A DNA stretch of 64,000 nucleotides from Candidatus Woesearchaeota archaeon (GTDB taxonomy: Archaea > Nanobdellota > Nanobdellia > Woesearchaeales > GW2011-AR4): assembly GCA_016187465.1 (NCBI GenBank), contig JACPJQ010000004.1, forward strand, positions 104,861-168,860. The letters are read 5' to 3'. Shown here one piece after another: positions 1-64,000 of the stretch (positions are counted from its first letter, which is position 1; each line of letters starts with the position of its first letter). The translations under genes and the position numbers were made by a program. The notes beneath the pieces were generated by a model. The model was given only the letters and a program-made list of their open reading frames with translations, was not told where the DNA came from and did not search any database.

Positions 1-362
1 CTAAAAATCGTCTAATGAATGGATATTGTAAAAATATTTTTCTTTTGTGTTCTGGTAAAAAATTCAGCAAATCTTGCATAAGGCTTTTGATTTCAACTTC
101 TATTTAAGATTTACTCAAAATAAAAGTTCGTCTAAGAATTAACGATTTTACACTCAAAAAGGGGGCTTTTCTTCTCGGCTTCGCATAATCCTATGGATTA
201 TACAAACTTTTTCTACAAAAAAGTACGCCGAGAACGATTTAGGCGGGAAAAAAGAAATTGCTCACTACGTTCACAATTTGTGGAATTTAATAATTCCACT
301 GCGTATAATACTCGTTTCGTGGCAAAATCGAATTCCTTGCGTCATTCAGATTTTGACCTAAC

Positions 363-402
363 TTTTTCTCAGCTCTGAAAAATTAGCCAGCTCTGAAGTT
401 TG
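363..402. repeat. ~40-nt dispersed repeat, copy 1 (ttttctcagctctgaaaaatt[a/c]gccagctctgaagtttg); contains an internal 10-nt duplication
   Basis: 39/40 identical to 2025..2064; read directly in sequence. Confidence 0.7.
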
Positions 403-692
403 CGAGTTCAAACTTCGAGGGCAATTTTTCGAGGAGAAAAAGTTCACGAAACTTTGGGCATTATACGAACTTTTGGGGCTCTTTAGAATAATAATTTTGG
501 TTTTTTACTCGCTTTACTCATAAAAAACTTTCCAAGGGCACTTTTATAACGTTTAGATGGGCTTATTTCATAAGAATATATCATTTTTCAATGACTTTAC
601 GCATTAAACTAAAATCCAATAACGAAAAACTCAATAAACATAAAAAAAATCAAAAATCCAGCCCACCTTCCAGTCCGCCCCTCCACCCACCC

Positions 693-1163
693 TTAAATAA
701 TAAAGTAAATTACAAAATAAACAACAAGAGCGACTATTAGCATAGCTGAATATTGAAGTAGATTATCCCTTACATATTCATTTTCCCTAGTTTTTTTTGA
801 TTGTGAGTAAGTTGCAACTAGCAAGCAAGTGACCGAAATAAAGACTAAAATATGTTTTATTATGCTGGATATTAAAATCGATAAGACAAAAGTTATACTC
901 CCAATTAGCATTAAGTTACCTTCAAGGGTAAGCCAATTCTCTTCTTTCTGAGCCTTTGAAAGATTTTTTTTAATGTTATTATACCTGTAATTGAAACCTC
1001 CGATTAACAAGAGGAATGTTAATGCAATAAGAAACATTTCATATTTAATATTCCCTTGGAATTTGGCTAATAGTACTCTTGCAAAAACCCTGTACAGAAT
1101 CGCTAAGATTATTATTATCAAGATAGTTAAAAAGGAACGATTCTTCCATATGGATTTTTCCAT
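693..1163 (-). CDS. hypothetical integral membrane protein
   Basis: 156-aa ORF with several hydrophobic helices; no recognisable family. Confidence 0.35.
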   Translation of the reverse strand: MEKSIWKNRSFLTILIIIILAILYRVFARVLLAKFQGNIKYEMFLIALTFLLLIGGFNYRYNNIKKNLSKAQKEENWLTLEGNLMLIGSITFVLSILISSIIKHILVFISVTCLLVATYSQSKKTRENEYVRDNLLQYSAMLIVALVVYFVIYFII

Positions 1164-1192
1164 TTTAAACTGTAATGAATGCTTTTCTTTAA

Positions 1193-1238
1193 AAAAGTTC
1201 GCCTAAGTGACGACTATTCTTGTGCCCTTGGACTTAAG
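1193..1238. repeat. ~45-nt imperfect direct repeat (copy 1) flanking the 1241..1764 two-gene cassette
   Basis: shares ttcg[c/t]ctaa..cgact..ttgtgcccttggactta with 1815..1860. Confidence 0.6.
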
Positions 1239-1240
1239 AA

Positions 1241-1453
1241 CTAACTGACAACAACCTCGACAGGCAAGTCTTCAATTTTTGTTTTTCCAGAAATAAAATT
1301 TAGCTTCTCAAAACCAATAACTTTCTTTGTTTTTGGATCTTTTTTTAAAATAACTTCCTCTCCAGTTTCCTCACTAATGACTTTTCTTGGCTTTTCAAAC
1401 CACACATCTAAGGTGTTGCCTTCCTTGTCAAAAAATACCCTGATTTTCTTCAT
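1241..1453 (-). CDS. DUF2283-like small protein, putative antitoxin partner
   Basis: 70 aa; N-terminal M-K-x-I-x-x-F-D-x-E pattern typical of DUF2283; 4-nt overlap with upstream gene. Confidence 0.5.
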   Translation of the reverse strand: MKKIRVFFDKEGNTLDVWFEKPRKVISEETGEEVILKKDPKTKKVIGFEKLNFISGKTKIEDLPVEVVVS

Positions 1454-1764
1454 TTTCCTTTGTAAAATTGCTTCCCTTCCTTTATTCTGTCTGTAAAATA
1501 TGCTGTTATAATAAATCCATCGCCGTTTTTGTGCTTTACAACAACTGAAACCAACAATCTTCCATAATGTTTGTAATAAAGGTAAACCGAATCATCACTG
1601 ACACTTTGCCTTATTTCGTCTGGATTTGTTAATGTTTCTTTGACTTCTTTTTCTTTGCCTTCCATCTCAAGATGTTTAGTCTTGATAATTAATTCCCATC
1701 TAGATTTTGTAACATACACTCTTTTATCGAGTTTGGATGTCACCTCAAAATAGTTTTCATTCAT
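1450..1764 (-). CDS. DUF4258-like small protein, putative toxin of a DUF4258/DUF2283 pair
   Basis: 104 aa; operonic overlap with the DUF2283-like gene; weak motif resemblance only. Confidence 0.4.
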   Translation of the reverse strand: MNENYFEVTSKLDKRVYVTKSRWELIIKTKHLEMEGKEKEVKETLTNPDEIRQSVSDDSVYLYYKHYGRLLVSVVVKHKNGDGFIITAYFTDRIKEGKQFYKGK

Positions 1765-1814
1765 GTAGAATCGTATAATCTTGAGTATATAAACCTTTTT
1801 AAATTTTTGTTTAA

Positions 1815-1860
1815 AATTCGTCTAATGCCAACGACTGATATTGTGCCCTTGGACTTATTG
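1815..1860. repeat. ~45-nt imperfect direct repeat (copy 2) flanking the 1241..1764 cassette
   Basis: matches 1193..1238. Confidence 0.6.
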
Positions 1861-2024
1861 CCTTTCGTCTAATGTAAGACATTAGGCAAACTTTTTAACG
1901 AGTAAAAAGACGGCAATAAGCGAAATTATTATGAGCCCCAAAAGTTTAGAACCCTATCGGGCATCTAATACTCGTTATGCGGTTCGCTCCTTATTTCATA
2001 ATGTCGCTCAACCTAAGTTTTTTC

Positions 2025-2064
2025 TCAGCTCTGAAAAATTCGCCAGCTCTGAAGTTTGTTGGGT
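2025..2064. repeat. ~40-nt dispersed repeat, copy 2
   Basis: matches 363..402; preceded ~50 nt upstream by a second shared block (taatactcgtt), as in copy 1. Confidence 0.7.
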
Positions 2065-2126
2065 TGCCTCAAACACCGAGAAAGAACCGATATTTTTATA
2101 TATATGGGCTTCTATTATGCATTAAT

Positions 2127-2261
2127 ATGGAAACAATAACAATACCTAAGGAAGAGTATGAAAGACTAAAGAAATTAGAGCAGCTTGATTTTGATTTGAT
2201 AAGGCAATTTGCCAGTTCTCTAGAAGACTTAAAACAAGGCAGATTCAAGAGACTTGCTTAG
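2127..2261 (+). CDS. small charged protein (44 aa), possible antitoxin-like partner
   Basis: internal ATG of ORF 1977..2261; convergent with and overlapping the RelE-like gene. Confidence 0.25.
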   Translation: METITIPKEEYERLKKLEQLDFDLIRQFASSLEDLKQGRFKRLA

Positions 2262-2631
2262 CAATTTGTTCTGCAACTTTTCTGTATTCAGCAAATTGTG
2301 ATATTATGTGGTCTATCGTCGCTTGCTGATCTTTCTTGCCGCTCGTAGCAACAAGTAAAACTAACTTCAAGTCTTCGTAAATGAGATAATAAACTCTCTT
2401 TTCTTTTATGCGTTTTTCTCTCAAGAAAGGATATCTTAGCTGATGACCAACAAATGGATTTTCTGCAAGTTGCTCCGGAATTTTTTCTGTTGCTTCAATT
2501 TCTGGATTTGACCATTTGCTAATTTCTTTAAGATAAGTATCAGTTCCGATTACTTTAAACATTTTCACAATACTTCTTTGCTTCTTTATAAACTTTCTCG
2601 GTAAAAGTACGCTGAGAACGATTTTGGGCAA
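2245..2631 (-). CDS. RelE/ParE-family toxin-like protein (true start probably an internal Met near 2565)
   Basis: C-terminal region R-x-Y-Y-L-I-Y-E...L-x-L-L-V-A resembles the RelE/ParE fold signature. Confidence 0.4.
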   Translation of the reverse strand: MPKIVLSVLLPRKFIKKQRSIVKMFKVIGTDTYLKEISKWSNPEIEATEKIPEQLAENPFVGHQLRYPFLREKRIKEKRVYYLIYEDLKLVLLVATSGKKDQQATIDHIISQFAEYRKVAEQIAKQVS

Positions 2632-2634
2632 AAT

Positions 2635-2832
2635 TTACAGCCTTAAATGCTTTGTTTTCTTTTCAATTGTTTTTGTTGTTTTATATCTTCCTTCGCTTAT
2701 GCACTTAAAGCATTCTTCTTTATAATCACTGTAGAATTTGTCGCCTGCATTCCAACATTTTCTTTTACATCTAAACAAAACATAGCCGTGCTTTCCGCAC
2801 AGCATTACTCTCTTTCTCATTCTGGACACCAT
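2635..2832 (-). CDS. small Cys-rich zinc-ribbon-like protein, operonic with the RelE-like gene
   Basis: 65 aa with 6 Cys in CxxH.../CxxxC/CxxC spacing; stop 4 nt before downstream start. Confidence 0.35.
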   Translation of the reverse strand: MVSRMRKRVMLCGKHGYVLFRCKRKCWNAGDKFYSDYKEECFKCISEGRYKTTKTIEKKTKHLRL

Positions 2833-2983
2833 CCAGACCGCATAACCAAAAACTGCCTTGCTTTTGGCTATGTTGCTCTTAGAGCAGTGGTCTTAATGCG
2901 TGCCGGTTTTGTACTTTGTCGACGAAACTTTGTTTAGCATTTTAATCGTTTGATAAAAATAAGATAGTTTTAATAAAAAGATA

Positions 2984-3136
2984 TCATCGATGATACTTTG
3001 GATTCACTCCAATCGCTTTCATGTCTTCCTGGCCGCATTCATTGCACCTGTAGACATCGTATTTTGAATTTCCGCTTTGAATCACGCCTTTCTTAATCAT
3101 CTTCTCGCCGCATTTGCCGCATTTTCCGTCTTTCAT
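2984..3136 (-). CDS. small C4 zinc-ribbon protein (start trimmed to internal Met)
   Basis: CGKCGEK...CNECGQ; the long N-terminal extension of ORF 2984..3301 overlaps the DUF192 gene in another frame. Confidence 0.35.
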   Translation of the reverse strand: MKDGKCGKCGEKMIKKGVIQSGNSKYDVYRCNECGQEDMKAIGVNPKYHR

Positions 3137-3155
3137 TCTTTTTCCTGTTGCAAGC

Positions 3156-3593
3156 TTATTTATAAAGTTTTTTAATTTCAGCTTTATTTCCGACGATGAC
3201 GCTGTTTCTTGAAGTAAAATTGCCATTGACCTCAAGGACATATTTGGCCGGCCTTGCGGATTTGTGCAATGTGCAAGGGTCTTCCTTACACGGAACTGCA
3301 CTTTTTATGTCGACAATCTCCATATTTTTGCTGATAAAAATCATGTCCAAAGGAATCAAGGTGTTTTTCATCCAGAATGTCTGGTAGTTTTCTTCATCAA
3401 AAACAAAAAGCATTCCTGAATTTTCATCAAGTTTTGTCCTGAGCATCAAGCCATGCCTTCTTTCATCATTACCGTCTGCAATTTCAACTTTTACTTTGAT
3501 TAACTCTTTCCCATTATCAATCAAAATTTCATTAAAACTTTTTGAACATCCGATTAAAAAAATCAGCAAAAAACTTACAAGAATCTTGTTCAT
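3156..3593 (-). CDS. DUF192-family protein with N-terminal lipoprotein-like signal
   Basis: HGLMLR...MLFVF...FWMKNTLIPLD...YVLEVNG motifs typical of DUF192/COG1430. Confidence 0.65.
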   Translation of the reverse strand: MNKILVSFLLIFLIGCSKSFNEILIDNGKELIKVKVEIADGNDERRHGLMLRTKLDENSGMLFVFDEENYQTFWMKNTLIPLDMIFISKNMEIVDIKSAVPCKEDPCTLHKSARPAKYVLEVNGNFTSRNSVIVGNKAEIKKLYK

Positions 3594-4282
3594 CTTTTGA
3601 TTAAATTTTTTCAGAATTTTTAATGTTTTTGGTTAAAAATATTTAAATTTTGCAATTAGAATTTATTAAAATATTCAATCTTTTATTGTATATTATCGGC
3701 AATTTCATATTTTACCTCCTCTATCTTTAATCAATATCTTTAAAACAAATTCGTTATTAAATAATTATTCTATCATCTATTTTAAACTATATACCAAATT
3801 CGTAATTTATCTTCAATATAGAAAATTATATATAAAAGTGAAGTTATAGAGTGAAAAGTGAGAGTTCCCATAGTACACATGAATGTGTAAAGAAGATAGA
3901 AAAATTACTCAAGTTCTAAAAGACAGGCAATGGGCAGCTAAAGAGTGGCATTTAGCCTTTGAAATTGGGAAAACTTAAAGCACCATTTTAGATATCATGG
4001 TTTGGCCCTAAAGACTGGTTCCAAGCATCACCCAAGCTCTCTTAAAATTACCCTAGCCTAAACTATCAATTATTGGCAAAGCGCAAAAATTAGATTAAAA
4101 TACACCTTTTAATATATAAAAGTGAGAGTTTAATACAAAATTAGGCACCATGAAATTTAGTATATATTTCTATCTTATAAAGCTTATAGTGCTTAAATTC
4201 TGCCTTTATAGCCAGTTTAAACTATAACCAATAAACATATAAATTTGAGCACTTTAACAGCAAAGTGAGTGCTTCAGCCAAA

Positions 4283-5071
4283 ATGTACTATTCAAATGGT
4301 CTAGAATACATTGTCGGAAGTTCCTATCCAGATAACTCTTACATTAGAGTTAACTACTTCTCCAAAAATGTCGACGATAATTATGGATTTGCAAGAGAAA
4401 CTCCAATAATCTTTGAAAGGAAATACTCTGGAAGCTCAATAAAGCCGATTCAATATGAAACTCAGCAGTATCATCAATTATCCTATTCAATAAAACATTC
4501 GTTCACTCCAGACATCTTCTTAAGCCCTTCAAGGCCAAAAACAAAATTTGTCGGCGATAATAGTGAAGTAAGAAAAATTTCAGAGGAAGTTTTTGAGTTA
4601 ATGACAAATAAAAAATTGCCAGACAACATATCAATCAATGTCTTGTCATTTAATGAATTCAAGGCATTGCACTCAAACTTCGGGCCATGGAGCAGCGGCA
4701 TTTTGGGATTTTCAATCAATGGAACTCAAAAGAGGATATTTGTCAGGGAAACCAATCTGGACGCTTTAATGCTCGTGATAGGGCACGAGATTGGGCATGT
4801 TCTTACAGAAACTTTGCCAAATAGGCATGATGAAGAGGCAAAAGCCTTTGCTTTTTCAATAGAGTGGGCTAAAACTATCAAGAAGCACAATATAGCTAAT
4901 TTGGGCTTGAATATCAAAGACGAGCTTGACTTTCAGCCAGCAAGAAACGGGCTGCACGACATAGCCTTTGCTTTTGTTGATTTTATGGTCAAGAAGGGAA
5001 GAATAGCAATTCAGTTGCATGACGATTTGGTAAAAGGTTATGTTTCGGTGTTTGGAAGGGTTTATCATTAA
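4283..5071 (+). CDS. HExxH zinc-metallopeptidase-like protein (ImmA/IrrE-like?)
   Basis: LMLVIGHEIGHVL motif; ORF track begins at GTG 4265, first ATG at 4283. Confidence 0.45.
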   Translation: MYYSNGLEYIVGSSYPDNSYIRVNYFSKNVDDNYGFARETPIIFERKYSGSSIKPIQYETQQYHQLSYSIKHSFTPDIFLSPSRPKTKFVGDNSEVRKISEEVFELMTNKKLPDNISINVLSFNEFKALHSNFGPWSSGILGFSINGTQKRIFVRETNLDALMLVIGHEIGHVLTETLPNRHDEEAKAFAFSIEWAKTIKKHNIANLGLNIKDELDFQPARNGLHDIAFAFVDFMVKKGRIAIQLHDDLVKGYVSVFGRVYH

Positions 5072-5180
5072 TATTCATTAAATAGTAGTTACAAAATAGA
5101 AAGATTTAAATATGTATATCCTTTTACATGGATAATGGAAAAAGTCTATATAGGCTATGGTACAAGACTAGAATCAATTT

Positions 5181-5522
5181 ATGGTATACTCCCTCCAACT
5201 CAATTCCTATTTTATAAGACCCAAAAAGGGTATTTTTGATTATACAAGATATGACAAAACCTTAGATAAAGCATTAAATCCAGAAGCTGTTTTTGTTGTT
5301 ATAGAGGACACAGCGCATAGGCTGCGCGGTCACACCAGTTTAAATGAAGAGAAATATAACCCGGATAAATCACAAGTTCTTGAAGCGCCTTTTGATTCCT
5401 TAAGACAATATTTATCAAATACTAAAGGAGATAAAGTTATAGTAACTAAGGAACCGTTGGTTGAGAAAGTCGAATCTGCAATAAAACAGTTCGGTTTTGA
5501 TACAGCACGTTTTAGTATTTAA
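5181..5522 (+). CDS. hypothetical protein
   Basis: 113-aa ORF, no family recognised. Confidence 0.3.
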   Translation: MVYSLQLNSYFIRPKKGIFDYTRYDKTLDKALNPEAVFVVIEDTAHRLRGHTSLNEEKYNPDKSQVLEAPFDSLRQYLSNTKGDKVIVTKEPLVEKVESAIKQFGFDTARFSI

Positions 5523-5535
5523 TTGGAAACAAATT

Positions 5536-6246
5536 TTACCCCAAATAGCTCAGCTTTTTCTTGTCGCTTACATCCTGTGCTTCCTGGCTTTTCTGTAAAA
5601 TTGTCTTAAGCTTCTCTTCAAACTTTTCAGCCTGCTCCAGCAAAGGCTTGTAGTCCAAGTCCATTCCAAGATACTTGTCAAGCGCTTCTACGATTCGTGC
5701 AGCAGCCTTGCTGTCGGGCAGGTTTGAATGCGTTTCAGCGAAAAGACAGCTCAACGGAGTTTTCTCAACCCTTAAGAGTATCGCGCCGGTAACTCCTATT
5801 ATAATCCCTTCCTTAAGGGGTTCTATGCCTGCCTTTTCAAATGCCTTTGCAATCTTTTCATTGTTGGAATAATAGAAAACTCTTGTATCTACGCTGTCCT
5901 GCGCAGAGCCCACACCTTCAAGCGATATAATCTCTTTCGCCTGTAAATCAGACGCAAGCTTACCTATGGTTTCAGCCATGGGCCACTCATACTTAGTTGC
6001 AGCAGTTATTGCGTGGAAAATCACGATGTTGTGCTTTTGGTTGTAGAATATCCCCAATGGCTCAACAACTTTTTTCTCGTGGATTGCGACCATTGCAGGC
6101 ATGTCATTGAACAGAACCTTGCCAATCTGCTCTGTTTTCAGGTGCTCAATCAGGAATTCTGATGCAATTGTGCCTACTAATCCAAATCCCGGAAAACCTT
6201 CAATTATAGTGCAGTTCTTCGGTTTCTTCCATAATTTGACTTCCAT
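5536..6246 (-). CDS. PAC2-family (proteasome assembly chaperone 2-like) protein
   Basis: N-terminal IIEGFPGFGLVG motif characteristic of PAC2/COG1938. Confidence 0.55.
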   Translation of the reverse strand: MEVKLWKKPKNCTIIEGFPGFGLVGTIASEFLIEHLKTEQIGKVLFNDMPAMVAIHEKKVVEPLGIFYNQKHNIVIFHAITAATKYEWPMAETIGKLASDLQAKEIISLEGVGSAQDSVDTRVFYYSNNEKIAKAFEKAGIEPLKEGIIIGVTGAILLRVEKTPLSCLFAETHSNLPDSKAAARIVEALDKYLGMDLDYKPLLEQAEKFEEKLKTILQKSQEAQDVSDKKKLSYLG

Positions 6247-6480
6247 CAGGCACCTCTCTGTAGAAATACCGCATCAAATAGAAATATTTAAATATATGCA
6301 TTTTGAAGAATAGCGGATTAAACGAAAAAGGTGATTTCAATGAAATTTTTAAGGAGCAAGAAAGGAATTGTAACCCATCCGGTAGTTTTATTTATTGTAG
6401 GTATTGTGATTGGGCTGGTTTTGGCTTATCTGTGGATAAACTATACAACCATAGCAAATCCATTCTGCGCATAAACTTTT

Positions 6481-6855
6481 TTATAATTCCATCGCAAAAG
6501 TGGCAATCATAAGGAAGACTCCTTCTATGATAAAGATTACATCATAAGCCTTTCTGTTCAGCCAGTTGAACTCAAACCACGCCGGCCCAATACCAAACGA
6601 GTGCAGCACTGGAAACAATCCGATAATCAGAACAGCAATCGCAACTCCAAAGCTCCACCACCCTACAATGTTGCTGTTGGTTATTTCAATTATTGAGTTA
6701 ATTGCGAGGTAAAAACCTGCTCCTGCAACTATCCATATCAAAATAGAAGGCGCCAAATCATTCAGGAAAGTAAGATAGCCCATCATCGGCAGCAGTCCCA
6801 GTAGGAATATCGCAGCTCCGACTGCTCCAGAAATCCAGTCACGCATCTGCATCAT
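6481..6855 (-). CDS. small integral membrane protein
   Basis: 124 aa, 3-4 hydrophobic helices. Confidence 0.4.
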   Translation of the reverse strand: MMQMRDWISGAVGAAIFLLGLLPMMGYLTFLNDLAPSILIWIVAGAGFYLAINSIIEITNSNIVGWWSFGVAIAVLIIGLFPVLHSFGIGPAWFEFNWLNRKAYDVIFIIEGVFLMIATFAMEL

Positions 6856-6879
6856 GGTAATATCCTCTTTTTTAGAATA

Positions 6880-7875
6880 TTAGGCTGCCCTTGCTAGTCT
6901 TTCTGCCTCAGATCCTTCTTCTTCTAGCTGTTTAATGACTATTCTGAATTCTTGCGCCAATACTTTATTAAACTCTTTTCCAACTTCATCAACAATAACT
7001 TTTCTTAGCTTAGTTCTAGCTTCTTCTGTTTTTTGTTGAGGCAAGTTATGTTTTCCCGCCATCTCTTCCAAATACGTGTCAGCCGATTCCGCTATATACA
7101 GAACTCTTAGAATCATAAGAATAGCTCTTTCTCTAACTAGATAAGACTCTCTAAAATAAGTATTTATGTCTTTACAGATTTGATTTAATTCAAATTCTGA
7201 TTCTTTCACTAACCCTTTGATTTTATCTCTTGGACCCTTTGAAATCTTTCCCAAAAGTCTTTTTAAGTTATCTCTTCTATTTTTCAATATGCTTATTTCT
7301 CTAGCAGATATGGATATTTGAGACCGCCATGCAAATCTTTCGAGTAAATTTCTTAACTCGGCCCTTTCTTTAAGCCTTGTCCTTAACCAATCCATAAATT
7401 TCTGATGATCCCCTTCTAATCTTTTAGCTTCAATAATTATTGCCTCTACCTCTGTGTATTCGGGGCGATACCTCAATTTTTCCTCTTCTTTATCTATCGC
7501 AGCTATTTTTTTTAACGATCTTTTCTCGACTTCTTGCAACCCTTCTATCTTAGGCAGCTTTATCCAAAAGTCTGAAATTTGTTTAACAATACCCTCTTCT
7601 GTCCTAATCTCGGTCATATCCTGTGTTAACTGGTTGAAAATTATATTTACACTATTAGAACAAACTTTTTTGATTGCATTTAAGAAGTGATCAAACCTCC
7701 TATAGAATTCTGTAATTCTATGTTCTTTCTGAATTAGCCTAGGTGCATCCTTAAAGAGAAATTTTGTAACCTGACCACCGAATTTTTCTACGCGCCTTAC
7801 TTCCCATCTCTCTTTAAATTTCGTTGCGCCAGGTCCTTTTAATAGTGTACTCCATTTCTTTATATAAAATCCCAT
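6880..7875 (-). CDS. hypothetical charged coiled-coil protein
   Basis: 331-aa ORF rich in E/K/R; no family recognised. Confidence 0.4.
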   Translation of the reverse strand: MGFYIKKWSTLLKGPGATKFKERWEVRRVEKFGGQVTKFLFKDAPRLIQKEHRITEFYRRFDHFLNAIKKVCSNSVNIIFNQLTQDMTEIRTEEGIVKQISDFWIKLPKIEGLQEVEKRSLKKIAAIDKEEEKLRYRPEYTEVEAIIIEAKRLEGDHQKFMDWLRTRLKERAELRNLLERFAWRSQISISAREISILKNRRDNLKRLLGKISKGPRDKIKGLVKESEFELNQICKDINTYFRESYLVRERAILMILRVLYIAESADTYLEEMAGKHNLPQQKTEEARTKLRKVIVDEVGKEFNKVLAQEFRIVIKQLEEEGSEAERLARAA

Positions 7876-8078
7876 TCATTTCACCTTTTTAACACTCAAC
7901 CCTTTAGCTTATTTTATTTAAATCTTTCCTTTTTGTTGAGTTTTAGGGAGTGGTGAAATGTATAGGTGCGGAGGGGTAGCACAAAGGAAAATAACTTTGA
8001 CAGCAGAATGCCGACGCACACAATCTATTGCGAAGCGGATTGAATAAGAATATAAATTCGTAAATAATCCTCTTAAAT

Positions 8079-9938
8079 ATGCTCACCGAAGAACTTCAAA
8101 AGGAAATCTATTTCCCTTACTCAAAAATAAGAGACGTGCAAAGCAATATGATTTCTGATGTTTACAGCGCCGTCAGGGAAAGAAAGCACATAATAATGCA
8201 CGCTCCGACAGGCATCGGAAAGACAATAGCGGTCTTGGCGCCTGCTTTGTCGTTTGCGATGAAACACGAACTTACAATCTTCTTCCTGACATCAAGGCAG
8301 ACCCAGCATAAGATAGTCATTGACACGTTAAAGCAGATTAGGCAGAAATTCAACTTGTATTTTGAGACAGTCGACGTCATTGGCAAGAAGTGGATGTGCC
8401 TTCAGAATAGCGTAGAGGCAATGCAGTCCGGATCCTTTCACGAGTACTGCAGGAAATTGCGTGACGAGAAAAACTGCGAATTCTACATGAACACCATTAA
8501 GGAAACAGGAGCAGCCACTGTTGAGGTAAAACTTGCCCTGGAAGAGCTTAAAGTTGCAAGCCCGTGCCATGTGCAGGAATACGTAATAAAAGCCAAGGAG
8601 AAGAGGCTTTGCCCCTACGAGCTTGCGCTGCTTAATTCCCCGAAAGCAAAAGTCGTCGTGGCTGACTATTACTACATGTTCAACGATTCCATAAGGAACG
8701 GCTTTTTGATGAAAATGAGAAAAAAGCTTGAGCAGTGCATTGTGGTTGTTGACGAGGCCCATAACCTGCCCAACAGGCTAAGGGAGCTTATGACGCACAA
8801 AACATCAAGCGTAGCAATAGAGATTGCAAAGAAAGAAGCTGCTAGGTTCGGTTTTGAGACTGTAAACCTCGAGTTTGTTGAGGCTGCTTTGTTCGAGCTG
8901 GCAAAAGAGATTGAGGAAGAAGATGTTGTCTCGAGAAACAGCTTCGTAGACCTGATTGAAAAGTACAAGAAATATGATGAGGTGGTGGCGGAGCTTATTT
9001 TTGCAGGCGAAAACATAAGGGATAAGCAAAAAATAAGCTACCTGCTCAATGTGGGTAAATTCCTTGAGGCTTGGCTCGGTCCCGATAAAGGCTTTGGGAG
9101 GATTCTTTCAAAGGCAATAGACAGGAAAATGAAGATAAGTTTGGTGTACAGGTGCTTAGACCCTTCAATTGCGGCCAAGGAAGTCATTGACAACAGCTAC
9201 TCTACCTTGCTCATGTCAGGCACCTTGACGCCGACATCAATGTACAGGGACTTGCTCGGATACACCCATGTTGTTGAGAGAGAATACAACAGCCCGTTTC
9301 CAAAGAAAAACAGGCTTAACTTGATAATCCCGAAGACGACAACAAGATTTACAGAAAGAACCCACAGGCAATTCGGGGAAATCGCAAAAGTTTGCTCTGA
9401 TATTGCAAATTGCGTTAATGGCAACTGTGCCATGTTCTTCCCAAGCTACGATTTAATGCTGAACATTCACGAGCATTTCAGAAAAATGTGCAGCAGGACT
9501 GTATTTATGGAAAAACAGGTGTCAAAAAAAGAGGAAAAGGAAATGCAGCTTGCATCATTTGTGAAAAATCCTGAATCGGTGCTTATGGCCACCTCAACAG
9601 GCTCTTTTGGAGAGGGCATTGATTTGCCGGGCATACTGAAAGCCGTAATAATTGTGGGATTGCCTTTGAACAAGCCGGATGTTGAAGCAAGACTGCTCAT
9701 CCAGTATTATGGTGACAAGTACAGCAAGGGCATGGAATATGGCTACATCCTGCCTGCAATCACAAAATGCGTGCAGAATGCCGGAAGATGCATAAGGTCA
9801 GAGACAGATAAAGGCGCTATAATCTTCCTTGACGAAAGGTATGCTTCGCCTGTATATCACGAATGCTTCCCCGAAGAATGGGATATGGAAGTGAGTTTGG
9901 ATTATTTGAGAGAGTTGAAGGGGTTTTTTGGGAGATAA
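8079..9938 (+). CDS. XPD/Rad3-family FeS DNA helicase
   Basis: Walker A HAPTGIGKT, DEAH box VVVDEAHNL, four-Cys FeS insertion (C-x..C-x..C-x..C between helicase motifs). Confidence 0.85.
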   Translation: MLTEELQKEIYFPYSKIRDVQSNMISDVYSAVRERKHIIMHAPTGIGKTIAVLAPALSFAMKHELTIFFLTSRQTQHKIVIDTLKQIRQKFNLYFETVDVIGKKWMCLQNSVEAMQSGSFHEYCRKLRDEKNCEFYMNTIKETGAATVEVKLALEELKVASPCHVQEYVIKAKEKRLCPYELALLNSPKAKVVVADYYYMFNDSIRNGFLMKMRKKLEQCIVVVDEAHNLPNRLRELMTHKTSSVAIEIAKKEAARFGFETVNLEFVEAALFELAKEIEEEDVVSRNSFVDLIEKYKKYDEVVAELIFAGENIRDKQKISYLLNVGKFLEAWLGPDKGFGRILSKAIDRKMKISLVYRCLDPSIAAKEVIDNSYSTLLMSGTLTPTSMYRDLLGYTHVVEREYNSPFPKKNRLNLIIPKTTTRFTERTHRQFGEIAKVCSDIANCVNGNCAMFFPSYDLMLNIHEHFRKMCSRTVFMEKQVSKKEEKEMQLASFVKNPESVLMATSTGSFGEGIDLPGILKAVIIVGLPLNKPDVEARLLIQYYGDKYSKGMEYGYILPAITKCVQNAGRCIRSETDKGAIIFLDERYASPVYHECFPEEWDMEVSLDYLRELKGFFGR

Positions 9939-10192
9939 ATGATAAATGGAAAGTTTATTATAATTATTAAGTGAATATTTAATAACAATGCGAAACAAAC
10001 CAGTAAAAGTTAAAGATATTTTTGGAAAGCTTAAATTAGAGAAGAGTGCAAAAGAGATAATGAAGGAAGTTGATGAGGAATTAGATAGCAAATTTTTTGA
10101 CGATTGAATTTTGATAATGTGAAGTTTGTTAAATGAGATTTGTTAAAAATATGGTTGTTCTTTACTTTAGCCCTCTTGTTCTATAAATATCT

Positions 10193-10465
10193 TCAAATAT
10201 CTTCAACAACAGACAGAGGAACTCCCAAAACTCCCCAGTGTAGATACTCCTTAGGTGAACACTCACATATAGAGGCATAATGCCCATTTCTGCAGTATTT
10301 CATTAATTCTTGATTAACAATAATAGTTAATTGTCTCAAACCATTAGAGTCAATAATAGAAAATCTTCCGCTTAACATACTTTTAATTAGTTCTGTTATT
10401 TCATTAGGTATAGTTATTCCTTGCGCAACTTGATTTTTATCCTGCAAATCTGTTTGAGTTACCAT
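10193..10465 (-). CDS. hypothetical protein
   Basis: 90-aa ORF. Confidence 0.3.
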   Translation of the reverse strand: MVTQTDLQDKNQVAQGITIPNEITELIKSMLSGRFSIIDSNGLRQLTIIVNQELMKYCRNGHYASICECSPKEYLHWGVLGVPLSVVEDI

Positions 10466-10596
10466 TTTAATAAAGTAATGAGAGGAGGCTTATAAATTTT
10501 TCATTTTTTAACATCTATTCGATAATCAATATACCTTTCTCTATACTAGTATCTAAAATCGAAATATTTATATACTTGTTATGCTTATCCCATTAA

Positions 10597-11007
10597 ATGG
10601 TTATTTTGTTCGACAGGTTTAATCTGCCTGAGGACATATATGAGGTTGTTTTTGCGACAAAGCAGCAGATAATTGTTGCTAAATTGCTAATAGAGATGAT
10701 GAAAGACAATGGCGGAGAGATTGGCAAAACAGAGATGTCTTTGTTCGCAACCAAGCTTCATGACGGTAATTTAATAACAGATTTGATAGAGGAACCTCCG
10801 TACAAGGGCAAGAAAGTCAAGGTAAGCTACAATAAAAGGCAGTTTTACGACAGGATATTGACCCCCATGAAAAGCATGGGCATAATTGATTACGATCTTT
10901 ACAAAAAAACATACAGGATAAGCGACAAGTTAAACAAGGACTTGCAGCACATCGGCCTGATGTGGATAAGGGAGATGCGTAAGCCGCCAAAATCATTGGT
11001 GAGATAA
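10597..11007 (+). CDS. hypothetical protein
   Basis: 136-aa ORF, divergent from 10193..10465. Confidence 0.3.
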   Translation: MVILFDRFNLPEDIYEVVFATKQQIIVAKLLIEMMKDNGGEIGKTEMSLFATKLHDGNLITDLIEEPPYKGKKVKVSYNKRQFYDRILTPMKSMGIIDYDLYKKTYRISDKLNKDLQHIGLMWIREMRKPPKSLVR

Positions 11008-11172
11008 GTTCAATATAAAAATTCAAAAATCAAATAAATCAAAAAAAGAGGTCATCAAACAAAAAATTAAGCTCTTCAATTTGGCCCCCCGAAACTTTTT
11101 CTTTTCAAACCACCCCCACGTATTAAAGAATACGGGGGCCAAACCCTTTTAAAAAAGAGGTGATCATAGGGT

Positions 11173-11439
11173 ATGACTCAAGAATATCTTATCAGCTGGG
11201 GAAAACACGCATTTGAAAAGGGATTATCTTTATCACACATAGAAGATTACTTTCTAAAAAGGGGAATGAAGCAAAGCGAGGCGCTAAAAGCACTGCATGA
11301 GATAACTGCTTTTGAGCATAAAATTCATCAGGAAGCTGAAGACATAAGAAAGGATCTGATAAGCATACCTCTTTTGTTTTTGCTGATCTTAAGCGGAATC
11401 ATATTCCTTTACCTTACAGGCGTGATTAGGGTGAAGTAA
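11173..11439 (+). CDS. small membrane-anchored protein, paralog A
   Basis: N-terminal domain similar to the adjacent 11441..11791 product; C-terminal TM helix. Confidence 0.4.
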   Translation: MTQEYLISWGKHAFEKGLSLSHIEDYFLKRGMKQSEALKALHEITAFEHKIHQEAEDIRKDLISIPLLFLLILSGIIFLYLTGVIRVK

Positions 11440-11440
11440 A

Positions 11441-11791
11441 ATGAAGATGGATCTGTCACATAAAGACCTTGTCAAATTAGGAGTTCATGAATCAAAGCAA
11501 GGTCATTCTTTGAATGAGATAGAAGCCGATTTTTCAAAAAAAGGAATCAGCAGAAAAGAGACTATCAAAGCCCTGAAGGAAGTGGAATACCACAATAAAA
11601 GAGACGAAGCGCTAAAAGCCAAAGAAACAGCGTCTAAAAAGCTTCAGGATAAAACAGCTGGTGACGCTAAATCAAATACAGAAAATGCGCAATCTGCAGA
11701 AAAAAAATCATCATTTTGGGTTTACCTCCTTGTATTCTTGGTATTGGCGGCATTAGCAATATTTTACTATAGCTACAATAACAAATTTTAA
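11441..11791 (+). CDS. small membrane-anchored protein, paralog B
   Basis: shares GxSLxxIExxFxKxGxxxxExxKALxE N-terminal module with 11173..11439; Lys-rich linker and C-terminal TM. Confidence 0.4.
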   Translation: MKMDLSHKDLVKLGVHESKQGHSLNEIEADFSKKGISRKETIKALKEVEYHNKRDEALKAKETASKKLQDKTAGDAKSNTENAQSAEKKSSFWVYLLVFLVLAALAIFYYSYNNKF

Positions 11792-11816
11792 ATAAACATT
11801 TTCTCTGCTTTTTGCT

Positions 11817-12470
11817 GTGTTTGACTTCACGAAGCTAAAAGAGGAGCAGCTGAAGCTGGCAAAAAAGGTTGTTTTGAAGGATTCCTTTGATAAGCTTGAG
11901 CTGATTGGCGGTGCAGACTGTGCATACAACCAAGACAGGGTAATATCTGCAATTGCAGTCTGCGATTACAAAACAATGGAATTAAAAGAAAAAGTTTTTG
12001 CCGTTTCAAAGGCAAAAGTTCCCTACTTTTCTGGATTTCTCGCTTACAGGGAAGGGCCTGCAATATCGGAAGCGTATGCAAAGCTGCAGCACAAGCCAGA
12101 TGTTATGATATTTGACGGCAACGGCATACTGCACCCAAGAAGATGCGGCTTGGCATCTCATTTAGGCATATTGCTTGAGCAGGCTTCAATCGGGATTGCA
12201 AAACAGCTTCTCGTTGGAGAAGTTAAAGGCAATAAAGTTTATGTTGAAAAAGAGGCAAGAGCAGAACTAGTTGTTACAAGAGAGCACGCAAAGCCAATCT
12301 ATGTCAGTCCAAGACACAAGATTAGCCTTAAAACAAGCGTTGAGATTGTTAAGAACTGCATGAGGTTTCCCCACAAGCTTCCGGAGCCCCTGCACTTGGC
12401 TCATAAGTATGCAAATGAGATAAAGGAAAGGATTGCTAAAGGGGAGTTAAGCGAGGAGGTTAAACTATAA
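11817..12470 (+). CDS. nfi: endonuclease V
   Basis: GGADCAY, FSGFLAYREGP, IFDGNGILHPRRCGLASHLG motifs with the catalytic Asp/Glu/His. Confidence 0.85.
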   Translation: MFDFTKLKEEQLKLAKKVVLKDSFDKLELIGGADCAYNQDRVISAIAVCDYKTMELKEKVFAVSKAKVPYFSGFLAYREGPAISEAYAKLQHKPDVMIFDGNGILHPRRCGLASHLGILLEQASIGIAKQLLVGEVKGNKVYVEKEARAELVVTREHAKPIYVSPRHKISLKTSVEIVKNCMRFPHKLPEPLHLAHKYANEIKERIAKGELSEEVKL

Positions 12471-12780
12471 TCCGGCACCCGTTAAAACTAAAGCGAGCAC
12501 TGCATAGATAAATTTTTAATGCTTTTAAAAATACTTTCCTTATGGGTATCTATTATCTAAATGAGAAACGACAGAAGGCGTTATCCATGACCTATGGTCA
12601 TTTTTTGGGCGGCGGATGCGGCCGCAGTGATGGAACACAAATTGTGCGGGTCTATGGTAAGGAGATACTTACTAAAAGTGAAAGAGTTGAAGTCATAGAA
12701 TTAATGAAAAAAGAAGAATATGCCAGACAATATTATTTTTATTGTTTACATCTTGAAGATTTGGTAATCTGATATGCATT

Positions 12781-12852
12781 GGGCCCATGGTCTAGTGGCT
12801 AGGACACAACCTTCACAGGGTTGGGGCAGGAGTTCAATTCTTCTTGGGCCCA
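12781..12852 (+). tRNA. tRNA-Val (anticodon CAC), no intron, CCA not encoded
   Basis: 7-bp acceptor GGGCCCA/TGGGCCC, D-stem gtct/ggac, anticodon stem caacc/ggttg, loop ttCACag, T-stem aggag/cttct with TTCAATT loop. Confidence 0.85.
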
Positions 12853-12865
12853 TTAAAAATAAGAA

Positions 12866-13336
12866 TTACTTAAATTGTTTTTCCATACTATACACTGCCA
12901 ATTTCTGATTTTTTATTGGGAATTTAGTTTTCCTTATGAGTTTATACCCGTGCTTTTTGTAGAAGCCCTTGGCAGTTATTGTAGAACTCAAAAATAATTT
13001 TTTGATGCCTTTTTGGCGAGCAGATTTCTCTATCTTTTTCAGCAAAGAATAACCAACACCTTTCCTTTGATAGCCCTTATGAACATAAAGTCCTGCAAGT
13101 TCACCATCTTTTTTAAAGTCCCCATAGCCGACTATTTTGCCGTTATGTATGGCAAGAAAACGATAAAACATATTCAAGGAATCTCTAAATCTTTTAGCTG
13201 ATGTCCTACCAGCCCAAACCTTTATTTGACGAGAAGGATAGTCTTTGCTGTTCACAAATTTAATAGTATTGCGATGCATTCTTGCCACTTCAACTGCATC
13301 AGAGGCTCTGAATTTTCTTACATACATAAAAATCAT
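12866..13336 (-). CDS. GNAT-family N-acetyltransferase
   Basis: YVHKGYQRKGVGYSLL acetyl-CoA-binding motif. Confidence 0.8.
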   Translation of the reverse strand: MIFMYVRKFRASDAVEVARMHRNTIKFVNSKDYPSRQIKVWAGRTSAKRFRDSLNMFYRFLAIHNGKIVGYGDFKKDGELAGLYVHKGYQRKGVGYSLLKKIEKSARQKGIKKLFLSSTITAKGFYKKHGYKLIRKTKFPIKNQKLAVYSMEKQFK

Positions 13337-13339
13337 TTC

Positions 13340-13588
13340 TCATATTTGATTTTTAGGATTAATTGGGATATAACAATTGCCCCAAAAATAACATTCATTA
13401 TTGCAACTGGTCTGCTTCCAATCAGAAATCCATAAACAATTCAGAACATTGTGCCAAGCAAAGTCGCAACAATCATCCAAATTGAAATATCCTTCACGTT
13501 TTTTGTTTTTGTATGATTTAATAACTTGAGGAACAAAGCTAACCATTATAAAAATCCCGCCCAGATAGCCAATAACGTCTTGAAGCAT
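13340..13588 (-). pseudogene. SemiSWEET/PQ-loop-like transporter gene disrupted by a frameshift in an A-run and an in-frame TGA at the conserved Trp position
   Basis: N-terminus FVPQVIKSYKNKK (PQ motif) in one frame; continuation KDISIWMIVATLLGTMF*IVYGFLIG... in the +1 frame. Confidence 0.45.
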
Positions 13589-13633
13589 TATTATTGCATA
13601 AACCTGCCCAAAATATAAATGTTTTTATAGAAT

Positions 13634-13942
13634 TTAATAATTTATCCCCAAAGCAATCTTCGCCTCTTCTGTCATCTTGTCAGGCCCCCACACCGGAGTG
13701 AATGTCAACTCAATTAAAACTTCCCCAACTCCGTCAATTGCAGAAACCTGCCTCCTAATGTCATCCATGAGCTGAGGGCCGTAAGGGCACATGGGTGTTG
13801 TAAAGGTCATCAAAATCTTTACTTTATTTCCCGCAATTTCAATATTATATATCAATCCAAGGCTGTAGACATCATATTGTATCTCGGGGTCATAAACCTT
13901 CTTTAAAACCTCTATGACTTGCTCTTTCTCAACCATAGGCAT
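13634..13942 (-). CDS. DUF59/MIP18-family FeS-cluster assembly protein
   Basis: DPEI...LGLIY...MTFTTPMCPYGP...TFTPVWGP pattern. Confidence 0.8.
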   Translation of the reverse strand: MPMVEKEQVIEVLKKVYDPEIQYDVYSLGLIYNIEIAGNKVKILMTFTTPMCPYGPQLMDDIRRQVSAIDGVGEVLIELTFTPVWGPDKMTEEAKIALGINY

Positions 13943-14041
13943 GGCAATCTTTTAATTCTATAAAAATGTTTTTATGAAATATGCATTAAAACACGAAAAC
14001 ATTAAAAAAGTTTAAGTATCCATCCATCTTTAACCTAAAAT

Positions 14042-14683
14042 ATGGTCCAAAAAATAGAGCTTTTAAAATTCTGGAATGAGAATTTTGGATTTAAGAATAT
14101 AGAATTAAAGGCATTTCAGGAAGTTAAGAGGGAAGATTTTATACTGCAGGAGCTCAAAGACTCAGCATACCAAGATACCCCCTTGCCTTTGCTTAGGGGC
14201 AAGACAATCTCGCAGCCAACCACGGTTATGCTCATGACCCATGCCCTTGAGCTGAAGAAGGGCGAAAAGGTTTTTGAGGTAGGCACGGGTTCAGGTTACC
14301 AGGCTGCCATAATTGCAAAAATAATTGGGCATAAAGGAAGAGTCATAACAACAGAAGTTGTTCCTGAGCTTGTCAGCTTCGCGAAACAAAATTTGAAAAA
14401 AGCAAAAATAAGCAATGTTTTTGTTTATGAAGAGGACGGCTCAAATGGGATGCCGAGCGAGGCTCCTTTTGACAAAATCATTATAACAGCGGCTTGCAAG
14501 GAATTTCCAAAGCCATTACTGGAGCAGCTTAAGCCCGAAGGAATGGTAGTTGGACCGGTAGGCAATGAGTACGAGCAGGAGATGGTGAGGGGTGTAAAGG
14601 ATAAAAACGGGCATCTCGAGTTGGAGTTCTTAGGTCAATTTTTATTTACTCCGATGTATGGAAAATACGGATTTGAGGTTTAG
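14042..14683 (+). CDS. pcm: protein-L-isoaspartate O-methyltransferase
   Basis: TISQP...VFEVGTGSGYQAA SAM-binding motif and overall PIMT colinearity. Confidence 0.9.
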   Translation: MVQKIELLKFWNENFGFKNIELKAFQEVKREDFILQELKDSAYQDTPLPLLRGKTISQPTTVMLMTHALELKKGEKVFEVGTGSGYQAAIIAKIIGHKGRVITTEVVPELVSFAKQNLKKAKISNVFVYEEDGSNGMPSEAPFDKIIITAACKEFPKPLLEQLKPEGMVVGPVGNEYEQEMVRGVKDKNGHLELEFLGQFLFTPMYGKYGFEV

Positions 14684-14701
14684 TTAATCTTAAATATAAG
14701 T

Positions 14702-17152
14702 ATGCAAAAGAGATTAAAAAAGGTGATCAAAGTCAGGAAATCTCTGTCTTTATTGATAATTGTTTTGATGATTCTTAGTAATCTTGTTTTTGCGCAGTAT
14801 CCTGGCTCATATGAAGGCAAGCCAATAGAAAGCTCAGGCGAAGGTTCTGAATACTATTACGAAGGCGATGTTGTCGTTTACCCATCTAAAGGTCCAGGCT
14901 CTAAAGAAGAGCAGATGATGGAGCGCTTTATGAAGGGCAACATCGGGGAAGATGAAATGCGCGCGATGGCAAAGGCCAAGCAAGGTGACAGATTTAACGA
15001 AATGGAGTTTCAGAAAGGAATGCTGGAACTTAAGGGGAGGATGCAAAGAAAAGAGGCGTTTTCTTATGAAAATGAAGCCTTTCAGGGTAAACATGACATA
15101 GGCCCTTCATACGAAGGCTATTCCAAAGAGCAGATGGTGTTTGGCATGATTTTTGAGCATATTGGCGGTGATATTGACCCAAGGGAGATAAAGCAGTACT
15201 GCAATGAACCAGACAAAATTGCTGATATGTTAATAACTAAATTAAGAGAAAAGGTGGGCGACTTGCAGAATATCTGCAGCAGGGCTGAAGAGAATGAAGC
15301 AAGATGCGCTGAAATGGCAAAGAAGGGCTGCTCACAAATAGGAATTCCTTTTGTCAGGGAAGATGCAACTGAAATGGAGAAGATACAGTCAGTGGCATAC
15401 TCATGCCCGGTAAATAAGGACGCGATAGTCCAGGCTTGCAAGCTAAGGGCTAAGTTTAATATGGAGCAGAGAATTCAGCATGTTGCGGAATCATGCGAAA
15501 AAAGATTTGATTTAGAAGGAGACTGGTTAGTCAGGGAATGTGAAAAATTTAAGCAATACCAGACTTGCGACAGGGAAAGATTCATGAGTCAGTGCATGGG
15601 CGGGATTAAAAAAGAAAATTTTGAAAAGCCATGCCCAGAATATCCCATCCCTTCCTGCGGTGAAAATCAAAAGCTTAGGGATAAAAAAGACGCAAGAGGG
15701 TGTACTCTCTATTATTGTGAAACCATTGCAGCGAATGAGTGTCCTACTGCTTCTGCTCCCCAATGCGCCGAAGGATCTGCATTGCAAAAGAAAGTTGATG
15801 ATAAAGGCTGCGTTTACTATTACTGCTCAGAGCCAAAATGCCCTGAAGTTTCAAAGCCAATGTGCAATAATGATGAAAGATTGGAAGCTTATTTTGATAA
15901 TGCAGGATGTGCGGCAAGCTACCAATGCATAAAACGGCAAACATGCCCGGAAGTTGCAAAGCCAACTTGCGGTGAAGGCGCGAGCTTAACAACAAAATAT
16001 GACGATAAAGGCTGCATTGTGGGCTACGAGTGCATAAGCATAACAACAAATGAGTCACTTACCTCAATTACGGGCGGCGCTGTGTTAAACACTTACAATG
16101 ACTTCATGATGCACTGCGAGAATTCCTGGAAAGAGCAGGAAAGGATTTGCTCAAATATGGAAGGCAGATGCGACCAGAGCGCGTTTATCGAGAGGTGCAA
16201 GCAGCAGGAAAAGAAAAATTATGATGATTTTGTGTCAAAAATTGACCGGCATTGCGAAACTGAGACAGCATCTCAAATAAGCGCTGCTGAGCAAAGATGC
16301 AGCAGGCTGGGTGAAGAGAGGCAGCGCTGCCTAGAGCAAAGCACAAAAAGATGCGAGCAAATGAAGGGAATTGCGCAGCAATGCAAGGATTTATTGACGG
16401 AAGAAAACTTAAGGAGATTCATAGTGGAGGAGGCAAAGAAAAGGTGCAAGTTCAGCAATATAATCCAAGATGAAGAGGGTGTAAGAAAGGCAGACAAGGT
16501 GGAGATTATTCTGGCGGTTTTAAACACGGCAACTGAAGATGACCTGCAAAAATTAGGGCTTTTTGTTGACGGCTTTCATGAAGAATTAAAACTTCAGGAC
16601 ACAACTGTTTACAAAGGCACTATTGATCCAAACAGGTTTGGCGATGTTAAACTATTGCCGTTTGTGGTAAATGCAAAGATAAGCCCTGTTGCGGGCTCTG
16701 AAAGGTCAAAAGAGGTCAAAACAAAAATCATCGCAAGGCAAAGAGTGGAAGAATCTGCAGGCAAGCTTGCTTCATTAAGGGATTCTGATTTGTCCGACGA
16801 ATACATTTACATTATTGAGGATAAAGCAAGCGACGTTCTTAATGTCTCAGATAGCCTGGAAGACATAGAAAAAAAAGAAGAACAGAAGGGGATTGGCTAT
16901 AAAATAAGATTGTTCTTGGGCTTGGCAAAGAAGGCTGAGCAGATGGAAATCAGCCAATTAACCGACGGCAAAGAAAAATTAAAAAATTCAATTGAAGCAT
17001 TAACAAGCCTTATTGAGGAAGTGCCAAGCGATATTGCAAAAGCTGTCTTGAAAGAACAAGTTGAAAACTTGAAGAAACAGCAGGAAGACATAGAAGTTCT
17101 AATTGAGGTCAAAGAAAAGAAGGCAAAGGGCTTGTTTGGTATATTTGGATAA
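14702..17152 (+). CDS. large secreted Cys-rich protein with four tandem ~32-aa CPx4PxC...GCxxxYxC modules and a C-terminal coiled-coil region
   Basis: N-terminal signal/anchor; repeated module between 15632 and 16033; many additional Cys pairs. Confidence 0.6.
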   Translation: MQKRLKKVIKVRKSLSLLIIVLMILSNLVFAQYPGSYEGKPIESSGEGSEYYYEGDVVVYPSKGPGSKEEQMMERFMKGNIGEDEMRAMAKAKQGDRFNEMEFQKGMLELKGRMQRKEAFSYENEAFQGKHDIGPSYEGYSKEQMVFGMIFEHIGGDIDPREIKQYCNEPDKIADMLITKLREKVGDLQNICSRAEENEARCAEMAKKGCSQIGIPFVREDATEMEKIQSVAYSCPVNKDAIVQACKLRAKFNMEQRIQHVAESCEKRFDLEGDWLVRECEKFKQYQTCDRERFMSQCMGGIKKENFEKPCPEYPIPSCGENQKLRDKKDARGCTLYYCETIAANECPTASAPQCAEGSALQKKVDDKGCVYYYCSEPKCPEVSKPMCNNDERLEAYFDNAGCAASYQCIKRQTCPEVAKPTCGEGASLTTKYDDKGCIVGYECISITTNESLTSITGGAVLNTYNDFMMHCENSWKEQERICSNMEGRCDQSAFIERCKQQEKKNYDDFVSKIDRHCETETASQISAAEQRCSRLGEERQRCLEQSTKRCEQMKGIAQQCKDLLTEENLRRFIVEEAKKRCKFSNIIQDEEGVRKADKVEIILAVLNTATEDDLQKLGLFVDGFHEELKLQDTTVYKGTIDPNRFGDVKLLPFVVNAKISPVAGSERSKEVKTKIIARQRVEESAGKLASLRDSDLSDEYIYIIEDKASDVLNVSDSLEDIEKKEEQKGIGYKIRLFLGLAKKAEQMEISQLTDGKEKLKNSIEALTSLIEEVPSDIAKAVLKEQVENLKKQQEDIEVLIEVKEKKAKGLFGIFG
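15632..16033 (+). repeat. 4x tandem in-frame repeat encoding Cys-rich modules inside 14702..17152
   Basis: CPEYPIPSC..GCTLYYC / CPTASAPQC..GCVYYYC / CPEVSKPMC..GCAASYQC / CPEVAKPTC..GCIVGYEC. Confidence 0.6.
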
Positions 17153-17191
17153 GCTACAATCTACAACCATTATTGGGTGTCTCAGGTTAAA

Positions 17192-18490
17192 CTATCTAAA
17201 TCTTCTAGAATGATAGCTTCCTCTTCTTTCACCTGAGCCGTGGCTTGCTCTTTCCTCTCTTGGATGATAAGGCCTTTTTTGTTCACCAAATCTGTGGCTC
17301 CTGCCTTCCCTTGAGTAAGAGCCGTGCCGCTGATAGCCATGCCCTCTTGGCCCGAAATGGGACCTTTGGGATGCGAAAAACGGCACCCTCTGAAATTCAG
17401 GAAGCTTCAGCTGCCCAATGACCAAAGACCTGTCTTCAAGCACATTCCTAAAATTATCATGGTCTTGCTCAGATAATAAGGATATAACCTTTCCTTCTGT
17501 CCCTGCCCTTGCAGTCCTTCCAATCCGATGGATGTATTCTTTGGATGTTTTTGGTATGTCATAATTGATTATGTGGCTTACATTTTTAATGTCCAGTCCC
17601 CTGGCTGCAACATCGCTGGCAACCAGTATATTTGCCTTATTGCCGTGGAACATTTCAATGGCTTGCTTCCTTCTGCTCTGCGTCAATCCGCCATGTATCC
17701 TCAGGGAGTTGATGCCTTGCTTGTAAAGATTTTTGCTCAACACATCAACCCTGTTTCTCGTTGCGCAGAAAATTATTGCAAGTCCCGGTGATTCATGCCT
17801 TAAAATATGCACCAGCAGGGAAAACTTATCCCTTGAGTTTACTGAGTAGAAGTGCTGCGCAAGCTTGCTTTCTTCAACATATGACTGCACTTTGATTTTT
17901 TCCGGATTTCGCATATAGTGTTTTACAATTTCCTGAACCTGATGGGAGATTGTTGCGCTGAAAAGCAATGTCTGCCTTTCCTTTGGAATCTGGGAGATTA
18001 TCTTCTTGACATCATCTATAAACCCCATTTCAAACATCTTGTCTGCTTCGTCCAAAACAAGGATTTTTACTTTAGTTAAATGGGCAGTTCCCCTCTGGAT
18101 ATGGTCAAGCATCCTTCCAGGAGTTGCTACCACAATGTCTGCATGCCTCAAGTCATGTATTTGCGGGTTGATTGAAACGCCCCCGTAAACTGCGGTAATT
18201 GACATTCTCTTGTGCTTGGAAAATTTCCGCATCTCTGTCGTGACTTGCTCGCACAATTCACGGGTCGGCACAAGGATTAAAGTCTGTAACCCGTGAGTGT
18301 GGATTACCTTCTCAAGAATTGGAAACCCAAATGCAGCTGTCTTTCCGGAGCCTGTCTGCGACTGGCCTATCACATCTCTGCCTTGCTGAATCAAAGGAAT
18401 GGCTTTTTCCTGAATGTCAGTCAGCTCAAGAAACCCCATATCCTCAAATGCTTTTGCCAGCTCTGGCTGTAAATGTATGCCTGAAACCAT
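17192..18490 (-). CDS. DEAD-box ATP-dependent RNA helicase with RG-rich C-terminal tail
   Basis: Q-motif, GSGKTAAF, DEAD, SAT, HRIGRTARAG. Confidence 0.9.
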   Translation of the reverse strand: MVSGIHLQPELAKAFEDMGFLELTDIQEKAIPLIQQGRDVIGQSQTGSGKTAAFGFPILEKVIHTHGLQTLILVPTRELCEQVTTEMRKFSKHKRMSITAVYGGVSINPQIHDLRHADIVVATPGRMLDHIQRGTAHLTKVKILVLDEADKMFEMGFIDDVKKIISQIPKERQTLLFSATISHQVQEIVKHYMRNPEKIKVQSYVEESKLAQHFYSVNSRDKFSLLVHILRHESPGLAIIFCATRNRVDVLSKNLYKQGINSLRIHGGLTQSRRKQAIEMFHGNKANILVASDVAARGLDIKNVSHIINYDIPKTSKEYIHRIGRTARAGTEGKVISLLSEQDHDNFRNVLEDRSLVIGQLKLPEFQRVPFFASQRSHFGPRGHGYQRHGSYSREGRSHRFGEQKRPYHPREERASHGSGERRGSYHSRRFR

Positions 18491-18644
18491 TTTAATTGTA
18501 TTTTATCGTGTTTTTGTTTGTATATTTAGTGTCCGCACGTCTGTTTATTTATATACCTTTGTGTTTATCCGATATCAAATACCGCTGCCCACTGGACAGC
18601 TGCGCGTGTGAAGTATATAAAGGAGTTCTGACCATACTTTCAAA

Positions 18645-19775
18645 ATGCTCAAAACAGGCATTGCAAATCTCCCATTGCATAACGGACAAGCACCTCGTTG
18701 GTTGTTTAGTAGGATGATTAAATTGACCCAATCGGTTTCAGAAGCAGTCATTAATGAGTTTGGATCAGATGTATTTTTAAGCCGATTAGGTGATCCATTT
18801 TGGTTTCAATCTTTAGCCTGCGTCGTTGGATACGACTGGCATTCTAGTGGTACCACTACTGTCACATGTGGAGCTCTCAAGCAAGCATTAAACAACCAAA
18901 ATCTTGGAATACAAATTGCAGGCGGCAAGGGAAAAATATCAAAAAAGGCATTAGAAGAAATAGAGAATACCGATTTTGATTTATCAACGACAAAAATTGA
19001 AAAATTAAAATATTCTTCCAGAATGAGCGCTAAAGTGGATAATTCTCTTGTTCAGGACAGCTACCAGCTTTACCACCATTCTTTTATATTTGATGAAAAA
19101 GGGAAATGGGTCGTCATACAGCAAGGAATGAACTCAGAAACAAAATACGCCCGCAGATACCATTGGCTTAGCGATAATATTGTTGATTTTGTTGAAGAGC
19201 CCCATAGTGCAATTTGCTGCGATAGTATGAATAATGAAACCCTAGACTTGACATCAAAAAACAGCAATGAAATAAAAAAGATTTCTGTTGATTTGGTTAA
19301 TGACGACATCAGTCATCTTAAAAAATATTTTAATGTCAGAATAAAAACAAAAAAATCAAATTCAGTCCAAAAAACAATAAGCGATTTCAATGAAAATCAA
19401 AAAACAAAAATAATGACGATGGTGCCTAGACATACAATCATTGAAATGGGCAAACGAAACATGGAAATGCTGCAAAAAGCCCATGAATTTCAGCCTCAAA
19501 ATTATGAGGAGCTTGTTGCCATAAAAGGCATTGGCGCCAAGACAATAAGAAGTTTGGCATTGATTTCAGAATTGATTTATGGGGCAGAAATACAATGGAA
19601 AGATCCTGTTAAATATTCATTTGCGCATGGAGGAAAAGATAGAATACCTTTCGAGATTGACGGAAAGCACTATGATGAAACAATTGAAATAATGAGAAAT
19701 GCGGTTAATGATGCTAAAATTGGCGATAAGGACAGGTTAAATGCTATAAGAAGGCTTAGTATTTTTTATTCTTAG
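18645..19775 (+). CDS. conserved archaeal protein, DUF763-like, with C-terminal helix-hairpin-helix
   Basis: N-terminal LPLHNGQAPRWLF...GYDWHSSGTTTV; C-terminal IKGIGAKTIRSLALISELI. Confidence 0.45.
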   Translation: MLKTGIANLPLHNGQAPRWLFSRMIKLTQSVSEAVINEFGSDVFLSRLGDPFWFQSLACVVGYDWHSSGTTTVTCGALKQALNNQNLGIQIAGGKGKISKKALEEIENTDFDLSTTKIEKLKYSSRMSAKVDNSLVQDSYQLYHHSFIFDEKGKWVVIQQGMNSETKYARRYHWLSDNIVDFVEEPHSAICCDSMNNETLDLTSKNSNEIKKISVDLVNDDISHLKKYFNVRIKTKKSNSVQKTISDFNENQKTKIMTMVPRHTIIEMGKRNMEMLQKAHEFQPQNYEELVAIKGIGAKTIRSLALISELIYGAEIQWKDPVKYSFAHGGKDRIPFEIDGKHYDETIEIMRNAVNDAKIGDKDRLNAIRRLSIFYS

Positions 19776-19819
19776 CAATAATTTTAAACTAGGGTTTATT
19801 CCTTAATCTTAGTGAGATT

Positions 19820-20389
19820 TTGGTACAGGATACAATTCCAATTAATGTCTTTGAAATTAATAATGGAGTCGGAGCAGTATTCCCTAAAAGTTTCCACACT
19901 AATCTGGCCTTGGAGAAAATCTTAGGGTTATTGGACTCTTATCATTCTGAAATTCTTAAAAATAGTAATGTTACAAAACAAAAGGGCATCCAGCTTAAAA
20001 AATTATGGATAGAACCTGTTGGACAAGAAACAGATTCGGATCAAAAATCCTACAGAGTTGTAGGAGAATATGTTGGCAATTTACCAAATAATGTGACTGC
20101 AGTTGAGGAAGAATATGGATTGCCAAACAGCAGAATTCCTTACGAAGTTAAATTTGGAGAGATAGTTATAAAAATTACAGAAGTCAATGGCAAATTTGAA
20201 CAAAAATATAATCTGTACAGTGTTGAATTTTCTATGAGAGACAAAAACGCACTAGAGGATAAATTAAGTCATGGCTTTTTGGTAGATGATAAAACTAATA
20301 TACATCATCAAGTAGCTGAAGTCAATAATATTTGTAAATACATTATTAGTGTTTGGCCCAGATTAAAACCTGAATTTAAACCTATTTAA
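19820..20389 (+). CDS. hypothetical protein
   Basis: 189-aa ORF. Confidence 0.3.
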   Translation: MVQDTIPINVFEINNGVGAVFPKSFHTNLALEKILGLLDSYHSEILKNSNVTKQKGIQLKKLWIEPVGQETDSDQKSYRVVGEYVGNLPNNVTAVEEEYGLPNSRIPYEVKFGEIVIKITEVNGKFEQKYNLYSVEFSMRDKNALEDKLSHGFLVDDKTNIHHQVAEVNNICKYIISVWPRLKPEFKPI

Positions 20390-20393
20390 TGAC

Positions 20394-21101
20394 CTATCTC
20401 CCTCCCAAATAAATCTTCTCGATTCTTTTATCGTTCAAAATATTTTTGTTTCCGCTCAAAGCAATTTTTCCATCTTCCAAAACAAATATTTTGTCTGCAA
20501 TGCCAGTTGCCTGCCTTGCGTTCTGCTCCACAATCATAATGGCTACGCCTTCTTCATTTATCTCTTTGATTTTTTTAAATAATTCTTTCATTATTTTGGG
20601 CGCCAATCCAAGAGAAGGCTCATCAAGAAGCAGCAATTGCGGGTCCTGCACCAATGCCCTGCCGATTGCAAGCATCTGCTGCTGCCCTCCTGATAATGTA
20701 AAAGCGTAATCGCCAAGCTTTTCTCTCAAGTCAGGAAAATGAACGCTTAAGACTTCCTCAATTCTTTCCTCAATTAAATTTTTTTCTTTTGTAAGGAAAG
20801 CGCCCATCTCAAGATTTTCCTTTACTGTCAAAGTGTTGAACACCTGCCTTCCCTGCAGTACATAGCTGATTCCCAATTCAATCAATTGGTGGGTTGGTAT
20901 TTTTGTAATATTCTTATTCTTGAAAATGATTTTTCCATTATAAACATCAACTAAATTAAATATGCTTTTTAATAAAGTAGATTTTCCAGCGCCGTTCGGC
21001 CCAATTAAAACAGCAATCTCATCAGGCTTGACATCTAAACTGATGCCAAACAGCACTTGCATTTTCCCATATCCCGACTCAAGCTTTCTTATTGATAGCA
21101 T
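20394..21101 (-). CDS. livF: branched-chain amino-acid ABC transporter ATP-binding protein (LivF-like)
   Basis: Walker A GPNGAGKST, LSGGQQQMLAIGRAL, LLLDEPS. Confidence 0.85.
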   Translation of the reverse strand: MLSIRKLESGYGKMQVLFGISLDVKPDEIAVLIGPNGAGKSTLLKSIFNLVDVYNGKIIFKNKNITKIPTHQLIELGISYVLQGRQVFNTLTVKENLEMGAFLTKEKNLIEERIEEVLSVHFPDLREKLGDYAFTLSGGQQQMLAIGRALVQDPQLLLLDEPSLGLAPKIMKELFKKIKEINEEGVAIMIVEQNARQATGIADKIFVLEDGKIALSGNKNILNDKRIEKIYLGGR

Positions 21102-22206
21102 TTGAATCCAATTTTACGCGCATAATTCTGTCATCGTTAAGTTTTGGAAATCCTCTCCCGTCTCTATTGCTGGTTGCAATGTAAAGATAACCCTCATTCT
21201 CAACAACATCCCTTATCCTCCCGAATTCGCTAAATAATTCCTCTTCGTTAAGAATAGTTACGTAGTCCTTATCCAAAACAAATTTCCTTATTTGTGTTCC
21301 CCTTAAACCTCCAACATACAAGTCATCATTATAAAATGCGATTCCTGAAGGCGCTAAAGTAAATTCAGAAAAGCACCTCAACGGCTTTTCATATCCTGAA
21401 GTTTTGTCGCACTCTTCAATCGGCCAGCCGTAATTTTTGCCTTTAACAATAAGGTTGATTTCATCATTTTTTGTTGGTCCATGCTCGGAAGCATACAACT
21501 GCTTGCTGACAGGATGCCACGCCAATCCTTGGGGATTCCTATGGCCATAAGAGTAAACATAGTTATGGAAAGAGTTGTCGTCTGGAATAGTGCCGTCTTT
21601 ATTCGTTCTTAATATCTTTCCTGCTAAGGAATTGATGTCCTGCGCAGATGATGGCGCAGTTGCATCTCCTGTTGTAATGTAAAGTTTTCCGTCAGGGCCG
21701 AATTTCAGTCTGCCGCCGTCATGGAACCTTTCATTGGGAATGTTGTCCAGCAATATAAATTCCTGCTCAAATCTGCCATTTAAAATAAATCTTGAAACTC
21801 GGTTCCCATTTTCATGAGTGTAATAAACATACACAAATCTGTTTTTTTCAAAATCAGGATCAACCGCTATCCCCAGCAAGCCAGACTCACTTATTTCGCT
21901 TACATTGATGTCAGCAACAGCCGTAATTTTGCCGTTATCCAGAATGCTGACTTTGCCATACCTTTCAGTGAAAATCATTTTTCCATCTGGCAAAAAGTCA
22001 ATTGCCCACGGAGTGTCCAAGTTTTCCGCCAAAACTTCAATTTCAGGATATTTTTGCTCAATTTTTTTTGTGTTGATAAAATAAATGTATGTAACAACAA
22101 TCAATATGCCAATAAATATTGGAATTAAACTTTTGATTTTTTTGTTATTTGCCAAGATAAGCCTCCAAAACTCTTTTATCTTTTGCAATGTCTTTTGGCT
22201 TTCCAA
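21079..22206 (-). CDS. soluble PQQ-type sugar (glucose/sorbosone) dehydrogenase-like beta-propeller protein with N-terminal membrane anchor
   Basis: propeller motifs incl. GHRNPQGLAWHP...YGWP; embedded in the liv operon with overlaps at both ends. Confidence 0.6.
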   Translation of the reverse strand: MESQKTLQKIKEFWRLILANNKKIKSLIPIFIGILIVVTYIYFINTKKIEQKYPEIEVLAENLDTPWAIDFLPDGKMIFTERYGKVSILDNGKITAVADINVSEISESGLLGIAVDPDFEKNRFVYVYYTHENGNRVSRFILNGRFEQEFILLDNIPNERFHDGGRLKFGPDGKLYITTGDATAPSSAQDINSLAGKILRTNKDGTIPDDNSFHNYVYSYGHRNPQGLAWHPVSKQLYASEHGPTKNDEINLIVKGKNYGWPIEECDKTSGYEKPLRCFSEFTLAPSGIAFYNDDLYVGGLRGTQIRKFVLDKDYVTILNEEELFSEFGRIRDVVENEGYLYIATSNRDGRGFPKLNDDRIMRVKLDSNAINKKA

Positions 22207-22831
22207 TTTTCAAAACCTTGCCTTCGTTTAAAACAACAACAAAATCGCTTATATCCATCACGAAGTCCATGTCATGCTCTATCAGCAGGATAGTTTTGCC
22301 ATCCTTTCTTAGCCTTTTTAGGATTGATTTTAACTCCTGCCTTATTCTTGGGTTTACGCCTGCAGTGGGCTCGTCAAGCATTAAAAGCGAATGCGGCTTT
22401 AGCAATGCCCTTGCCAGCTCCAGCAGTCTCTGCTGGCCGTACGATAGTTCAGATGCAGTTGTGTTAAGCGGTTTCTGCAAATAGACACTTTCAAGCAACT
22501 TTTTCATTTTATCTTCGCCTGTATTATTGGCAATCAGAAGGTTGTCTTTTATTGACATATTTTTGAAAACCTTTGTCAGCTGGAAGGTTCTGCTTATGCC
22601 TGCCTGCGCTATCTTATAAGGAGGCAAATTATTTATTTTTTTATTGAGAAGTTTTATTGTGCCAGAGTCGGGTGCTGTTAGTCCGCTTATAACATTGAAT
22701 AAAGTTGTCTTTCCCGCGCCATTCGGCCCGATAAGGGAGGTAATTGTGTTCTCTTTAACTTCAAAACTGCAGCCATCAACAGCTTTGATTCCGCCAAAAT
22801 TTTTTGAAATATTTTTTACTGATAGCATCAT
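22145..22831 (-). CDS. livG: branched-chain amino-acid ABC transporter ATP-binding protein (LivG-like)
   Basis: GPNGAGKTT, LSYGQQRLLELARAL, LMLDEPTAG. Confidence 0.85.
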   Translation of the reverse strand: MMLSVKNISKNFGGIKAVDGCSFEVKENTITSLIGPNGAGKTTLFNVISGLTAPDSGTIKLLNKKINNLPPYKIAQAGISRTFQLTKVFKNMSIKDNLLIANNTGEDKMKKLLESVYLQKPLNTTASELSYGQQRLLELARALLKPHSLLMLDEPTAGVNPRIRQELKSILKRLRKDGKTILLIEHDMDFVMDISDFVVVLNEGKVLKIGKPKDIAKDKRVLEAYLGK

Positions 22832-23679
22832 ACATCAACCTTTCCGAATATGCCTTTTGGTTTGTAGATTAAAATAATTATAAGTATGACCACATAAACG
22901 ATATCTCTTACAGCGCCTATCAATGAAGGGCTTACAACAATATACCTCATTGCCTCTGACACTATCGATAATCCAAAAACCCCAACAATAGAGCCTTTCA
23001 ATGAAGCCAAGCCGCCTGCAATGAGCATTGATATAACAAAGATAAAAAACTCCAAGTCAAAAACGCTTGGATCAACAAAATTAATGTGATGCGCAAACAA
23101 AGAGCCTGCTATTCCTGCAAAAAATGTTGATATCGCAATTGAAAGCACTTTGTAAAAATAAGTGTTCTTGCCGAGAATTGCTGCTGCAGTCTCATCATCT
23201 CTTATTGCCTGCAATACCTTGCCTGTTTCTGAGTTTGTGAGTTTGTATAAAAATAAAATGCATAGCCCTGCAACAGCCCAGCTGAAAATCATATAATAAA
23301 AATTATCCCTTATGATGTCGGGCACTCCGGGAATGCCCAAAGCCCCCCTTGTCAATGAAATCCAGTTTCTTGAGATTGCAGTTGCTATAAAAACTAACCC
23401 CAAAGTGACCATAGCGAAGTATTCCCCTTTCAGCCTAACAGTTATTGCAGCAATCAATGTGCCTAAAACAGATGCAAGCAAACCAGCAAGGATAAATGCA
23501 AAATACCATGGAATGCCATGTGTGGTTAAGATTGCAGAGGTGTAAGCTCCAATTCCGAAGAAAACCATGTGGCCAAGGTTAATCAATCCTGTAAAGCCGA
23601 CAGCAAGATTAAGAGCGAGAACCAGAATAGTGTAAAATGCCAGTGAAGTCATTAAAATAACAAAGTAATCAAGTATCAT
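22828..23679 (-). CDS. livM: branched-chain amino-acid ABC transporter permease (LivM-like)
   Basis: polytopic membrane protein; order and overlaps typical of the livHMGF operon. Confidence 0.8.
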   Translation of the reverse strand: MILDYFVILMTSLAFYTILVLALNLAVGFTGLINLGHMVFFGIGAYTSAILTTHGIPWYFAFILAGLLASVLGTLIAAITVRLKGEYFAMVTLGLVFIATAISRNWISLTRGALGIPGVPDIIRDNFYYMIFSWAVAGLCILFLYKLTNSETGKVLQAIRDDETAAAILGKNTYFYKVLSIAISTFFAGIAGSLFAHHINFVDPSVFDLEFFIFVISMLIAGGLASLKGSIVGVFGLSIVSEAMRYIVVSPSLIGAVRDIVYVVILIIILIYKPKGIFGKVDV

Positions 23680-24559
23680 CTCTCATCCCCCTTCCCAAAA
23701 TGCCTCTTGGCCTAAGCAATAAGAACAATAATAAAATGCTGAATGATATTGCATCTTTGTATCCGCTTGGCAAAAACCATATTCCAAGGTTTTCCACTAA
23801 GCCAATAAACAAGCCGCCTATGATTGCGCCAGGCACAGAATTTATTCCACCGACAACAGAGCTGATAAAGCCCTTCACAATTATAATCACGCTCATTCTC
23901 GGATAAAGATTTTGCTCCAAGCCTATTAGAATTCCAGAAATTCCTGCGAAAATCCCAGCAATAATGAAAGTGTAAGTGTAGATTTTTTCCGGGTTGATGC
24001 CAACAACTTGTGCAACCTCTTTGTTGTCTGACAATGCACGCATTGCCTTTCCAAGCCTTGTTTTTCTCATCAAAATCCAAAGAAGCAAAAAGAGCAATAC
24101 AGCAGAAATTATTATTGCAAGCTGGATTGATGTTATGGTAAATAACCCAAAATCAAAGCTTTTATTGTGTTTGCTCAGCAGCAATGTCTTTGTGCTTGGA
24201 CCGAATAAAGCGCGAATTAATGACGCTGTAAATGTCAGGATTGCCAGGGAAGATATAAGCAAAATTACTCCTGTGGCTTTCCTTTTTCTTAGTGGCGTAT
24301 AAACAGCATAATTCATTAGCAGAGTTGCAGCTACCGCAATTGATATAGTTAGCAAAATGCTTAATATGCCGTTTAGACCAACTTGATTTGATAAAGTAAA
24401 CAATGCATATGCTGCAATCGCTATCGCTGCCCCCTGAGCAAAATGAAGAAACCTTATGACATAGTAAGCAAGAGAAAATCCCGAGGCGGCCAATGCATAA
24501 ATCGAGCCTGCAATCAAGCCATTAACGATAAGTTGAGGCAGAATTGATAGTGACGGCAT
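23669..24559 (-). CDS. livH: branched-chain amino-acid ABC transporter permease (LivH-like)
   Basis: polytopic membrane protein upstream of LivM. Confidence 0.8.
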   Translation of the reverse strand: MPSLSILPQLIVNGLIAGSIYALAASGFSLAYYVIRFLHFAQGAAIAIAAYALFTLSNQVGLNGILSILLTISIAVAATLLMNYAVYTPLRKRKATGVILLISSLAILTFTASLIRALFGPSTKTLLLSKHNKSFDFGLFTITSIQLAIIISAVLLFLLLWILMRKTRLGKAMRALSDNKEVAQVVGINPEKIYTYTFIIAGIFAGISGILIGLEQNLYPRMSVIIIVKGFISSVVGGINSVPGAIIGGLFIGLVENLGIWFLPSGYKDAISFSILLLFLLLRPRGILGRGMRDDT

Positions 24560-24630
24560 TTTTCAATTTTTATAGTTTTGTTTATTTAAAGTTATTGAAA
24601 AAGAAATAAAAAAATAAAACAAAACTTGAA

Positions 24631-25779
24631 TTACCTTAGCATAACCGGCTGGCTGTTCTTTACTTGCAATATTGAGTACTCCATGATTGGATCGCCGTTG
24701 TCATCGATCGTCAATTTTCCTACAGCCCCATCATAATCTTTCACTTCATATAGGTAATCCCTTATCTTCTCGCTGTCGTAGCCGTATTTTCCAATAGCAT
24801 CTGCAAGCAGATATACTATATCATAAGCGCCCGCCATGTATCCTGGAAAAGGAGGCTCTTCCTTGGCTTCCTGCGTATATTTTGCCACCAAGGCAGCTGC
24901 TTTTGGATTTTTCTCGTCAAACTTCTGCTCAATGCCGATTAACCCTTCCATGTCCGCGCCATTCTCCTTGATAATATTTCTTCCTATAAGCACCTCTGCA
25001 GTTAGCAACTGCTTAGCGTATCCAGATTCCTTTAACTGCTTAATGAGCAGAATGCCTTTTGCAGGGGCCTGCGGCACTAGATAGATGACATCAGGGTTAG
25101 TCACTTTTACCTTTGCGACTTGTGCTCTGAAATCAGTATCCTCAGGATTGTAAGTTTCGTCAGCAACAATCTCGCTGCCTAGCTTTACAAAATTCTCCTT
25201 GAAAACATTTCTTAAGCCCTGCGCATAATCTGTTGTTTCTGATATTACTGCTGCTTTTTTGGCATTAGCGTCTTTGAAGGCATATTCAGAAGCCACAATT
25301 CCAGCAAATGCGTCGCTCGGGGCAACCCTAAAAACAAAATCCCCAGCTTTTGTAATGTCGGGGGATGTTGCACTTGGCGAAATCAAAATGACCTTATCTG
25401 CTTCGGTTATCGGAGCTGCACCAAGTGTTTCGCCTGAACACACTCCACCTACAATAACCTTGACCTTGTCAATATTCACAAGCTTTTGAGCAGCAGCATT
25501 TCCATCTTTTGGATTACATTTGCTGTCTTCGTAAATCGCCTCCAGCTTTCTTCCGTTCACTCCGCCTTTTGAATTTACTTCCTGAAGAGCTATCTTAAAT
25601 GCTTTCTGTATCGGCAGTCCATAAGCGGCTGCATCGCCCGACAGAGGCATCATCACTCCGATCTTGTAAGAGCCGACTAATTCTTTTTCTTCTTCGACTT
25701 GTTGTGCTGGCTGTTTGGGCGCACAGGCTGTTAGAATTATTACAATTAATGTTAAGAATGCAAACATTGTTTTATTCAT
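24631..25779 (-). CDS. livK: Leu/Ile/Val-type periplasmic-binding (LivK/LivJ-like) lipoprotein
   Basis: type-I PBP fold motifs; N-terminal signal with LTAC lipobox. Confidence 0.8.
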   Translation of the reverse strand: MNKTMFAFLTLIVIILTACAPKQPAQQVEEEKELVGSYKIGVMMPLSGDAAAYGLPIQKAFKIALQEVNSKGGVNGRKLEAIYEDSKCNPKDGNAAAQKLVNIDKVKVIVGGVCSGETLGAAPITEADKVILISPSATSPDITKAGDFVFRVAPSDAFAGIVASEYAFKDANAKKAAVISETTDYAQGLRNVFKENFVKLGSEIVADETYNPEDTDFRAQVAKVKVTNPDVIYLVPQAPAKGILLIKQLKESGYAKQLLTAEVLIGRNIIKENGADMEGLIGIEQKFDEKNPKAAALVAKYTQEAKEEPPFPGYMAGAYDIVYLLADAIGKYGYDSEKIRDYLYEVKDYDGAVGKLTIDDNGDPIMEYSILQVKNSQPVMLR

Positions 25780-25886
25780 CGAAACACCCCCAATTCTTAA
25801 TATTTGCTATATTGAAAGCCTTTTGTATATAAAAGTTTTGTCGCGATTTTGGATATTTTTGTGCAGGCGTGGTGGTGAAAATCCAA

Positions 25887-27293
25887 TTAACGGTCATATC
25901 TGCCCTCATTAAAACTTTTTATCTCATGAATTTGTTCGGACGACAAGTTTGGAGTTATAGGTTTTGTAGGTAATGTGGTGTTTCCAGGCATTTTGCACAT
26001 TTCCAAATAGTAGTTGGTTACAGATTTTCTGAATTCCTGGCTAAGCGGATGGGTAAGTTCAGAAGGCAATGCTGTAAAATCCAGCGCTTGAAATGCCTCT
26101 GGATGTTTCAGGAATACATCTACAAAGAACCAGTTTTCTGGGTCTGACCATCCTTTATTTCCAGGGACCATGCTTTTTGCCACATGTGGACGGGGAACTG
26201 CACCATATTTCGCAATCATATCCAAAGTGAATTCATTAGCAAGCTTCAAAGTCTCCTCAGTATCTACGCCTATGTGTCCAAATACCATCAAAACTTCAGG
26301 AGTCAAACCATAATCCTTGCGGGCAGACCTTATAGCTTCTAGGCATTTGTTTTTTGTGTTTATTCCTTTATTAACTCCTCTCCATACCCTGGGAGTCATT
26401 CCATCAATGCCAAATCCAACAGTATTGAATCCCGCCTCAATGAGTTCTTCGATGGGTTTTCCTGCATGGCTTTTTGCTTTTACGAAGGAATCCACAGTTG
26501 ACAACCCACGTAATTTTATATCAAAGCCCGGGTTTTGTTTTTTTACAGACTGAACGGCATAAGCAAACTCAAGCAGTTCAGGAGGTGATTGAAATACATC
26601 AAGGTTCGACATGTAAATATCTAATTTTTTTAGCCCGAATTTTCTTGCTTTTCCAACTAGGTATTCCAAATCTCCACGCATTACTTCAGGGTCTCTGTAA
26701 GATTCCATTACTCTCCTAAATTCACCGGTGCTAGGGTCGCGAAAACTTCTTACTGCTGCACAAAAGTCGCATAAAAACTTGCAGCCTTGTGAAACGTATA
26801 GTGAAAATTCTCTTGAAAGATATTGCTTCATAGATGCGTCAGGTAATTTTTCATAAGCTGGAATGAGAGAAGTCGCTTCTGGAGATTTTAGATCAGAACT
26901 GTTGATTCCCAATGCTTGGGCAAGTGTTGCATCATTGTTGCCGTTGTAAGCCGATTGTCCAAATAATAATCTAAATTGGGAAGTATTTAATCCTGAAGCT
27001 ACTTGACCGCCAATTAAATAAACCGCATCATTTCTTGTTTCTGCACTTATTTCTTTTTGCATATCTATTGCAATTGGAATGTATGGGGCACCGAGAAGAT
27101 TTATCCCTACATAAGGAGAGGATATTCTCTTAGGCTGAATATTCTCATCATGAATCTCTATATCCACTCCAGCTTCTAATAGCCTTGCTCCTGCAGTAAG
27201 CAATGATGTTGGCATGTAAACATGTCCAATTGGCTCCTCGCTAAACGAAGGAGCGTAATTATGCCTTGGCTGAATCAGTTCCACCTTCTTCAT
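25887..27293 (-). CDS. B12-binding-domain radical SAM protein
   Basis: CKFLCDFC (CxxxCxxC) and N-terminal YMPTSLLTAGARLLEAGVDIEIHDEN resembling the cobalamin-binding domain of class-B radical SAM enzymes. Confidence 0.7.
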   Translation of the reverse strand: MKKVELIQPRHNYAPSFSEEPIGHVYMPTSLLTAGARLLEAGVDIEIHDENIQPKRISSPYVGINLLGAPYIPIAIDMQKEISAETRNDAVYLIGGQVASGLNTSQFRLLFGQSAYNGNNDATLAQALGINSSDLKSPEATSLIPAYEKLPDASMKQYLSREFSLYVSQGCKFLCDFCAAVRSFRDPSTGEFRRVMESYRDPEVMRGDLEYLVGKARKFGLKKLDIYMSNLDVFQSPPELLEFAYAVQSVKKQNPGFDIKLRGLSTVDSFVKAKSHAGKPIEELIEAGFNTVGFGIDGMTPRVWRGVNKGINTKNKCLEAIRSARKDYGLTPEVLMVFGHIGVDTEETLKLANEFTLDMIAKYGAVPRPHVAKSMVPGNKGWSDPENWFFVDVFLKHPEAFQALDFTALPSELTHPLSQEFRKSVTNYYLEMCKMPGNTTLPTKPITPNLSSEQIHEIKSFNEGRYDR

Positions 27294-27568
27294 TGATACC
27301 AGCCTCCGGACCTAAACGAAGAGTAGATTGCTTTCCTGTCATAGCCGGTAGCTTCTGCTACCCACGGCACCAGCATAATCTTCGCATTGGTAGAAGTTGC
27401 AATAGGGCAAGGCCTCATTCCGTCTTTTACGGCTATAAAAGGATGGTTGCTACCTTGTCTTATGCTTACCCCAGGCAATTGTCCCAGCAATTTGACTATT
27501 GCTGATATGCTTATTCCGTCGCTTGTTTTGTTTCCTGCCATCTTATTTTTACTAAAAGTTACTACCAT
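27290..27568 (-). CDS. small protein translationally coupled downstream of the radical SAM gene
   Basis: 4-nt ATGA overlap; 92 aa; no family recognised. Confidence 0.35.
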   Translation of the reverse strand: MVVTFSKNKMAGNKTSDGISISAIVKLLGQLPGVSIRQGSNHPFIAVKDGMRPCPIATSTNAKIMLVPWVAEATGYDRKAIYSSFRSGGWYQ

Positions 27569-27665
27569 TAGATAATAACAAACTTATTAAGAATATCAAA
27601 CTTTCTTTCATTTTTTAACCGATTTATAGAAATATTTATAAATAAAAACAAATAATGGTAGAATA

Positions 27666-28652
27666 ATGGAGCAAATAAAGCTAGATGTGACGGACCGCAA
27701 GATTCTAGCAGAACTGGACAAAAATTGCAGGATACACAATTCGGTATTGGCAAAGAAGGTAAACAAATCCCGGGAAGCGGTGAAATATAGAATACAGCAG
27801 CTTCAGAAAAAAGGAGTTGTAACGGGTTTTATTACATCAATTAATCCGAACAAGCTTGGCTATTACATGTTCAAAGTATACCTAAAATTGGAGAATATAC
27901 CAAACGAAAGGGAAAAATTCTTTGAAGAGCTGAAGCAGAACAAGGACATCTATTGGTTTGGGATTTCTGACGGGGTTTTTGACGTTGTTTTTGCAATACT
28001 CTCAAAAAGTGTTACAGGATATTATGAAAAAATAAATATCCTGCTTTCTAAATGGGAGCATTTGATAGTCAGCAAAGTGCTCGGAACTATGGTGGATACT
28101 AGGCAGTTCAACAAGAAATTCTTTACAAACGACACAAATGGGCAATATGTAATTTTTGGGGGTGATGTTGTCAATAATGAAATTGAAGAATTAGATTACA
28201 AGATTTTAAATATTTTGGCGAATGAGGCAAGAATGCCGTTGACGGAACTGACAAGGAGAGTAAAGTCGACTATTGAAATCGTAAGGGGCAGAATTAGAAA
28301 GCTTGAGGAAAAACAAATCATTTTGAATTACAGAATTTCAGTTGATTTCAATAAACTGGGGTTGGAATTCTTTAAGGCAATTATTTATTTCAGAAAATTG
28401 TCCGAAAGAGATGAAAAGGCGCTCTTTGAATGGATGAGAACACATCCAAATTCATTATATTATATCAGAAGCCTTGCCCCGTGGGAAGTAGAATTTGAGT
28501 TTGCAGTCGAAAGCTACCAGCAGTTTAACTCAATAATAAACGATTTGAGGAAAAGGTTTCCCCATGTCATTAGGAATTATGAGCATTTGATAATGATTTA
28601 TGAAAACTGGATGCCCGCATATCAGGAAATGCTAAAGATAGCTACTTATTAA
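27666..28652 (+). CDS. tandem (duplicated) Lrp/AsnC-family transcriptional regulator
   Basis: two consecutive HTH_AsnC + RAM-like units (DRKILAEL... and LDYKILNILANEARMPLTEL...). Confidence 0.75.
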   Translation: MEQIKLDVTDRKILAELDKNCRIHNSVLAKKVNKSREAVKYRIQQLQKKGVVTGFITSINPNKLGYYMFKVYLKLENIPNEREKFFEELKQNKDIYWFGISDGVFDVVFAILSKSVTGYYEKINILLSKWEHLIVSKVLGTMVDTRQFNKKFFTNDTNGQYVIFGGDVVNNEIEELDYKILNILANEARMPLTELTRRVKSTIEIVRGRIRKLEEKQIILNYRISVDFNKLGLEFFKAIIYFRKLSERDEKALFEWMRTHPNSLYYIRSLAPWEVEFEFAVESYQQFNSIINDLRKRFPHVIRNYEHLIMIYENWMPAYQEMLKIATY

Positions 28653-28751
28653 TTAAATCGCATTTTAATCAAAAATCCAAAAACTCAAGCGATTGCAATT
28701 GTGCGCTCAGGTGCAAACATTTAAATATAAGATGGTATATACGTATATACT

Positions 28752-29525
28752 ATGGAAGCAAAGCTAGTCCGGAAATTCGGCAACAGCGGTCATGTAATCG
28801 TGCCAAAAGAATATATAGGCAAAAGAATAAAGTTTATTGCAGAGCCAAAAACCTTTGAAGATATAAAATCTGAGATATTAGTAATTCTAAAGTCGTGTCT
28901 AGAAAACATAATTGGCATTTATTTATACGGCTCTTATGCCAGAAATGAGCAGACAATAGAATCCGACATAGACATTTTGGTAATTACTGACACAAAATTA
29001 AAAATAATGGAAAAGATTTATGATTACTCTATTGTTTCTATCACAATAAATGAGCTTGAAAAGACACTAGATACTAACGCTGTTTTAATATTTCCAATAA
29101 TAAAAGAAGCTAAAATTATTATTAATCCGGAATTATTAGAAAAGTATAAGCAATACAAATTTACGAAAAAGAATACTGAAGTTTTCATTGAAGGTACTGG
29201 CAAAATTTTGGATTTAAATAAAAAAGGTCTTGAGTTGGATTTTGAGTTAGGAAGCCTTGTTTATTCCTTGATGCTGAGGATCAGGGGCTTGTTAATGATA
29301 AATCTTATACTGAGCGGTAAATTCTATTCAAAATCAGTTTTATTCGATTTTTTGGAAGGCAAAGGCTTGACAAAAGACAAAATTTTGGAGTTATATAAAA
29401 TCTATTCCTCTGAAATGGACGGGATTAAAATAAAAGAAAACAGAATTGTCACAAAAGAAGATATCAAAAAATTGCTAATTATTGCTGAAAATCTATTAAA
29501 AGAAGCGATAGGCTTGCTAAAATGA
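28752..29525 (+). CDS. AbrB/SpoVT-like swapped-hairpin domain fused to a minimal nucleotidyltransferase (MNT) domain plus uncharacterised C-terminal domain
   Basis: VRKFGNSGHVIVPKEYIGK N-terminus; GIYLYGSYARNEQTIESDIDILVITD NTase motif. Confidence 0.6.
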   Translation: MEAKLVRKFGNSGHVIVPKEYIGKRIKFIAEPKTFEDIKSEILVILKSCLENIIGIYLYGSYARNEQTIESDIDILVITDTKLKIMEKIYDYSIVSITINELEKTLDTNAVLIFPIIKEAKIIINPELLEKYKQYKFTKKNTEVFIEGTGKILDLNKKGLELDFELGSLVYSLMLRIRGLLMINLILSGKFYSKSVLFDFLEGKGLTKDKILELYKIYSSEMDGIKIKENRIVTKEDIKKLLIIAENLLKEAIGLLK

Positions 29526-29740
29526 GCAAAAAGAAATTCAAGAAAGGAATTGAAAGCATCGGACACCAAATCAATATTCATAAAAATATTAAATTAAAAA
29601 AAGCTATAGAAGAAGGAAATGTTGAATTAGCAGGATATTATGAAAAAGAAATTAAAAGGTTAGAGGAGCAGTTGATTGAAAAGCAGGAAAAATTATTGCC
29701 GAGAAGCAAAAGAATTAAACTGAAAACCAAACTCAAATAA
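29522..29740 (+). CDS. small Lys/Glu-rich coiled-coil protein
   Basis: 72 aa; ATGA overlap with upstream gene. Confidence 0.3.
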   Translation: MSKKKFKKGIESIGHQINIHKNIKLKKAIEEGNVELAGYYEKEIKRLEEQLIEKQEKLLPRSKRIKLKTKLK

Positions 29741-29744
29741 TCCT

Positions 29745-31853
29745 TCAAGCAATCCTCGCCTTATACCTGTTCAGCAGCATCGCATTCCCGACAACAGTTA
29801 TTGAGCTTGAGGCCATTGCTATTGCAGCAAAGATAGGGTTAAGAAGTATTCCGAACGGATAAAGCACGCCTGCTGCCACAGGTATCAAGCTCACATTGTA
29901 AAAGAAAGCCCAGAAAAGGTTCTGCTTCATCTTTGCAACAGTTCTTTTGCTCAAATCTATTGCAGTTACAACATCCCTTAAGTCATTTTTTATCAAAACT
30001 ATGCCGCCAGTTTCTTTTGCGATGTCTGTGCCTGCGCCGATAGCAATGCCGACATCTGCCTTGGCAAGCATAGGCGCATCATTAATTCCGTCGCCAACAG
30101 CAGCAACTATCTTGCCTTTTTCCTGCAGTTCCTTTACCTTTTTTGCCTTATCCTGAGGCAGAACCTCTGCCATCACGTTATCGATACCAAGCTGCAAAGC
30201 AATCGCCTTTGCAGTCCTTTCATTATCGCCGGTAATCATCCAGACTTCCTTGCCCATCGTCTTCAGTTTTTCAATAGCATCTTTTGAATTTTCCTTTAAG
30301 GTGTCAGCAATTGCAATCAAACCGATAATTTTCTTATCATACGCCGCTAATACAACTGTCTTGCCCTCATTTTCCAATTTTTGAATTTGATTTTCTATAT
30401 TATCACTAGGAATTCTGTAATCACGCATAAACAGCCTGTTGCCGACAAGAATTGTTTTGTTTTTATAATCGGCTTTAATGCCCTTGCCTGCAACAGTCTG
30501 ATAAGATTCAGCTTTTGGCAATTGCAGTTTCATTTCATCAGATTTTTTTAAAATAGCTTGGCCTAAAGGGTGCTCTGAACCTTTCTCAGCAATAGCCGCA
30601 AATTTAGTAACATCATTTTCCACAAATTTTGAATCTAAAACAACAACATTAGTAACAGAGGGCTCGCCTTTGGTAAGCGTTCCGGTCTTGTCAAAAATTA
30701 TAGATGTTATTTTGTGTGTTTTCTCCAAGAACTCGCCGCTCTTGACCAAAATCCCGTTTTGAGCGCCTTTGCCGGCGCCTATCATTATGGCTGACGGAGT
30801 TGCGATTCCCAATGCGCATGGGCAAGCAATTATCAGAACAGAAATTAGCATAGTCATTGCCATCGGGAAATGCAGGCCTGCAATAAAATACCAGAACAAA
30901 AATGATAAAACCGAAATCAAAATGACTATTGGCACAAAATAGGAAGAAATCAAGTCCGCCAGCCTCTGCATGGGCGCCCTGCTTCTTATTGCATCCTGCA
31001 CCATCTTTACAATCTGGGCAAGAGTCGTAGCCTCCCCGACTCTGGCAGCCTTCACTTTCAGCAATCCGCTTTTGTTGATAGTTGCTCCGATAACCTCATC
31101 TCCAGGCTTCTTGCCTGCTGGAATAGACTCGCCTGTAATCATTGATTGGTCAACAGAAGAGCTGCCCTCAAGCACAATTCCATCAACTGCAATTTTCTCT
31201 CCGGGCTTTGCTATGAAAATATCGCCAACCTTGATTTGCTCAACTGGAATTTGCATTTCATTTTCACCTCTGATTATAGTTGCAAGCTTTGGCTGCAGAT
31301 CAACAAGCTTTCTTATTGCCTGCGAAGCCCTCCCCTTGACCAAATGCTCCAGATACTTTCCCAGCATTATGAATCCGATAATCAGGCCAGATTCGGTGAA
31401 ATACACTTCTGTCATTCCGCCGGTTGAAGGGAATATTGCCGGCCATAAAATTCCCTGAAAAGCAATGATTGTGCTGTAAATCCAGGCAGCTGATGTGCCA
31501 ATCGCAATCAAGCTGTCCATATTCGCCTGCTTGGCCTTTACCGCGTCAACTGCTCCCCTGTAAAACCGCCAGCCACCTATAAACTGCACAGGGGTTGCAA
31601 GCAAAAAAAGCAAAATATAATTCGGCAAGCCAGGAAATGAAACCCTGTAGATATATTCAAAGAATGCAGTTACCAGTCCAAATCCTAAACTGAAGGCTGT
31701 CAAATATTTCAAATTCCTTTTCTCCTTTTCAGGCTTCAGAAAAGCTTCAAGGCAGTTGCCGCTGCAGAAGTAATATGCTGTCCCCTCCTGAGTTGTTTTG
31801 AATTTAGCCTTGCTTTCGTCAACATACATCCCGCAAATAAGGTCCTTTGCCAT
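29745..31853 (-). CDS. copA: copper-translocating P1B-type ATPase with N-terminal TRASH/YHS-type metal-binding domain
   Basis: CGMYVDESKA...YYFCSGNC N-terminus, TGES, CPCALG, DKTGTLT, GDGINDAP. Confidence 0.9.
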   Translation of the reverse strand: MAKDLICGMYVDESKAKFKTTQEGTAYYFCSGNCLEAFLKPEKEKRNLKYLTAFSLGFGLVTAFFEYIYRVSFPGLPNYILLFLLATPVQFIGGWRFYRGAVDAVKAKQANMDSLIAIGTSAAWIYSTIIAFQGILWPAIFPSTGGMTEVYFTESGLIIGFIMLGKYLEHLVKGRASQAIRKLVDLQPKLATIIRGENEMQIPVEQIKVGDIFIAKPGEKIAVDGIVLEGSSSVDQSMITGESIPAGKKPGDEVIGATINKSGLLKVKAARVGEATTLAQIVKMVQDAIRSRAPMQRLADLISSYFVPIVILISVLSFLFWYFIAGLHFPMAMTMLISVLIIACPCALGIATPSAIMIGAGKGAQNGILVKSGEFLEKTHKITSIIFDKTGTLTKGEPSVTNVVVLDSKFVENDVTKFAAIAEKGSEHPLGQAILKKSDEMKLQLPKAESYQTVAGKGIKADYKNKTILVGNRLFMRDYRIPSDNIENQIQKLENEGKTVVLAAYDKKIIGLIAIADTLKENSKDAIEKLKTMGKEVWMITGDNERTAKAIALQLGIDNVMAEVLPQDKAKKVKELQEKGKIVAAVGDGINDAPMLAKADVGIAIGAGTDIAKETGGIVLIKNDLRDVVTAIDLSKRTVAKMKQNLFWAFFYNVSLIPVAAGVLYPFGILLNPIFAAIAMASSSITVVGNAMLLNRYKARIA

Positions 31854-31854
31854 T

Positions 31855-31983
31855 TTATTCAGATTCCTCGAATTCGTTAAGGCAGTTCTCGCTGCAAAAA
31901 TAATGCTTTTTGCCGTTTTTCACAAAGGCGTATTCTGCAGCCTTTTCGTCCACTTCCATTCCGCATATTGGGTCTATTGCCAT
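31855..31983 (-). CDS. 42-aa stand-alone TRASH/YHS metal-binding mini-protein (putative copper chaperone)
   Basis: MAIDPICGMEVDEKAAEYAFVKNGKKHYFCSENCLNEFEESE; found manually (below ORF-track size cutoff); 1 nt upstream of copA. Confidence 0.5.
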   Translation of the reverse strand: MAIDPICGMEVDEKAAEYAFVKNGKKHYFCSENCLNEFEESE

Positions 31984-31985
31984 TT

Positions 31986-32144
31986 TCAAATTTTAATTGC
32001 GTGCTTTGTTATTTCTATGCTGCAGGCATAATGCTTTTTGCAATAAGCCTCACATTCTTCAGCAATTTTTTTATCTTTATAAACAAAATTGCACGCTTCA
32101 CATTCAAAATATTTTTTGCCCGATCTTTTAATTTCTTTGACCAT
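31986..32144 (-). CDS. 52-aa Cys-rich (zinc-ribbon-like) mini-protein
   Basis: MVKEIKRSGKKYFECEACNF...CEAYCKKHYAC; found manually; start overlaps DUF2892 stop (ATGA). Confidence 0.35.
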   Translation of the reverse strand: MVKEIKRSGKKYFECEACNFVYKDKKIAEECEAYCKKHYACSIEITKHAIKI

Positions 32145-32152
32145 TTGCAAAA

Positions 32153-32353
32153 TCATTGGTCTTTATTGCTGATGCCTAAAGCATTATGTACCCAGCACCA
32201 TCCTATAAAGCTCTCAACCAATGCAATCCAGCCAACAATGAACATGGCCCAGTTTACCAGTTCAGTGCCGTATTCTGGAGCCAAGGGCCCTAGCCACCAA
32301 AATGCCAGCGCAAACCTTAAAATCCTGTCGGTTTTGCCTAAATTCTGCCTCAT
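32153..32353 (-). CDS. DUF2892 (YgaP-like) small membrane protein
   Basis: DRILRFALAFWWLG...GWCWVHNALGI pattern. Confidence 0.5.
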   Translation of the reverse strand: MRQNLGKTDRILRFALAFWWLGPLAPEYGTELVNWAMFIVGWIALVESFIGWCWVHNALGISNKDQ

Positions 32354-32413
32354 TTTTTCACCTCCGCATTAATATGAAGTGGTTCCTAAAATCACTGATT
32401 TTCGATATTCGTC

Positions 32414-32860
32414 TTAATTCCATTCAAAGACTCTTTCTTCAACATTGGGAATACCTTTTATGATTATTCTAAACTTATCAAACTTTTCAATTACGTTAAA
32501 TGCAAGTGCGCCGGAGCTGTGGTGCCCCTCTAATTTCGGCGCATTTATTGGAGAGATTTTCTTTCCGCCATATTCCAAAGTTGTTATTTTTTCCAATGCA
32601 TACGTGCCCAACTCAACTGAATGTGTGTTTACTGCAAAATCAACTTGCAGCTGGCTATTGGCAAAGCCTCTTGGAGTTAAATCAATCTGCACGCTTCCCT
32701 GATCTGTGCTGCCTGTTGATATCATCTTAAAGCCCGGAGAGGGGTTATTACCTGCAGTCGGCACATCCTCATTTTTTTCAGCAGTCAGCCCGTAAATCGA
32801 ATAAAACAGTATAAGCACAGCCACTGCCAAAGCCCCATAAACTATATAGTCACTTTTCAA
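32414..32860 (-). CDS. secreted/anchored hypothetical protein
   Basis: N-terminal TM then soluble domain. Confidence 0.35.
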   Translation of the reverse strand: MKSDYIVYGALAVAVLILFYSIYGLTAEKNEDVPTAGNNPSPGFKMISTGSTDQGSVQIDLTPRGFANSQLQVDFAVNTHSVELGTYALEKITTLEYGGKKISPINAPKLEGHHSSGALAFNVIEKFDKFRIIIKGIPNVEERVFEWN

Positions 32861-33287
32861 TATGGCACCTCCTGTTGCTTATTCTATCCCTTATAAACAA
32901 GACTATGCCAACTAATGCAACAAATCCCCCAATTGCCCAAAAAAACACGTTAAACCTCTGCAAATTCTGGAACGGCGTGCCTGCAATTATAAGCCCAGAG
33001 TTGAGAATTATAAGGTTCTTTGAAATGCATTTTCTGGTTTGGTAAAGAACGATTGTCGCCAACAAAATCAAAACAGCCACTGCCCACAGCGGAACAGCTA
33101 TTTTTGTCAGGAAAAGCAGCGGCATTCCTGTTATGGTTATGCCGACTAGGCTCAATAAAAAAATCATGCCTAAACAAACGTTATGGCATACCTGCCATGA
33201 GCCAAGTATGCTTGCACCTCCTGAAATGCTTCCAGTCGCTCCTATCAATTTTTCCTTGACGTTTTTTGGCTTTGAATCCATTGTCAT
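32850..33287 (-). CDS. membrane protein with CxxxC motif (possible metal-handling)
   Basis: SWQVCHNVCLGM within first TM region. Confidence 0.35.
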   Translation of the reverse strand: MTMDSKPKNVKEKLIGATGSISGGASILGSWQVCHNVCLGMIFLLSLVGITITGMPLLFLTKIAVPLWAVAVLILLATIVLYQTRKCISKNLIILNSGLIIAGTPFQNLQRFNVFFWAIGGFVALVGIVLFIRDRISNRRCHIEK

Positions 33288-33778
33288 AATTCCTTGCAGC
33301 AGTCCAATATCTTTTTCATTATCTCTGAAAATTTTGAGCTTAAGGCCTGACTGGAAGGATTTGAGATAGTTTTTATCTCTTCCTTGTCTACAATTTTCAG
33401 GTTAATTGCAAAGAACAATGAAAAAAGCTCGAATGCAGCTTCAAAGTAGGAGTTTGCCTCATTTTTGTCAGTTTTGTACGCTTTTGTGCCGACTTCTATT
33501 AAGCGCATGCTTGAGGCAAGAAGGTGCTTGCTTACGCACCATTCCTCCCCTTTTGGGTTTGTAACGATTTTCTTCATCAGTTTTGTTCTCAATCCTCTTA
33601 TCGAGTCGAGCATTTCAAGGTACTTTTGGTTGTTTGTTTTTATTGCAGTGAAATAAAAATGCTCTTCGAGGCTTATCAAGTTCATGATGGCTATTGCCAA
33701 GTCCTCATCTTTTGACAAATCCGCTTCATTCTTGATATTTTTGACTTTCTCTATCCATCTGTTAATTTCATCTTTCAT
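33284..33778 (-). CDS. hypothetical cytoplasmic protein
   Basis: 164-aa ORF. Confidence 0.35.
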   Translation of the reverse strand: MKDEINRWIEKVKNIKNEADLSKDEDLAIAIMNLISLEEHFYFTAIKTNNQKYLEMLDSIRGLRTKLMKKIVTNPKGEEWCVSKHLLASSMRLIEVGTKAYKTDKNEANSYFEAAFELFSLFFAINLKIVDKEEIKTISNPSSQALSSKFSEIMKKILDCCKEL

Positions 33779-34323
33779 TTTATTATATTGTAATGCAGCA
33801 TTAACTGCAGGATTATCCCGGTAATAATCAGCAATAGAAAAGTCAATGCTATCCCTTGGTATGGAATGTGCCTTCCTTTTCTGATAGATGTTATTTTATC
33901 GCTTAAGTAAGGCGCAATTGCAACCACAACAGAGCCAATTATGCTCCCAACAACAAAATAATCAACAAGGTAAGTCCTGTTAAACAGGCTTCCATAATCC
34001 CCGTATAAGGAAATAAATAACGGGTGCTCGTCCTTTAGAATCATCCTCATGGGAATAATTGTTAGCAAATAAGAAGCAATTGTTATTATGGATTTTTGCA
34101 ACGGTACAAACTTTTTCTTAAGAATCCTTGAAAACCACAGCCCTGTTGAAACTGCGAAAGCTCCTATAAAAACCCCGATAACCATTCTGTGCACCCCTAA
34201 GACAGCAGCTCCTCCGGCTACAAAAGCAGCTCCAACAGTGCACAATGGGCAATGCGCGAAAGCAGTTTGCGGCACCGTGAGTAATATTGCAGCCGCTATT
34301 AGAAAAAACTTGATTCTTCCCAT
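33775..34323 (-). CDS. membrane protein with N-terminal HCPLC motif
   Basis: 182 aa, several TM helices. Confidence 0.35.
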   Translation of the reverse strand: MGRIKFFLIAAAILLTVPQTAFAHCPLCTVGAAFVAGGAAVLGVHRMVIGVFIGAFAVSTGLWFSRILKKKFVPLQKSIITIASYLLTIIPMRMILKDEHPLFISLYGDYGSLFNRTYLVDYFVVGSIIGSVVVAIAPYLSDKITSIRKGRHIPYQGIALTFLLLIITGIILQLMLHYNIIK

Positions 34324-34803
34324 TTATATCCTCGTAAATTCCGCTATGGAACCGTCCTTAGATATAGAATAAATGATGAAAGGCCCTGTCTTTTTTCCAG
34401 GCATCCCTGGCGAGGCAGATGGCATCCCGGGCAATGAAATTCCTTTTGTATCAGGCTTTTCCTTCAACAATTTTTCAATTGCCTCAACAGGAACATGCCC
34501 TTCAACATAATAATCACCTATAAGCGATGTATGGCAGCTAAGAAGATTTTTAGGTATGCTGTACTCGTTTTTCACGCCTTCAAGACTCGAAACAAGCTTG
34601 ACCTCTACATCAAACCCGTTCCTTTTCATGTAGTCGCTGTATAAACCGCAGCACCCGCAGGAAGGATCTTGGAATATTGTTATTTTTACATCCTTAAAAT
34701 TGGCATTTTTGCCGGCATCTTTGCTGCATCCAGCCAAAACAACAGCCAATGAAACCAGCAGTACAAATGCGGTTGTTCTAATCTTGAAGTTCATTTCAAT
34801 CAC
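34324..34803 (-). CDS. DUF411-family metal(copper)-binding protein with signal peptide
   Basis: DPSCGCCG...SCHTSLIGDYYVEGHVPVEAIEKLL. Confidence 0.6.
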   Translation of the reverse strand: MIEMNFKIRTTAFVLLVSLAVVLAGCSKDAGKNANFKDVKITIFQDPSCGCCGLYSDYMKRNGFDVEVKLVSSLEGVKNEYSIPKNLLSCHTSLIGDYYVEGHVPVEAIEKLLKEKPDTKGISLPGMPSASPGMPGKKTGPFIIYSISKDGSIAEFTRI

Positions 34804-34809
34804 CCTAAT

Positions 34810-35121
34810 TCAAATATTGAATTTTTCAGCAACCTTGTTGTAAACAAACGCAAATATGTATCCAGTGGCTGCTGCAATTACAAACCATCCAATAACACCG
34901 GTCACAGCACCCGCCAAAGAAATGTTTTTGACGACTATTCCAGACACATCAATGCTGTGCTGAAGCGCATTCACAAAACTTACAACCAATGGGATAGGAA
35001 TAAACGCGACAATAGCAAGACATATTACATACAGCACAATTGCCGTAATGCCGAGCGACAAAGCCACAATATTTCCGTTTAATTTTTCCATGCGATATCT
35101 CCTCCGGGACTTATAACTCAA
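34810..35121 (-). CDS. small membrane protein
   Basis: 103 aa, 3 hydrophobic helices. Confidence 0.3.
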   Translation of the reverse strand: MSYKSRRRYRMEKLNGNIVALSLGITAIVLYVICLAIVAFIPIPLVVSFVNALQHSIDVSGIVVKNISLAGAVTGVIGWFVIAAATGYIFAFVYNKVAEKFNI

Positions 35122-35299
35122 CGCCCAGATATTTTTGCCTTAAATCTTCAAGCGAAGCTTCTTCATTACATTCGCCACACAGATTATTCGCTTCAAGGGC
35201 TTGCACCAATATTGCCTTGCCGCAAATTTCACATCTTGCTCTTTTCATGCTTTTCAACCAGCTCGTTTTATCTCGCTGTCCATCCCCCGTCAACAACAA
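35111..35299 (-). CDS. small zinc-ribbon protein
   Basis: CEICGK...CGEC. Confidence 0.3.
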   Translation of the reverse strand: MLLTGDGQRDKTSWLKSMKRARCEICGKAILVQALEANNLCGECNEEASLEDLRQKYLGVEL

Positions 35300-36026
35300 G
35301 ATTATGGCCTGTTATGAAGCTTGATTCGTCCAATGCCAAAAATACAGCAGCATTCCCTATATCCTCAGGCTGCCCGAATCTTCCAACTGGGGTGTTTTCA
35401 AGCAGCGATTTTCTTGTTTCCTCGTCATTAATCATTCCCTTTGTCATGTCTGTGACTATAACTCCGGGATTGATTGCGTTTACTGTTATCTTGTATTGTG
35501 CGCAGTCCAGCGCAACTTCTCTTGTGAATTCTGTAACCCCCCCTTTTGATGCGCAATAAGCGGAAATGCCAGGAAATCCGACCAGGCCGGCAATTGAAGA
35601 AATGTTTATGATTCTTCCGCTTGTGCCTTGCTTTTTCATCTGCATAACTGCATATTTTGTCGCAAAGAAAACTCCTTTAAGGTTTACATCCATCTGCTTG
35701 TCCCAGTCCTGCTCTGTGAGCGTATCGACAGTTCCCTGCACGAGAATACCTGCATTATTGACCATTATGTCCAGCCTGCCAAAATGTTTAACTGTATGCT
35801 CGACTAAACTCTTCATATCCACTTCCCTTATGACATCTGCCTTTACAAATATAGAGTCTGCACCAAGTTTTTTTATTTCTTCAGCAGTCTTTTTAGCATC
35901 TTCATCTTCCTTATAGCTGTTAACAACAACCTTGCAGCCTTCTCTTGCCAGTGCAATTGCAATGCCTTTTCCAATTCCCCTGTTGGAGCCTGTAACAATT
36001 GCGATTTTTCCATCCAGTTTTCCCAT
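35268..36026 (-). CDS. short-chain dehydrogenase/reductase (FabG-like)
   Basis: TGSNRGIGKGIA, NNAG, S...YxxxK (YCASKGG). Confidence 0.85.
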   Translation of the reverse strand: MGKLDGKIAIVTGSNRGIGKGIAIALAREGCKVVVNSYKEDEDAKKTAEEIKKLGADSIFVKADVIREVDMKSLVEHTVKHFGRLDIMVNNAGILVQGTVDTLTEQDWDKQMDVNLKGVFFATKYAVMQMKKQGTSGRIINISSIAGLVGFPGISAYCASKGGVTEFTREVALDCAQYKITVNAINPGVIVTDMTKGMINDEETRKSLLENTPVGRFGQPEDIGNAAVFLALDESSFITGHNLVVDGGWTAR

Positions 36027-36030
36027 TCTA

Positions 36031-36579
36031 TCACCTTTTCTTGAACACTCCCTTCCATAGCTTTATTATCCACAAATACACAAGTATAATGAGCCCTATC
36101 ACCAAGACTAATGACAGGAAATTGATAAATCCCAAGTAACCATATCCGACATTTCCCATCATTCCGTATCCTGAACCCATCATTCCATACCCAAAATTGC
36201 CTCCCATCATGGTCATCATTCCTCCATAGTTTGCTTTTGTGTTTAAACCAGTTCCCATCATGCCATAACCCATCATTCCGTAACTCGCGGAGCTGTTGAA
36301 ATCGTTGCAGTAAATTCTTTTTGCCATCGCGATGTGCATGAGCCTCAGGCTTTGAGAGCCTTCGCCCCCCATCATCTTGTCCATTGCTTCATGCGCTTGC
36401 CCAGGATGCATCTGCTCCATAAGATAGTCGCCGATAATTTCCAGCTGGCTTTCTGTCAGCTTAAAGCAAGGCGTTTTAGCGTCAATCAGTTTCTTCGCTT
36501 CCGCAAACTCCTCTGCATCGGCAAAAACAAATCCGATGCTGAAAATAAAAATCAAAAAAAATATTATATGTTTCTTCAT
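36031..36579 (-). CDS. secreted LTXXQ-motif (Spy/CpxP/ZraP-like) protein with Met/Gly-rich repetitive tail and C-terminal TM
   Basis: signal peptide; KLTESQLEII; (YGMMG)n low-complexity Met-rich region. Confidence 0.5.
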   Translation of the reverse strand: MKKHIIFFLIFIFSIGFVFADAEEFAEAKKLIDAKTPCFKLTESQLEIIGDYLMEQMHPGQAHEAMDKMMGGEGSQSLRLMHIAMAKRIYCNDFNSSASYGMMGYGMMGTGLNTKANYGGMMTMMGGNFGYGMMGSGYGMMGNVGYGYLGFINFLSLVLVIGLIILVYLWIIKLWKGVFKKR

Positions 36580-36601
36580 TTTGGCACCTCATTGTTTGTA
36601 T

Positions 36602-36988
36602 TTACCCTTTTGATATTGCTTGTACGGCTTGGCTCACTTCATCCGCATAATTTTTTTCTGTTCCACTATATTCATCTGGCAAGTTTAGTTTTTCTATTTT
36701 ATGATCTCCTCCATTATATAACGCAACACCTATCTTTCCTCCCATAAAATCCAATTCAACCCAATCTTTAGACTGATCACTATTAGACTACTCCGCCCTT
36801 ATTTGGTATTTTTTACCTTCACTTTCAACTATACTTTCAAGAACACAAACGAACTTATCACTTATGTTTACATTTCCAGGAAGTGCAATTTTTTCCCCAA
36901 GGCGTGCTATCTTACGGATTCCTTCGAATAGCCTGGCTATTTCTTCCTTGCCCAAGAGTTTGTCTAAATTTTTTTGCCCTGTCATCAT
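36602..36988 (-). pseudogene. 127-codon reading frame interrupted by one in-frame TAG (36788..36790)
   Basis: coding-like sequence continues in the same frame for 61 more codons after the TAG to a TAA at 36602. Confidence 0.3.
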
Positions 36989-37163
36989 AATCCACCCCCA
37001 ACAATTTTAGCAGCAGCCTTTGCTTTTTCCTTTTCCCATTTTATTTGCCTCCAATATGTCCAATTTTGATATATAACGCGCTTAGGTATATAAATTTTTC
37101 TGTATATATCCTATTTTGATATATCCAAAACAGAAAGATATTTATATTGGACTGGCTTATTGC

Positions 37164-37583
37164 CGGAGGATGGCAGACGTAAAAATAACAAACATGCTGA
37201 AATTCTACACATTGTGCCTTTTGGCAGCCGGAACAAAGCACGGCTATGACTTAATCAAAGAACTCGAAGAAAAACTTGGAAGGAAAATCAGCGCCAGCAA
37301 TGTCTACCCTTTCCTGAGCAATTTAAGAAAGAATAAATTGATAAGGTTTGATAAAGTCGGGAAGCGGGATAAAAAAACATATTACCTGACTTCTGAAGGG
37401 AAAAAGTTCACCACACAGATGTTCAGCAAATTCGGGGACTTGATCAACGCAGCTGTGGAGCCAAGGCTTAGGACATGCCCGTGCGGCTGCAGGGTTTATT
37501 CAGGCGGCTATTCAGAAAAGATTAGGGGAAAGATCATGCATTTCTGCTGCTCGCACTGCGCGAAAATGTTCAAGTCAAAATAG
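37164..37583 (+). CDS. PadR-family transcriptional regulator fused to C-terminal TRASH/YHS-like Cys-rich metal-binding domain
   Basis: PadR wHTH (KHGYDLIKELEEKLGRKISASNVYPFLSNLRKNKLI); C-terminus CPCGC...HFCCSHCAKMF. Confidence 0.6.
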   Translation, partial: RRMADVKITNMLKFYTLCLLAAGTKHGYDLIKELEEKLGRKISASNVYPFLSNLRKNKLIRFDKVGKRDKKTYYLTSEGKKFTTQMFSKFGDLINAAVEPRLRTCPCGCRVYSGGYSEKIRGKIMHFCCSHCAKMFKSK

Positions 37584-37605
37584 TTATGATCAAGCAGACA
37601 CCATA

Positions 37606-38901
37606 ATGCCAGCTTACAGGTTAAAAAAAGAAATTGGATTGCTTGAGGCTACGCTTTATGGAATTGGCGTAATCCTTGGAGCAGGCATCTATGCCCTTAT
37701 CGGCGTGGGTGCAGGAACAGCCGGAAACGCCTTGTGGATTTCTTTTTTGATTGGAGCGGTCATAGCTACATTTACGGGCTTCAGCTATGCAGAGCTGTCT
37801 TCAATGTATCCGAAAGAGGCGGCAGAGTACGTGTATACTCGGCATGCTTTTCGCAAGAAGCTGCTGGCATTTATAGTGCAGTGGCTTATGCTGTTTGTGG
37901 TCATTGCAGGGGCTGCTACTGTTGCGCTTGGGTTTGCAGGCTATTGGTACTTTTTGTTTGGCGGGAACCTTTTATTCATAGGCATTCTTCTTATTGCAGC
38001 AATGTCATTTATCAATTATATCGGCATAAAGGAGTCTGCTAGGTATAATGACATCTCCACCATCATAGAATCTTTTGGATTAGTTGCAATTATCCTTCTG
38101 GGCGCTTATTACATAAACAGGAATAATCTGCTGGAGTCAATCAATTTTTTTGAATCACCCTCGGGTTTTCATGGAATTCTCTCGGCGACAACCATAGTTT
38201 ATTTTGCTTTTATCGGATTTGAGAACCTTGTCAATATTTCAGAAGAGGCAAAGGATGCGCACAGGACGATTCCAAAAGCCTTGCTTATTTCGCTTGCCGT
38301 ATCCGCTCTGATTTATGTTTTGGTTTCGATATCGGCAGTCTCAATTCTTGGCTCAGACGTGCTTGCGAAGTCAAAAGCTCCTTTGGCAGAGGCTGCTGAG
38401 AAAGTAATCCCGAAAAGTTCAATTGTTTTGAGCCTGATTGCGCTATTTGCAACTTCCAATACAGTGCTTATACTTCTGATTGTCGCTTCCAGGCTGGTGT
38501 ACGGCTTGTCGTCTAATAGCCTGCTTCCTTCAGCTTTTTCAAGAATAGGCGGGCGGGGAACTCCTTTTATTTCAATAATAACCATCTCAGGATTGGCAGG
38601 GTTAAGCTTGCTTATCTTGGATATAAAGCGGCTGGCGCATCTTGTTGATCTTGGCGTATTTATTGTTTATATCTTTGTAAATATGTCCGTAATCCTCTTA
38701 AGATACCGAGAACCGGATATGAAAAGAGCCTTTAAAGCCCCTTTAAACATAGGCAGATTTCCATTATTGGCATTTTTTGGCATTGTCTTAAATTTTGGAA
38801 TGCTTTATTTTTACGACCTTATGACATTTGCTTACGGGCTTATTCTTATTGTTGTCGGCGCTGCAGTTTATTATATTTTTAATACGAAACAAAAATCTTA
38901 A
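37606..38901 (+). CDS. APC-family amino-acid permease
   Basis: 12-TM architecture; N-terminal GIGVILGAGIY and FIGFEN motifs. Confidence 0.8.
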   Translation: MPAYRLKKEIGLLEATLYGIGVILGAGIYALIGVGAGTAGNALWISFLIGAVIATFTGFSYAELSSMYPKEAAEYVYTRHAFRKKLLAFIVQWLMLFVVIAGAATVALGFAGYWYFLFGGNLLFIGILLIAAMSFINYIGIKESARYNDISTIIESFGLVAIILLGAYYINRNNLLESINFFESPSGFHGILSATTIVYFAFIGFENLVNISEEAKDAHRTIPKALLISLAVSALIYVLVSISAVSILGSDVLAKSKAPLAEAAEKVIPKSSIVLSLIALFATSNTVLILLIVASRLVYGLSSNSLLPSAFSRIGGRGTPFISIITISGLAGLSLLILDIKRLAHLVDLGVFIVYIFVNMSVILLRYREPDMKRAFKAPLNIGRFPLLAFFGIVLNFGMLYFYDLMTFAYGLILIVVGAAVYYIFNTKQKS

Positions 38902-39693
38902 CTATCTGGCTTTTATTTTTAATCTAAATAACATGAACGCCCCCAGCAAAAACAACGGAAAGCTCAATAACTGCCCCATAGTAAAATAACCGAGGATAAA
39001 GCTGATTTGCCCGTCAGGCTGCCTGAAAAACTCCACTAGTGTCCTGAACAATCCGTACAAAGCTACAAAGCTCCAGAACATGAATCCTTTCGGCAGTTTC
39101 TTGTCTTTGATAAACCATAAAATGAAGAAAATAGCTAAATTTTTCATTGATTCATAAATCTGCGACGGATGCCTGCAGCCTGACGGCAGATTTTCAACAA
39201 ACTTGTTCTTCGAGTAGTCGATGCACCATGGAGCATTTGTTATTCTTCCGTAAAGCTCTGCGTTTATGAAGTTTCCAATCCTTCCAAAAGCTAACGCCAA
39301 GGCCACCGGAACAACTGCAATATCCGCCATATCATAAAACTCTATCTTTTTCTTTTTGCAGAAAAAGTAAGTGGCAATAATTGCTCCCAATAATCCTCCG
39401 TGAAAACTCAAGCCGCCATGCCACAGTGCAAAAATCTCAATCGGATTCTGAATATAAAACTGCAGATTATAAAACAAAATATATACGATTCTTGCGCCAA
39501 GCACAATCCCAACTATTTCATAGACGATAAAATCAGCAACATCATCTTTTGTTATAGGTAACTCTTTTCTTTTTGCAAGGTAAGAAATCATAAAATACGC
39601 AATCAGAAACCCAAGCGCGTAGAACAATCCGTAATACCTTATCTGAAAAGGCCCTATTTCGAGCAAAACGGGATTTATGTTGTGGAAGAACAT
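38902..39693 (-). CDS. lgt: prolipoprotein diacylglyceryl transferase
   Basis: Lgt signature LWHGGLSFHGGLLG and 7-TM architecture. Confidence 0.7.
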   Translation of the reverse strand: MFFHNINPVLLEIGPFQIRYYGLFYALGFLIAYFMISYLAKRKELPITKDDVADFIVYEIVGIVLGARIVYILFYNLQFYIQNPIEIFALWHGGLSFHGGLLGAIIATYFFCKKKKIEFYDMADIAVVPVALALAFGRIGNFINAELYGRITNAPWCIDYSKNKFVENLPSGCRHPSQIYESMKNLAIFFILWFIKDKKLPKGFMFWSFVALYGLFRTLVEFFRQPDGQISFILGYFTMGQLLSFPLFLLGAFMLFRLKIKAR

Positions 39694-39884
39694 ACAAGAT
39701 AGATTAAAAGTATTTTATTTAAAGTTATTGTATAAATGAAATAGGCGAGCTAATGAGCGAGCCAAGAATACGCCGTAGGCGGATTAATTTATTTCAAATC
39801 AATGTTTTGCTTACTTCTTGCCTTGGACAATGGAGGCACGATCCAATAATATAAAACCCATTAATAAAAATCTAAAAAATAAAG

Positions 39885-40454
39885 CTAATTCCTGCCTTTC
39901 ATAGAAATATCATACATTACTTCCTCTAATTTCTTTAAGTTCCATTTTATAGAGTCTGATTTCTTCCTCAGCTCGCCGTTTCTTAGGTGAAGTTTCAAGA
40001 ATTCACCGTAAATGTCGTGCACTAATTCTTTTATTTTTTCCGCTTCATCAAACTTCTTGTGTATAACGTCATAAATTGCCTTCCTCACAAGTTCGCCCGT
40101 CAAATCACAAAGCCCGCTTAGATAATCTTCAGCGGAGACCCCGAGGCTTGCTCTTGTCGGTATCTTATTGTTCTTGACAAATTCATGGAAAGCAACTGCC
40201 TCAACATACTCCTGGAAAGCAACAGAATTAATGTTTGTATCGGTATCAATATTGATTTTTTTCAGCTTATTGACCTTTTCTTTTATATCTTTGACAATAT
40301 TACCTGCTTGGATTAAATCATTCCTCTGCGCAGCATATATCACCTGCTTTGACAAAGTGATTATCTCTCTTGACAGCTGGATTATATTCTCCCTTTTCTC
40401 GTCCAGCCTGTGCATCTCTTCCCTTATCCTGCTAAATTCATTTTTGTTGAGCAT
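39885..40454 (-). CDS. translin-family protein
   Basis: DYLSGLCDLTGELVRKAI motif; start trimmed to internal Met. Confidence 0.55.
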   Translation of the reverse strand: MLNKNEFSRIREEMHRLDEKRENIIQLSREIITLSKQVIYAAQRNDLIQAGNIVKDIKEKVNKLKKINIDTDTNINSVAFQEYVEAVAFHEFVKNNKIPTRASLGVSAEDYLSGLCDLTGELVRKAIYDVIHKKFDEAEKIKELVHDIYGEFLKLHLRNGELRKKSDSIKWNLKKLEEVMYDISMKGRN

Positions 40455-40595
40455 ATAACCTAAGTTTGGTTTTATGTTTATAAAGGTTTTCAGTTTTGGC
40501 GGCAAAAACCAAAACATACTCACTTACGTTCATAGCTTCTTTTTTGCTTGCACAAAAAAGAAACATTTAAATACATATTTTAGAGTTAAACTAGC

Positions 40596-41171
40596 ATGGC
40601 AAGCCAAGTTGCTGCAGTTACCCCGTTTAGAGGAGTCATAAACTTCTTTGATAGCATTGGATTGTTTGATGTTGTTCTGCCTTTCTTACTGGTATTCACG
40701 ATTGTTTTTGCCATACTTGAAAAGACAAAAGTCTTGGGAATGGAGGAGATTGAAGGCAAGAAATACACAAAGAAGAACTTAAATGCAATCGCAGCTTTCG
40801 TAATTGCATTTTTGGTAGTTGCCTCATCACAATTGGTTGAGATTATAACAACAGTCTCGGCAAATGCAGTCGTTGTTTTGTTCCTGGCAGTTTTATTCCT
40901 GATGCTGGTCGGCTCATTTTACAAGGAAGGCGAGGCAGTTTACCTTGAAGGAGGCTGGAAGATAGTTTTCATGATAATAGTCTTTATAGCAATAGTCGGC
41001 ATTTTCCTTGACGCAATAAAGGATGAAAATGGAAGAAGCTGGCTTGAGCGGGTAGGTGACTTTTCAGGAGGCAATGACCAGATTGCGGGCGCTGTCATTT
41101 TATTGGCAATCATTGTTTTGTTCATGGTTTATGCCATGAAAGAGCCTTCCAAAGAGGCAAAGCATTCATAA
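40596..41171 (+). CDS. membrane protein, paralog 1 of tandem triplet
   Basis: shared N-terminal module GLFDVVLPFLLVFTIVFAILEKTKVLG. Confidence 0.45.
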   Translation: MASQVAAVTPFRGVINFFDSIGLFDVVLPFLLVFTIVFAILEKTKVLGMEEIEGKKYTKKNLNAIAAFVIAFLVVASSQLVEIITTVSANAVVVLFLAVLFLMLVGSFYKEGEAVYLEGGWKIVFMIIVFIAIVGIFLDAIKDENGRSWLERVGDFSGGNDQIAGAVILLAIIVLFMVYAMKEPSKEAKHS

Positions 41172-41225
41172 ACTTTATATACTACTTCCAAAATGATTTA
41201 ATCCTATAATAAAAGAGGCAAAAAA

Positions 41226-41828
41226 ATGGTTGCAGAGTCTTTCAGGCTTGAAAGCTTTTTCAGGAATCTTGACAATTGGGGCTTGACAGACATCATCCTG
41301 CCGTTCTTATTGATATTTGTAATTGTATACGCAATACTTCAGAAAACAAAAATCCTTGGAGAGGGAAAGAAAAACCTCAACAGCATTGTTGCGATAGTGG
41401 CTGCCTTGCTTGTTGTGGTGCCGCATGCAACCGGCAGGTTTCCCTCAAACGCAGACCCTGTCCTCATTATAAACCAGGCTCTGCCCCAGGTTTCAATTGT
41501 TATTGTTGCAGTAATTTTCCTGCTTATCCTGATAGGTGTATTTGGCCAGGATTATGTATTCCTGGGCGTTTCAATGCCCGGCTGGATTACATTAGTCTCA
41601 TTAGTCATCATAGTGCTGATTTTTGGCGGGGCAGCCGGATGGTGGGAAGGCGATTTCGGCAGTACCCTTGAGAACTTTTTCGGCACAGAAGGCGTAGCTG
41701 TATTCATCATGCTGGTCACTTTTGGGTTAATCATAGCGTGGGTTACAGGCGATTCAAAGGAAAGGGAAGACCGCACGATCCTCAACCGCCTTGGCATGGA
41801 CTTCAGCAAGCTTTTCGGCAAGAAATAG
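41226..41828 (+). CDS. membrane protein, paralog 2 of tandem triplet
   Basis: GLTDIILPFLLIFVIVYAILQKTKILG. Confidence 0.45.
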   Translation: MVAESFRLESFFRNLDNWGLTDIILPFLLIFVIVYAILQKTKILGEGKKNLNSIVAIVAALLVVVPHATGRFPSNADPVLIINQALPQVSIVIVAVIFLLILIGVFGQDYVFLGVSMPGWITLVSLVIIVLIFGGAAGWWEGDFGSTLENFFGTEGVAVFIMLVTFGLIIAWVTGDSKEREDRTILNRLGMDFSKLFGKK

Positions 41829-41840
41829 CTTTAAAATAAC

Positions 41841-42341
41841 ATGGCAACATTCTTGGATGTAACGGGCTTGGAGCATTTCTCGAGCATTTTTGTCTTTCTT
41901 TTCGTATGGCTGGTTGTGTACGCTGTAATGCTCTGGACAAAGGTCTTGGGCGACAACCATTTCGTACATGCAATGGTTGGATTGCTGATGGGCATTTTCG
42001 TGCTGATATCTCCGATAGCAACAAATGTGATTGCCAGCGTTGCCCCTTATCTTGCAGTTATCCTATTGTTTGTGGTCTTAGTAAATACAGCATCAAAAAT
42101 GCTTGGAGCAGACATGGAATCCTTTCCGGCACTCAAAGGCATTATGCTGACATTTATCCTGCTCACAATTATTATAGCGGTTGGCGTGAAAGTGAGGGAG
42201 CAGGTAGACGTTCCTTCGGAAACCCAGAAAGACCTCTCAAAGACAGTCAACTTGATTTTCCATCCCACCTTTCTCGGCATGATTCTGGTTTTTGCAATAG
42301 CTGTTTTCACGATTGCGCTGCTGGCTAGCAAAGGCGGTTGA
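41841..42341 (+). CDS. membrane protein, paralog 3 of tandem triplet (more diverged)
   Basis: GLEHFSSIFVFLFVWLVVYAVMLWTKVLG. Confidence 0.4.
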   Translation: MATFLDVTGLEHFSSIFVFLFVWLVVYAVMLWTKVLGDNHFVHAMVGLLMGIFVLISPIATNVIASVAPYLAVILLFVVLVNTASKMLGADMESFPALKGIMLTFILLTIIIAVGVKVREQVDVPSETQKDLSKTVNLIFHPTFLGMILVFAIAVFTIALLASKGG

Positions 42342-42409
42342 AAAAGTTAAATGTAATTAAAGAAAGATTTCTCGCAAAGTTTTTAACTACAATCGTTATA
42401 AAATTTGTT

Positions 42410-42637
42410 ATGGAAGATTTAAAACCCGGCAAATACAAACATTACAAGGGTAAATTCTATGAAGTGATAGGCGTTGCAAGACACACAGAAACAATGGAAG
42501 AATTAGTTATTTATCGTGCTCTTTATACCTCCAAGGAATTTGGTAAAAACACTTCATGGGTCAGGCCAAAATCGGTTTTCCTTGGCAATGTTGAAGTTGA
42601 TGGAGAACAGGTCCCTCGTTTTAGGTTTATTGGATAG
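42410..42637 (+). CDS. DUF1653-domain protein
   Basis: GKYKHYKGKFYEV...HTETMEELVIYRALY...WVRP...VPRFRF. Confidence 0.65.
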   Translation: MEDLKPGKYKHYKGKFYEVIGVARHTETMEELVIYRALYTSKEFGKNTSWVRPKSVFLGNVEVDGEQVPRFRFIG

Positions 42638-42702
42638 CAATGACTTGTTTTGACTCGCACAATAATCTATCGCCAGAAAAAAGGCAGATGGAACACCTTA
42701 TC

Positions 42703-43398
42703 TTACTTCTTCACAGGCTCTTTATACCCTTTAGTCATCCTGTCCAATTTATTCACGCTCTCTGTTAGATTAGGCAGAACTTTCTGGAATACCTTTTCCA
42801 TAGCCTTGACCTCCACGCCAACGTCAACAATATTCTGGTCATAGGCTGTAATCTTGCTCATTATGCTTTTTGTCAATGTATCCATGCTAATCCTCATATC
42901 AATTATCTGCTGCTCAAGCTTTGCTATTCTATCCTCACTTTTTTCCTTCCATTCAATAACCTTCTTTATGTCCTTTGTCATTTCATCCCATTTCTCATCA
43001 ATAATTGCTTCTGCCACTTCCTGTATCCTCTCTTCATCTATTGAAACAGGAGTTTCGAGCTCCTTGGGGGTCTGAAAGCTTTGGAATGGCTGCTGGTAAG
43101 GCTGCTCGTAACTCTGCCCGTACTCCGGCATCCCGGTTTCCATATCTTCTGGCGGCTCAGCAGCCTTAATTCCGCCGCTTAAGCCTGCTTGGTTTATCGC
43201 ATCATAAATCTGGTTTGTGTTGTAGCCCTGGCTTTGAAGGGTCTGTACTATCTGGTTGTTTGTGTACCCCTGCTGTTTCATCATAAGAATTTGCTCAATG
43301 GGCGAGCTTTGGGCTGGCGCCTGCACTTCTGGAGGGGGTATTTGCAAATCCAATGATTCATCCTTTTTTTTCTTTGCCAGCTTAAAGAAAGCCATCAA
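42703..43398 (-). CDS. hypothetical Gln-rich / coiled-coil protein
   Basis: 231-aa ORF. Confidence 0.35.
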   Translation of the reverse strand: MMAFFKLAKKKKDESLDLQIPPPEVQAPAQSSPIEQILMMKQQGYTNNQIVQTLQSQGYNTNQIYDAINQAGLSGGIKAAEPPEDMETGMPEYGQSYEQPYQQPFQSFQTPKELETPVSIDEERIQEVAEAIIDEKWDEMTKDIKKVIEWKEKSEDRIAKLEQQIIDMRISMDTLTKSIMSKITAYDQNIVDVGVEVKAMEKVFQKVLPNLTESVNKLDRMTKGYKEPVKK

Positions 43399-43593
43399 TG
43401 CACCTCTCTTTTGACATATCGGAAATTTTTATATTTAATTTATTTGCAAAATGTCGGAAATCAATATTTCCGAGCACCATCGAAAATTGCAAAGCAATTT
43501 ATCGAGGATTTCCGAGTATACTCGAAAACCACTCATTAATATTATGAATTGTGGTTTTTGACATTCTACTTTTTAGAATATATTTAAACCTTT

Positions 43594-44043
43594 CTATTGC
43601 TGCTTTTTCTCAAGAATTTCGCTGATAATCTGCTCAACCTCGTTTTGAGTAACAAACCTAATGGGATTCCATAAATTTATGTATTTCTCAAGCACCTTGA
43701 CTTCTTCTTTTCTCGCAACATTTTGCAGCTCTTTTATTATGAGAAGCAATTTGTCCCTCAACTCCTGGATTTCCTTTCTTATCTCGTTGACGTCGGATGT
43801 TAGGGTTTTTATTTCAGCAGAGTAATGCCTGTTCTTTGCTATGATATTTTCTTCTGTAATCTGCAGAAATCTTCTAAGGTTTGTAAAGCCCTCCTCAATC
43901 AGCCTTAATCTCCTGCTTAATGTGTTTATGTCATCTGTAACATTGCCCAAATCAGGCCCTTGAGGCTGCTGCGCATGGCCAAAATTCAGAATTCCCTCAT
44001 GTTTTTTAGGCGGTGGCGGCAAAGTAGATGGGGTAATCTCCAT
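43594..44043 (-). CDS. hypothetical coiled-coil protein
   Basis: 149-aa ORF. Confidence 0.35.
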   Translation of the reverse strand: MEITPSTLPPPPKKHEGILNFGHAQQPQGPDLGNVTDDINTLSRRLRLIEEGFTNLRRFLQITEENIIAKNRHYSAEIKTLTSDVNEIRKEIQELRDKLLLIIKELQNVARKEEVKVLEKYINLWNPIRFVTQNEVEQIISEILEKKQQ

Positions 44044-44091
44044 TTTAACCTCTTTTTTGGTTATAATTTTGAACTATTTATTTAAACTTTG

Positions 44092-44919
44092 TTATTTGTA
44101 ATAATCCTTCAAATCACTCTCAATCTTATAAACTCTTTTTGCGTCCTTGACAATCCTTAAGTCGACTTCCTTAATTAATACCCCCTCTTTATTGTTGTTT
44201 ATCATGGAGATTGTTCCATAAAACGGCAAGGCGATCTGTGTCCTGCCCAGCAATATATCTTTAGAGTTAAAATCACCGGCAGCGTTTACATAAACAAACA
44301 CAGCATGGCTTTCAATAGCCCTCGCAGAAACTAAATCATCAACTTCTTTTGGAGTCTTGTTCTTAAAATACTTGTTGCTGTAAATCCAGTCGTAAGAAGG
44401 TGATTTTGCGCACCAGAACGACGGGCAGAATACGATTTCAGCATTCTTCAGCATAAGCTTTCTTGTTATTTCAGGATAAAGCAAATCCCTGCATATCTGG
44501 ATTCCTATATTGCCGATTTTTGTCTTGAAAACTGAAACTTCATTCCCTTCTGTTAAATATTTTGCCTCGGATTTCTGCACCAAATGATTTTTTTCATAAA
44601 TGCCATTAGTGCTGCCTTTGTCGTTGAATAAATAGCTTATATTGTAAAAATGATTATTGATTTTTTCTATCACTGAACCCATAACTGAGTAAATGCCGTA
44701 GTCTTTTGATAATCTGGAAAATATTTTTTTTGATATAACCGGTATTTTAGAATCATACTTTTCCTTTTTTAATGGCCCTGTCAGAAATATCTCCGGGAAG
44801 CAGATTATATCGCAGTTTTTTTTATTCGCAATCTTAAAGAATTTTTCAGCACTGATCAAGTTTTTATTGAAATCTTCTGATACTTTGGATTGCACAGCGC
44901 AGATTTTGATTGATTTCAT
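44092..44919 (-). CDS. carbon-nitrogen hydrolase (nitrilase superfamily)
   Basis: catalytic E (FPE), K and C (IGIQICRD) in the expected order. Confidence 0.8.
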   Translation of the reverse strand: MKSIKICAVQSKVSEDFNKNLISAEKFFKIANKKNCDIICFPEIFLTGPLKKEKYDSKIPVISKKIFSRLSKDYGIYSVMGSVIEKINNHFYNISYLFNDKGSTNGIYEKNHLVQKSEAKYLTEGNEVSVFKTKIGNIGIQICRDLLYPEITRKLMLKNAEIVFCPSFWCAKSPSYDWIYSNKYFKNKTPKEVDDLVSARAIESHAVFVYVNAAGDFNSKDILLGRTQIALPFYGTISMINNNKEGVLIKEVDLRIVKDAKRVYKIESDLKDYYK

Positions 44920-45060
44920 CTGTTTATTGGTATATCCCTGTGGTTTTTAATTTTTGCCATTTGGTATTTTGGAACCAAAATCTTTAAATATCCGTTATAT
45001 TATGAACTAACATAAACTATAGAAAATAATATAAAATATATATTATAATATATTTTGCTG

Positions 45061-45201
45061 ATGAAAAAGCCTATAAGCGCCACCATAGATCAGGATTTGG
45101 TCAATTGGATTGAAAAGGAGATTAATGATACTAAAAAATACAGGAATAAGTCGCATCTGATAGAAGTTGCAATAGAAATGCTAAAGTCAGGCAAAAAATA
45201 A
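45061..45201 (+). CDS. 46-aa ribbon-helix-helix (CopG/Arc-like) putative regulator upstream of the pilus ATPase
   Basis: MKKPISATIDQDLVNWIEKE...HLIEVAIEMLK; found manually. Confidence 0.4.
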   Translation: MKKPISATIDQDLVNWIEKEINDTKKYRNKSHLIEVAIEMLKSGKK

Positions 45202-45390
45202 CCAATATGGAATCAAAAATAAAATTCATTAGCGATTTAAAACATCAACCAAATTAAAATAAAATAACAATAAATAACCCATTAGATAAAATTCATTAAC
45301 AAATAACTCAATAACGATTGGACATTAACCATCAAACATTAACAAAATAAAAATAAAAAATTAATGAATGAATAGGCGAGGCTCCGAATA

Positions 45391-47790
45391 ATGGCAGAAA
45401 ATGAGGAGCCGAGCACAAAATTTGCGAAGCATATTGAAATAAAAATAACGCGCAAAAATAAAATCAAAAAAAGAGGTGAAGAAATAATGGCACTGTTCGG
45501 CGAGGTAAAAAAGCCCTTTACTTATGACGTTTTGAGGGAGGGCGAGGAGATAATACTCATGATTGACATGGAGCAATACCCGCATATACCCTCTCTTGAG
45601 GATGATCCTGTCTGCATGTCACGCACAATGGACATTCTTGCAGAAGCCGGAACTGTCACAAAAATCATCTATTCGCAAAAAAGGAACTATGAGTATGACT
45701 ACAGCCAGACCTCAATGATTCAGGAAATTGCATATCTCTATATGCAGCTGACAAAAAGAAGGGATGTATTCAGCTACGGCAACCTGCTTGCTGACCCGAA
45801 ATGCACAAAATGGGCAGCCCAGTGGTATGCAAACATACAGAATATCACAGCCGATTTGCTGAAAAGAGACCCAATAGGGGCATATGTCGAGTTAAAAAGG
45901 ACTGTCAGGGATGAAAGGATAAACATAGACAGGACTCTTGACCAAACTTATATACAATCCGCTCAAAAATACATTTCTATTCTGCAGTATTTAATGAGCT
46001 TGATGGAAAAAACCAGGCTCATTTCAGCAGCAAGGCAGTATCTGCCGGGATATAAGATGGGAGACCGAACCGTATACAGAAGAATATTCACTCCCGATAT
46101 AAGGCCCGACTTCATGTTCACGAAACTGATGGCGACTTTTCCGCCTGAAGGCGAGGAGATTGACAATTACCAAATCGATAAGAACACAGAAGTCACCATA
46201 TTTGAGCTGCCGGACAACGTGCAGTACCTTTACCATTTAATGCCGCCCGAATTCAAGCTAAGCGAGGAGAAATACGAGATTCTTGACACAGCAAGGAAGA
46301 TAATGGCAGAGCACAAGCCCACAAGGCAGGAGTTCATAGATCCTGAGAGGATGCGCCAGGTTTTCTACAACATAGGTTCTGACTTGATTGACGAGCTGAT
46401 TAACTACAGAAATCTAAGGTTTTCATCTGCAGAAGTGGACGAAATGACAAAAATTTTGGTCAGGTACACTGTAGGCTTTGGCCTCATAGAGGTGCTTTTG
46501 CAGGATGAAAAGGTTCAAGACATTACAATAAACTCACCGCTTGGCGAGATACCTATGTTCATAGTGCATCAGGACTATGCAGACTGCAAAACCAACATAA
46601 TCCCTACCGTGCCCGAATCAGAGTCATGGGCCTCCAAGCTCAGGCTTCTGTCAGGAAGGCCATTGGATGAAGCAAACCCCATTTTAGATACAGAACTCAG
46701 CATTCCAGGGGCGAATTCCAGAATTGCTGTTGTTGCTCCCCCTTTAAATCCAAGCGGCTTGGCATTCTCTTTCAGAAGGCATCGCGACAAGCCATGGACT
46801 CTGCCTTTGTTCATAAAAAACAAAATGATGAACCCATTAGCAGCTGGCATTCTGAGTTTCCTGATAGACGGCTCAAGATCAATGCTTATTGCAGGAACAA
46901 GAAGCGCCGGAAAAACCAGCCTGCTTGGAGCGGTGCTGGTGGAGCTAATGAGAAAGTATCGTGTAATCACAATAGAGGACACTTTGGAACTTCCCACAGG
47001 CTCATTGAGAAAGCTTGGCTACAACATTCAGTCAATGAAAGTAGCTGCTGCACTGACAAAAGGAACAAGCGAAGTTCCTGCAGACGAGGGCATAAGGACA
47101 ACATTAAGGATGGGAGATTCTGCCTTGATTATTGGGGAGATAAGGAGCAAGGAGGCATTGGCTTTGTACGAAGCAATGAGGGTTGGAGCATTGGCTAATG
47201 TAGTTGCAGGCACCATACACGGAGATTCACCTTACGGGGTGTTTGACAGGGTTGTAAATGACTTGCAGGTCCCAAGAACAAGCTTCAAGGCTACCGATGT
47301 TATAGTTGTAGCAAATCCTGTCAGAAGCGCTGATGGACTGCATCGCTGGAGAAGGATAACCCAAATAACAGAAGTAAGAAAGCACTGGGAGCAGGACCCA
47401 TTAGTCGAGAAAGGCTTCGTCGATCTTATGAGGTATGACTCAAAAAAAGACGTTTTAGAGCCAAGCGAGGAGCTGATTAATGGCGACTCTGAAATTCTTA
47501 AAGCGATTGCCGGCAATGTCAAAGAGTGGGCAGGCAACTGGGACGATGTCTGGGATAACATAACCTTAAGGGCAAAAATAAAAGAAACATTGGTCGATTT
47601 TGCTGCAAAGCAAAATATGCCAGGGCTCCTTGAAGCAGACTTTGTGATACAAAGCAACGACCAGTTTCACAAGATATCTGAAAGAATAAGGGACGAGATA
47701 GGAACTCTTGACTCAAAGAGGATACTCTTCGACTGGAGCGAGTGGCTGAAAAGGCACGTCAAGAAAATGGATTTTCACAGCAAACTATAA
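45391..47790 (+). CDS. FlaI/ArlI-PilB-like type IV pilus/archaellum assembly ATPase with long N-terminal extension
   Basis: Walker A AGTRSAGKTS, Asp/His boxes, TadA/VirB11-like body. Confidence 0.85.
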   Translation: MAENEEPSTKFAKHIEIKITRKNKIKKRGEEIMALFGEVKKPFTYDVLREGEEIILMIDMEQYPHIPSLEDDPVCMSRTMDILAEAGTVTKIIYSQKRNYEYDYSQTSMIQEIAYLYMQLTKRRDVFSYGNLLADPKCTKWAAQWYANIQNITADLLKRDPIGAYVELKRTVRDERINIDRTLDQTYIQSAQKYISILQYLMSLMEKTRLISAARQYLPGYKMGDRTVYRRIFTPDIRPDFMFTKLMATFPPEGEEIDNYQIDKNTEVTIFELPDNVQYLYHLMPPEFKLSEEKYEILDTARKIMAEHKPTRQEFIDPERMRQVFYNIGSDLIDELINYRNLRFSSAEVDEMTKILVRYTVGFGLIEVLLQDEKVQDITINSPLGEIPMFIVHQDYADCKTNIIPTVPESESWASKLRLLSGRPLDEANPILDTELSIPGANSRIAVVAPPLNPSGLAFSFRRHRDKPWTLPLFIKNKMMNPLAAGILSFLIDGSRSMLIAGTRSAGKTSLLGAVLVELMRKYRVITIEDTLELPTGSLRKLGYNIQSMKVAAALTKGTSEVPADEGIRTTLRMGDSALIIGEIRSKEALALYEAMRVGALANVVAGTIHGDSPYGVFDRVVNDLQVPRTSFKATDVIVVANPVRSADGLHRWRRITQITEVRKHWEQDPLVEKGFVDLMRYDSKKDVLEPSEELINGDSEILKAIAGNVKEWAGNWDDVWDNITLRAKIKETLVDFAAKQNMPGLLEADFVIQSNDQFHKISERIRDEIGTLDSKRILFDWSEWLKRHVKKMDFHSKL

Positions 47791-47994
47791 TCCATTTTTT
47801 TGATCTGTCTAGATACGTTGATTTAACTTAGTGGTAAAAAGTTTATTGCGTTATATGGGAACTTGGAAAACTAACAAAACATACGAAATTCAAAATAATA
47901 AAGGCAAATACATAGCCAACATTAAAAATTCAAAATATTAAAAATCAATCAACAAAAACATCAAAAAAAAGAGGTGAAAGAATTATTCTAAAAC

Positions 47995-50181
47995 ATGCCG
48001 CCTGAATTAGACAAGCAAAAACTGTTGTCTTTGATGGAGATTTACAAGAGGCATTTAGAGAGAGAGCTGGGCGCCAAGCTTGAGCCGCAGTCTTCTGCTC
48101 CGACAACAAAGGAATACCAGGAATTCAAGGCAGAATTCCTTCCGCGGCACATGACTTTATACGAGAAATTGTGCAACCTTAGCGAAAAAATTCTCAAAAT
48201 AAAGCCCGATCAGAAAAAGGCAGAGGCTTTGCAGGAAGCAATTGACATAACCCACCTCAACATTACACCTGCAGGAGCAGTTTCATTTTCATTCTTGATT
48301 CCATTACTTGCGGCAGTATTCGGCTCATTGTTCGCTTTTCTGGTTTTCAATTCCATGTTTTTTGTTTTATTGTTTATTGTGGGCACTCTTTGCATGATAA
48401 GACCCCTCGGAAAGGCGCCTGAATTCATTGCAAACAACTGGCGCCTCAAGGCAAGCAACCAGATGGTGCTGTGCATCTTCTATACTGTCACTTATATGAG
48501 GCACACATCTAACATTGAGAATGCGCTTGAATTTGCGTCGCAGCACCTCTCCCCGCCATTATCATTAGACCTTAAAAAAGTGCTTTGGGATGTAGAAACT
48601 GAAAAATATTCTTCTGTGAAAGAGTCCCTTGACATGTATCTTGAGACATGGAAAAAATGGAATATCGAGTTTATTGAATCGTTTCACTTGATTGAAAGCT
48701 CTTTGTATGAGGGAGAAGAATCAAGAAGATTAAACGCGCTTGACAAGTCTCTTGATGTTATACTTGATGAGACATACGAAAAAATGCTGCATTACGCCCA
48801 CAACCTCCAAAACCCGATTACAATGCTCCACATGCTTGGAATCATTTTGCCAATCTTGGGGCTTGTGATACTGCCATTGGTTGTAAGCTTTATGGAAAAT
48901 GTGCGGTGGTATCATCTGGCTGTCATATATAATGTAATACTCACTGTTGTCGTTTATTACCTTGGAAAAAATATTCTTTCAAGAAGGCCGACAGGCTACG
49001 GTGACACAGATATTTCTGAGGAAAATCCTGAGCTCAAGAAATACCGCAATATACTGATAAGAATAGGAAAAAATGAATTTCAGATGACTCCCGCCATCAT
49101 AAGCGTGTTTATTGGAGTAATCTTTTTCCTGATAGGGCTGAGCCCTTTGATATTTCACGCACTTGGGATTCCTGATTTTGGATTTGGAGGAGAGGATGTG
49201 TCATCAAGCTGCGGCCAGAGATATTGCTTCCTTGAGTACAGGCTAAGCTCAACAACTAACCAGGAAATTGGACCTTATGGATTAGGGGCGGCAGTCGCAA
49301 GCCTGTTCATACCATTGAGCTTTGGAGTGGCAATAGGCTTGTATTACGGCCTAAAATCCAAGAATATTATCAAGATAAGGGAAAAGGCAAAGCAGCTTGA
49401 GTTGGAGTTTGCAAGCGCCTTATTCCAGCTTGGAAATCGCTTGGGCGACAACATACCAATAGAGATTGCTGTAGGCAAGGTGGCAAGCGTCATGGAAGGC
49501 ACTGTTTCAGGAAGCTTCTTCCAGCTGGTAAGCATGAACATAAGAAGACTAGGGATGAACATCGATAAAGCAATATTTGACCCTCAGCACGGCGCTCTTG
49601 TGTCATTTCCCAGCAACCTGATTGAAAGCTCGATGAAGGTCCTTACGCAGGCAATCAAAAAAGGGCCTTTGATTGCTGCGCAGGCATTGACGAACGTCTC
49701 AAGGTATATAAAAGAGATACATAAGGTTAATGAAAGGCTGAAGGACTTAATGGCTGATGTTATCTCGTCCATGCGATCCCAAATCAAGTTTTTAACTCCT
49801 GCCATTGCCGGAGTTGTTATTGGCATTACTTCCATGATAACTTCCATTCTTGGAAAATTAAGCGCCCAATTGCAGCAAGTCACCTCTTCTGTTGCAGGCT
49901 CGGATGCGGCAGCACCGACCGGAATCCTGGGATTGTTTGGGGATGGCATACCCACATATTATTTCCAGCTTATTGTTGGCATCTATGTTGTGCAGATCAC
50001 CTTTATCCTGACAGTGATTGCAAACGGGGTTGAAAACGGCTCTGACAAATTAAGCGAAAGGTATCTGCTGGGCACAAACTTGATAAGGAGCACGATAATT
50101 TATGTTTTCATATCAGGAGCGGTTATGCTGATGTTCAACATAATCGCGGGAAGAATTCTAACTGCTACACTAAGCGCTTGA
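47995..50181 (+). CDS. FlaJ/TadC-like polytopic membrane platform protein
   Basis: 728 aa, multiple TM bundles separated by cytoplasmic domains, adjacent to the FlaI-like ATPase. Confidence 0.65.
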   Translation: MPPELDKQKLLSLMEIYKRHLERELGAKLEPQSSAPTTKEYQEFKAEFLPRHMTLYEKLCNLSEKILKIKPDQKKAEALQEAIDITHLNITPAGAVSFSFLIPLLAAVFGSLFAFLVFNSMFFVLLFIVGTLCMIRPLGKAPEFIANNWRLKASNQMVLCIFYTVTYMRHTSNIENALEFASQHLSPPLSLDLKKVLWDVETEKYSSVKESLDMYLETWKKWNIEFIESFHLIESSLYEGEESRRLNALDKSLDVILDETYEKMLHYAHNLQNPITMLHMLGIILPILGLVILPLVVSFMENVRWYHLAVIYNVILTVVVYYLGKNILSRRPTGYGDTDISEENPELKKYRNILIRIGKNEFQMTPAIISVFIGVIFFLIGLSPLIFHALGIPDFGFGGEDVSSSCGQRYCFLEYRLSSTTNQEIGPYGLGAAVASLFIPLSFGVAIGLYYGLKSKNIIKIREKAKQLELEFASALFQLGNRLGDNIPIEIAVGKVASVMEGTVSGSFFQLVSMNIRRLGMNIDKAIFDPQHGALVSFPSNLIESSMKVLTQAIKKGPLIAAQALTNVSRYIKEIHKVNERLKDLMADVISSMRSQIKFLTPAIAGVVIGITSMITSILGKLSAQLQQVTSSVAGSDAAAPTGILGLFGDGIPTYYFQLIVGIYVVQITFILTVIANGVENGSDKLSERYLLGTNLIRSTIIYVFISGAVMLMFNIIAGRILTATLSA

Positions 50182-50435
50182 AAAAATGGGGCGTGAGGAA
50201 CTTCCATAACGCTTTAAACGTTGTTTTGAATCCTCGACACCACGGTCTTCAGCCGTCTAAGCCAACTTATGTTGTGTGCTCTCCATAGCCGAAGACTAGC
50301 TTTCCTTCTCAGGCTGAGCTAACGTAATGGTCTAATAAGCATTGCTTACTAAATCCCCATGATGCCCAACCAAAAATTAAGAACAAGATAATAATTTAAA
50401 AGGCTTTCGATTTAACTTAAGGTTTTCATGTTCTA

Positions 50436-51167
50436 TTAGATGAATGTTCCAAAAATAATCTTATGGCCTACAGACATGATTCCAATATCAATCAGAAGAT
50501 GGCTTACCCAAACACTGATAAGGCTGCCATCTTTCCGGAATAATCTGCACCATACTATGCCGCCTAAAAACACTATCGCCCCGAAAATAGAGCCCAGCCA
50601 CGCCCCAAAAAAATAAATTGAAATAATGAAGTGATGCAAAGAAAAAGCAGCGGATGAGGATAATTGGGCTTGGACAAGTCCCATTATTTTGGCAAGATTT
50701 CCGAATACAAACCACCTCCAGTAAAATTCCTCCATGAAGGAATGTATCATGGACAGGAATATTGCGAATACCCAGTAATACCCCGCAAATCCAAAAATTT
50801 CAGTCTTGTGCGTGATTTTATTGCTGTACTGGAGAACTATCTCTCCGAATGCCGTCTGCATTAAGCCCGTGATTAATGCCGCTATGGTTAGGCCATAAGC
50901 AATACCGGCGAAAAAAGACTTTTTTTTAATGCTGAGAAGTTTTGATAAAGGAATCCCTGATTTAATTATGCAATATGCTGCAAAAATAGGCCAGACTATA
51001 ATGAATAATTTTGTAAGTGCGTAAAGAACTTGAATTGATTTTGTCTCATTGAATATTAGAAAATAAAAAAAAGAGCTTGCAAAAGGGACTGCCATAGCAG
51101 GGATCACTGCTAGCAGGATTTTGTTTTTTGGGTATGCAGCCATGAATAATACAATCTTGAAAATCAC
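50436..51167 (-). CDS. CPBP (CAAX/Abi) family intramembrane metalloprotease
   Basis: EEFYWRWFVF, FSLHH, HLLID motifs. Confidence 0.8.
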   Translation of the reverse strand: MIFKIVLFMAAYPKNKILLAVIPAMAVPFASSFFYFLIFNETKSIQVLYALTKLFIIVWPIFAAYCIIKSGIPLSKLLSIKKKSFFAGIAYGLTIAALITGLMQTAFGEIVLQYSNKITHKTEIFGFAGYYWVFAIFLSMIHSFMEEFYWRWFVFGNLAKIMGLVQAQLSSSAAFSLHHFIISIYFFGAWLGSIFGAIVFLGGIVWCRLFRKDGSLISVWVSHLLIDIGIMSVGHKIIFGTFI

Positions 51168-51580
51168 TAAATCTCTTCGTCGTCTGAATCTTCTATGTCT
51201 TCTTCCTCAACGCTGACGTCTTCATCAGGCTCTTCCATCGGGACATTTGTCTTTATTTCAGAATCAGAGTCTTTACCCATGCCGCCCTCGGCTTTTCCTA
51301 TAATCTCCAGCTTGCCCATTCTTCCTGTGGTCAGTTGCATTTCGCCCTGCCACTCGTTTACATACCCATTTGTTAAGTGAACCTTGTCGCCGGCTTTGAC
51401 TTTTTCAATGTCCTCATTCCATAGAGTAAGCTTTATATCTCCTGTTTCGTCCTTTGCGATTGCAGTCGAAACCCTTCCTGGCTTGCCGAATTTGTTGAAC
51501 TCTCTGACATCACCTATATCAACAACATCCACAGTTATATCAACATTCCCCTGCTTTGGTTTTAGGTCCTTTATTTGCAT
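51167..51580 (-). CDS. OB-fold single-stranded DNA-binding protein (RPA-like) with acidic C-terminal tail
   Basis: KPGRVSTAIAKDETGDIKLTLWNE OB motif; DEE-rich tail. Confidence 0.6.
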   Translation of the reverse strand: MQIKDLKPKQGNVDITVDVVDIGDVREFNKFGKPGRVSTAIAKDETGDIKLTLWNEDIEKVKAGDKVHLTNGYVNEWQGEMQLTTGRMGKLEIIGKAEGGMGKDSDSEIKTNVPMEEPDEDVSVEEEDIEDSDDEEI

Positions 51581-51645
51581 TTTATAACCGATTTATTTAA
51601 GCAATATTTAAATTTATGCTTTAAATTATTCAAGAAGAAACGTTA

Positions 51646-52086
51646 TCAAAACTCTAATTTATTGACCCAATCAGGCACTTTTTCATTTTCAACTTTGTCA
51701 TATTGAGGCCAATACGGTTTTATATCAATTACAGGTGTACCACCAACAACATCCAGGCCTTTTACTTTTATTTTGTTTCCGTTGTGTTCTAATAATTTTA
51801 CTGTGGTTATTGCAATCGGATTTGGCCTTGCGGGGCATCTGCACGCAAAGATTCCAACTATTGGCACATTTGGATTGCCTTGCGGTTGGTGTTTTATTAC
51901 ATAGTCCTTTACCTTATCCATCCAATACACTATAATCACATGGGAGTAATCATCGATGCCGTCTAATGCCTCTGTAAACTTCTTATCAATTATAATTTCA
52001 GAAACTTCATTTGCAAAATTGCCAAATCTTGGCTCTTTGACATTATTTTTTACAAAGCCTATTGGTTTTAAAGTGATTTCATTCAT
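51646..52086 (-). CDS. TsaA/TrmO (YaeB)-family tRNA methyltransferase-like protein
   Basis: ARPNPIAIT...GTPVIDIKPYWPQYD. Confidence 0.75.
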   Translation of the reverse strand: MNEITLKPIGFVKNNVKEPRFGNFANEVSEIIIDKKFTEALDGIDDYSHVIIVYWMDKVKDYVIKHQPQGNPNVPIVGIFACRCPARPNPIAITTVKLLEHNGNKIKVKGLDVVGGTPVIDIKPYWPQYDKVENEKVPDWVNKLEF

Positions 52087-52778
52087 AGTTTCGAATTTTA
52101 TTTTTTTAATATATAAACTTTTGTGTGAAAAATAAAAAGGAAATAGAAAATTAAAATTAATCCGTAAAATTAGGAAATTATTGCTGCTCCATTTGCTGCT
52201 CTTTTTTCTTCTTTGCCATAAACATCACCTCCTGCAAGTTCAATTAATCGCCGGCTTCTCCAGCCACTTTTTCAGATTTATATGCCTTGCGAAAAAGCTA
52301 GTAACCTGTATTTTTTGGTAATATTGAAAGAAAATTATTTGTGAGTGAAAATGCGGATTTCGTTTACAATATGGAAAATAATCACCGCAATCTTTAAATA
52401 ACCTGCAATTATCCTTGTAATCCGCTGCGCATGCTCGCAATAATTGGCATTAGCCAAATGCAGAGAGTGTGCGTGGAATTATTGAGTTAATTCTGCGCAA
52501 AATATGTTAAATTAGATTTCATAAGAATAAAAATTTACAATAAAAATTCAATATTCAAATATGTCGCTTCCCGGCATCGGCCAAGGTGGAATTGGAGCCC
52601 CGCTTAGGAAAATTTGCCTTGCTATCTGGATAAATATGCGAGGCGGATCGACTGGTTTAGGGGTAACATGCCCAAAAACGGAAATTGTCGTTGCCGCCGA
52701 GCACTAATGTTTGCCGAAGGCGGATTGAAAAATAAATAAAAAATTTAACTAAAAACTTAAACAAGAATGAGGTGCTAA

Positions 52779-54313
52779 ATGGAACAAATCAGTGGAAGAC
52801 CAAAAGACATCAAGCAAATTAGTGATGTAGTTTGGGAGATACCCCCATCCTACAAGAAAGGGATGTTAGTTCCTGCAAGAATATATGCGACTAAAAAGCT
52901 TCTTGCAGAGATGGATGATGGTGTCTTTAATCAGGTAACGAATGTTGCGTGCCTGCCTGGAATCCAGAAATACAGTTTCTGTATGCCCGATGGTCATTTT
53001 GCTCTGTAGTTAATTCTACTGCAAGACAAGTGGGGCTATGGATTTCCAATTGGAGGTGTAGCTGCTTTTGATGCAGAAAATGGGGTTATAAGCCCAGGCG
53101 GTATCGGATTTGACATTTTCGTTGAAGAATAAACTTCGCGAAGTCACGTAATTGCGGTATGCGCCTGGTTACAACTAATCTTACCTATAAAGAAGTCCAG
53201 CCAAAACTAAAAGAATTAGTTGACACAATGTTCAAGACTGTCCCGTCCGGAGTCGGGGCAAAGGGCTTTGTCCAGGCAAGCAAGCAGCAATTCAAGGAAA
53301 TAATTTCTGATGGCTCAAAATGGTGCGTTGAAAACGGATATGGGTGGCAGGAAGATGTTGAAAGGACGGAAGGCTATGGAAGAATAGACTGGGCAGAGCC
53401 TGAAAAAGTGAGCACAAAAGCAGTCGACAGGGGCATGAACCAATTGGGAACTCTTGGCTCGGGCAACCATTATCTTGAGATCCAGATTGTAAGGGCGGAA
53501 AATATTTTTGATCAGGAAATAGCAAAAAGGTTTGGCATTGCAGAGCCGGAGCAGATTGTTGTTATGGTACACTGCGGCAGCAGAGGCTTTGGGCACCAGA
53601 TAGGAACTGACTATTTGAGAATTTTCGAGGGCGCAATGAAGAAATATGGCATTGAAGTTTATGACAGAGAATTGGCTTGCGCGCCATTCCAAAGCAGTGA
53701 GGGCCAGGATTATTACAAGGCAATGGCATGCGCAGCCAACATGGCATTTGCAAACCGCCAGGTGATTTTGCATAGGATAAGGGAAGGATTTTCAAAAGTT
53801 TTCCATACAGATGCCGAAAAACTGGAGATGCACATGGTTTATGACGTTGCCCACAACATAGCAAAGCTTGAGGAGCACAATGTCGACGGTCACAGGAAGA
53901 AAGTGATAGTACATAGAAAAGGCAGCACAAGAGCCTTTCCGCCGCACCACCCTGAGCTTGCAAAGCTTTACAAGGAGACAGGACAGCCCGTCATCATAGG
54001 CGGCTCAATGGAAACAGGCTCATTTTTGCTAGTTGGAACCCAAAAGGCAATGGACGAGACATTTGGCTCAACAGCTCACGGCTCCGGCAGAACAATGTCA
54101 AGGGCTGCTGCAAAACATCAAGTGCGAGGCGAGCAATTGCAAAGAGATATGGAAAAGAAGGGGATTTATGTGAAGGCAACCTCGATGCCGGGATTAGCCG
54201 AAGAAGCGGGTTTTGCGTACAAGAATATAAATGACGTCATTGACGCTGTTTCGCAGGCCGGTATATCAAAACCAGTAGTGAAATTAATCCCCTGCGGCAA
54301 CGTCAAGGGTTAG
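52779..54313 (+). CDS. rtcB: RNA-splicing ligase RtcB, interrupted by two short BHB-type insertions (exons 52779..52997, 53031..53116, 53149..54313)
   Basis: MPDGH / [14 protein letters not shown]...[10 protein letters not shown] / [12 protein letters not shown] and downstream His ligand motifs; joined exons give 489 uninterrupted codons. Confidence 0.85.
52998..53030 (+). other. putative 33-nt BHB intron 1 in rtcB (contains in-frame TAG)
   Basis: bulges at|t and ag|t flank central helix ggtc/gaca; inner helix ttgc/gcaa; hairpin gtag-ttaatt-ctac. Confidence 0.55.
53117..53148 (+). other. putative 32-nt BHB intron 2 in rtcB (contains TAA; removal restores frame and the DINCG metal-ligand motif)
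   Basis: outer helix 53107-53110/53150-53153, bulge at|t, central tgac/gtca (4 WC), bulge cg|t, inner helix 5 bp, hairpin gaag-aataaa-cttc. Confidence 0.65.
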
Positions 54314-54320
54314 TTATAAA

Positions 54321-54539
54321 ATGAAGATAACCGTCAAAATAAAACCAAATTCCAAGAAAGAGGAAATCAAGAAAATTGATGGCACGAATTTTTTCATTGC
54401 AGTAAAAGAACCGCCTATCGATGGAAAAGCAAATAAGGCGCTTGTAAAAGCTTTGGCAAAACATTTTAATATCCCGTCTTCAGCTGTGCGTATTGCCTCA
54501 GGCCATACATCCAAACAAAAGATTATAGAAATACCGTGA
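54321..54539 (+). CDS. DUF167 (YggU/UPF0235) family protein
   Basis: KPNSKKEEI...VKEPPIDGKANKALVKALAKHFNIPSSAVRIASGHTSKQKII. Confidence 0.75.
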   Translation: MKITVKIKPNSKKEEIKKIDGTNFFIAVKEPPIDGKANKALVKALAKHFNIPSSAVRIASGHTSKQKIIEIP

Positions 54540-54546
54540 ATTTAAA

Positions 54547-55287
54547 ATGCCAATAATCCTGCTTCAAATCCTCATTGCAGTTTTCATAGTGAGTTTAATC
54601 TCAATTCTCGGAATTTTCATATTCCTGAAAGAAAAGACACTGAATAAGATTCTGTTTTTTTTGGTTAGTTTTGCTGCAGGGTCACTGCTTGGGGCTGCAT
54701 TTCTTGATTTGCTCCCTGAGGCGCTTGAAGGGGGATTTAGGGAGAGCGTGCCTGTTTTTATCTTGCTGGGCATACTGTCATTTTTCATTCTGGAAAAATT
54801 CCTTTACTGGCACCACCACCATACAGGGGAGGAAGCGCATGCTTTTACGTACCTAAATGTGATTGGGGACGGGATCCACAATTTTTTGGACGGTGCTGTT
54901 ATTGCTGTAAGCTTCATGAACAATACTGCGCTGGGGATTGTAGCAACAATTGCAATAATTGCCCACGAGATTCCCCAGGAAATAGCGGATTTCTCAGTCT
55001 TGATTTACGGCGGATTTTCAAAAATGAAAGCGCTTGTCTATAATTTCCTGACAGCCCTTACTGCAGTAATCGGCGCTCTGGCTGCCTACTTTTACTCAAG
55101 TGCAATAGAAAACTCGACAATTTTCCTTACTTCCTTTGCTGTCGGCGGCTTTGTCTACATAGCAAGCACAGACTTAATACCTGAAATACACAAGGAAAAG
55201 GATGTTAGGAAATCGCTTGTCCAGTTCGGCCTGCTTGCGCTCGGCATATTTGTCATATGGGTTGTTGGAGAGGTGTTTCATCAATAA
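54547..55287 (+). CDS. zupT: ZIP-family zinc transporter (ZupT-like)
   Basis: HNFLDGAVIAVSF and IIAHEIPQEIADF motifs. Confidence 0.85.
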   Translation: MPIILLQILIAVFIVSLISILGIFIFLKEKTLNKILFFLVSFAAGSLLGAAFLDLLPEALEGGFRESVPVFILLGILSFFILEKFLYWHHHHTGEEAHAFTYLNVIGDGIHNFLDGAVIAVSFMNNTALGIVATIAIIAHEIPQEIADFSVLIYGGFSKMKALVYNFLTALTAVIGALAAYFYSSAIENSTIFLTSFAVGGFVYIASTDLIPEIHKEKDVRKSLVQFGLLALGIFVIWVVGEVFHQ

Positions 55288-55288
55288 A

Positions 55289-55735
55289 ATGAACATAAAA
55301 AACGACAAGAAGAAATACAAATTTCTCGAAGACGTTGCAATAGCGGATATAGCGTTTGAGGCTTACGGAAAAACCTTGACTGAAATGTTTGAGAACTCCG
55401 CCTTGGCAATTTTTGAGCTGAGTGCTGATTTGAAAACAGTGGATGCAAGGGAAAAGTTAGAGTTTGCATTGGAGAATGAAAAAATAGATAATCTGCTTTA
55501 TGATTTTTTATCAGAAATTTTATTTCTAAAGGACTCAAAATACATGGTTTTTAAGAAATCCGAGGTTTCAATAATTGAAAATGAAAAATATCAGCTGAAG
55601 GCAGTCCTTGAAGGCGACACAATAAATCCGCAAAAACAAAAATTGGAGAATGACATAAAGGCAGTAACAATGCACATGTTCGAGGTTAAGAAAGAAAAGA
55701 CTCGATGGAAAGCGACAGTTGTGGTGGATATTTAG
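55289..55735 (+). CDS. archease (RtcB activator)
   Basis: MNIKNDKKKYKFLEDVAIADIAFEAYGKT...VKAVTMHMFEV...WKATVVVDI; start trimmed to internal Met of ORF 55202..55735. Confidence 0.8.
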   Translation: MNIKNDKKKYKFLEDVAIADIAFEAYGKTLTEMFENSALAIFELSADLKTVDAREKLEFALENEKIDNLLYDFLSEILFLKDSKYMVFKKSEVSIIENEKYQLKAVLEGDTINPQKQKLENDIKAVTMHMFEVKKEKTRWKATVVVDI

Positions 55736-56292
55736 AATTGTTCCAATCTTGATAATAATTCATCTAAACTAGAAACAGGCTTCGAAGTTCCTCGCAAAGA
55801 TAATTTTTCAATCTTGCCGTCTTTATGCTTGAATATCTCCTGTTTAGCGCTTAAAAATACTTGAAAGTCATTTGAATCTTCCGTATACTGAACATCGCCT
55901 CCTAAATAAATTCTTGTTTGTAAAATTTCCGCAATTGGCCCAAAATCTTTTATAAATCGGGCTTTACCGTCGAAACTGCCCAAACTTAATCCTATAAAAT
56001 CTGGGTCGAATCTGAATTTTTTCAGTTTTTTTGCCATTTCAATTGTGGATTTTATTGAGTCTGATATGGGTTGTTCTTCTAAATTGCCTGAAAAACCTAA
56101 ATAAAAATCATCAGGTGTAAAATGTGCCCATCGGTCATCGGTTGTTTTAATAATGAATGCGGTATGTTCGCCATAACTTTTTTCTTTATCAAACAATCCT
56201 GATGTGATTATATAATTTTTTGTATCCTCAAATGTAACTAAATCCCCTTCTCGAAGTTCGTATTCCAATCCTACACTATAGTTTCTTGCCAT
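55732..56292 (-). CDS. hypothetical protein
   Basis: 186-aa ORF. Confidence 0.35.
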   Translation of the reverse strand: MARNYSVGLEYELREGDLVTFEDTKNYIITSGLFDKEKSYGEHTAFIIKTTDDRWAHFTPDDFYLGFSGNLEEQPISDSIKSTIEMAKKLKKFRFDPDFIGLSLGSFDGKARFIKDFGPIAEILQTRIYLGGDVQYTEDSNDFQVFLSAKQEIFKHKDGKIEKLSLRGTSKPVSSLDELLSRLEQF

Positions 56293-56364
56293 AGCATCAA
56301 AATCTCTAAAGAATTCCCCTTTTTAATGATTGATAGGGTGCTAGATTTAAAAATATATCTAAAA

Positions 56365-56952
56365 TTAATGAGTTATTGATAACAGATTATCAATCTTCAA
56401 TAACTGAGATGTTGTCAAAAACTTTGCGCCTTTCTTCTTAAATAAAACAATATATTTCTTTTCATTATCTTTCGATGTTGATCTTATTGCATCTATAACT
56501 ACATAAGTTTCAATACCCATCTCCCTCAATCCCAAAACAGCCTCTTTGACGCAAGAGTCTGTCGCAACGCCGTATACAAATGCTTTTTTTACGCTTTGCA
56601 GCAGTTTTTTCGTATTTGGATTTGAGAAGACATCATGCTTTTGCTTTTCTATCAGCAGCCTGTTTTTTTCCCTTAGCCTCTTGATTTTTTTATCGCTGAG
56701 TTTTCTATTTGGAATTGAAAATGCATTGCTAAACCTTGTTTCTTTTATTTTCTCCTGCCCGGGCATTTTATGATTGTCCATAGAAGCGATTACAGAAATA
56801 CTTTTTTCCTTTGCAAACTGTGTTATCCTCTTCAGGTTCGGGATTATCTTTTCCGCACCTTTTACATAAAACCTGCCTTTTTTGTGCATGAAGCTGTATT
56901 GCGTGTCTATGTCAAAAAATACTATGTCTTCCATAACAGAAAAATAATCCAA
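56365..56952 (-). CDS. isochorismatase-family cysteine hydrolase (nicotinamidase-like)
   Basis: FFDIDTQYSF, K, GVATDSCVKEAVLGL catalytic triad arrangement. Confidence 0.7.
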   Translation of the reverse strand: MDYFSVMEDIVFFDIDTQYSFMHKKGRFYVKGAEKIIPNLKRITQFAKEKSISVIASMDNHKMPGQEKIKETRFSNAFSIPNRKLSDKKIKRLREKNRLLIEKQKHDVFSNPNTKKLLQSVKKAFVYGVATDSCVKEAVLGLREMGIETYVVIDAIRSTSKDNEKKYIVLFKKKGAKFLTTSQLLKIDNLLSITH

Positions 56953-56983
56953 TTTTGTTTATAAAATTTTAGTTTTTGTAGAA

Positions 56984-57649
56984 TTAAGACTTCATAATGC
57001 TTTCAAGGCTGTTTATTACATTCAGCGCCTTAAGCAAATCTTCCTTTTTTATAAAAACCAGCAGTTCAGGCGCGCAGCTTATAACCTCAATGATATTTAT
57101 GTCTTCGGCGTTCAAGCTTGATGATATCAGCGACAATATCCCTTTTGTTCTTGTAGCCTCAAGTGTAAAATGCAGATTAATCTCTATCAGGTTCTTTTCA
57201 GTTGAAACGCAGTCGCTTTTCGAAAAATAATCAAAAAACTTGTCCAGGTTTTTTTCATCCAGTATTACCCTTATGCTTTCCTCTGCCTGTATAATCCTTA
57301 TGACCTCGCCTTTCTCAACATCGACTATTGAGTTGATTTTATTCAGCTGCTCCAGCATCTTTTTGTTCTTTCTCAGGCAGATATCCACAATATTGCTTCT
57401 TGTTTTGACTGAAATCCTGGAAAATAGTTTTTTCAGCTCTGCCTCTGTTTTGTTTTTTTCTTCTCTTTTGTACCTTCTAACGGCGCTAATAACTGCATCA
57501 AGATTTTTTTCCTCTAAATTCAGAGTTTGGATGATATACCGGGCAAGCGCCCTCAGGCTTATTATGTTCCTGAACAGACATTTCCGTATGATAAAATCAT
57601 TGTCCAAAAATATCTTTACCTTTTCCGCTATATGTGTCATAAAAGACAC
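56984..57649 (-). CDS. ACT-domain-containing putative regulator
   Basis: C-terminal GILSLISSSLNAEDINIIEVIS...ELLVFIKKEDLLKALNVI ACT fold pattern. Confidence 0.4.
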   Translation of the reverse strand: MSFMTHIAEKVKIFLDNDFIIRKCLFRNIISLRALARYIIQTLNLEEKNLDAVISAVRRYKREEKNKTEAELKKLFSRISVKTRSNIVDICLRKNKKMLEQLNKINSIVDVEKGEVIRIIQAEESIRVILDEKNLDKFFDYFSKSDCVSTEKNLIEINLHFTLEATRTKGILSLISSSLNAEDINIIEVISCAPELLVFIKKEDLLKALNVINSLESIMKS

Positions 57650-57723
57650 AAATAAGCCTTTATTTATAAATTTTATGAATTTGTGACATAAAGTTTAAGA
57701 TGATACGGTCTCTAACCTATTAG

Positions 57724-58053
57724 GTGATAAACATGAATGCAGATAAATTAAGTGGCAAGAAACACAAATTAACTACAGGCTACCTTTCCCATTTAATAAT
57801 AAAAATGCTGGAACGAAAAGGAATTAAAATAGAAGTTACTGCCAGCGGTGAAGAAGCTGATTCTATCGATGGCTTCCTTTACCTTAATCCCGGGCAGGAA
57901 TACTTAGTAATCGGCGATTATGCGAATCGGGGAAAATTTGTTGAGAGAAAGGGGAACCAGTTGGTTTTTGATAAATTTACTTTGGATTACCAAGCAAATT
58001 CCGAAATTACTATGAGTGATTCAATAACGATTGAGGATATACTAAAAGCTTGA
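57724..58053 (+). CDS. small hypothetical protein, paralog of 58563..58823
   Basis: shared GxEYxVxG...NRGxFxE..GNQ..VFDxFxL...ITIxDIxE module. Confidence 0.35.
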   Translation: MINMNADKLSGKKHKLTTGYLSHLIIKMLERKGIKIEVTASGEEADSIDGFLYLNPGQEYLVIGDYANRGKFVERKGNQLVFDKFTLDYQANSEITMSDSITIEDILKA

Positions 58054-58089
58054 CGAAATAATTAAAAATGAGAAATTTACAATATTCAG

Positions 58090-58551
58090 GTGATGAAAAT
58101 GTGGGATTTAATTACACTCAGAGAAATAAATGAACTTGCTGGTCTAGGTCGATCAAAGCAGGATAACCTACCCCCTTCTGAAAAATTTTTAGTTGTAGGT
58201 TCTACAAGAAAAGATTACCTTGATGCTGCAAGAGATAAAATTATGAGGCAGATTGAAAAGACTACAGGAAGATCCTTTAAGGCTACAAAAAATATTGGTG
58301 GAGGGATAGAGGATACGCTTGAAACTCAACATGAATCTTATATGGAGGCAGATGTAATAACAGAACATACTCCTTATTCCAAAATAGGCAAGAATATGGG
58401 ATTTGGCGGATTTAATTTTGGTCTTTATTACAGGGCAACGCAACCGTCCTTTGGGCAAGAAATTGATGCAATAGTGCGAGATGTCGCGCAATCTCATGAA
58501 TTAAATGTAATAAATCTGTCTCATGTTGTAAGAAATCTAAAAAGAGGATAA
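58090..58551 (+). CDS. hypothetical protein
   Basis: 153-aa ORF between two paralogous genes. Confidence 0.35.
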   Translation: MMKMWDLITLREINELAGLGRSKQDNLPPSEKFLVVGSTRKDYLDAARDKIMRQIEKTTGRSFKATKNIGGGIEDTLETQHESYMEADVITEHTPYSKIGKNMGFGGFNFGLYYRATQPSFGQEIDAIVRDVAQSHELNVINLSHVVRNLKRG

Positions 58552-58562
58552 AAAACAATAAA

Positions 58563-58823
58563 ATGAATACAGAACAATTCACTACAGGAAAAGAATACGA
58601 AGTGAGGGGTAAGGACATAGAACATCCTACAGGGTTTGGTCAATTGCCAAAACCAGTTGATTACGTTAATCGGGGCCATTTTATAGAATCCATAAAACAC
58701 GAAAATGGGAATCAAGTTTATGTTTTTGATAATTTTGTTTTATATCATAATAATATGCCAAATGGGCAACTAAGAATGGGTGCTTGTATAACAATAGACG
58801 ACATAATTGAAATTAAAGGCTAA
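58563..58823 (+). CDS. small hypothetical protein, paralog of 57724..58053
   Basis: see paralog. Confidence 0.35.
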   Translation: MNTEQFTTGKEYEVRGKDIEHPTGFGQLPKPVDYVNRGHFIESIKHENGNQVYVFDNFVLYHNNMPNGQLRMGACITIDDIIEIKG

Positions 58824-58998
58824 ATTTTCACTTTTCCATCAGCAAATTCTCGTATCTTCATTCAATAATATGTTTGTCTGTTGTATCAGCAATTATACAG
58901 AGATTCCGAAAGTCATCAGGGCAAACAACTGAAAAATCAGTATACCATTAAGCAATAAACCCAATAACGATGGAACATTAACCAAAAGATTTTTATAT

Positions 58999-59514
58999 AT
59001 GCAATACATTTTACGAAATCGTATGACAATAATTGCGGATTCAACAGCCTTAATACTTTTAGCCAAAGTAAGCGTGTTGGAGACGTTTGTAAAACGCAAT
59101 AATGTTGAAACCTCAAAAGTTGTGCATGGGGAGGTTGTCAAAGGCAAAGAAATCGGAAGAAGTGACAGCATGCTTGTGGAAAAATTAGTTCATGGAAAAA
59201 ATTTGAAGGTGAAGGCGCCAAACAATTCAGTTAAAAACAATATCCAAAAACTGTTTAACTTAAAAGGAGGGGAACTGGAAATTATTTCACTGGCATACAA
59301 AACTAATAATGTGATTTTGAGCGACGATAAAAAATGCTTGAATGCTGCAAAAGCGCTGGAAATAGGCTTTATGACCTCGCTTGATGTTGTTGCGGTACTC
59401 TGCAAAAAACGGATTATAACTAAAGAAAAAGCATTAAAATGTGTTGATGAGCTTGAAGAGTACGGATGGTATGCTAAGGATTTAATTAGAAGTTACAGGG
59501 AGGAGATAAAATGA
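58999..59514 (+). CDS. PIN-domain (DUF3368-like) protein, putative toxin
   Basis: IIADSTALILLAK N-terminus and downstream acidic residues; translationally coupled to a UPF0175-like gene. Confidence 0.45.
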   Translation: MQYILRNRMTIIADSTALILLAKVSVLETFVKRNNVETSKVVHGEVVKGKEIGRSDSMLVEKLVHGKNLKVKAPNNSVKNNIQKLFNLKGGELEIISLAYKTNNVILSDDKKCLNAAKALEIGFMTSLDVVAVLCKKRIITKEKALKCVDELEEYGWYAKDLIRSYREEIK

Positions 59515-59822
59515 TGAAAAGCATTTCAATAAGATTGAAAGAAAACTTTATGAAGGAGGCAAGAAAATTAGCAGAACTCGAGATGGTTGACGAGTCTGTA
59601 ATAATAAGGGAAGCGCTTGAAAAAGGGATGGCTGAAGTTAAATTAGAAACTGCTTTAGAAATGTTTAGCAAAGGAAAAGCCTCGACTGGCGAAGCTGCTG
59701 AAATAGCAGGTATAAGCGTGGGAGAAATAATGGACGAAATAGTTAAAATAGGTTTAAAGCCTGGTATAACCAAAGAAGATATAAAAGGCAGTTTAGAAAG
59801 AGCATTAAAGGCTATAAAATAA
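59511..59822 (+). CDS. UPF0175-family putative antitoxin
   Basis: ISIRLKENFMKEARKLAELEMVDESVIIREALEKGMAE...ASTGEAAEIAGISVGEIMDEI pattern; ATGA overlap. Confidence 0.5.
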   Translation: MMKSISIRLKENFMKEARKLAELEMVDESVIIREALEKGMAEVKLETALEMFSKGKASTGEAAEIAGISVGEIMDEIVKIGLKPGITKEDIKGSLERALKAIK

Positions 59823-59851
59823 ACATTTGATATTGATTAGAGGGTAAAAAT

Positions 59852-60331
59852 CTATTCCCTCAGCAAATTCTCATACTCTTCTTCTTCGGCAACTTCTTCA
59901 GAAAGCAGGTCTTCTGCAAGCTCGTGGGTAACCAAGTCCTTGCCGTGTGTTTTTTGGGCTAAATCATTGTACAAAGAAATTGCATGCCTTTCCATTTCCA
60001 GAAATACCTTGACAAAGCCCATAGTGTCGCTTCTTTTCTTTGGAAAAATTACTTTTCCGAATTCTGCCGCTTTTTCAATATCTGCCATTGCAGCCAGAGG
60101 CTCTCCACCCAGTTCCGCGATTCTTTTTGCAACCCTGTTTGCATGCCCAAGTTCGCCTTCAGCAGCTTTTTTGAATACCTCAGAATATACTGGAGTTCTA
60201 TGGCCTGACAAAATATTTGCAGCCAAAGAAGCATAATAATGAACAACCCATTCAAAAGCATATGCTTTGTTCAATTCATTTATCAGCCATTTATGGTCCA
60301 GTTTTGCAATTTCTTTGCCTTTTTGCCCCAT
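59852..60331 (-). CDS. ferritin-like diiron protein (Dps/bacterioferritin-like)
   Basis: paired E...H ligand motifs (EWVVHYY, EGELGHANR, EMERHAI); start trimmed to internal Met. Confidence 0.65.
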   Translation of the reverse strand: MGQKGKEIAKLDHKWLINELNKAYAFEWVVHYYASLAANILSGHRTPVYSEVFKKAAEGELGHANRVAKRIAELGGEPLAAMADIEKAAEFGKVIFPKKRSDTMGFVKVFLEMERHAISLYNDLAQKTHGKDLVTHELAEDLLSEEVAEEEEYENLLRE

Positions 60332-60347
60332 GAGAAATTCACCAAAA

Positions 60348-60917
60348 TCAATACTCAAAGCTCTGCCCGCAGCCGCAGGAACTATGCGCATTCGGGTTGC
60401 TTATCTTGAATCCGCCGCCCTGCAGGCTGTCAACGTAATCAAGCTTTGCACCTTTCAGGAATTGCAGATTTTCCTTGCTGATAATTATCTTTACATCTTT
60501 TTCTTCAATAACCAAATCAAGGTCTGTTGTGCTGTCGTCCAATTCAAGCCCGTACTGGAATCCTGAGCACCCTCCCGGCACAAGCTCGACTCTCAATCCG
60601 GAGCCCTCCTTGTTGTTTTCCTTTAGGACTTCCTTCAGCTTTTGAGCTGCTTTATTAGTGATTATGATGTCTTTCCCAATATCCATCTTGGATTCTTCAA
60701 CGGCGGTATTCAGCTTTGTGATGACTTCCCCTACTTCATTATCCGTCATTCCATGCCCTTTAAAGCCCTGCTCCAAAGTTTCGTGATAAGAAACATGGCA
60801 GCCTACGCAATGCACACCAGCGCTTTGCAGCGGCTCAATCACAGCCGGGTATTTAGACACAACATCGCCGATTGTCATGTCCTTTGTTATCAATTGCACT
60901 TTTGCTTCCTGTTCCAT
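60348..60917 (-). CDS. DUF1858-domain fused to IscA/HesB A-type FeS carrier
   Basis: N-terminal DMTIGDVVSKYP...HCVGCHVS; C-terminal ...GGCSGFQYGL...SCGCGQSF; start trimmed. Confidence 0.7.
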   Translation of the reverse strand: MEQEAKVQLITKDMTIGDVVSKYPAVIEPLQSAGVHCVGCHVSYHETLEQGFKGHGMTDNEVGEVITKLNTAVEESKMDIGKDIIITNKAAQKLKEVLKENNKEGSGLRVELVPGGCSGFQYGLELDDSTTDLDLVIEEKDVKIIISKENLQFLKGAKLDYVDSLQGGGFKISNPNAHSSCGCGQSFEY

Positions 60918-60969
60918 CTTAACTATTGTTAACAATCCCAATATATAAATGTTTTTATAGTTTGTTTGA

Positions 60970-61371
60970 ATGCAAGTAACCATAGCAATGTTAAGCAAAA
61001 GTATGGTAGACAAAAAACTGAAGGCCTACATACAAAAACATTTGGACAAAGGCTATTCAAAAAGAGCTGTAATAAATGTCTTGGTTAACCATGGCTACGA
61101 CGAGCTATACATCAACAGGCTGTTTATTAAGCATTCTGAAACTCAGTTTGTTAAGGGCTATGCTTTAACTGCTTTAATAGTTTTTATGATTTCTATTTTA
61201 TCTTTCAGTCTTATCCCAGCAGAAAGTCAGCAAAAAATAACCGGCTATGCTGCCTCAATTCAAGAGAAAGCCCAATTAAACTATCCAATGCTTGTCTTAG
61301 CGCTATTGTCCATTCTTTTTTTGGTTTCGTTATCCCTACTGCTTAAAAAAAGAAGAAGGTTGCATGGCTAA
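60970..61371 (+). CDS. hypothetical membrane protein
   Basis: 133-aa ORF with two TM helices. Confidence 0.25.
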   Translation: MQVTIAMLSKSMVDKKLKAYIQKHLDKGYSKRAVINVLVNHGYDELYINRLFIKHSETQFVKGYALTALIVFMISILSFSLIPAESQQKITGYAASIQEKAQLNYPMLVLALLSILFLVSLSLLLKKRRRLHG

Positions 61372-61417
61372 GGCAATTTGATAATATTTATAAATACAAG
61401 ACGTCAAGGCAATTAAA

Positions 61418-62233
61418 ATGTTAAAAAGAGGCGATCACCTGTCTTTCCCGTATTCAAAAGGCCAAGTGGCAATATTCTTCATAATCGGGCTGATAATCTT
61501 GGCAAGCTTCATAATACTAAGCACTGCCAAGAAGGAAAATGCGTCAAAACTGGATGAAGGCATTTCCACTGTTGAAACAGGGCAGGTAGACGACGTAAAT
61601 CTAAGGTCTTTCGTGCAGTTCTGCGTTGACTCTGTTGCAAAAAACGCTGTTTTCTACCTTGGATTTGTTGGCGGAAAGCTGCAAAAGGATTTTTTCCCGA
61701 AATTTTACATTGTAGATGCCAACTACAGAATCCCTTACTTCTATTATAAAGGGGGCTCAAACATGCCCAGTCGGGACGGATTTAGAAATCTCATACTGGC
61801 AAAGTACATGAACGAGAATTTGAGAAAATGCACAAACAACTTCAAGGCCTTTGAAAGCACAAGGATAATTGACTCAAGTTCAAGGACAAATGTTTTGCTT
61901 ACTGATGAAGAAATCATCTTTAATGTCACTTATCCGGTCAGCATTAACAGGGGCTTGCATATTAAGAATCTTGACCAGGCATATTCTACTGAAGTCAAGG
62001 CAAGACTAAAGGAAATCTTGGAGATTGCCCAAACCATTGTCAATTATGAACTCATAAACGACAGGTACATCCATTGGGATTATCTAACGGACATGAGCAA
62101 CAGGAACTACAATATAACAGCATATACTCAGGAAGACAACACAATCCTTTACAGAATCATTGACTTGGAGAATGAGATTGACAGAGAAAAATACATTTTC
62201 CAGTTTGCGAATAAGATAAAAGTGAAAGAATGA
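61418..62233 (+). CDS. secreted/anchored hypothetical protein
   Basis: N-terminal TM anchor; 271 aa. Confidence 0.35.
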   Translation: MLKRGDHLSFPYSKGQVAIFFIIGLIILASFIILSTAKKENASKLDEGISTVETGQVDDVNLRSFVQFCVDSVAKNAVFYLGFVGGKLQKDFFPKFYIVDANYRIPYFYYKGGSNMPSRDGFRNLILAKYMNENLRKCTNNFKAFESTRIIDSSSRTNVLLTDEEIIFNVTYPVSINRGLHIKNLDQAYSTEVKARLKEILEIAQTIVNYELINDRYIHWDYLTDMSNRNYNITAYTQEDNTILYRIIDLENEIDREKYIFQFANKIKVKE

Positions 62234-62410
62234 AAATAAAAAAGAAAATCATAATTGACTTGGATGTTGTGACTGTTGCTTTTTGGGACAATAAAGATGA
62301 TACAAAACTTAACATAGAAAGATTGAGTAAGTAGACCCGTCAAGCCTACTAACCGTCTTAAAGGCGGGATTCGTCAGGGTCTGTTCCTCAACACCCATAT
62401 ATACAGATGT

Positions 62411-62460
62411 GATATATAAACCTTTCGCCGGAAAACAATAACGATTGAAAAAAATGAAAA
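62411..62460 (+). promoter_or_regulatory. TATA box/BRE-containing promoter-5' module, copy 1 (tatatataaacctttcgcc.g.aaacaataa...acgattga...aaaatgaaaa)
   Basis: TATA-like element ~25 nt upstream of ATG 62454; near-identical to 63088..63166. Confidence 0.5.
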
Positions 62461-62975
62461 GAGTATTGCCCGATACCAATTTTTATGAATTGATGTTAAA
62501 ATACTTGGAAGTGGAGAAAATTAGGAAAGTCAAGGAAAGCGGGGCGATTGTTTTTTACGGGATTGACATAATCAGAAAAGAATTAAGAGCCACTCCGAAA
62601 ACAAAAGTAGAAGTTGTAAGGAACGAATTATTCAAATTAAGAAGCACACTGCTCTTAGTTTATGACTTGCTCATAGGCAGACATCAATACGGCATTGACT
62701 CAAAAATAAATCAGTATGCTGATAATTATTATATCGCTTATAAAGTTCTGAAGGGAAAAGCGACAAGAGAAGAAATAATCAATGATTTTAGAATAGTAGC
62801 CTGCGCAACAATTCATAATATAGATATACTTGTTTCTGATGACAATAAAACAATGCTCTCCCAAGAATCAAAAAAAGCTTATACTTCAGTCAATAATATT
62901 CATAAATTAACAACTCCTAACTTTATAGGATTTGAAGAATTTAAAAGATTTTTAAGAGGTGTGAAGCTTGATTAA
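62454..62975 (+). CDS. hypothetical protein, possibly PIN-like
   Basis: VLPDTNFY N-terminus and VSDD acidic cluster; weak. Confidence 0.3.
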   Translation: MKRVLPDTNFYELMLKYLEVEKIRKVKESGAIVFYGIDIIRKELRATPKTKVEVVRNELFKLRSTLLLVYDLLIGRHQYGIDSKINQYADNYYIAYKVLKGKATREEIINDFRIVACATIHNIDILVSDDNKTMLSQESKKAYTSVNNIHKLTTPNFIGFEEFKRFLRGVKLD

Positions 62976-63087
62976 TTCATCCAGTAATTTCATGGATTCA
63001 GGATTGTTGCGAATATCCTCAATGGATTTTTCCAACTTTTCCCACTTTAACTTATCATTGTTTTTCATAGCAAGAGATACACCAACG

Positions 63088-63166
63088 TATATATATAAAC
63101 CTTTCGCCTGCAAACAATAAATAAGTTCATTAACGATTGAGCATTAAATAAAAAATGAAAAAGAAA
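63088..63166 (+). promoter_or_regulatory. promoter-5' module, copy 2 (with 12-nt and 11-nt insertions)
   Basis: same tatatataaacctttcgcc..aaacaataa / acgattga / aaaatgaaaaag blocks upstream of ATG 63155. Confidence 0.5.
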
Positions 63167-64000
63167 ATTTTATTCGGCTTGATGCTGGTGATGGGGTTTG
63201 TATTGGGATTAATAAATGTTCAGGCCGTGCTTGTTCCACCTTGTGGTCCTAGCTTGCCACCTCCATGGTGCCAAACTGCAATTAATTGTGGTGCAAAAGA
63301 ATGTACAGCAGTATATGAAGCAATAGATGCGCCGGCTAGTGCTCTATGCCACACGGATTATGATGTTCTATGCCCAATACCAGAACCTGACGGATTTTGC
63401 AGTCCCTATAATCCATTTTGGGTATGTCAAGGTACGACTGCAAAAGGTGCAAGTTGTGATACAGCTACGTGTACACTAATATGCCAAACTGGTGCTGCGT
63501 ATGTTTACAAAGGAATTGAGGCAACAGCAGAATCAACTGCCACTGCATTTTACACCAGTCTTAAAGCAGCCGGTTTTTTTGGAGATATTGTGCCTTGTGG
63601 TGAAATAGATAGTTGTATGGAAGAAGTACCAGTAAGTGCTCTGCAAAGTTATAACAGGCTCACTTGCGAAGGCATAAAACAATCCACTCTCGTAAGAATA
63701 TTTGGAGATCCTGCAGTAAATAAGGCACTATTGGAGCAAGTCTTGCCTGAAATAGCAACAAGACCAGAAGTTTTAGATGCCCTGAAATCAACAGGCTATC
63801 AATTTGTAAGCCCGGAGCAGCTTGCAAAGTTTATCAATGATTGTGGATTTGAATGTGGAACAAATACATTAGAAGCTGTTGTCAATCAACAAAAGTTGAG
63901 TGTTTTGGCAAATAAAGCTGTTGACGCGGCAAGAGCAGCTTACGGTATTGAACTTTCAACCGCAAACGAAATGGGCGTGACAGCTTTAAAATTATACAAT
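63155..64000 (+). CDS. secreted Cys-rich protein (partial, runs off the window end)
   Basis: signal peptide MKKKILFGLMLVMGFVLGLINVQA then many Cys; no stop before window end. Confidence 0.5.
   Translation, partial: MKKKILFGLMLVMGFVLGLINVQAVLVPPCGPSLPPPWCQTAINCGAKECTAVYEAIDAPASALCHTDYDVLCPIPEPDGFCSPYNPFWVCQGTTAKGASCDTATCTLICQTGAAYVYKGIEATAESTATAFYTSLKAAGFFGDIVPCGEIDSCMEEVPVSALQSYNRLTCEGIKQSTLVRIFGDPAVNKALLEQVLPEIATRPEVLDALKSTGYQFVSPEQLAKFINDCGFECGTNTLEAVVNQQKLSVLANKAVDAARAAYGIELSTANEMGVTALKLYN

Follow-up and report, generated by a model that had tools for sequence, protein, structure and literature searches.

The gene for the ligase RtcB in Candidatus Woesearchaeota archaeon, a DPANN archaeon, very probably carries two archaeal bulge-helix-bulge (BHB) introns inside its coding sequence. 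The gene lies within a 64-kb stretch of assembly GCA_016187465.1 (contig JACPJQ010000004.1, positions 104,861-168,860), hereafter the window, from a small groundwater archaeon. The BHB reading draws on the anatomy of the gene, the match between protein-deduced junctions and predicted cleavage sites, covariation of the paired bases, presence or absence of the insertions in close relatives, and purifying selection on the surrounding exons.

As read from the genome, rtcB is broken into three pieces (Table 1). An open reading frame at 52779..53009 ends on a TAG (53007-53009) that is an in-frame stop inside intron 1, the middle piece continues in the frame of the N-terminal piece, and the body, beginning with the third piece, lies in the +2 frame; this layout, with the stop at 53007, had been proposed in the original prediction and is confirmed by the reading frames and their translation. 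Its further claim, that exact deletion of the two insertions yields an uninterrupted ligase of 489 codons, was equally borne out: without 52998..53030 and 53117..53148, 1470 nt remain (489 codons and a stop), the product matches the Pfam RtcB family in one stretch (1-426 of 426 positions, 581 bits), and it aligns to P. horikoshii RtcB (1UC2/7LFQ) without gaps over both junctions, including GFDINCGMRL. The precision of each junction is limited to a 1-nt T/T ambiguity. The gene for archease, which had been placed 1 kb downstream, is indeed found there, and the gene order rtcB-DUF167-ZIP-archease is kept in relatives.

Table 1. Coordinates of the interrupted rtcB gene, its predicted RNA motifs and the linked cofactor gene (numbered from the first base of the window)
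Feature	Position	Strand	Basis or remark
rtcB, whole gene, introns included	52779..54313	+	Split by 33-nt and 32-nt insertions
rtcB exon 1, codons 1-73, ends ...MPDGH	52779..52997	+	ORF list, translation, alignment to RtcB structures
Intron 1 (class A), 33 nt, between His73 and Trp74 codons	52998..53030	+	Removal restores HWGYG; relaxed BHB fold
rtcB exon 2, 86 nt, ends with first two bases of Ile102 codon	53031..53116	+	Translation, structure alignment
Intron 2 (class D), 32 nt, frame-shifting, within Ile102 codon of DINCG	53117..53148	+	Removal restores GFDINCG
rtcB exon 3, Ile102 third base, NCGMRL... to stop	53149..54313	+	Translation, Pfam, structure alignment, pN/pS
Predicted BHB motif 1, whole span	52985..53036	+	RNAfold MFE and centroid structures; pair counts on class-A alignment A1
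Predicted BHB motif 2, whole span	53093..53168	+	RNAfold in 61-nt and 221-nt contexts; strict BHB scanner passed
Archease gene (RtcB cofactor)	55289..55735	+	Pfam PF01951, 3e-39; ~1 kb downstream of rtcB

Both insertions are predicted to fold as BHB motifs, with RNAfold recovering the two folds and intron 2 also passing a strict motif scanner. For intron 2, the minimum-free-energy structure reproduces exactly the proposed bulges (53115-17, AU|U; 53147-49, CG|U), the central helix of four Watson-Crick pairs (53111-14/53143-46), the inner helix of 5 bp (53118-22/53138-42) and the hairpin (53124-27/53134-37, GAAG/CUUC). The outer helix is present too, but longer than the originally proposed 53107-53110/53150-53153, since RNAfold extends it over about 17 bp (53093-53110/53150-53168). 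For intron 1, the same procedure returns the anticipated central helix of three Watson-Crick pairs (52993-95/53025-27) with a G52992.A53028 mismatch, the bulges (52996-98, AU|U; 53029-31, AG|U), the inner helix (52999-53002/53021-24) and the hairpin (53006-09/53016-19), and an outer helix made of 52985-88/53033-36 (GCCC/GGGC) plus U52991.G53032, with a 2-nt bulge inside. The description of both introns as canonical thus holds for intron 2, which in these models is a canonical hBHBh' element, and fails for intron 1, whose modelled fold is a relaxed BHB; owing to the mismatch in its central helix and its interrupted outer helix, intron 1 would need an EndA of relaxed specificity.

How much weight can such motifs bear? 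The plain BHB pattern occurs by chance about 1100-1400 times per strand, so the motif alone is not evidence, and each motif taken by itself has a modest folding z-score (-1.9 to -2.5). Cleavage is predicted at 52997|52998, 53030|53031, 53116|53117 and 53148|53149, the very junctions that restore HWGYG and DINCG, which upholds the proposed 2|1 split of the bulges at both insertions. In this window a motif as good as that of intron 2 arises at a rate of 5.9e-6 per (site, length) pair, and one of the relaxed intron-1 type at 2.7e-4, which gives a chance of about 1e-8 for both to fall on junctions independently deduced from the protein. When both strands were scanned under strict BHB criteria and the hits put through an ORF-joining test, 85 candidates emerged; other BHB-split genes in the window were rejected as chance, the best of them joining unrelated neighbouring genes by Pfam (LivH/LivM-type permeases, DUF763 with an ORF of unknown function, ferritin with Fe-S biosynthesis, GNAT with PQ-loop). 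A GC-rich island in the spacer upstream of rtcB (52555..52735) was also discarded as a tRNA or non-coding RNA, having no Rfam match and unremarkable folding.

The comparison set comprised 160 related DPANN loci and five further loci fetched through an endonuclease gene described below, 165 in all. Approximately 96 of the 160 carry rtcB without any intron and with colinear flanks, as sought in related genomes; the intronless gene of locus L001, for instance, is syntenic with the window over 4.6 kb. Insertions of four classes (A to D) occur in some 37 of the 160, and all five endonuclease-fetched loci have insertions as well, among them a fifth position, B2. In total, around 40 relatives harbor insertions of 12-33 nt at five positions, all within the two hot spots HxGYG and GGIGFDINCG. 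Each of these insertions carries a stop codon or a frame shift and folds as a BHB or BHL motif with predicted cleavage at the junction. Class-A introns homologous to intron 1 occupy the same site in 16 other loci, and class D, to which intron 2 belongs, is shared with L118, L123 and L124, the last two being from groundwater samples. On the RtcB tree, the intron classes are scattered.

Among homologous introns it is the structure rather than the sequence that is conserved, as judged from pair counts on alignments A1 and A2. For class A (alignment A1), pairing holds in 99% of structure cells, compared with 40-56% when the controls are slid; four pairs show compensatory changes, and none of 500 shuffles attained the observed value. 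Class B is 99.4% paired, with an additional C-G to U-A swap in L113, and in class D the inner stem and the hairpin of the window intron differ from those of L118/L123/L124 by compensatory changes. The introns of L049 and L164 adopt the same fold with sequences that are unrelated. The constraint reaches into the exons: with an mRNA as host, the exon halves of the BHB must also encode protein, and this dual demand is visible as fixed synonymous sites. The wobble bases C52988, U52994 and C53036, which pair in the BHB, are invariant in 14/14 distinct class-A genes, in contrast to unpaired wobble sites, which vary; the proline codon CCC is used in all 14, as compared with 2 of 31 close intronless genes.

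Could rtcB nevertheless be a decaying pseudogene, disabled by its insertions, with another ligase or a second rtcB doing the work? The gene as written is untranslatable past codon 76, and automatic annotation of relatives leaves intron-bearing rtcB genes uncalled or split. Against such decay, neither the 489 codons here nor some 40 other intron-bearing alleles contain further stops or frameshifts, and beyond the insertions these genes give single full-length tblastn alignments. Intron-bearing rtcB genes are under strong purifying selection, with pN/pS around 0.1 at near-saturated pS: values between them are 0.08-0.21 with pS about 0.7, similar values are obtained against the intronless L001, and exon 3 of the window gene stands at 0.08-0.13 versus relatives. 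The insertions moreover occupy sites that are reused exactly, and excising them makes invariant motifs whole again; compensatory changes maintain their RNA structure, to which the wobble bases of the exons are fitted. Progressive decay, which would have spoken against the original prediction, is hence not seen; the selection implies that the insertions are introns, and a pseudogene is very improbable.

Another possibility is that the insertions are real but handled by translational bypassing or frameshifting, by a self-splicing ribozyme, or as inteins. Short untranslated gaps are bypassed during translation of phage T4 gene 60, and an intein is present in the same motif in some relatives. No matching take-off and landing codons flank either gap, however, and 32-33 nt is far below the size of group I or II introns, whose core spans hundreds of nucleotides; an Rfam search of the insertions gave no match at gathering or E-value threshold. 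The two insertions cannot be inteins because each carries a stop or a frame shift, and the junctions agree exactly with the BHB geometry, so that any of these routes seems scarcely credible. True inteins were seen only in L033/L130 and L113, with none in the window; the insertions of L033 and L113, considered as large introns, were reassigned to this class. With intronless relatives, intact exons, covariation and fixed wobble bases all in its favour, the central claim of two BHB introns in rtcB is therefore upheld.

By analogy with established BHB biology, the rtcB pre-mRNA would fold into two separate BHB motifs made of exon and intron bases, EndA would cleave between the second and third bases of each 3-nt bulge, freeing introns of 33 and 32 nt and leaving 2',3'-cyclic-phosphate and 5'-OH ends, and RtcB, together with archease, would join the three exons into the mRNA for a ligase of 489 aa. 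Two BHB introns mean that a functional mRNA would need EndA-type cleavage and RtcB-type ligation, and since the unspliced RNA would yield only a 76-aa fragment, the synthesis of new RtcB should depend on RtcB already in the cell. From the gene sequence, we regard this dependence of RtcB on its own splicing as a sound inference. A scan of 30 ORFs in the 64 kb of genome covered by the window gave no match to EndA (tRNA_int_endo).

Does this dependence represent an adaptive autoregulatory device, coupling RtcB output to RtcB and EndA activity and thereby tuning the ligase level? The requirement for prior RtcB follows from the anatomy, and the locus also includes the gene for the cofactor archease. 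Most close relatives nevertheless manage without any intron, near-identical genes differ in having or lacking introns, which use several alternative positions, and a positive feedback of this type provides no homeostasis. Selfish mobility accounts better for the recombination breakpoints at intron sites and for the association with a homing-endonuclease gene, both detailed below. None of the results lends support to the regulatory loop put forward in the original prediction. Adaptive autoregulation thus appears unlikely, and the rtcB introns are probably not regulatory devices; the patchy distribution, the breakpoints and the endonuclease linkage point to mobile-element biology rather than regulation. 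Autoregulation and selfish mobility are not mutually exclusive.

A family of free-standing LAGLIDADG genes accompanies the introns. In all 14 members examined, the next gene downstream is an rtcB with an intron: a complete LAGLIDADG_3 ORF precedes 8/23 intron-bearing alleles as against 0/74 intronless ones (Fisher 3e-6), and the other six members sampled lie upstream of a broken rtcB in otherwise unrelated neighbourhoods. The near-isogenic loci L066 and L109, whose flanks are 97% identical, differ only by a block comprising the endonuclease gene, a divergent exon 1 and the intron: L109 lacks the 965 nt that include the endonuclease gene in L066, identity over exon 1 is 62-71%, and it rises to 97-100% as soon as the intron ends. 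The pairs L084/L101 and WIN/L124 (WIN being the window) are mosaic as well. The endonuclease is encoded in L017, L124 and L066, for example, and remnants of its gene occur in L025, L113 and L012, as in a cycle that would lead from complete gene to remnant to loss. Upstream of the window's rtcB, tblastn detected no homing-endonuclease gene or remnant, and the gene is absent from the window; no significant sequence similarity links the free-standing endonuclease with solved structures or with the endonuclease of the RtcB intein. On comparison of these sequences, the endonuclease linkage and the L066/L109 block suggest homing-like mobility, and the rtcB introns would belong to a family of mobile mini-introns that spreads by DNA recombination, at least partly with a LAGLIDADG gene that many relatives have just upstream of rtcB.

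A more specific proposal, for which the odds appear a little short of even, is that the mini-introns supply the RNA-level component of a mobile module of endonuclease and BHB intron, which would be new for Archaea. The endonuclease encoded immediately upstream of rtcB would target the HxGYG site of genes without an intron; an intron of class A, B or B2, within a 9-nt span of this site, would make its carrier immune; and the intron would travel with the endonuclease by co-conversion, a form of 'collaborative homing' in which the intron is spliced by proteins. Intron 2 of the window, like the other introns of classes C and D, may shield rtcB from intein homing, the distance to the insertion point of the RtcB intein being 17 nt for class C and 3 nt for class D. 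Since a cell without RtcB is already non-viable, rtcB would offer a safe host for such introns. A candidate endonuclease-target region is the stretch CATTGGGGNTAYGG of the intronless rtcB in L001 or L109. If true, the module would lend direct support to the old idea that BHB introns persist by breaking the target sites of mobile elements.

The closest precedent is the BHB intron in the pre-mRNA of the pseudouridine synthase gene cbf5 of Crenarchaeota (Watanabe 2002; Yokobori 2009, PMC2738675), which as late as 2020 was described as the sole case in a coding region (PMC7714728). In cbf5 as in rtcB, the coding sequence of a gene acting in RNA processing is interrupted by a short BHB intron, whose removal presumably takes EndA for cleavage and RtcB for ligation, and which has been gained and lost among relatives. 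Unlike cbf5, rtcB belongs here to a DPANN phylum, the Woesearchaeota, encodes the splicing ligase itself, holds two introns in one ORF, with five alternative positions across relatives, and has much smaller introns, down to 12 nt, and a link to a free-standing endonuclease. The HVO_1309 mRNA of Haloferax volcanii (PMC7714728) is likewise an mRNA, not a tRNA or rRNA, that serves as substrate of the splicing endonuclease, but its intron lies in the 5' UTR and breaks no reading frame, and was verified experimentally, whereas the rtcB introns are predicted from sequence. Archaeal tRNA introns of Thermoproteales and DPANN (PMC5829648, PMC4090602) include the same hBHBh', relaxed HBh' and BHL mini-introns, with 2|1 bulge cleavage and several introns per gene, in lineages with broad-specificity EndA bearing extra specificity loops; what differs in rtcB is that the host is an mRNA. 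EndA types have been mapped for DPANN species, in a tRNA survey that took in a Woesearchaeota genome (PMC5829648).

Parallels also exist outside BHB splicing. In the collaborative homing of group I introns, as in relatives of the window's rtcB, the endonuclease gene lies outside the intron and adjoins the intron-bearing gene, the intron site is highly conserved, and co-conversion replaces exon 1 up to the intron; the rtcB case departs from it in having a protein-dependent BHB intron rather than a self-splicing one, a cellular archaeal host and a LAGLIDADG enzyme with a predicted target, whose gene is missing from the window itself. HAC1/XBP1 splicing in eukaryotes (IRE1 cleavage, RtcB/Trl1 ligation; PMC3400036) similarly restores the frame of a coding mRNA after cleavage of paired stem-loops and uses RtcB-type ligation, but with another endonuclease and RNA motif, as a stress-regulated switch, and on a substrate that is not the ligase's own mRNA. 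RtcB inteins, listed for Archaea and Bacteria (PMC4760082), share with intron 2 the catalytic DINCG motif, the class D insertion point being 3 nt upstream of the intein site of L033 and L113; these elements differ from the introns in their removal at the protein level, their size of about 500 aa and their own LAGLIDADG domain.

In the searchable full-text literature, no report was found of BHB introns in rtcB or in protein-coding genes of DPANN, and a BHB-interrupted coding sequence is documented there for crenarchaeal cbf5 only. The gene rtcB would thus be the second such host; it comes from another superphylum, can have more than one intron per ORF, and has introns as short as 12 nt. Because gene callers split or drop intron-bearing rtcB, metabolic reconstructions of DPANN may wrongly report it as missing. 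The abundant presence/absence polymorphism makes archaeal intron gain, loss and transfer observable in natural populations, and the LAGLIDADG linkage, together with the co-location with the intein site, offers a testable reason for the existence of these introns, namely protection from homing elements or cooperation with them. For the organism itself, where the ligase of BHB splicing would be made from a BHB-spliced mRNA, ligase activity would have to be inherited through the cytoplasm.

The rtcB gene starts at 52779, and its first ORF ends at a TAG (53007-53009); the WGYGFPIGG...GFDI piece shares the frame of this first ORF, and the downstream body lies in the +2 frame. The sequence agrees with the original prediction of a gene in three pieces, as deletion of the two short insertions (see table) leaves 489 codons followed by a stop. 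The spliced product covers positions 1 to 426 of the Pfam RtcB profile in a single stretch and aligns without gaps over both junctions with the solved RtcB of Pyrococcus horikoshii, the remaining uncertainty of each junction being a 1-nt T/T ambiguity. RNAfold gives a bulge-helix-bulge (BHB) for each insertion, folded on its own or as part of a 221-nt context; in the latter, the two motifs are present in the minimum-free-energy structure as well as in the centroid (z = -3.2). The canonical position of tRNA introns is 37/38 in the 7-nt anticodon loop, so that the BHB is cut after the second base of each bulge; in both introns, this cut falls exactly on the protein-required junction. Both insertions were correctly predicted to fold in this way, the term canonical holding for intron 2, while intron 1 is a relaxed motif. 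Since chance alone often produces a loosely defined BHB (about 1.7e-4 per site-length pair), motif quality was measured: the frequency per site-length pair of this window is 5.9e-6 for motifs matching intron 2 and 2.7e-4 for intron-1-type motifs, and the chance of finding both on independently inferred junctions is roughly 1e-8.

Related rtcB genes were compared at 160 loci from two collection scans, the closest being Woesearchaeota and Nanoarchaeota MAGs of groundwater and sediment origin. The gene is uninterrupted in about 96 loci, and the intronless relative with colinear flanks that the original prediction called for exists: L001, which shares a syntenic stretch of 4.6 kb with the window (81% nucleotide identity), has neither intron. 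Short insertions are present in about 37 loci and are grouped by position into classes. Combinations A+D, A+C and B+C as well as D alone are found, and A and B never occur together in one gene among the insertion-bearing loci. Every insertion brings an in-frame stop or a frameshift, and all form a BHB or a bulge-helix-loop whose predicted cut coincides with the junction. Several metagenome contigs or matches (L031:1, L114:3, L141:3001, L116:1019) start within or just past the two intron hot spots (query residues 76-119); assembly breaks of this kind would be expected where members of one population differ in having the intron.

Table. Features of the window and of related DPANN rtcB loci (L handles); a slash within a short motif marks the cut or insertion point.
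Feature	Position	Length	Details
Intron 1 (class A)	52998..53030	33 nt	Relaxed BHB; central helix of three pairs plus G.A; outer helix GCCC with GGGC plus one U.G pair, broken by two unpaired bases
Intron 2 (class D)	53117..53148	32 nt	Canonical BHB; 4-bp Watson-Crick central helix, 53111-14 with 53143-46; 3-nt bulges AU/U and CG/U; 5-bp inner helix; hairpin; outer helix reaching 53093-53110 with 53150-53168
Archease	55289..55735		
trmO-rtcB spacer	52087-52778	690 nt	Gene-free
GC-rich island in spacer	52555-52735	about 170 nt	
Structured segment	2740-2910 (- strand)		
Class A	CAY/TGG, His/Trp	29-33 nt	16 loci plus window
Class B	Inside Tyr codon of HWGYG	30-33 nt	15 loci
Class C	GGI/GFD	12 nt	3 loci
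Class D	Inside Ile codon of DINCG	32 nt	3 loci plus window
B2 (fifth position)	Tyr/Gly	18 or 29 nt	More distant genes L169, L170
RtcB intein, DIN/C	L033:1560-3060 (contig shared with L130); L113:about 1015-2480	about 500 aa	
LAGLIDADG_3 genes	L017:2174-3049, L066:2178-2987, L124:168-995, L161:4001-4867, L164:4001-4840, L166:4001-4852, L169:3001-3840, L170:3001-3843		
Second LAGLIDADG_3 ORF	L170:5226-6587		Between rtcB and archease
Displaced copy of rtcB codons 1-75	L017:278-502		80% identical, terminating at HWG
Sole L066/L109 difference	L066:2084-3260; L109:2285-2513		Endonuclease gene, divergent exon 1 and class B intron

Could these insertions simply reflect a decaying gene? In the class A alignment, 99% of cells are paired, against 40-56% with slid partners, and four pairs have changed at both partners, the inner helix accounting for three of these; none of 500 shuffles reaches such values. 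Class B reaches 99.4% pairing with G-C/A-U exchange, to which L113 contributes a C-G to U-A exchange; the introns of L049 and L164, though unrelated in sequence, take up the same kind of fold; and window intron 2 shows compensating differences in inner stem and hairpin relative to L118, L123 and L124. Where exon bases take part in the pairing of the motif, synonymous sites are fixed, while neighbouring wobble sites that stay unpaired differ among these genes: Pro CCC, Gly GGT and Gly GGC are each used in 14/14 class A genes, versus 2/31, 7/31 and 13/31 close intronless genes. Between intron-bearing genes, pN/pS is 0.09-0.21 at pS 0.43-0.75, and it is the same against intronless L001 (0.08); no disruption beyond the insertions was found in any intron-bearing rtcB examined. 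Decay is strongly disfavoured on these grounds (low pN/pS, structure covariation, frozen wobble bases, no other disruption), and, as judged from sequence, the rtcB insertions are very probably functional introns.

If these motifs behave like all known BHB substrates, EndA would cut both, and RtcB together with archease would join the three exons. The relaxed intron 1 would call for an EndA of relaxed specificity. As the unspliced RNA encodes only 76 residues, new RtcB would need pre-existing RtcB; this part of the predicted self-referential loop follows logically, but does not speak for regulation. In a cell with intron-containing tRNAs, RtcB is indispensable already, and an intron in its own gene would add little extra risk. 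The 64-kb window holds one tRNA-Val, without intron.

In a tree built from the 380 C-terminal residues of RtcB, a part without introns, classes A, B, C, D and intronless genes are fully intermingled among near-identical proteins, and class A genes are 91-94% identical in exon 1 though just 81-86% in their 3' parts. The near-isogenic loci L066 (class B) and L109 (no intron) agree at 97% of positions in their flanks of 2.1 and 4.4 kb. L066 has an additional 965-nt block that codes for a LAGLIDADG_3 protein (Pfam 1.2e-21), the ORF of which runs into the beginning of rtcB. Exon 1 identity is 62-71% and rises to 97-100% from the first post-intron base, the breakpoint being exactly the intron 3' end. 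A complete endonuclease gene lies directly upstream of rtcB in 8/23 distinct intron-bearing versus 0/74 intronless alleles (Fisher 3e-6, a value that ignores kinship and is inflated by relatedness), and remnants of it are left in the class B loci L025 and L113 and in the intronless L012. Searching a database brought up 390 homologues, from MAGs of Nanoarchaeota, Woesearchaeota and Aenigmarchaeota; all six looked up (56-71% identity, unrelated neighbourhoods) lie immediately upstream of a broken rtcB, and all 14 family members examined immediately upstream of an rtcB with a BHB intron in the HxGYG site. The window has no endonuclease gene, and the nearest match to its rtcB 5' 450 nt is L124, a carrier.

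Other features were recorded around these genes. The trmO-rtcB spacer of the window, with its GC-rich island, is partly conserved in L001, L002, L007 and L123, has no Rfam match and no significant fold, and was rejected as an endonuclease-gene remnant. In L017, the displaced rtcB copy lies 2.5 kb upstream of the complete gene, and after it come two unknown ORFs and then the endonuclease gene. L170 has its second LAGLIDADG_3 ORF, and in L092 and L111/L112 the stretch that separates rtcB from the DUF167/ZIP genes contains 2-2.7 kb of additional sequence; mobile DNA in general seems to settle at the rtcB locus. Elsewhere in the window, a strongly structured segment with a long perfect stem (RNAfold z = -4.5) coincides with no gene other than a doubtful ORF (2647-2937), has no Rfam match (RsmY comes closest, E = 0.08), and may be an undescribed non-coding RNA.

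In the searched literature, the sole BHB intron in a coding region is that of cbf5 in Crenarchaeota, and Haloferax HVO_1309 has one in its 5'-UTR (PMC2738675; PMC7714728); full-text searches found no report of BHB introns in rtcB or in DPANN protein genes. The rtcB introns share the splicing grammar of these known cases but differ in host gene, lineage, multiplicity and population dynamics, which are new here; the same may hold for their link to an endonuclease gene.

Inteins of RtcB are already known (PMC4760082), and in two relatives a LAGLIDADG intein lies 3 nt from the class D site, just downstream of the window intron 2 position, and 17 nt from class C; L113 unites intein, class B intron and endonuclease-gene remnant. 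On the simplest reading, a module of endonuclease gene, exon 1 and intron would spread in a homing-like manner, the intron disrupting the target site of the endonuclease, as in the collaborative homing of the cyanophage psbA intron (PMC6083498). Introns of classes C and D may protect against homing of the intein in the same manner, and to this joint reading we would give slightly less than an even chance.
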